24,637 bases of DNA from Promethearchaeota archaeon Loki_b32 (GTDB taxonomy: Archaea > Asgardarchaeota > Lokiarchaeia > Sigyniarchaeales > SOKP01): positions 1 to 24,637 of the forward strand of contig NJBH01000046.1 in the NCBI GenBank assembly GCA_005223125.1. Direction: 5' to 3'. The notes beneath the pieces are model-generated. The model saw nothing but the letters and a program-made list of their open reading frames with translations. It was not told where the DNA came from and made no database searches. Made by a program: the position numbers and the translations under genes. Positions 1 through 24,637 of this stretch are shown here, in pieces. The first letter of the stretch is position 1. Every line of letters starts with the position of its first letter.

Positions 1-183
1 CTCTAACTTGACAGCAAGTTGGTAATGTCGGTTCTTAATTTCAGTCTGAAAAGTAGAATCCATAACTCCCATAAATTTTTCTGTAGTCTTAGGAAGCCAC
101 CCTATTCGTTCAGCTCGAGTCAAGTAGCGTCTTATAATTCGTTTTGATTTCTTATCAAATATTTTTAAATTTTCTACTTCCAT
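1..183 (-). CDS. Hypothetical protein, N-terminal 61 codons (runs off the left edge)
   Basis: Manual translation from ATG at 183 gives MEVENLKIFDKKSKRIIRRYLTRAERIGWLPKTTEKF..., open to base 1. SD-like AGGTGA on the minus strand at 191-196. Not in the ORF track. Confidence 0.7.
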   Translation of the reverse strand, partial: MEVENLKIFDKKSKRIIRRYLTRAERIGWLPKTTEKFMGVMDSTFQTEIKNRHYQLAVKLE

Positions 184-451
184 TTCGATTTCACCTTTTT
201 TATACAAATTTGTTTATACATACTTGTATAAATTAGAGTTAGATATTATGATTTTTAAATTTTTTGTTAACAAATGAAAATTTACCTCTATAATTACCAA
301 ATTCTTTTTTTTTAATTTATTGTTTTGATTTTGGTGGAATATAAGAAGGAGTAAAGATTTTTCGCTCATTTGTATTTTCCTCCGTTTTAAGAGACACAAG
401 GTTCGAGCCTTTTTAAATACAAACAAAATTAAAATAAAGGAGGGAAAAAGT

Positions 452-685
452 ATGGGAGGCAAATTAGAAGGATTATCTTTCTGTTTTACAGGGAAGTTAG
501 AGACCATGAGACGTGCTGAAGCTGAGCAAATGGTTCGGGATCATGGCGGTGAACCAAAGAGTGGTGTCGTCAAGGATTTATCCTATTTGGTTACCAATTC
601 CACAGAACCGACAGCTAAATTTACTAAAGCTCAAGAACAAGGCTCGAAGATAATAACCGAACAAGAATTTCTCGATATGATTTAA
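452..685 (+). CDS. Stand-alone BRCT-domain protein (LigA/RFC1 C-terminal-type BRCT)
   Basis: LEGLSFCFTGKL..MRRAEAEQMVRDHGG....V.KDLSYLV.......KFTKAQEQG.KII.EQEF matches the NAD-ligase-type BRCT pattern. AAGGAGGG SD lies upstream. Confidence 0.88.
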   Translation: MGGKLEGLSFCFTGKLETMRRAEAEQMVRDHGGEPKSGVVKDLSYLVTNSTEPTAKFTKAQEQGSKIITEQEFLDMI

Positions 686-1133
686 TTCTATTTTACAATT
701 TTAATTGATTTATCAGATTAAGTTATGTGAATCTTATTAAAAATAAGACATTTTTAACTTTTCCGTATCACATTATTACGTAAAATCATTATACTCATTC
801 CCACTTTACATATATATATTAAAGTTTCTATTAAATTCATAGCTTAAATCATTTAAAAGGAGGGTGTTAAAGTATTCCTAATTGGTGTTATAATTCTTTA
901 TGATTTATGTGCAAGATTGCTTAAAGAAGTTGAAAAAAGGATGAACTAGCAATAAATTAATTTTTTTTTATTTAGGAAAATTGTATTTTTCCAATTTATT
1001 CTTGATTTACCGCACTACGAGTTGAAAATTTCGAAATCTACACTCTCTTATCTGATATAAGCAGAAATTTGTTCCTTCAATATACCATCCTCGTTCAGGT
1101 TTGTTTTTGTCTTTTGTTGGATTTTTGTCATCG

Positions 1134-1159
1134 GGAGTAAGGGAGTTGTCCTTTACTCC
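1134..1159 (+). other. Stem-loop followed by a pyrimidine run (possible terminator or structured leader)
   Basis: GGAGTAAGGGA-GTTG-TCCTTTACTCC forms an 11-bp stem with one G-U, followed by TCTCTTTCTTGTTT. Confidence 0.4.
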
Positions 1160-1312
1160 TCTCTTTCTTGTTTATCGCTTTGAAGGACATTTCCTTTATT
1201 TAGTGATACGGTTGAAGAAAATTACTTTTATCGCCCAACTCCTTCTTTTTATATAGGTAAAATTCTTCTCAAATCATACTTTAATTACTTATTAAAGAGG
1301 GTTAATCAAAAG

Positions 1313-1897
1313 ATGGAGAAATTACAGTTAGGTAAGAAAGATCTTATTATCTTGGATTTCGATAGTACCATTTATCACAATCCGAGTCAGGATTTTACTA
1401 TAAATATAAATTTTAATAATATTTTACCTGCTAATTATTTTTTTAGTGAGTTAGCATTTCAAGTTCCATTATTTTCAGCAATCAATTTTGCTCATAATAC
1501 TAAATTTCTATTGCTTACTGGTAGACCCCTAAGACAGAAGGAAATAATTCTCGAACTGCTTTCAATGAAAGGCTATAAAATTGATCTATCAGTTTTTTCT
1601 ACCTACAAATATTCGATTCCTAAAATCAATTCCATATACCGTGAAAATTCCTTTCTTATTGAATATTGGGCAAAAAAAGTGGAGTATATCAACAACTTGC
1701 ATAATTCCAACATTTTTAATTCGATTACCATAATAGATGACGATGATGTAATTTGTACTATGTTAAAGAATCTTAAATATACTACCATTCAAGCAGAAAT
1801 TCAGCACTATGGACTCGATAACCATATTAAATTTCACCCCTTTAATCAGAGGGCTAATCTCCAATTATTAGAGAAAGAGGTTATGATACATGGGTGA
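1313..1897 (+). CDS. HAD-superfamily phosphatase-like protein (PNKP/Swiss-army-knife HAD-like)
   Basis: Motif I ILDFDSTIY (DxDxT), motif II LLTGR, motif III K (WAKK), motif IV IIDDD. SD-like GAGGGT upstream. Confidence 0.7.
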   Translation: MEKLQLGKKDLIILDFDSTIYHNPSQDFTININFNNILPANYFFSELAFQVPLFSAINFAHNTKFLLLTGRPLRQKEIILELLSMKGYKIDLSVFSTYKYSIPKINSIYRENSFLIEYWAKKVEYINNLHNSNIFNSITIIDDDDVICTMLKNLKYTTIQAEIQHYGLDNHIKFHPFNQRANLQLLEKEVMIHG

Positions 1898-2000
1898 AGA
1901 TTATTCAGATGTAACGAATAAAGATTTTGAGAAATGTACTGAACTACTCTACAATTCATACAAGGAGAATAAAGAAGCTTGGAGAATACGAATGATGTAA
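1890..2000 (+). CDS. Putative 36-aa small protein coupled to the HAD gene
   Basis: MGEDYSDVTNKDFEKCTELLYNSYKENKEAWRIRMM*. The ATG overlaps the HAD stop region and GAGGT lies ~8 nt upstream. Confidence 0.35.
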   Translation: MGEDYSDVTNKDFEKCTELLYNSYKENKEAWRIRMM

Positions 2001-2346
2001 TATTTGGATAATACTAAATCCTAAAATATTGTTTAAAGAGACGCTAATCCCTCTGATTGCTTTTGAGTTTTTTTAAGGTTTGAATCCTAAAAGTCTACAT
2101 TTTGAATATCACACAAATCTATAAATAAGAGACTATCGTAAAATGTTACCATCTTTATATTGAACCATTAAACTTCTTTGCCTTTAGATCTAATAAAACT
2201 GATAGATTACATATGAAAATTTTTAGATTTAAAGATATTGTATTCTTAAAATTATTTTTATAAATCCAATAATTTTTTTACAATGAATTATGATTCTCAC
2301 TTAGAAAAAGGAGATATGAAATAAAACGCCATAAAAAAACGAAATC

Positions 2347-2871
2347 ATGGTTGAATATACTGATTCAGATTGGAATTGGGATTTTTATAAAGAGCTTGTA
2401 GATGACGTAGAGGAAAACAAGAATATAATTCAGTGTATATCTTGTGGGAAATGTGTTGGAGATTGCCCTGCTACAAAAGTATCTAACTTTAATATAAGGA
2501 AAATAATTAGAAAAGTTCTTCGTGGTGATATGAGTGTTTTAAAGGATTCTGATATATGGTACTGCTATCTTTGTGAACGTTGTAAAAGAGTGTGTCCGAA
2601 AGACAATATAAATATCCCATTGTTAATCATTAATTTAAGAAATGAAAGCTTTAAAAAAGGATATGGACCTCGCTATAACGATTTACGAAAATATGTAGAG
2701 ATGTCAGAAAAATTTCTAACAAATGGAACTGTGTTGGAAGATCCATTAGAGGGTGGTTTACCGCCAGAACGTATTGAAGAATTAAATGAAATTTGTAATT
2801 TTGCACGAATAAAATATGTATTTAAAGCTAGTAAAAATAAAACTAAAGAAAAAAAGAAAAAAAAATCATAA
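2347..2871 (+). CDS. hdrC: Heterodisulfide reductase subunit C-like 2x[4Fe-4S] protein
   Basis: CISCGKCVGDCP and IWYCYLCERCKRVCP motifs; directly upstream of an HdrB-type gene. Confidence 0.85.
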   Translation: MVEYTDSDWNWDFYKELVDDVEENKNIIQCISCGKCVGDCPATKVSNFNIRKIIRKVLRGDMSVLKDSDIWYCYLCERCKRVCPKDNINIPLLIINLRNESFKKGYGPRYNDLRKYVEMSEKFLTNGTVLEDPLEGGLPPERIEELNEICNFARIKYVFKASKNKTKEKKKKKS

Positions 2872-2886
2872 TTTATCTTCAAATCA

Positions 2887-3900
2887 ATGGAATCGTTTAA
2901 TTTAGTATTAAATTTAGATGAAATTGAAAGACAATATCCTGAAAATTCTTTAGATTATTTTAAGGATAAAAAATTATGCCTTTTTAAAGCTTGCTTGGAA
3001 AAATATTTTCCGGGAGTAAGATGGGGTATTCAAGATCTTCTAGAAGAACTACAATTAAATATATCTATGTGTGTGAATCAATCATGCTGTTCTGGTACTT
3101 TTTTCCAAAGAAATTTAATAACAAGAGCACAATTTTCAGCTATTAATGAAAGGAATCTAAATGAAATGAATCAAGTGGCAGAAATTGTACTGTTTAGTTG
3201 TAATGGTTGTTATAATAGTCTTTTAAGAGGACGAGAATTTTTAAAAATCCCTGAAGTAAAGAAGAAAACGAATAAAATCCTAAACAGGCTAAAAAAGAAG
3301 GGAATAGGTCAAAATTATCCACATAAATATGACATTCTTGAGAATTTAAATCTTAAATTGCTCCATGACTTAGATTTCTTATATTTAATTCGAAACGATG
3401 TTCTTAACTCTTTAAAGTTTGATTTGAAAGATCTTAAAGTTGCGATTCACTATGGTTGTCATTATTTAAATTTATCCAGAGATAAAAGAAATGTAGAAGA
3501 TTATATAAGAAATAAAACCAAGTTAGATGAATTAGTCACACTTTTTGGTGGCATTCCAGTTGATTATCAAGAAAGAGAGAGTTGTTGTGGATGGGGCGCT
3601 TCACAATTATTAATAAATCCTAAAGAAGCACTTAAAATTACATTTAATAAATTGAAAAGTGCTGAATCTGTTGGTGCTGATTTTTTAGTTACTCCATGTC
3701 CAACATGTTTATATACTTTAAGTAAACCCGAATACAGAGATAAAATGTATAAATGGTATGGTGATAAGCTAGACATTCCTACAATTCATTTAAATGAATT
3801 ACTAGCTATGCTAAGAGGATGTGAAGAGGAGCGTTGTATTACCCTAAGACGAAAAACCCCTCGTCTAGATGAGATTTTTGAGATTATTACAAGAGAATAA
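2887..3900 (+). CDS. hdrB: Heterodisulfide reductase subunit B-like (two CCG domains)
   Basis: FKAC...SCCSG...CNGC and HYGCH...CCGWG...PCPTC cysteine patterns. Confidence 0.88.
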   Translation: MESFNLVLNLDEIERQYPENSLDYFKDKKLCLFKACLEKYFPGVRWGIQDLLEELQLNISMCVNQSCCSGTFFQRNLITRAQFSAINERNLNEMNQVAEIVLFSCNGCYNSLLRGREFLKIPEVKKKTNKILNRLKKKGIGQNYPHKYDILENLNLKLLHDLDFLYLIRNDVLNSLKFDLKDLKVAIHYGCHYLNLSRDKRNVEDYIRNKTKLDELVTLFGGIPVDYQERESCCGWGASQLLINPKEALKITFNKLKSAESVGADFLVTPCPTCLYTLSKPEYRDKMYKWYGDKLDIPTIHLNELLAMLRGCEEERCITLRRKTPRLDEIFEIITRE

Positions 3901-4213
3901 TTAATTTATAAATAAATCTCTATTTATTGCTAATCATCAAACAATTTTTTTAATTCATTCTTTCTCGGAAGGTAAATTCAGCGTCTGATTTCAAAGAAAA
4001 TTTCATGAAATTTTTTACTATTATCTAAAAATTTATTTCCCAAAGATTTTCCTCCAAAATAAAATGTGAGAAGAAGGAGCATGTTCATAAACGGTAAGTT
4101 TTTTCATACATTCTTGTTTTGAGATAATTTTATATATTAAGTTTGAATTCTAATAAGATATAAAAAATTGTAAAGTAAAAATTCGATTTAGAATAAAATA
4201 ATAATATTGAAAT

Positions 4214-5242
4214 ATGACAAGAATTAATGTTGATAACCAGGCAGCTAAGATTGAGAATTTTTATAAGGGATATACAGCAACCCATTTGATCCATATAGGA
4301 GACAAACTTGGAATATTTGAAGTTTTGAATAATCATAAAGATGGACTTACCCCTACTGATTTAGCTTTAGAATTGGGGCTTTATGAGCCTTACTTAAAAA
4401 TCTGGTGTCAAACAGCACTATATCTAGAGATCTTAGATTTTGATGAACAGGGGAGATTCAAATTCCAGCCTTATATGAATGAAATTCTAGGTGATAAATC
4501 TCATTTCAGAAATGATTTAGGAAGATTTAATTTAGCTATAAATGTCACTGGTGAAAGATTTAAAGAAGGTTTAGAATATTATAGAACAGGAAAAATTATT
4601 GAAAGTTATAGCTCAGTTCGTTCAGAAATAGTAGCGGAAGCAATGAACCGATTACATGCTTTTTTGATTAACTATTTTAAAACACTACCAAAAACTAATC
4701 CAATAAAACAAATGTTGGAGAGCGGAATCAAATTTCTCGATGTTGGATGTGGAACAGGAAGATTTATTATTCAGTTGGCAAAAACATTTACAAATAGTCG
4801 ATTTGTTGGAGTAGATCCAATTTCACATGGAATTGAAACCGCAAAAAAAATGATTGAGCAATTGCATTTAACTGATCGAGTTTTGGTAGAGAACTTAGGA
4901 GGTGAAAATCTTCAATATAATGAGGAATTTGATATAGTATGTATGGTGGCTACCTTTCACGAAATTAACCCTACCATTCGTTTTAAAGTAATGGAAAACA
5001 TTTATAGAGGATTAAAGAACGATGGACGACTTCTTATTTTCGATTTTTCATTTCCAGATAACATTGAGGATTTTAAAAATTCAAAATATGAACCAGGAAT
5101 AATTGATCAGTTTAATGAAACATGTTTAGGAGTTGTACATCTTAGCACTTTTGAGCAAAATGAAATGTTTACTAAAGTTGGTTTTAAAGATATCCAACGG
5201 ATGACAATAAAAGGGATTGATTTTATTATCGGTGTAAAGTAA
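4214..5242 (+). CDS. Class I SAM-dependent methyltransferase with N-terminal winged helix (Rv2258c-like)
   Basis: IGDKLGIFEVL...TPTDLALELGL wHTH; FLDVGCGTG motif I; FVGVD; FDIV..VATFHE. Confidence 0.85.
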   Translation: MTRINVDNQAAKIENFYKGYTATHLIHIGDKLGIFEVLNNHKDGLTPTDLALELGLYEPYLKIWCQTALYLEILDFDEQGRFKFQPYMNEILGDKSHFRNDLGRFNLAINVTGERFKEGLEYYRTGKIIESYSSVRSEIVAEAMNRLHAFLINYFKTLPKTNPIKQMLESGIKFLDVGCGTGRFIIQLAKTFTNSRFVGVDPISHGIETAKKMIEQLHLTDRVLVENLGGENLQYNEEFDIVCMVATFHEINPTIRFKVMENIYRGLKNDGRLLIFDFSFPDNIEDFKNSKYEPGIIDQFNETCLGVVHLSTFEQNEMFTKVGFKDIQRMTIKGIDFIIGVK

Positions 5243-5334
5243 AGAAGTTGTCAGAATTCAAATTTTACTTTTAATAATACAAATCATTTTGCGGTAATTA
5301 TTTCCCTCCCCCGTGGCGCCCCCTCCTAAAAATT

Positions 5335-5730
5335 CTACATTTCTTCTATTGCAAATCTCGGACATGCACTTAAACATAACAAACAGCCAATGCACTTCTC
5401 ATAATAAAATTTTAATCTTTCTTCTTTATCTAAATGCAAAGCATCTGTCGGACATAAAGAAATACAAGCTCCGCAATCAATGCATTTCTCATCGTCAATG
5501 ATTACTCGTCCTTTCTTGTTCACTACTATATTATTCTGCTTTAATGATTCAGTAATTGTTTTAGTTTTATCTTCTGGTATATCGATTAATAAATTAATTC
5601 CATTAGATCCTGTAGAGAATTTCAAAATATTAAAGGTTATATCATGTTTTAAAATATCGTTTACAATCTTCGAATAATCATCAAAATCTTTAACTAACCC
5701 AAAGGGGAGCATACAATTAATTATCGTCAT
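5335..5730 (-). CDS. NIL-domain 2x[4Fe-4S] ferredoxin (MA1822-like partner of aspartate-semialdehyde sulfurtransferase)
   Basis: FNIL motif; CIDCGACISLCP and CIGCLLCLSACP; starts 1 nt after the DUF39-CBS gene. Confidence 0.88.
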   Translation of the reverse strand: MTIINCMLPFGLVKDFDDYSKIVNDILKHDITFNILKFSTGSNGINLLIDIPEDKTKTITESLKQNNIVVNKKGRVIIDDEKCIDCGACISLCPTDALHLDKEERLKFYYEKCIGCLLCLSACPRFAIEEM

Positions 5731-5731
5731 A

Positions 5732-7204
5732 CTAGATCAATTCCTCCGAGGTTATTAACCCAGTGACTTTGTTTAACTCATCAATTACAGGCAGAGCTGA
5801 AATATTATTTAATTTCATTTTCCTCGTAGCAACATCAATCGGCTCGTTATCAGTGGTGGTTATTACTTTTTTCGTAATAATATCATTTAAATCGGTTTTA
5901 TCTCTGGCAATAGCTTTAGTTACATCAAAACTTGTGACTATTCCTTTAAGAGTGTTTTCTAGATCTGTAATGATGATATGATTTAAATTCTGATCGATTA
6001 TTTTTTCAGCTATGGTTTTCAAATCACAATCATCATGGCAGATTATTGCATTACGCTTTAAATCTTTCACAAACTTTATCTTTGTAGTTTGTTTCATTGG
6101 CTTAAAGACGGTATCTGTTGGTAATGTTTCTGCAGGGGGATTTAAATAGAATTTTCCATCCTGAATCCATTCCTTGAGAGTTTCCGCGATTTTTCGGGCA
6201 TGATAAAACGAAGATAAGGAAGAACATTTTACTTTTTTACCATTCAATTCAATATATTCCCCTTTTAATTCTTCATAATTAATTCGTCTGGGTTTTGGGC
6301 GATCTCTTCTGGGTATCCCATAATCCACAATATCCGTAAAGAGTTCTGCATCACTAATTGCAGTTTTTTTAGCTAACCCTTCATTTAAAATAGGGATTGG
6401 TATTCCCAGACCCACAAATAAAGACGTACCATACTGCTCATAAGACACTCCTCTTAGATATTCAGGGCTCATTTGCTTTAAATCACCCTTAACAAATAAA
6501 GTGCCAAATTGATTTGTGGGGCTGTGTTGCGTGCCTTCTCCTATAATGTAGCCAATTCCACCACCCAAGAAAATTCTCGTACCAATTCCTATTGTCTCAT
6601 AATCTGGATCATTACTAAGAGGGCTTAAACATCCTGCTCCCGCATAATGAGCATTTCCAAAATGAGGTAATAGTTTCCCCAGATGAGTGTATAAAGTTCT
6701 ATCCGAACTGTTTACTGCACATACATACCTTTGATATGCATTTCTAGGATTCAGTAGAATCGCTTGGTTTATCTCATCGAGAGTAAATTCCGTATCTATC
6801 TCTGCTAGTGGATAACAATCTGTTGTATAGGAATTACCTCTTAACCTTATGGGCTTTCCTGCAACTAGATCTTCAATGACATGACCCCCGCCATATTTAA
6901 AACGTTTCACATCTGACAATCTGGTACAACCAATATAACAATCAACAGCAGCATTACCGTGGTATGCCTGAACATCATTTAACCATAAATGTTCAAATTT
7001 AATAGGAGGGTCAGCATGCCCAAAATTTAAAAAAGCACCGCTAGAGCACATTGGTCCAAATGTTCCTGTAGTTACTACATCGATCTCTTCAGCAGCTACT
7101 TTGATTCCTTGATCTTCTACTATATTTATCATTTGTTCCGCAGTAACTACCACAACATCGCCGTTCTTTATTTTTTCGTTGATCTCATTATATGTTTTTG
7201 TCAA
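5732..7204 (-). CDS. L-aspartate semialdehyde sulfurtransferase (MA1821/MJ0100 family, DUF39 + CBS pair), homocysteine biosynthesis
   Basis: KTYNEINEKIK.G.VVV.TAE, DVVTTGTFGPMCSSGAFLNFGH, NPRNAYQ, IGIGTRIFLGG; C-terminal CBS pair; TTG start. Confidence 0.93.
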   Translation of the reverse strand: MTKTYNEINEKIKNGDVVVVTAEQMINIVEDQGIKVAAEEIDVVTTGTFGPMCSSGAFLNFGHADPPIKFEHLWLNDVQAYHGNAAVDCYIGCTRLSDVKRFKYGGGHVIEDLVAGKPIRLRGNSYTTDCYPLAEIDTEFTLDEINQAILLNPRNAYQRYVCAVNSSDRTLYTHLGKLLPHFGNAHYAGAGCLSPLSNDPDYETIGIGTRIFLGGGIGYIIGEGTQHSPTNQFGTLFVKGDLKQMSPEYLRGVSYEQYGTSLFVGLGIPIPILNEGLAKKTAISDAELFTDIVDYGIPRRDRPKPRRINYEELKGEYIELNGKKVKCSSLSSFYHARKIAETLKEWIQDGKFYLNPPAETLPTDTVFKPMKQTTKIKFVKDLKRNAIICHDDCDLKTIAEKIIDQNLNHIIITDLENTLKGIVTSFDVTKAIARDKTDLNDIITKKVITTTDNEPIDVATRKMKLNNISALPVIDELNKVTGLITSEELI

Positions 7205-7302
7205 TTAAACACCAATTTTTAAGGTACATACAATTTTTAACTTATATTACTAAATCATAAATATGCATCTTTTAAATTATCTAATATAGTAAATATCCAC
7301 TA

Positions 7303-7321
7303 AATGCATAAAATATGCATT
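7303..7321. promoter_or_regulatory. Perfect palindrome in a divergent promoter region, candidate operator
   Basis: AATGCATA-AAA-TATGCATT. A related half-site (AAATATGCAT) lies at ~7259-7268 and another ATGCAT at 7412-7417. Confidence 0.5.
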
Positions 7322-7421
7322 ACATTAATAATTCATTGAAATAAAGAAGAAAGCCGTTTTAGAATGATTTAAATCTTAATTAAGTTTTCTACAATTACAA
7401 TATATAAAAGATGCATTAAGC

Positions 7422-8339
7422 ATGGCACAGAAAGACCTTAAGAACACCTCAATTAAACGGAGTAAAATTGCCATATTATTATTAATTCTAACTACAATTC
7501 TCTGGGGTACATCATTTATTATTACTAAAAATATAACGAAAGATGTCCCAATTTTCTTATATCTTGCTTTAAGGTTCTCAATTGCTCTTTTTGGATTTAT
7601 TCCTTTTTTTCCTCATTTGAAAAAGCTAAATAAAAAGATTTTTTGGATGGGGCTTATAACGGGATTGTTATATTTCTTTGGAATTGTTTTTCAAACCATT
7701 GGACTCCAATCTACAACCGCAGGAAAAACTGGTTTTATCACGGGATTAAGTACCGTAATTGTCCCTTTCTTAACATGGATAGGTTTTAAAAAGCCTCTAC
7801 GTTTGAGAGTATGGTTTGCTGTTATATTATCTGTTGTTGGAATGGCGTTTCTATTATTAGAGGGGGTGTCTGGATTAATTATTGGAGATATTTTAGTACT
7901 AATATGTGCTTTTTTCTTTGCTCTTTATATTGTGTTAAACGATAAATATGTCCGTCTCATTGATGTCTATCTTTATTCTATTATTCAAGTTCTTGTTATT
8001 TCTGCACTTAGTTTTATCTGTTCTCTATTACTCCAAGAATCTTATAATTTCTTGTCATTTCAACCCTCATTTTGGTTTATAATGATTTATATGGGTATTG
8101 CGGTTATGACACTTACAATCTTATTTCAAAATTGGAGTCAGCAATATCAAGGGCCTACTATAACAGCTATCATTTTTACTCTTGAACCTGTATTTGCAGC
8201 TTTGTTTGGATATTTAATTGGAAATGAAATACTCTCATTATTTGGTTGGATCGGTTGTGTGCTAATTTTTATTGCAATTCTTATATCCGTTATTAAAAAT
8301 AAAAATAACAAAGGAGAAGTTAAAGAAGATTCATCCTAG
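7422..8339 (+). CDS. DMT/EamA family transporter
   Basis: About 10 hydrophobic segments; ILWGTSF, LALRF, GLQSTTAGKTGFITGL, IIFTLEPVFAALFG motifs. Confidence 0.92.
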   Translation: MAQKDLKNTSIKRSKIAILLLILTTILWGTSFIITKNITKDVPIFLYLALRFSIALFGFIPFFPHLKKLNKKIFWMGLITGLLYFFGIVFQTIGLQSTTAGKTGFITGLSTVIVPFLTWIGFKKPLRLRVWFAVILSVVGMAFLLLEGVSGLIIGDILVLICAFFFALYIVLNDKYVRLIDVYLYSIIQVLVISALSFICSLLLQESYNFLSFQPSFWFIMIYMGIAVMTLTILFQNWSQQYQGPTITAIIFTLEPVFAALFGYLIGNEILSLFGWIGCVLIFIAILISVIKNKNNKGEVKEDSS

Positions 8340-8560
8340 AATCACTTTACGGTTTAAATATACTTAGATATACCATTTTGACACATTCAATAAAAAGTAC
8401 GTGAGGAAATCCAAAAATTTTTACTTAAACAATGATTTAAATAATTTAAAAGCTATTAAGATCTAAATAAGGGTTGGTTTATCGGTAATATATATTTTTA
8501 TAAGTATAATTTATTGATCAAACTATTAGATAGAATAGTCAATTATTAGTGATTCCATAC

Positions 8561-8719
8561 ATGTCCGCACCTAAATTAAGCTCAAAAGATTTAACTATAT
8601 GTACCAAGTGCGGGAATGTTATGGTAAACAGAATGATACGCACCAATAATTCTGATGAAGTGGCATTCCAAAAAGTCTTACAATGTATCGTTTGTAGATA
8701 TTGGGTTGCTCTAGATTAA
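8561..8719 (+). CDS. 52-aa zinc-ribbon microprotein (not in ORF track)
   Basis: MSAPKLSSKDLTICTKCGNVMVNRMIRTNNSDEVAFQKVLQCIVCRYWVALD* has CTKC and CIVC. It is followed by the TTTTTCAA-TATAT-TTGAAAAA hairpin/T-run. Confidence 0.7.
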   Translation: MSAPKLSSKDLTICTKCGNVMVNRMIRTNNSDEVAFQKVLQCIVCRYWVALD

Positions 8720-8984
8720 TTTTTTTCAATATATTTGAAAAATCATTAAATAATTTGAAATTCTAATTTTCTTTCAGACATCATTACCTGAATAAATCTA
8801 AATTTTCTAAGAACATAAAGAACTCTCACAAATTTAAATGTTTGTCCCCTAATAATTTTAGATTTTTACCATTCCTTCACTAAGACAGAATTTTCAACCT
8901 TTCTCCGTTATTCCGTTATATTGGAACATAAATAAAATATAATACCATGGTTTTTATATTAATAAAACCTAATATCTAGGTAAC

Positions 8985-9131
8985 GGAAGGGAATTCACAG
9001 ATCAACTCCTGCAAACATTGGATCGATTATCTCAGTTCGAGAGCGTCCCAAAATTCGCCCTCTATTAAGCTCTAACGAGTTTAATTCTCTCCTTACTTAT
9101 AAAAATTTGGCGGGAGTTTCTTTTCCCTTCC
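8985..9131 (+). ncRNA. Candidate structured non-coding RNA of unknown family (strand tentative)
   Basis: Nested stems GGAAGGGAA(8985-93)/TTCCCTTCC(9123-31) and AACTCCTGC(9004-12)/GCGGGAGTT(9110-18); internal hairpin ATTAAGCTC-TAAC-GAGTTTAAT (9064-85); TTTATAT box at 8953-59; T-rich tract right after 9131. Confidence 0.5.
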
Positions 9132-9293
9132 TTTTCTTTATAAAATACTATGTAGTAATTCCATTATTAATTTTAATGATTTTGTATTACGAGTATCAGT
9201 ATTTACTCTTCTTAGAATTATCATATTTTTATGCAAAAGTTTTCGTGATAATCTTTTTAAAATAGGTATTATCTGTTAAGAAGTGAACTGATT

Positions 9294-9396
9294 TTATTTT
9301 AAAAGTTCTCTAATACTTATTTTTAATCCATCTTCAGCAGCAACAATATTTTTTATATTTGAACTTTCTTGAAATTTTCTTGAAATTTTTTGTCGA
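9294..9396 (-). repeat. Duplicated 3' end of the MBL-hydrolase gene (att-like direct repeat, copy 1)
   Basis: 9294-9377 matches 11831-11914 at 76/84 nt by manual alignment. AATTTTTTGTCGA is also shared (9384-9396 vs 11935-11947). Confidence 0.9.
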
Positions 9397-10379
9397 TTCT
9401 TAACAAACCAATCTAAGATTTTAATCGGATTCATATACTCGCGGTTATTGAAAAGTAATTCCTTCTCCTCATCTGTCATCTCGTCTATTAATTTGTCCAT
9501 TTCCTCTACTGCTCTATCATCCTCAGATAGTGCAAGGCTTTGGAGCTCTTGGTACCAGATAATCAGGATTATATGGATTCTTGTGATCCCATGTAAGTGT
9601 GTTACCTTTCATATCAAGCTTCCCTAATAATTCCGAAACGTCATGTTGATGTACATGCCTAGACCAAGCATCGGCACGTGATTGACTCCACTCTAATAAT
9701 GAAATCTCGTTTATGGGTGTAATAGGGGGTTTAGGTGGACCAGTATCAAGTAGTTGAACAGTAGCGAATATACGGGTAGATCCTTGTAAAAGCATAATAT
9801 AATTCTCCATTTGTCTTTCATAACTTTTTTGTTCTTCAGTAAGAGCACTACAACCCTCTTCAACTTTAGATTCCTCTATTTGGCTATATAATTTAGATAA
9901 TTCTTGATTATATATTTCAGAAGTTGGACTAGTAACTTGATCCTCCTTGACCTGATGTGCCATTAAAGTTCCTTTAAATATATTCTTTATTGATATAATT
10001 CCTTCAACCGAAGTACCAAACCCGACCATGATATTTCCAAGACTTGTTCCCGCAGAACCGAAGATTCCTCCCCCAACAGCGCCTAAAAGCAGCAGAATGG
10101 ATGATGCTACGGTTTCGACTATTTCTCCTGTCATACTTTCTTGTTGTATTTTCATATCCGCTTGCATTTGGTGAAGGTCAAATAACGAATTTTGATAAGT
10201 AGTGTGAAGATTTCCAGATACTTGAGTCTGTGAGGGCATAACAATTTGTCGGATGGTGGTTGTAGCTAAGTTTAGACCTGACTCACGCCCACTTTCTGCT
10301 AATAGTAGACAGTATTAATGTCTTTAACAAAGCTTCTTGTCATTGCTGTACTTGTCTGACCAAGTTCATTTTTAGACAT
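9397..10379 (-). pseudogene. Frameshifted gene of unknown function, covering ORFs 9523-10239 and 9294-9500 and an upstream piece from 10379
   Basis: Three overlapping open frames: MSKNELGQ...KDINTVYY* (10379-10299); the frame of 9523-10239, open from ~10314; and the frame of 9294-9500, open from ~9608 (..WYQELQSLALSEDDRAVEEMDKLID..). Contains a Gly-rich hydrophobic segment and ends fused to the duplicated MBL tail. Confidence 0.55.
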
Positions 10380-10452
10380 CGGTGTTAAAATTTAAATAAG
10401 CAATTTCCTTATAAAGTTATGAATCCAATAAATATATAAAAAAGGCAAAAAA

Positions 10453-11478
10453 ATGAAAAATAGAAAACTCTATTTGATGGTATTTATTTTTTTCTTGTAT
10501 TTTAGTTTCGTATCCCAAGGAACTCACACTTTCTCTAATGAACAAGATGATAAAGACAATAAGAATATTGTACCTCTTTTGTCTGCGAGTAATTCAGTTG
10601 CTTATGAGTGGAATCGCACATGGGGCGGAATTGATACTGATGGAGGCAGTGGAATAGCAGTGGATTCGTCAGACAATGTGTATCTTGCGGGATACACATA
10701 TAGTTTCGGGGTGGGAAGTTATGATATGGTTCTTGTGAAATATGACAGTTCTGGTGTGCAGCAATGGAATCGTACATGGGGCAGGAGTGATTGGGATATT
10801 GGCAGTGGAGTAGCAGTGGATTCGTCAGACAATGTGTATCTTGCGGGAAGCACATATAGTTTCGGGGCGGGAAATGAGGATATGGTTCTGGTAAAATATG
10901 ATAGTTCTGGTATGCAGCAATGGAATCGCACATGGGGCGGGAGTGATTATGATGGAGGCAGTGGAGTAGCAGTGGATTCGTCAGACAATGTGTATCTTGC
11001 GGGAACCACAGAAAGTTTCGGGGCGGGAAGTTATGATATGGTTCTTGTAAAATATGACAGTTCTGGTGTGCAGCAATGGAATCACACATGGGGCGGAAGT
11101 GATTGGGATTATGGCAGTGGAGTGGCAGTGGATTCGTCAGACAATGTGTATCTTGCGGGAACCACAGAAAGTTTCGGGGCGGGTGATTTTGATATGGTTC
11201 TGGTAAAATATGACAGTTCTGGTGTGCAGCAATGGAATCGCACATGGGGCGGAATTGATGCTGATGGAGGCTATGGAGTAGCAGTGGATTCGTCAGACAA
11301 TGTGTATCTTGCGGGATACACAGAAAGTTTCGGGGCGGGACATTCAGATATGGTTCTTGTGAAATATGGCGTAGAAAAAAGAGAAAAAGGACAAATAATC
11401 TCTGGTTATTACTTATTGCTATTTATCAGTATAATTAGTGTGATAACAGCAATATCCTTAAAGAAAAAATATAACTAA
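10453..11478 (+). CDS. Secreted, membrane-anchored SBBP-type beta-propeller repeat protein with Loki-CTERM-like sorting tail
   Basis: Signal peptide MKNRKLYLMVFIFFLYFSF; five 52-aa repeats WNRTWGG..D.G.GVAVDSSDNVYLAG.T.SFGAG..DMVLVKYDSSG; C-terminal ISGY + hydrophobic helix + KKK. Confidence 0.88.
   Translation: MKNRKLYLMVFIFFLYFSFVSQGTHTFSNEQDDKDNKNIVPLLSASNSVAYEWNRTWGGIDTDGGSGIAVDSSDNVYLAGYTYSFGVGSYDMVLVKYDSSGVQQWNRTWGRSDWDIGSGVAVDSSDNVYLAGSTYSFGAGNEDMVLVKYDSSGMQQWNRTWGGSDYDGGSGVAVDSSDNVYLAGTTESFGAGSYDMVLVKYDSSGVQQWNHTWGGSDWDYGSGVAVDSSDNVYLAGTTESFGAGDFDMVLVKYDSSGVQQWNRTWGGIDADGGYGVAVDSSDNVYLAGYTESFGAGHSDMVLVKYGVEKREKGQIISGYYLLLFISIISVITAISLKKKYN
10609..11367 (+). repeat. Intragenic tandem repeat, 156-bp unit, ~4.9 copies
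   Basis: Units start TGGAATC at 10609, 10765, 10921, 11077 and 11233. Confidence 0.95.
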
Positions 11479-11493
11479 CAATTTTTTTTTAAT

Positions 11494-11654
11494 TTAGGTA
11501 TCCGCCCCATGTTGTACCCAATCGATAGGTGATCCTGGAGGACAAGAACCCCATTGAAAATAGGCCATGGAGAGAGCACCGATTCCCGAGACTGCTATTA
11601 GAAGAACAATGGCTATGGGGTAATAATCATTTTTCCTAATAATTTCAAACCCAT
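11494..11654 (-). pseudogene. 5' remnant of a second secreted TWGG-repeat (SBBP-like) gene
   Basis: MGLKLLGKMIIT/(frameshift)/IAIVLLIAVSGIGALSMAYFQWG.. is signal-like. It is followed by ACATGGGGCGGA, the same 12-mer encoding TWGG in the neighbouring repeats, and then truncates. Confidence 0.45.
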
Positions 11655-11830
11655 TTTATGAATTAAATTTCTGCTCTATCAATCTCATTATAGAAATTGA
11701 CCAATTTATTTTTGGAATGGACGGAAAAATCATCTTCACTAATTTTATCAAGATTTTTAATACAAAGTTCAAATATAGAGGAATTTCTCTATTCAGTGGC
11801 CCAGAACTTCTCAAATTTAAGATTAATTGC

Positions 11831-11947
11831 TTACTTTAATAATTCTCTTATCTTAATTTTTAATCCATCTTCAGCAGCAACAATATTTTTTATATTGGAA
11901 CTTTCTTGAAATTTTTTTACTTGGCTAGGGACATAATTTTTTGTCGA
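11831..11947 (-). repeat. att-like direct repeat, copy 2 (functional 3' end of the MBL-hydrolase gene)
   Basis: Matches copy 1 at 9294-9396. Confidence 0.9.
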
Positions 11948-12637
11948 CCTAGGGCTATCCATATATGAACCAAAATGAGTAATAATAAGACTATTAAGAG
12001 GGGGGTCAATTTTGTTTAAAAATGGTATAACTTCGTCGGTGCATAGATGTCTTTTACATACTTTTGAATCAGGTCGTAAGAGATTAAGAACTAATATATT
12101 GACACCAGAAAACTCTTCAGAAAAACCATCATATACCATTGTATCACTTGTAAAAGCTAAAGAATAATCCTTAAGTTTAAATCTTATTCCAAATCCCTCG
12201 TTTTTAGGAGAATGAACAGTTTTAGTTCCAATGATTTCTACACCCTTATAATTATATGTATTTCCTGCCTTAAACCTCACAATATTTTCAAGCATATTAA
12301 TATGATAATCAAAAATATATTGAATCATACCATTTGTGGTAATTAGAGTACCTTTCTTATAGTAATTATAGTTTCTATCATGTAAAATTTCTCTTGAGCT
12401 TTCAATGATTGCACTTAAATCATTATAGTGATCAACATGAGTATGAGTTACTATAAAGAGTTCTGTTTTTAAGGGATCCTCTTGAAATTGGTTAATTCGT
12501 ACTATAGCACCAGGTCCGGGATCGATATGAGCCTGAATATCATTGAACTTATAAATAATTCCTCCTGTTGCTCTATATTGCGTTCTAATATGATGACGAC
12601 CCCCTCCAGAACCAAGAATAACTAACTCATCATTCAT
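11831..12637 (-). CDS. Metallo-beta-lactamase-fold hydrolase (archaeal PhnP-like)
   Basis: ILGSGGGR, TQYRATGG, IDPGPGA, THTHVDH (HxHxDH), FTSDT, RHL, ITHFG. Confidence 0.9.
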   Translation of the reverse strand: MNDELVILGSGGGRHHIRTQYRATGGIIYKFNDIQAHIDPGPGAIVRINQFQEDPLKTELFIVTHTHVDHYNDLSAIIESSREILHDRNYNYYKKGTLITTNGMIQYIFDYHINMLENIVRFKAGNTYNYKGVEIIGTKTVHSPKNEGFGIRFKLKDYSLAFTSDTMVYDGFSEEFSGVNILVLNLLRPDSKVCKRHLCTDEVIPFLNKIDPPLNSLIITHFGSYMDSPRSTKNYVPSQVKKFQESSNIKNIVAAEDGLKIKIRELLK

Positions 12638-12649
12638 AATATAACAAGT

Positions 12650-13198
12650 CTAATATCTACTTATGTTAACTAATTTTTTTGTTATCATTTCAAATACTTT
12701 TTCAACGTTATGACCTGTTTTGGCAGAAGTTTTAATGTATTCTATCATATTAAAAGTATTCTTTAAATTAAGAGCACTATCATCATCTACTGCAATTAAA
12801 TCATCTAGGTCTAGTTTTGTTCCGACAAGAATAATTGGTAAATTTATATCATGTAATCGAGTGATATTTACCCATTCTAATATATCTTTTATGGGGGGCA
12901 TTCGAGTTAAATCAAATAAAAGAAGTGCTCCCCGAGCTCCCATTACAAAATTTTCAAGGAGATATCTAAATCGTTCTTGACCTCCTAAATCCCATAATTG
13001 TAGTAAGCAGTGTGCATTATCAAAAGTAATCTCTTTAACAAAAAAATCAACTCCTACGGTCATAATTGAACTTTCATCAAACTTACCATCGACGTATCGT
13101 CTCAGCAACGACGTCTTTCCCACAGATGCATTTCCAGCTATTAAAATTTTAAAAATGTAGTTCTTCATGTTTGAATGGGTATATAATGAGTGATCCAC
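12650..13198 (-). CDS. Rab-like small GTPase (Ras superfamily); true start possibly 13168
   Basis: G1 GNASVGKTS, G2 TVGVDF, G3 WDLGGQERF, G4 GTKLD, G5 TSAK; no C-terminal Cys prenylation motif. Confidence 0.93.
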   Translation of the reverse strand: MDHSLYTHSNMKNYIFKILIAGNASVGKTSLLRRYVDGKFDESSIMTVGVDFFVKEITFDNAHCLLQLWDLGGQERFRYLLENFVMGARGALLLFDLTRMPPIKDILEWVNITRLHDINLPIILVGTKLDLDDLIAVDDDSALNLKNTFNMIEYIKTSAKTGHNVEKVFEMITKKLVNISRY

Positions 13199-13267
13199 AC
13201 ACTTATTTATTTAAATGTAAACCCCCTTATTTATTTTAATACGTAAAAATTAACATTAGTTCAAATT

Positions 13268-15526
13268 TTAACTACTTTGTAGATCTCGAATTAAAATTTC
13301 ATCAATTTCTTCAAAAAGTGGTTTTAATCTTTCACTTAATATACTTTGAATTTTAAATTTAGTGTAATTAGTTTTATTATTTTCTATATAAGCATTAATT
13401 GTGTCTACGGCTATTTCTTCACTCTTTTTTCCCAATTCAGCTAATTTTTGATGAGTAGAATTCTTGCTTTCAAACTTCGTAATTGGAAATTCTAGAGGAA
13501 GCTTAAAGATATGCCTTGAACTCTTTAATATTTTTATTTGTTTTGTCATTAGATTAGAATTTAGAATTGCGGACAAGTAATAAGCTTCTTCGAGATTATC
13601 GGTATCATAGAAACACAAATCTCCAGTAACCCGAAAGTCTCCTTGTACTACAGCAGCATTTAATATAGAACCTGAATTATTATAGACAATCTTAATTTTA
13701 GAAGTTTGTCTTAAATTAATTAATTTGGACCATCGATTTAAATTTTCCATCAATGTTTCATGCTTAGTTGTTATTTTTTTATTTCTCTTATAAACATCAT
13801 TAATTTTGTCATAAAAGAGTTTGGCGTAAGCCTCTAAATTGTTATAGTTAAAGCTCAAATCAGATTTATTAAGTGGTAAAAATACATTATAGTAATTATA
13901 TACATGAAACTTAACTAATTCAGTACTTTTGATAACATTAAATATATAATCACGCTCAACAATGTCATTCTCAAATTCCTTTTTATTCCAAGGAGCTTTA
14001 GCTCTTTTAAAAATCCTCATTTCTGGATTGATCATACATAAACCATCATTAAGATTTTTTACCTTAACAAATATGAGATTTCGCGGATTTAAATCTGCTC
14101 CTTTATGAAAAAGACTTTTATAATAGCTTTCTCTAATGGGTAATAAATTATTAACCATGTCTTTTGAGATAAGTTTCCTTGTATATAACCTACCACTTTT
14201 TTTTTCAATTAAATATGGTATTAAAGGAACTACTTTATCTAACTTTAATTGTATTGGTTTAAAGTAGTCCACAACCTCCAATTCATTCTTTAATGTGAAG
14301 TGGTATGATTTAATTTCTGTAATGGAGTTTTCTAAATTTCCTCTTGACTTTTGCCCAAATAAGCAAATAAAATCAATATTAAATACATTTTCAATTTTCT
14401 TATCGAATGTCCATATTTTAATATCTGAAAATCCTTTAAAATTACGGAATCTGGAAGTATGGGATCCTGTAATAACGCCTTTAGTTATTACAAAAAATAT
14501 TTTAGCGCCTTCTTTCATAAACGATTTTTGTGACTTGATAAAGAATAATGTTGAAATCTCTAAATTTAAGAGATTTTTAGGGAGGGGTTTTATTTCTAAT
14601 TCCTCCGCTAAGTTTTTAACTTTCTCTTGATATTCAACAGATTCTATATCGCGATAAGTATACCATGGGGGATTCCCAATTACTAAATCGAATTCCTTTT
14701 TATAATTATTATTAGTTTGAAATAAAGAATCAAATACATACAAATTGAATCTAATATCAGGAATTAAATCTTTTAATAAATATAATAAATTAACATTTGA
14801 TATGTAAATAGAAATTGGATTAATGTCATAACCAAAAATTCTATTTATTGCTTCAATTTTCCTTTCTTTTGATACATTCTGAGAAAGAATATATTTAACT
14901 GTTTCAGTCAAAAAATTTCCCGAACCACAACAAGGATCAAGCACTACCTCCCCAAAGGAGTATATGTCTTCAATCATCTGTTTTGCTAAAAATAATGGTG
15001 TATAATATTCACCAGATTTATGTCTTATAAGAGGAGATATAATCTTTTGAATTAAGTAGTCAAAATAATATTCTGGTTTAATATTAAGTTTAAAAATATA
15101 GTTAGAAACATTATAAACGAGATCATAGAAAAATGTTAAACTTTCTTTTTCAGAAAGAGAAAAAAATGGATTAAAGTATCTTATCCATAAAAGATTGAGG
15201 TTGCTATAATTTGATTTTAATTTTCCTTCGATTTCTCTTATATGATTTGAAGAAAATGTGTGATTTTTAAGTGAAATTTCATTTTTTAGAATAAACTTAG
15301 AAATGAAGACATAACCAATCGAGTAAATCAAAGCATGAACAATGTATAACTGCAAATTAACTTGTTTTTTACCATAAATCTTTTTAAAATCTCTCTGCCA
15401 TTCTTTAAACTCATTTTTATTATGAAAGCCTTGTTTTCTTAAAATAATCTCTAATTTTTTTAGATTTTCGCTTATTATATTGAAATCAAAATCATAATTC
15501 TCTTTTGGGTTCAAAAGCAATGCCAA
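13268..15526 (-). CDS. N6-adenine-type DNA methyltransferase (gamma-class, type IIG/Eco57I-like M + target-recognition region)
   Basis: GEYYTP, VLDPCCGSGNF, IFGYDINP, FDLVIGNPPW; C-terminal YYLSAILNS; TTG start. Confidence 0.85.
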   Translation of the reverse strand: MALLLNPKENYDFDFNIISENLKKLEIILRKQGFHNKNEFKEWQRDFKKIYGKKQVNLQLYIVHALIYSIGYVFISKFILKNEISLKNHTFSSNHIREIEGKLKSNYSNLNLLWIRYFNPFFSLSEKESLTFFYDLVYNVSNYIFKLNIKPEYYFDYLIQKIISPLIRHKSGEYYTPLFLAKQMIEDIYSFGEVVLDPCCGSGNFLTETVKYILSQNVSKERKIEAINRIFGYDINPISIYISNVNLLYLLKDLIPDIRFNLYVFDSLFQTNNNYKKEFDLVIGNPPWYTYRDIESVEYQEKVKNLAEELEIKPLPKNLLNLEISTLFFIKSQKSFMKEGAKIFFVITKGVITGSHTSRFRNFKGFSDIKIWTFDKKIENVFNIDFICLFGQKSRGNLENSITEIKSYHFTLKNELEVVDYFKPIQLKLDKVVPLIPYLIEKKSGRLYTRKLISKDMVNNLLPIRESYYKSLFHKGADLNPRNLIFVKVKNLNDGLCMINPEMRIFKRAKAPWNKKEFENDIVERDYIFNVIKSTELVKFHVYNYYNVFLPLNKSDLSFNYNNLEAYAKLFYDKINDVYKRNKKITTKHETLMENLNRWSKLINLRQTSKIKIVYNNSGSILNAAVVQGDFRVTGDLCFYDTDNLEEAYYLSAILNSNLMTKQIKILKSSRHIFKLPLEFPITKFESKNSTHQKLAELGKKSEEIAVDTINAYIENNKTNYTKFKIQSILSERLKPLFEEIDEILIRDLQSS

Positions 15527-15642
15527 AAATTCAAACTCCTTTTCCTTTAATGCCTATTATAATCAATGAATTAATACTTAAATATTAATTAAATATTTGT
15601 ATATTAATTATTAAACTACAAATTAAGAGAATAAATTTCGCC

Positions 15643-16236
15643 TTGACATCAACAGAGATAAAAATATCAAAGAATCTCGAAAATGGAATAGAATTCACAT
15701 GCCAGATGTGTGGAAACTGTTGCCGAGGATTCGATGAAGGCGAAGTTTACTTGTATAAAGAGGATATACTTCGATTAGCTAAGTTTCTTAATATTAAAGG
15801 AGCAAATGCGCTAAAGAATTTCGCCAAAAAATATGCTAAAATAATTAATGATAGCTTTTTTTGGAAGGAACCAGGAGCGCAAAGAGGAAAAACGTATCGT
15901 TTTAAAACTCTTGGATTCAGGTTTACTGGAAAAGATGAGCATTGTCATTTTCTAAAAGATAACATTTGTAGTGTCCATGAGGCTCGTCCTTTTCAATGTA
16001 GATCATTTCCTTTTTGGCAGATGATGGTTTCAAGTAGAAAAAACTTTGAAGGGTATACTAAAAAATGCAAAGGATTACAAGTTTTAAAAGGTAAATCTTA
16101 TACAAAAGAGGAAATATTAAATTGGGCAAAAAAAGAATATGAAATCGAAAAAAAATTCTTTCTAGAAATGAAACAGAATAAATTTAATATTTTAAAAGTA
16201 TATCCTTTCCTGTCGAAAGAAATGCTTGAAGAATAG
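15643..16236 (+). CDS. YkgJ family cysteine-cluster (CxxCxxCC, zinc/iron-chelating) protein
   Basis: FTCQMCGNCC, CHFL..NICSVHEARPFQCRSFPFW, CKG. Confidence 0.9.
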   Translation: MTSTEIKISKNLENGIEFTCQMCGNCCRGFDEGEVYLYKEDILRLAKFLNIKGANALKNFAKKYAKIINDSFFWKEPGAQRGKTYRFKTLGFRFTGKDEHCHFLKDNICSVHEARPFQCRSFPFWQMMVSSRKNFEGYTKKCKGLQVLKGKSYTKEEILNWAKKEYEIEKKFFLEMKQNKFNILKVYPFLSKEMLEE

Positions 16237-16269
16237 GGTAAGAAGATCATACCAGATGGATTAATAGTA

Positions 16270-16629
16270 ATGAAATTTGATGATCGCAGTGGCATAGATA
16301 TTAAAGCTAAATATCCAGAGGAAAAAGTGAAAATATCAAATAGAACCTTAATGCACATCTTTAATTTACATGAATTCAGTAAGCAACCTGGATTTGCAAG
16401 TCTCACCATAGAAAACATAAATTTTGTCACTTATTATTCTGGCTCTGAGACCGATTTTTTTTTCATTTTGATGTTAAACATTCTTGAAAATCCTGAAGAT
16501 TATGAAGCAATTTTGGAAGAGGTTGCACAAGTTATTTTAAATAAAATAGAGACCAACAAATATGTAGAATTGCTTCCATCACTCTATAAACGAATTTTAG
16601 ATCATCCAAAAGAAAATAAAAATATATAG
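16270..16629 (+). CDS. Longin/uDENN-like small protein (Asgard type); coding region probably begins ~16249
   Basis: (PDGLIV)MKFDDRSGIDIKAKYP resembles the hydrophobic-FD..G..I...YP start of uDENN/longin folds. The length and the strand-helix-strands-helix pattern fit. Confidence 0.6.
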   Translation: MKFDDRSGIDIKAKYPEEKVKISNRTLMHIFNLHEFSKQPGFASLTIENINFVTYYSGSETDFFFILMLNILENPEDYEAILEEVAQVILNKIETNKYVELLPSLYKRILDHPKENKNI

Positions 16630-16807
16630 AAGATCATAAATTCTCTCTTTTGAAGTTATTTTTTCAATAAAATACGTAAATTTAATTTAGAGTTTAATAA
16701 ATTTAAAAGAATTCTTGTTTCTAAAAATAATATTAATAGTTATTAAAATATCGACTTTATATTAAGTAAAGATTAATAAAGATATCTTATTAAAGAGTAG
16801 ATTAAAA

Positions 16808-19201
16808 TTGAAAATTGGCCTCTTTATCTGTGATTGTGGTAAAAATATTAGCGGTGTAATCAATAATGAGTCACTAATTAAACATTTTGAGCAATATTCT
16901 AATTTATATGTGTTTAGAGACCAGTATTTATGTTCTGAATCGGGATTAAATAAAATTATTGATGAAATTAGGGAAAAAAAAGTCGATCGTGTAGTGGTTG
17001 CTGCTTGTTCATTTAAATTACATGGATTATTATTTCGTAAAACCATTGAAAAAGCTGGAATTAACAGATTTTTAATATCTTTTGCTAATATTCGAGAACA
17101 AAATTCATGGGTTCATTATGATGAGCCAGAAAAAGCAACAAAGAAGGCAATAGATCAGATAAATATGGCTATCGAACAAGTTAAACTTCTCGAACCATTA
17201 GAAATTAAGTATTCTAATATAAATCCCTCGGTTTTAATCATCGGAGGAGGAATTGCGGGAATAAAAGCAGCGCTAGCAATTGCAGATACGGGTAATAATG
17301 TATATTTAGTTGAAAAAGAAGCTACAATTGGGGGTCATATGGCACTTTTTGATAAAACATTTCCCACTCTTGATTGCTCAATTTGCGTGCTTGGTCCTAT
17401 GATGACAGAAGTTAAGGATCATCCCAATATCGAATTACTTACTTATTCTACAGTTGAAAATGTTGATGGCTATATTGGAAATTTCGATATAACAATCAAG
17501 AAAAATCCTCGATTTATAAAAGAAGACAAGTGTGTAGGATGTTTTGATATCTGCAGAGATGTGTGTCCTATAGACATAGAGGATACCTTCTTTCCAAGAA
17601 AAGCTATAGATGTTCCATATCCTCAAGCCATACCTTTATATCCAAATATCCTAGAAGATTACTGCATTGGCTGCAAAGCCTGCGCTCAAGCATGTGGAGA
17701 GAGAGATGCTATTGATTTTGAACAAGAACCAGAAATTATTGATATTAAAGTTGGCTCAATAATAGTTGCAACAGGTCTAAAACCATTTGATCCTTCGATA
17801 TTAGCGGAATATAGTTATGAAAAATATCCCGACGTAGTAACTACAATGCAAATGGAGAGATTACTTAATAATGATGGTCCAAGCCAAGGTAAATTAGTAA
17901 GGCCTTCTGATGGTCAAATTCCTAAAAAAGTATCTTTTGTTTTATGTGTTGGTTCTCGTAATAAAAAAATTCATCACGAGTATTGTAGTCAAGTATGTTG
18001 TAATGTAGCAATAAAGCAAGCAGTTCTAATAAAAAAAGAAAACCCTGACATTGCAATTAATATATACTACACAGACATTAGAGCAAATGGAAAAAACTGT
18101 GAGGAATTTTACAATAGAGCCCGAGAGGCTTTTGGAATTCGCTTTATAAAAAGTAGTATCTCCGCAATATTAAAGAACGATACTTCAAATGAGTTAATAG
18201 TTCGTGGCGAAGATATAATTGAAGATGCTATTTTCGAGAATAAAACAGATTTAGTTGTTTTAACAGTGGGTATAGAACCTGCTGAAGGAACAGGTGAGTT
18301 AAGTAAAATATTAAATATATCTCAAGATCCAAATGGTTTTTTCTTAGAACGACATCTTAAAATTAGACCTTCTGAAACGCTTGTAAGCGGTATCTACTTA
18401 GCAGGAGCAATACAAGGTCCTAAAGATATACCTTCAAGTATTGCTCAGGCCGAAAGTGCTGCTGCTAAAGCATTAGGACTGATTGCTCGTAAAAAAGTAG
18501 AGTTAGATCCACATATCGTTTATTTTAATAAAGAAAAGTGCGATTTATGTAGATTGTGTGAAAATATATGTCAGTACAACGCTTTGAAGATTGAAGAAAA
18601 CAAATTAAAGATAATTCCCGCGAATTGTACGGGTTGTGGTGCTTGTGTTGCAATGTGTCCTTATGATGCTCTCTATATTCCAGGATTTCGAAAGACACAA
18701 ATTTCCGCCCAATTACAGGCAATTCTTAGAGAAAAGCAAGAGTCTCCTTTGATAGTGGCATTTCTATGCAATTGGTGTTCTTATGTGGGAGCAGACCTTG
18801 CAGGAACAAGCAAAATAATTTATCCAACTAATGTAAGGACTATTCATGTTATGTGTACAGCTATGCTTAATCCATCAATAGTTTTTGAAAGTTTCTTCTA
18901 TGGAGCTGATGGTGTATTAATTGCTGGTTGTTATCCTCAAGATTGTCATTATGAAACAGGGTTTATTAAGACGGAAACTCGGTATGAAAGTATAAGAGAA
19001 ATGTTAGCTGAAGCAAATATAAATAAAAACCGAATTAAGATAATAAGTATATCCGCGGGAGAAGGGGAAAAATATGCTAAAACCATAGTACAATTTAAAG
19101 AAGAATTATCCAATCTAGGCCCGATTCGACCCGATGAGTACATAAAATCCCCTTCAAGCAGAGAAAAAATAAAAGATAAAGCTAAATTAGATGAAATTTA
19201 G
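16808..19201 (+). CDS. hdrA: HdrA-MvhD fusion (flavin-based electron-bifurcating heterodisulfide reductase subunit A)
   Basis: CDCGKNI, AACS, ANIREQ, IIGGGIAG, DKTFPTLDCSIC, ferredoxin inserts, CVGSR, YCSQVCC, GPKDIP; C-terminal MvhD FLCNWCSYVGADLAG..GADGV..GC...DCHY. Confidence 0.95.
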   Translation: MKIGLFICDCGKNISGVINNESLIKHFEQYSNLYVFRDQYLCSESGLNKIIDEIREKKVDRVVVAACSFKLHGLLFRKTIEKAGINRFLISFANIREQNSWVHYDEPEKATKKAIDQINMAIEQVKLLEPLEIKYSNINPSVLIIGGGIAGIKAALAIADTGNNVYLVEKEATIGGHMALFDKTFPTLDCSICVLGPMMTEVKDHPNIELLTYSTVENVDGYIGNFDITIKKNPRFIKEDKCVGCFDICRDVCPIDIEDTFFPRKAIDVPYPQAIPLYPNILEDYCIGCKACAQACGERDAIDFEQEPEIIDIKVGSIIVATGLKPFDPSILAEYSYEKYPDVVTTMQMERLLNNDGPSQGKLVRPSDGQIPKKVSFVLCVGSRNKKIHHEYCSQVCCNVAIKQAVLIKKENPDIAINIYYTDIRANGKNCEEFYNRAREAFGIRFIKSSISAILKNDTSNELIVRGEDIIEDAIFENKTDLVVLTVGIEPAEGTGELSKILNISQDPNGFFLERHLKIRPSETLVSGIYLAGAIQGPKDIPSSIAQAESAAAKALGLIARKKVELDPHIVYFNKEKCDLCRLCENICQYNALKIEENKLKIIPANCTGCGACVAMCPYDALYIPGFRKTQISAQLQAILREKQESPLIVAFLCNWCSYVGADLAGTSKIIYPTNVRTIHVMCTAMLNPSIVFESFFYGADGVLIAGCYPQDCHYETGFIKTETRYESIREMLAEANINKNRIKIISISAGEGEKYAKTIVQFKEELSNLGPIRPDEYIKSPSSREKIKDKAKLDEI

Positions 19202-19362
19202 GAAATATTTACTTTAAAATAAAGTATTTTCTTTATCTGGAACAGAAATTATCATTTTTAATAACCATTTCTCTTATAAACCTTATTAATAGATATTTTC
19301 TATTATATTATAGTACGAGAATTTTAATTCTAAATTTAAATATACAAGAATTTTAATTAAAT

Positions 19363-20649
19363 ATGCGAATTCGTGCAATTTCCATAGGTCAAATAATTCC
19401 TTTTTTATTAAAAAATGAATCCATCTTATCGTTTTTACAAGAAAAACTTGAATCTTTTTCTAAGTTTAATGATATGATGATAGCCTCTTTTGAAGATATA
19501 GGTATTTCTGTACAATCTAAGAGAATTTTTTCTCAACCACTTTTTGCTTATGATAATAAATTATTTTATGAAAAAAACTTAAAAGAGACTTTAGTAGACA
19601 TAAATAATCAATTAAGCTTTTTGCAAGATATATTTAAAGACTATAAATTTGATTATTTTGCCTGCTGTATGATGTTAGCCTCATCAATTCAAGAATTGGG
19701 TATTTTTGAGAAATTATTATTAAATGAGGTTCCTCAATTTATTAAAAATCATGATATTTTTTTTACATCATTGCCAGTTGCATCAACTAAAAACGGTATT
19801 AATATAGCAGCTTTAAAATCAGGCGCAAAAATAATAAAAGAATTATCTGAACCGGATCCTTTTAAAAATTTACAATTTTGCATATCTGCTAATGTAGGTC
19901 CAAATATTCCTTTCTTTCCCTCAGCTTATCATTTTTCAGAAAAACCTGCTTTTTCCTTAGCTTTAGAAATGGCAGATGAGGTAATAGAAGTTATTGAAGA
20001 ATCCGAAACATTAAAAGATGCTCAACTTAATTTGTTAGCGAAATTTAATGAAATTTATGATAATTTAACAAAAATGGCTGAAAAAGTTAGTAGAAACTTC
20101 GATATTGAATTTAAAGGTATAGATTTTTCCCCTGCGCCCTATCCTATGATTGATAAGAGTATTGGAACTGCTATTGAAAAATTAGGAGTTGAATATTTTG
20201 GAGCTAACGGAACGTTAACGGCAGTTGCTTTAATTAAAAATTCTATTCCTGTTGATAAAGAGAAAGTAATAGGTTTTTCAGGATTCATGCAACCTGTTTT
20301 AGAAGATTTTATTTTATCTAAAAGACTGTCTGAAAATAAATATAATTTAGATTCACTTTTATTATATTCTACTATGTGTGGTACAGGTCTCGATGTAGTT
20401 CCACTTCCAGGTGATATTACGGAAAAGGAATTATTTTATATATTACTCGATATTTGTACAATTTCTGTAAGATTGAATAAACCTTTAACTTGTAGACTTA
20501 TGCCAATACCAGGAAAAAATATAGGCGATGATGTTGAGTTTGATTTTGAATATTTTGCACCGTCCAAAATAATTGATTTTAGAAGGTTAGTTAGTGAGAA
20601 TAAGAATGATTTATTTAATCGAAATGAGAAATATTTAAAATTTCTTTAA
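19363..20649 (+). CDS. DUF711 family protein
   Basis: MRIRAIS, PFFPSAYH, GIDFSPAP, GFSGFMQPVLED, YSTMCGTGLDVVPLPGD, KPLTCRLMPIPG. Confidence 0.85.
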   Translation: MRIRAISIGQIIPFLLKNESILSFLQEKLESFSKFNDMMIASFEDIGISVQSKRIFSQPLFAYDNKLFYEKNLKETLVDINNQLSFLQDIFKDYKFDYFACCMMLASSIQELGIFEKLLLNEVPQFIKNHDIFFTSLPVASTKNGINIAALKSGAKIIKELSEPDPFKNLQFCISANVGPNIPFFPSAYHFSEKPAFSLALEMADEVIEVIEESETLKDAQLNLLAKFNEIYDNLTKMAEKVSRNFDIEFKGIDFSPAPYPMIDKSIGTAIEKLGVEYFGANGTLTAVALIKNSIPVDKEKVIGFSGFMQPVLEDFILSKRLSENKYNLDSLLLYSTMCGTGLDVVPLPGDITEKELFYILLDICTISVRLNKPLTCRLMPIPGKNIGDDVEFDFEYFAPSKIIDFRRLVSENKNDLFNRNEKYLKFL

Positions 20650-20700
20650 TAACATTTTTTAGAGAGAGTATCTAATTATTTCTTTGGGAACAATTTTGAA

Positions 20701-21186
20701 ATGATTTTAAAAAACTCTTTTATTTTTTATATGCGTGAGAAAAAGAAAAAGAAACCATTACGATTCTTCAATGAAGCTGTAGAATATATTGATAAATTTG
20801 ATACTATAGATATGCTTATTGAAGATAATACAGTTCCTTTAGAGTTGAAAGATTATAGTTCTAATTTTTTGAGAAATGAGATGTTAGATGAATTAAATAA
20901 TCTGAGTAATATTATCAAAAACAATCCAGATTTAAAATTAAAGGCTTTAACTAAAGCTGAAAAACAAATATTTCAAAATTTCATTAAATTCTACTCTAAA
21001 TGCCCTATCTGTGGAAATTTAAACCACTTCTTCAATTTAAAACGAGTGTTTTTTGACGATGATAAGAAATTATTAATAAAGGAATTGATAAGATTAATGA
21101 CATTAAATAATAGAAAGATAGAGAAATTCAAAATACAGCTAGGTGTCCCTTGCTGTAATTGCTATAAGAATTTCTATGAAGAGTAA
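20701..21186 (+). CDS. Hypothetical protein with putative Zn site; start possibly 20731
   Basis: CPICG and CCNC motifs. Confidence 0.65.
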   Translation: MILKNSFIFYMREKKKKKPLRFFNEAVEYIDKFDTIDMLIEDNTVPLELKDYSSNFLRNEMLDELNNLSNIIKNNPDLKLKALTKAEKQIFQNFIKFYSKCPICGNLNHFFNLKRVFFDDDKKLLIKELIRLMTLNNRKIEKFKIQLGVPCCNCYKNFYEE

Positions 21187-21189
21187 TTT

Positions 21190-21546
21190 TTATTCTAAGT
21201 ATTCAATAACTTTCCCACTTTGGGTAATTTCATAGAATATCTCATTATTATTTTCATCTTCTACTACGTTTATGCAAAAAGCCTTAATCAAAAAATCCAT
21301 GTTGTAATTAAACATAAATTCATCTTCGATTAATTTCTCATCAACAAGTTTACTTAATAATTCTTCTCTTGAAATACATTTTAAATTGTTTACAACCGTT
21401 AATATTTCCCGGCGAACTGGATGGTTTACGGCCTTCAAATAAAGATCGTGCAAATATCTTGTCCCCTCAACTGTTTTACTGAATTCTTCCATTGTTTTGT
21501 AATTCTTGAAATCAAACTCATCAGGCATATTCAAGTAAAAGAGCAT
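21190..21546 (-). CDS. Winged-helix (ArsR-like) domain protein; start possibly 21528
   Basis: KAVNHPVRREIL...FNYNMDFL.......YEITQSGK wHTH pattern. Confidence 0.7.
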   Translation of the reverse strand: MLFYLNMPDEFDFKNYKTMEEFSKTVEGTRYLHDLYLKAVNHPVRREILTVVNNLKCISREELLSKLVDEKLIEDEFMFNYNMDFLIKAFCINVVEDENNNEIFYEITQSGKVIEYLE

Positions 21547-21673
21547 TGAAAGAAATAATTTGCCTTTTTCTAAATCAAAATTCTAAGGACTTTATATAAT
21601 TGGAGTTAAAGTTAATAATTGAATGGATTATAATATCATTCTTTTAATGTGTTAAATTATTGAAAAGAATAAA

Positions 21674-21937
21674 ATGCTAAATACTTCTAAAATGGAACCT
21701 ATTAAGAATAAAGAGAAAGTAGCAGAAAAAATTGATAGTTTATGGGTAAAAAATTCATCTACTAATAAAAAACCTAAATTTGAAACTAAAAAATTACTTA
21801 TTAAGCTAGAAACAAACGGTTCAGAGAAAAGAAAAATTATGCTAAAGATGGAAAGCGGAAGTCCAAAGGTTCATACTAGTAATTATTCTCTCATCTCTGA
21901 GTTATTAAGAGATTTTTTAATGGTTCATCTAATTTAG
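21674..21937 (+). CDS. Hypothetical basic protein
   Basis: 87-aa ORF fills an otherwise empty gap; no motif recognised. Confidence 0.55.
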   Translation: MLNTSKMEPIKNKEKVAEKIDSLWVKNSSTNKKPKFETKKLLIKLETNGSEKRKIMLKMESGSPKVHTSNYSLISELLRDFLMVHLI

Positions 21938-22074
21938 AATGAAGATATTTCTTTTTTATTCTTAAACTCTTCTCTATAATAAATTTTCTATAAGTAAATT
22001 AAAAGTAAAATATTTTATATTAGGACTCTTATTTCTTCATTAATTTTAACAAATACAAAAATAATGAAGATAAA

Positions 22075-23136
22075 ATGGATTTAGAAGAAATTAAAGTTTT
22101 TTTAGGACCAGATGCAAATTCTTTACTAAACCATACATGTACTGGAATTCCTAAGGAAATGATTCACCTTCCTGGTCCAGATTTTATTGAACGAGTTGTA
22201 GCTCATTCAGATAGAAATAATCTAGTGTTAAATAATTTAGGACGATTATTTAATCTAACCGGTAGGTTAGCAGGGACAGGTTATCTCTCTATATTACCGG
22301 TAGATCAAGGAATTGAACACACTGCTTCAGCTAGCTTTGCAGTTAACCCTTCATATTTTGATCCTGAAAACATAATCAAACTAGCGATTAATGGAGGTTG
22401 TAATGCTGTAGCTTCTACACTTGGTGTGCTAGGATCTGTTTCACGGCGATATGCCCATAAAATTCCTTTTTTAGTAAAAATTAATCACAACGAGCTACTT
22501 ACAAAACCAAATCTCTCTGATCAAACATTATTTGCAAATGTTGATCAAGCCTGGGATATGGGTGCCGCAGCAGTAGGAGCAACAATATATTTTGGTTCAA
22601 TAAATTCACGACGTCAAATTCAGGAAATAAGTGAATCATTCAAGTACGCCCATGAGTTAGGGTTAGTTTGTGTACTATGGTGTTATTTAAGAAATCCGGA
22701 TGAGTTTATAAAAAACGGAAAAGATTATCATACTGCAAATGATCTAGAAAGTCAAGCTAATTATCTTGGAGTTACAATTGAGGCGGATATTATAAAGCAA
22801 AAATTATCCACACTCAGTCGAGGATTTCTTGATTTAAATTTTGGTAAAACTGATAAACTTGTTTATGACAAACTAGCAACAGATCACCCAATTGAATGGA
22901 ATCGTTACCAGGTAGCAAATTGCTTTATGGGAAGAGCAGGGCTCATTAATTCTGGAGGAGAAGCTGGGGGTAATGATCTTCAAGATGCGATAAGAGCAGC
23001 AATAATAAATAAGCGATCCGGAGGCATGGGGCTCATACTTGGAAGAAAAGCATTCAAGAAGCCCACCCAAGAAGGGATAAAGATACTTAATGCTGTTCAA
23101 GATGTATATTTAAACAAAGATATTACTATTGCATAA
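22075..23136 (+). CDS. fbaB: Class I fructose-bisphosphate aldolase (FbaB/DhnA type)
   Basis: [56 protein letters not shown] (Schiff-base Lys), [16 protein letters not shown]. Confidence 0.95.
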
Positions 23137-23230
23137 GAAAATTATTTTTTTCTTTTCTTTTAAAAAATACTTATGATATAAGAAATATAATTGAAAGAAT
23201 TTATAAATTTAAAATTTCATTTTTAATTAT

Positions 23231-24319
23231 CTAATCATCGTTATTTGGAATTTTGGGTAATTGTCTTCGTCCACTTGGTTTGTTCTCTTTGGATTTCTTT
23301 AAAATATCAATTATTTCAGCTTTTCGAACATTAGGGGGTAAATCTATTTTATTCTCTTCGGCATAAGTTTTGAGATCTTTTACAGTCATCGAATTAAAAT
23401 CTGAGGTTTCTTTAACTGTATCCACTTTTTTTACAGATGTCGTATTTTTTGAGCCAGTTTTGGATTCTTCCACTTTTTCTAATATTTCTACAGCTTCTAC
23501 AATCCCTTTATTCTCATCAAACCAAATCCTTAATATATGATTTTCTAATTCGATCATATCATGTGGAACATTTTTAACTGGTTCCCAATCAGTTTCTACG
23601 ACTTCTTTACCAAAAACTTTCGCAGTTTTTGAGACTGCGGCATAAAGTGTATGACCTAGAATAAGGTTTAATCTTTTATATCCATCAGAAACTTCTGCAT
23701 TAAGAATTCTTTCTTTAATTATCTTTCTTTGTTCTTCTGATAAACCAGTTGGTTTTGAGATTCTTGATGGTTTTGCCATTGCTGGTTTTTGATATTGAGA
23801 TCTTGATTTTGGTGCTGAGTAAGACGAGACTACAACCTCACTACTAAGATCTTGTAGTGCTGGCGAGAAATATTCCTCTTCTGTTTGTGTTTTAGAAGCT
23901 TTTGGAGTAACATCTGTTATTGTTGACTGTTCCATTTTTTCTCGTTCAATATTTCGAACATATCGCATATCTGCTAATCGTTCAGTTACTTCCATCGATT
24001 CTAATCTGAAAGTATTTAAAAATTCTGAAGGTTCATCTCCCGCATCTACAGAAACAATCTTGCAGCGATGGTACCTAGCATCTATCATTAACTCTTCTTG
24101 AAGTGCTTGAGCTACTCTTGAGCTTATAAATCGTTTTCGAACTGGTGATTTTGGACCTTTCCAAATGAAGATTCTTCTTAAATCTTCTCTAATTATTACA
24201 AGAACTTGTTCTGGATGCAGATTTTCTTTGAGACGCTCTTCTTCAATATCTAATCGCTTTTTTTCTCCAGAATCATCCAGTTCATATACCATAAATGATT
24301 CATATTCAGTCATTTTCAT
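23231..24319 (-). CDS. Asgard gelsolin-domain protein with C-terminal helix-extension-helix (Rho-N/SAP/LEM-like) domain
   Basis: N-terminal LHPEQVLVII..DLRRIFIWKGPKS...RF......VDAGDEPSEFL gelsolin pattern; C-terminal FNSMTVKDLKTYAEENKIDL...RKAEIIDIL. Confidence 0.8.
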   Translation of the reverse strand: MKMTEYESFMVYELDDSGEKKRLDIEEERLKENLHPEQVLVIIREDLRRIFIWKGPKSPVRKRFISSRVAQALQEELMIDARYHRCKIVSVDAGDEPSEFLNTFRLESMEVTERLADMRYVRNIEREKMEQSTITDVTPKASKTQTEEEYFSPALQDLSSEVVVSSYSAPKSRSQYQKPAMAKPSRISKPTGLSEEQRKIIKERILNAEVSDGYKRLNLILGHTLYAAVSKTAKVFGKEVVETDWEPVKNVPHDMIELENHILRIWFDENKGIVEAVEILEKVEESKTGSKNTTSVKKVDTVKETSDFNSMTVKDLKTYAEENKIDLPPNVRKAEIIDILKKSKENKPSGRRQLPKIPNNDD

Positions 24320-24546
24320 TCAGTGGATAAATTAATTTATGATTTTTTAATTTCTCAGTGAAATATAAAGATTTTTATATAAAATATTTGAAATTTCTTT
24401 TCAAATTAACTTATTTTAAAGAAAATATAAATTAAATTATTTTAAATTTATTTTTTTGAAAAACTAGAAAGATCTTTTTTGGTAGCGTTATAATTTTACT
24501 TTAAAATAAACTTTAATGTCAAACCCCACTCACTCGACAAAATAGA

Positions 24547-24637
24547 TTAGGCCCCCTCTAGTTGAGTCAGATTATCTTTAAATTGGGTGAAGTTTCCCGT
24601 GTCTTTATCTCTAATTCTCCACGTGCGCCTTACTGTT
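24547..24637 (-). CDS. 3' end of a gene entering from the right edge, possibly IS-encoded
   Basis: Open frame ...TVRRTWRIRDKDTGNFTQFKDNLTQLEGA* with stop at 24547-49. GC content drops abruptly left of ~24517. Confidence 0.35.
   Translation of the reverse strand, partial: TVRRTWRIRDKDTGNFTQFKDNLTQLEGA

Follow-up and report, generated by a model that had tools for sequence, protein, structure and literature searches.

What is encoded at positions 8985-9131 of the stretch of DNA analysed here (24,637 nt, hereafter the window)? The preliminary description proposed an undescribed, structured Asgard RNA of about 147 nt with closed ends and its own promoter and terminator, or else a MITE-like element. 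Our analysis points to a real, new and family-wide Asgard small RNA on the plus strand, of which the window copy very probably needs tRNA-type splicing, and we put the probability of this reading at about 0.9. Judged by sequence comparison, the RNA is a member of an uncatalogued multi-copy small-RNA family of the Lokiarchaeia (Asgard archaea).

The precursor folds on the plus strand with -42.6 kcal/mol (z -4.3, against z -2.2 for the minus strand) and is, as had been noted, richer in GC than its flanks (41% vs 24% and 21%). The perfect 9-bp terminal stem (8985-8993/9123-9131) and the 9-bp stem with one U-G (9004-9012/9110-9118) described earlier are both present, as is the hairpin at 9064-9085, which is conserved as P3. 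The gene, its stems and its loop strand are located as follows.

8985-9131, plus strand: small-RNA gene; 147-nt precursor, predicted to be 117 nt once spliced; ends inferred from the closing stem.
8985-8993, plus strand: 5' arm of closing stem P1, pairing with 9123-9131; changes on both sides in 9 of 9 pairs, 91% of cells paired.
8999-9012, plus strand: 5' arm of stem P2, pairing with 9110-9121; changes on both sides in 13 of 13 pairs.
9064-9085, plus strand: hairpin P3; changes on both sides in 9 of 9 pairs, 96% of cells paired.
9086-9109, plus strand: unpaired loop strand, pyrimidine-rich and then U/A-rich; composition kept, sequence variable.
9110-9131, plus strand: 3' arms of P2 and P1.

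The TATA-like box and the T-tract directly downstream were likewise found where they had been reported, and a palindromic site lies further upstream.

8913-8929, no strand assigned: palindromic upstream site, about YGT-N-TANTA-N-ACR, 21 nt before the TATA box; candidate activator operator.
8951-8959, plus strand: TATA box, about 31 nt upstream; across the family its position peaks at -31, counted from the first base of the stem.
9132-9139, plus strand: U-tract, likely terminator; homologues are followed by one too.

The palindromic site is found in 86 of 152 non-redundant upstream regions with a peak near -69, and the copy at 8913-8929 is the best of its kind in the genome. An Lrp/AsnC gene with the same upstream site was considered as the regulator and rejected, the site being present in only 3 of 15 homologous loci. 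The statement that the stretch has no ORF is nearly true; a 52-codon frame with a TTG start begins at 9107, and nothing in the sequence suggests that it is a gene.

The checks named in the preliminary description included an Rfam scan, covariation among homologues and a count of genomic copies. No Rfam family matched the window or the intronless copies, and ARAGORN found no tRNA at 8985-9131; together with the absence of boxes this upholds the earlier view that the element is not a tRNA, 5S, SRP, RNase P or C/D guide RNA. The SRP and RNase P RNAs are located elsewhere in the host genome. A C/D or H/ACA RNA was rejected as CUGA is neither conserved nor present in the window copy and there is no 3' ACA. 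The literature searched, which covered few subscription journals, holds no description of the family.

A DNA search gave strong homologues in most genomes of the same genus. Using a covariance model made from intronless copies we detected the RNA in 74 of 81 genomes of the host's Lokiarchaeia family, in all nine sampled genera and with 1-8 copies each. Outside this family four related copies occur in CR_4, again in the closed-stem layout, and the RNA was not found in 14 genomes of the Prometheoarchaeum family and 11 other Lokiarchaeia genomes, where the model scored 34 candidates per genome. The count in the host genome came to five further copies, all intronless and on other contigs.

The alignment of 83 distinct intronless sequences has compensatory changes on both sides at every one of the 31 pairs in P1, P2 and P3, and 92.5% of its cells are paired, compared with 39-53% in a control with the partners slid; these counts lean towards the model because the alignment was fitted to it. 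The family alignment holds 175 G-U against 45 A-C cells, and the bulge-helix-bulge (BHB) geometry described below is workable on the plus strand alone, hence the strand, which the wobbles of the single copy had left ambiguous, is now settled as plus. Conservation, covariation and the position of the promoter thus bear out the proposed undescribed Asgard RNA with closed ends, promoter and terminator. A triplex between P1 and the loop was also considered and rejected (4.57 vs 4.35 swapped, confounded by relatedness).

The MITE alternative deserves weighing, as a non-autonomous mobile element (MITE- or SINE-like) without cellular function would account for terminal inverted repeats, for the several near-identical copies that some genomes have in scattered places, frequently at contig ends, and for the partial duplicates of the 3' end and the changes of orientation seen around the main locus. 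A target-site duplication is, however, lacking in 17 of 25 cases and consists of 2-4 nt of A/T in the others, the stems covary while the loop is frozen, and IMG/VR and plasmids gave chance matches only and no copy of the RNA. Against it stands also one locus that is syntenic across the family and has a conserved promoter. At 96 distinct loci the RNA lies beside the same MBL-fold hydrolase gene, and many of these also adjoin a 52-aa zinc-ribbon gene and an EamA gene. The two flanking genes in the window are:

8561-8719, plus strand: 52-aa CxxC..CxxC gene, the other flank of the orthologous locus.
11831-12637, minus strand: MBL-fold hydrolase gene (weak RNase Z similarity), which marks the orthologous locus.

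For the main locus we regard the mobile-element reading as largely refuted, and overall as extremely improbable.

Several observations on the surroundings of the gene may be added. The 52-aa protein is conserved, adjoins the RNA gene in many genomes and has no match in Pfam or NCBIfam; no protein gene accompanies all copies of the RNA. Relative to the MBL-fold gene the RNA gene has one orientation at 77 loci and the other at 19, with at least 9 changes on the tree, and contigs in three sequencing runs join window positions 8726 and 9140 on opposite strands. Two loci have, 1-2 kb downstream from a full copy of the RNA gene, a duplicate of its 3' part alone (L039:5946-6056 and L040:5787-5908), with small cargo genes between; these duplicates resemble the scar of an element integrating into a tRNA gene, and no integrase was recognised in the cargo. 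An 88-bp direct repeat (9293-9380 and 11830-11917, 90% identical) corresponds to the 3' end of the MBL-fold gene and encloses about 2.5 kb of extra DNA with a 238-aa orphan ORF and a beta-propeller gene. This arrangement, immediately behind the RNA gene, has the look of an insertion with duplication of the target. Past a small GTPase gene, 13268-15526 holds a 752-aa gene resembling an adenine DNA methyltransferase. A dispersed and possibly mobile subgroup (L032, L033, L044-L051 and L054-L056) comprises intronless copies that are nearly identical and have about 100 nt of upstream DNA in common; it is found in several genomes, often at contig ends. One such copy (L259, G204 C382) sits on a short contig of a genome outside the class, by binning error or transfer.

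Compared with its paralogues, the window copy has 30 extra nt, which are exactly 9024-9053.

9015-9023, plus strand: last part of exon 1, holding the 5' half of the invariant core; the BHB central helix has one strand at 9018-9021, and 9022-9024 is the 5' bulge.
9024-9053, plus strand: BHB intron, 30 nt; predicted cuts after 9023 and 9053.
9054-9063, plus strand: first part of exon 2, holding the 3' half of the invariant core; contains the anti-SD-like CCCUC.

Excision of the 30 nt restores the core ACAUUGGAUUUCGCCCUCU, which is uninterrupted in the five intronless paralogues of the host genome and at 56 of the 96 orthologous loci. The central helix pairs 9018-9021 with 9048-9051, a 3-nt bulge comes after each of its strands, and an intron helix (9025-9027/9045-9047) and an intron hairpin (9030-9042) complete the fold. 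The junctions, as set by the intronless homologues, come after the second bulge base at both sites, which is likewise where they lie in the BHB of pre-tRNA (PMC4090602). At -41.5 kcal/mol against the MFE of -42.6 the BHB fold costs 1.1 kcal/mol, and in the precursor ensemble the central helix forms with a probability of about 0.11. Helix h' has at least 2 bp in 43 of 45 rows; the exon-side helix h is just 1 bp, which points to the relaxed HBh' form.

The fold of the preliminary description is that of the unspliced precursor, in which intron, invariant core and paralogues had escaped notice; the length of about 147 nt fits the precursor, while the functional RNA is probably about 117 nt. The hairpin TCTC-AGTTC-GAGA (9030-9042) exists as described, but inside the 30-nt insert that most homologues lack. 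A further hairpin proposed at 9039-9062 has an A-C mismatch, spans the insert and is not conserved, and as bases 9039-9042 are common to both these two hairpins are mutually exclusive. The three-hairpin multibranch domain was not confirmed.

Among the 96 orthologous loci 56 have no insert, 33 have one at the window's site (site 1) and 7 have one at a second site, 3 nt further on, with at least 13 changes of insert state on a quick tree of the neighbour gene. The 4-bp central helix is found in 49 of 50 distinct introns with constant bulge spacing: 36 of 37 distinct inserts at site 1 pair 4/4 (via CCAA, CCGA, CUGA or CCAG) and so do all 13 at site 2 (via GAUU, AAUU or GGUU). One false pattern match (L103) was left out of these counts. 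Shuffled inserts gave means of 2.35 of 37 and 0.29 of 8, a null that overstates the significance because the introns are related.

The host genome encodes RtcB and a two-subunit EndA, with a catalytic subunit (Tyr/His/Lys) and a structural second subunit without the His, and its tRNA genes have inserts of similar size. Many of these tRNA genes have inserts of about 30 nt at non-canonical positions, misread by ARAGORN (for example G000 C29:27520-27654, C48:148418-148519 and C61:107623-107736), and one such insert resembles site 1 of the small RNA in following a CUGGAU, here in the D-loop.

A 147-nt precursor would be transcribed on the plus strand from the TATA promoter with its candidate upstream operator and fold into a relaxed BHB; the alpha2beta2 endonuclease would cut after 9023 and 9053 and RtcB would join the exons into a 117-nt RNA like the intronless paralogues. 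We consider this step well supported, and by the sequence comparison the RNA is very probably spliced before it can act. The predicted spliced RNA has closing stems, a large pyrimidine loop and one hairpin (fold z -3.9). Indirectly, the introns also speak for transcription of the RNA and for its need of a continuous core. The insert could instead be kept in the RNA as a tolerated hairpin, or be cut by EndA without religation; the 1-bp exon-side helix and the low central-helix probability fit such a view, as does the fact that splicing is a prediction. Against it stand the exact BHB spacing and pairing kept at each of two sites in two RNA families and the restoration, to the nucleotide, of an otherwise unbroken core on removal, and we hold it to be very unlikely. 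The joined core seen in long, DNA-like contigs of four sequencing runs derives from intronless gene copies and was rejected as evidence of splicing.

Archaeal BHB introns have been described in tRNA, rRNA, the cbf5 pre-mRNA and the 5' UTR of Haloferax HVO_1309 (PMC7714728, PMC4090602), and the endonuclease substrates of a systematic study were tRNA, rRNA, cbf5 mRNA and one 5' UTR (PMC7714728). The present introns resemble these in the 4-bp central helix, the two 3-nt bulges with the junction after the second base, the intron helix, the length of about 30 nt, the patchy gain and loss and what looks like a relaxed HBh' form suited to the alpha2beta2 enzyme. They differ in being hosted by a small non-coding RNA other than tRNA or rRNA. 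BHB processing also acts on the permuted SRP RNA of Thermoproteus, where it joins ends and does not remove an internal intron. In the literature searched, with few subscription journals covered, no BHB intron in a small regulatory RNA is described.

A second element with the same layout has six copies in the host genome and the invariant core CUGGAUUUUUGUCUUUUG. The motif of this sister family is found in 127 of 135 family genomes, with up to 14 copies. Its core aligns with the first core with differences that are mainly C/U exchanges; UGGAUUU-Y-G-Y-C-Y-U is common to both, and the sister core has neither CAU nor CCUC. In seven sister copies BHB introns occupy these same two sites; if the sister exon has CUGG in place of UUGG, the intron partner is altered to match. 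The strand of the sister family is weakly resolved by wobbles (10 vs 7), but its introns assign it to the pyrimidine strand. A minus-strand start-stop frame was rejected as probably a by-product of a palindromic hairpin. CCUCCUCCC-like tracts are found in both the CR_4 and the sister-family copies, a point in favour of the pairing model taken up below. Sister copies (L323:2960-3140, L324, L325, L326; G000 C49, C64, C26 and C44) often lie 0.1-4 kb from an RNA of the first family. A lone copy in a genome of the Prometheoarchaeum-type family (L517, G047 C1000) sits on a 1.8-kb contig and may be contamination.

The 19-nt core is near 100% conserved, a figure that is partly circular as many members were found through the core; a metagenome scan by the 3' part alone gave 74 real copies, of which 72 have the expected 5' half, intact or intron-split. 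Covariation shows an architecture in which P1 and P2 hold the two ends together while a large loop, divided by P3, displays the core and the pyrimidine tract. CAU and the 3' core are predicted to be unpaired (0.6-0.9). The complement of the core reads GAGG, a spacer and AUG, with GAGG at -14 from the AUG, and -14 is also the modal position of GAGG before starts in the host genome (40 genes). As our best guess, at slightly less than even odds for the whole chain from splicing onwards, we infer a sibling antisense RNA that masks translation starts. The RNA and its siblings would pair imperfectly in trans with purine-rich translation-initiation regions; CAU would mask the start codon and CCCUC, 9 nt apart from it in the core, the Shine-Dalgarno sequence, blocking 30S loading on many mRNAs with a dose set by copy number, as is thought for the streptococcal csRNAs and cuckoo RNAs.

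The csRNAs are siblings that share a regulator site and have loops of anti-SD and anti-AUG character (PMC3091779), and the alphaproteobacterial cuckoo RNAs have anti-SD loop motifs (PMC4615179). Multiple sibling copies with an upstream site in common fit the csRNA pattern (PMC3091779), and the likeness extends to variable stems with compensatory changes and one conserved unpaired anti-SD motif, with an anti-AUG as in csRNA. Unlike either group, our family has an archaeal TATA promoter, a long end-closing stem, a longer invariant core and predicted splicing; it shows no sequence homology or Rfam match to them. By analogy it may work like csRNAs or cuckoo RNAs, and is not a member of either.

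Several results speak against the antisense reading. We found no mRNA with a long core complement at its start, wobble-tolerant seed matches fell at initiation regions in only 2 of 75 cases, and CAU and CCUC are both missing from the sister family's core. Pairing energy showed no preference for start regions over internal AUGs: 213 of 570 shuffles did equally well, and so did 414 of 2000 in register. This test has little power, as the real 16S tail fails it too. A clear SD is found in a minority of host genes, 38% lying below -5 kcal/mol even when the start with the best SD is chosen.

The main rival to the antisense reading, somewhat less probable, lets the same spliced RNA act as a protein decoy or RNP scaffold (6S- or CsrB-like): RNA polymerase, an Sm, KH or cold-shock protein or a factor binding the 16S tail would read the loop, and extra copies would titrate it. 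A decoy role accounts for the invariance about as well as antisense pairing does, and is suggested by a core near 100% conserved for which neither the genome nor rRNA, SRP RNA or RNase P RNA offers a matching target, by closed ends plus a large loop, by the UGGAUUU-Y-G-Y-C-Y-U motif of both RNA families, and by 1-14 copies per genome. It is made doubtful by the lack of a protein gene travelling with all copies, by core differences that are mainly C/U exchanges and suit pairing with G, and by a likeness to the 16S 3' tail that is not significant (719 of 5000 shuffles).

6S RNA is a bacterial RNA polymerase decoy of about 185 nt with a closing stem, a large central bubble and an apical hairpin, sometimes in several copies. 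These traits recur in our RNA, which differs in length (about 120 nt), in an apical helix of 9 bp and in having no match to Rfam 6S; archaea are not known to have sigma-70. Y RNA has paired ends, a pyrimidine-rich loop, a U-rich tail and a bulged-C Ro60 site. Paired ends, loop, tail and size are similar here, whereas P1 lacks the bulged-C site and no TROVE gene (PF05731, Ro60/Rsr) was found in five genomes, where the control was positive, and hence the suggested Y RNA likeness fails as membership. For the major vault protein (PF01505) there was no match, and the control likewise matched nowhere. The vault and 6S comparisons of the preliminary description hold for shape and for nothing beyond it.

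Pairing with rRNA, as an assembly chaperone or hibernation RNA, seems unlikely. The core can form 12 bp, three of them G-U, with the helix-23 loop region of the same-genus 16S rRNA (-18.5 kcal/mol), and an rRNA target would account for the invariance. The best 16S and 23S duplexes are nevertheless no better than those of shuffled cores (11 of 60 and 24 of 60), the invariant G and the final C are left unexplained, and C/D and H/ACA boxes are missing. Complementarity of the core to SRP and RNase P RNA is not above shuffles either. It is somewhat less unlikely, and still rather improbable, that the two Lokiarchaeia families form a class of their own, in which a loop-displayed core has a protein or ribosome partner unlike those of known sRNAs and splicing is an on-switch. 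The split core would then be inactive in the precursor and EndA/RtcB activity would gate the regulator, loosely like HAC1/XBP1 splicing in eukaryotes.

The literature searched holds no family-wide regulatory small RNA for Lokiarchaeia. A conserved small RNA with a repeatedly intron-split invariant core would add a class of endonuclease substrate in close prokaryotic relatives of eukaryotes. Further, with two sites, two RNA families and at least 13 state changes, it offers a compact model of intron gain and loss.
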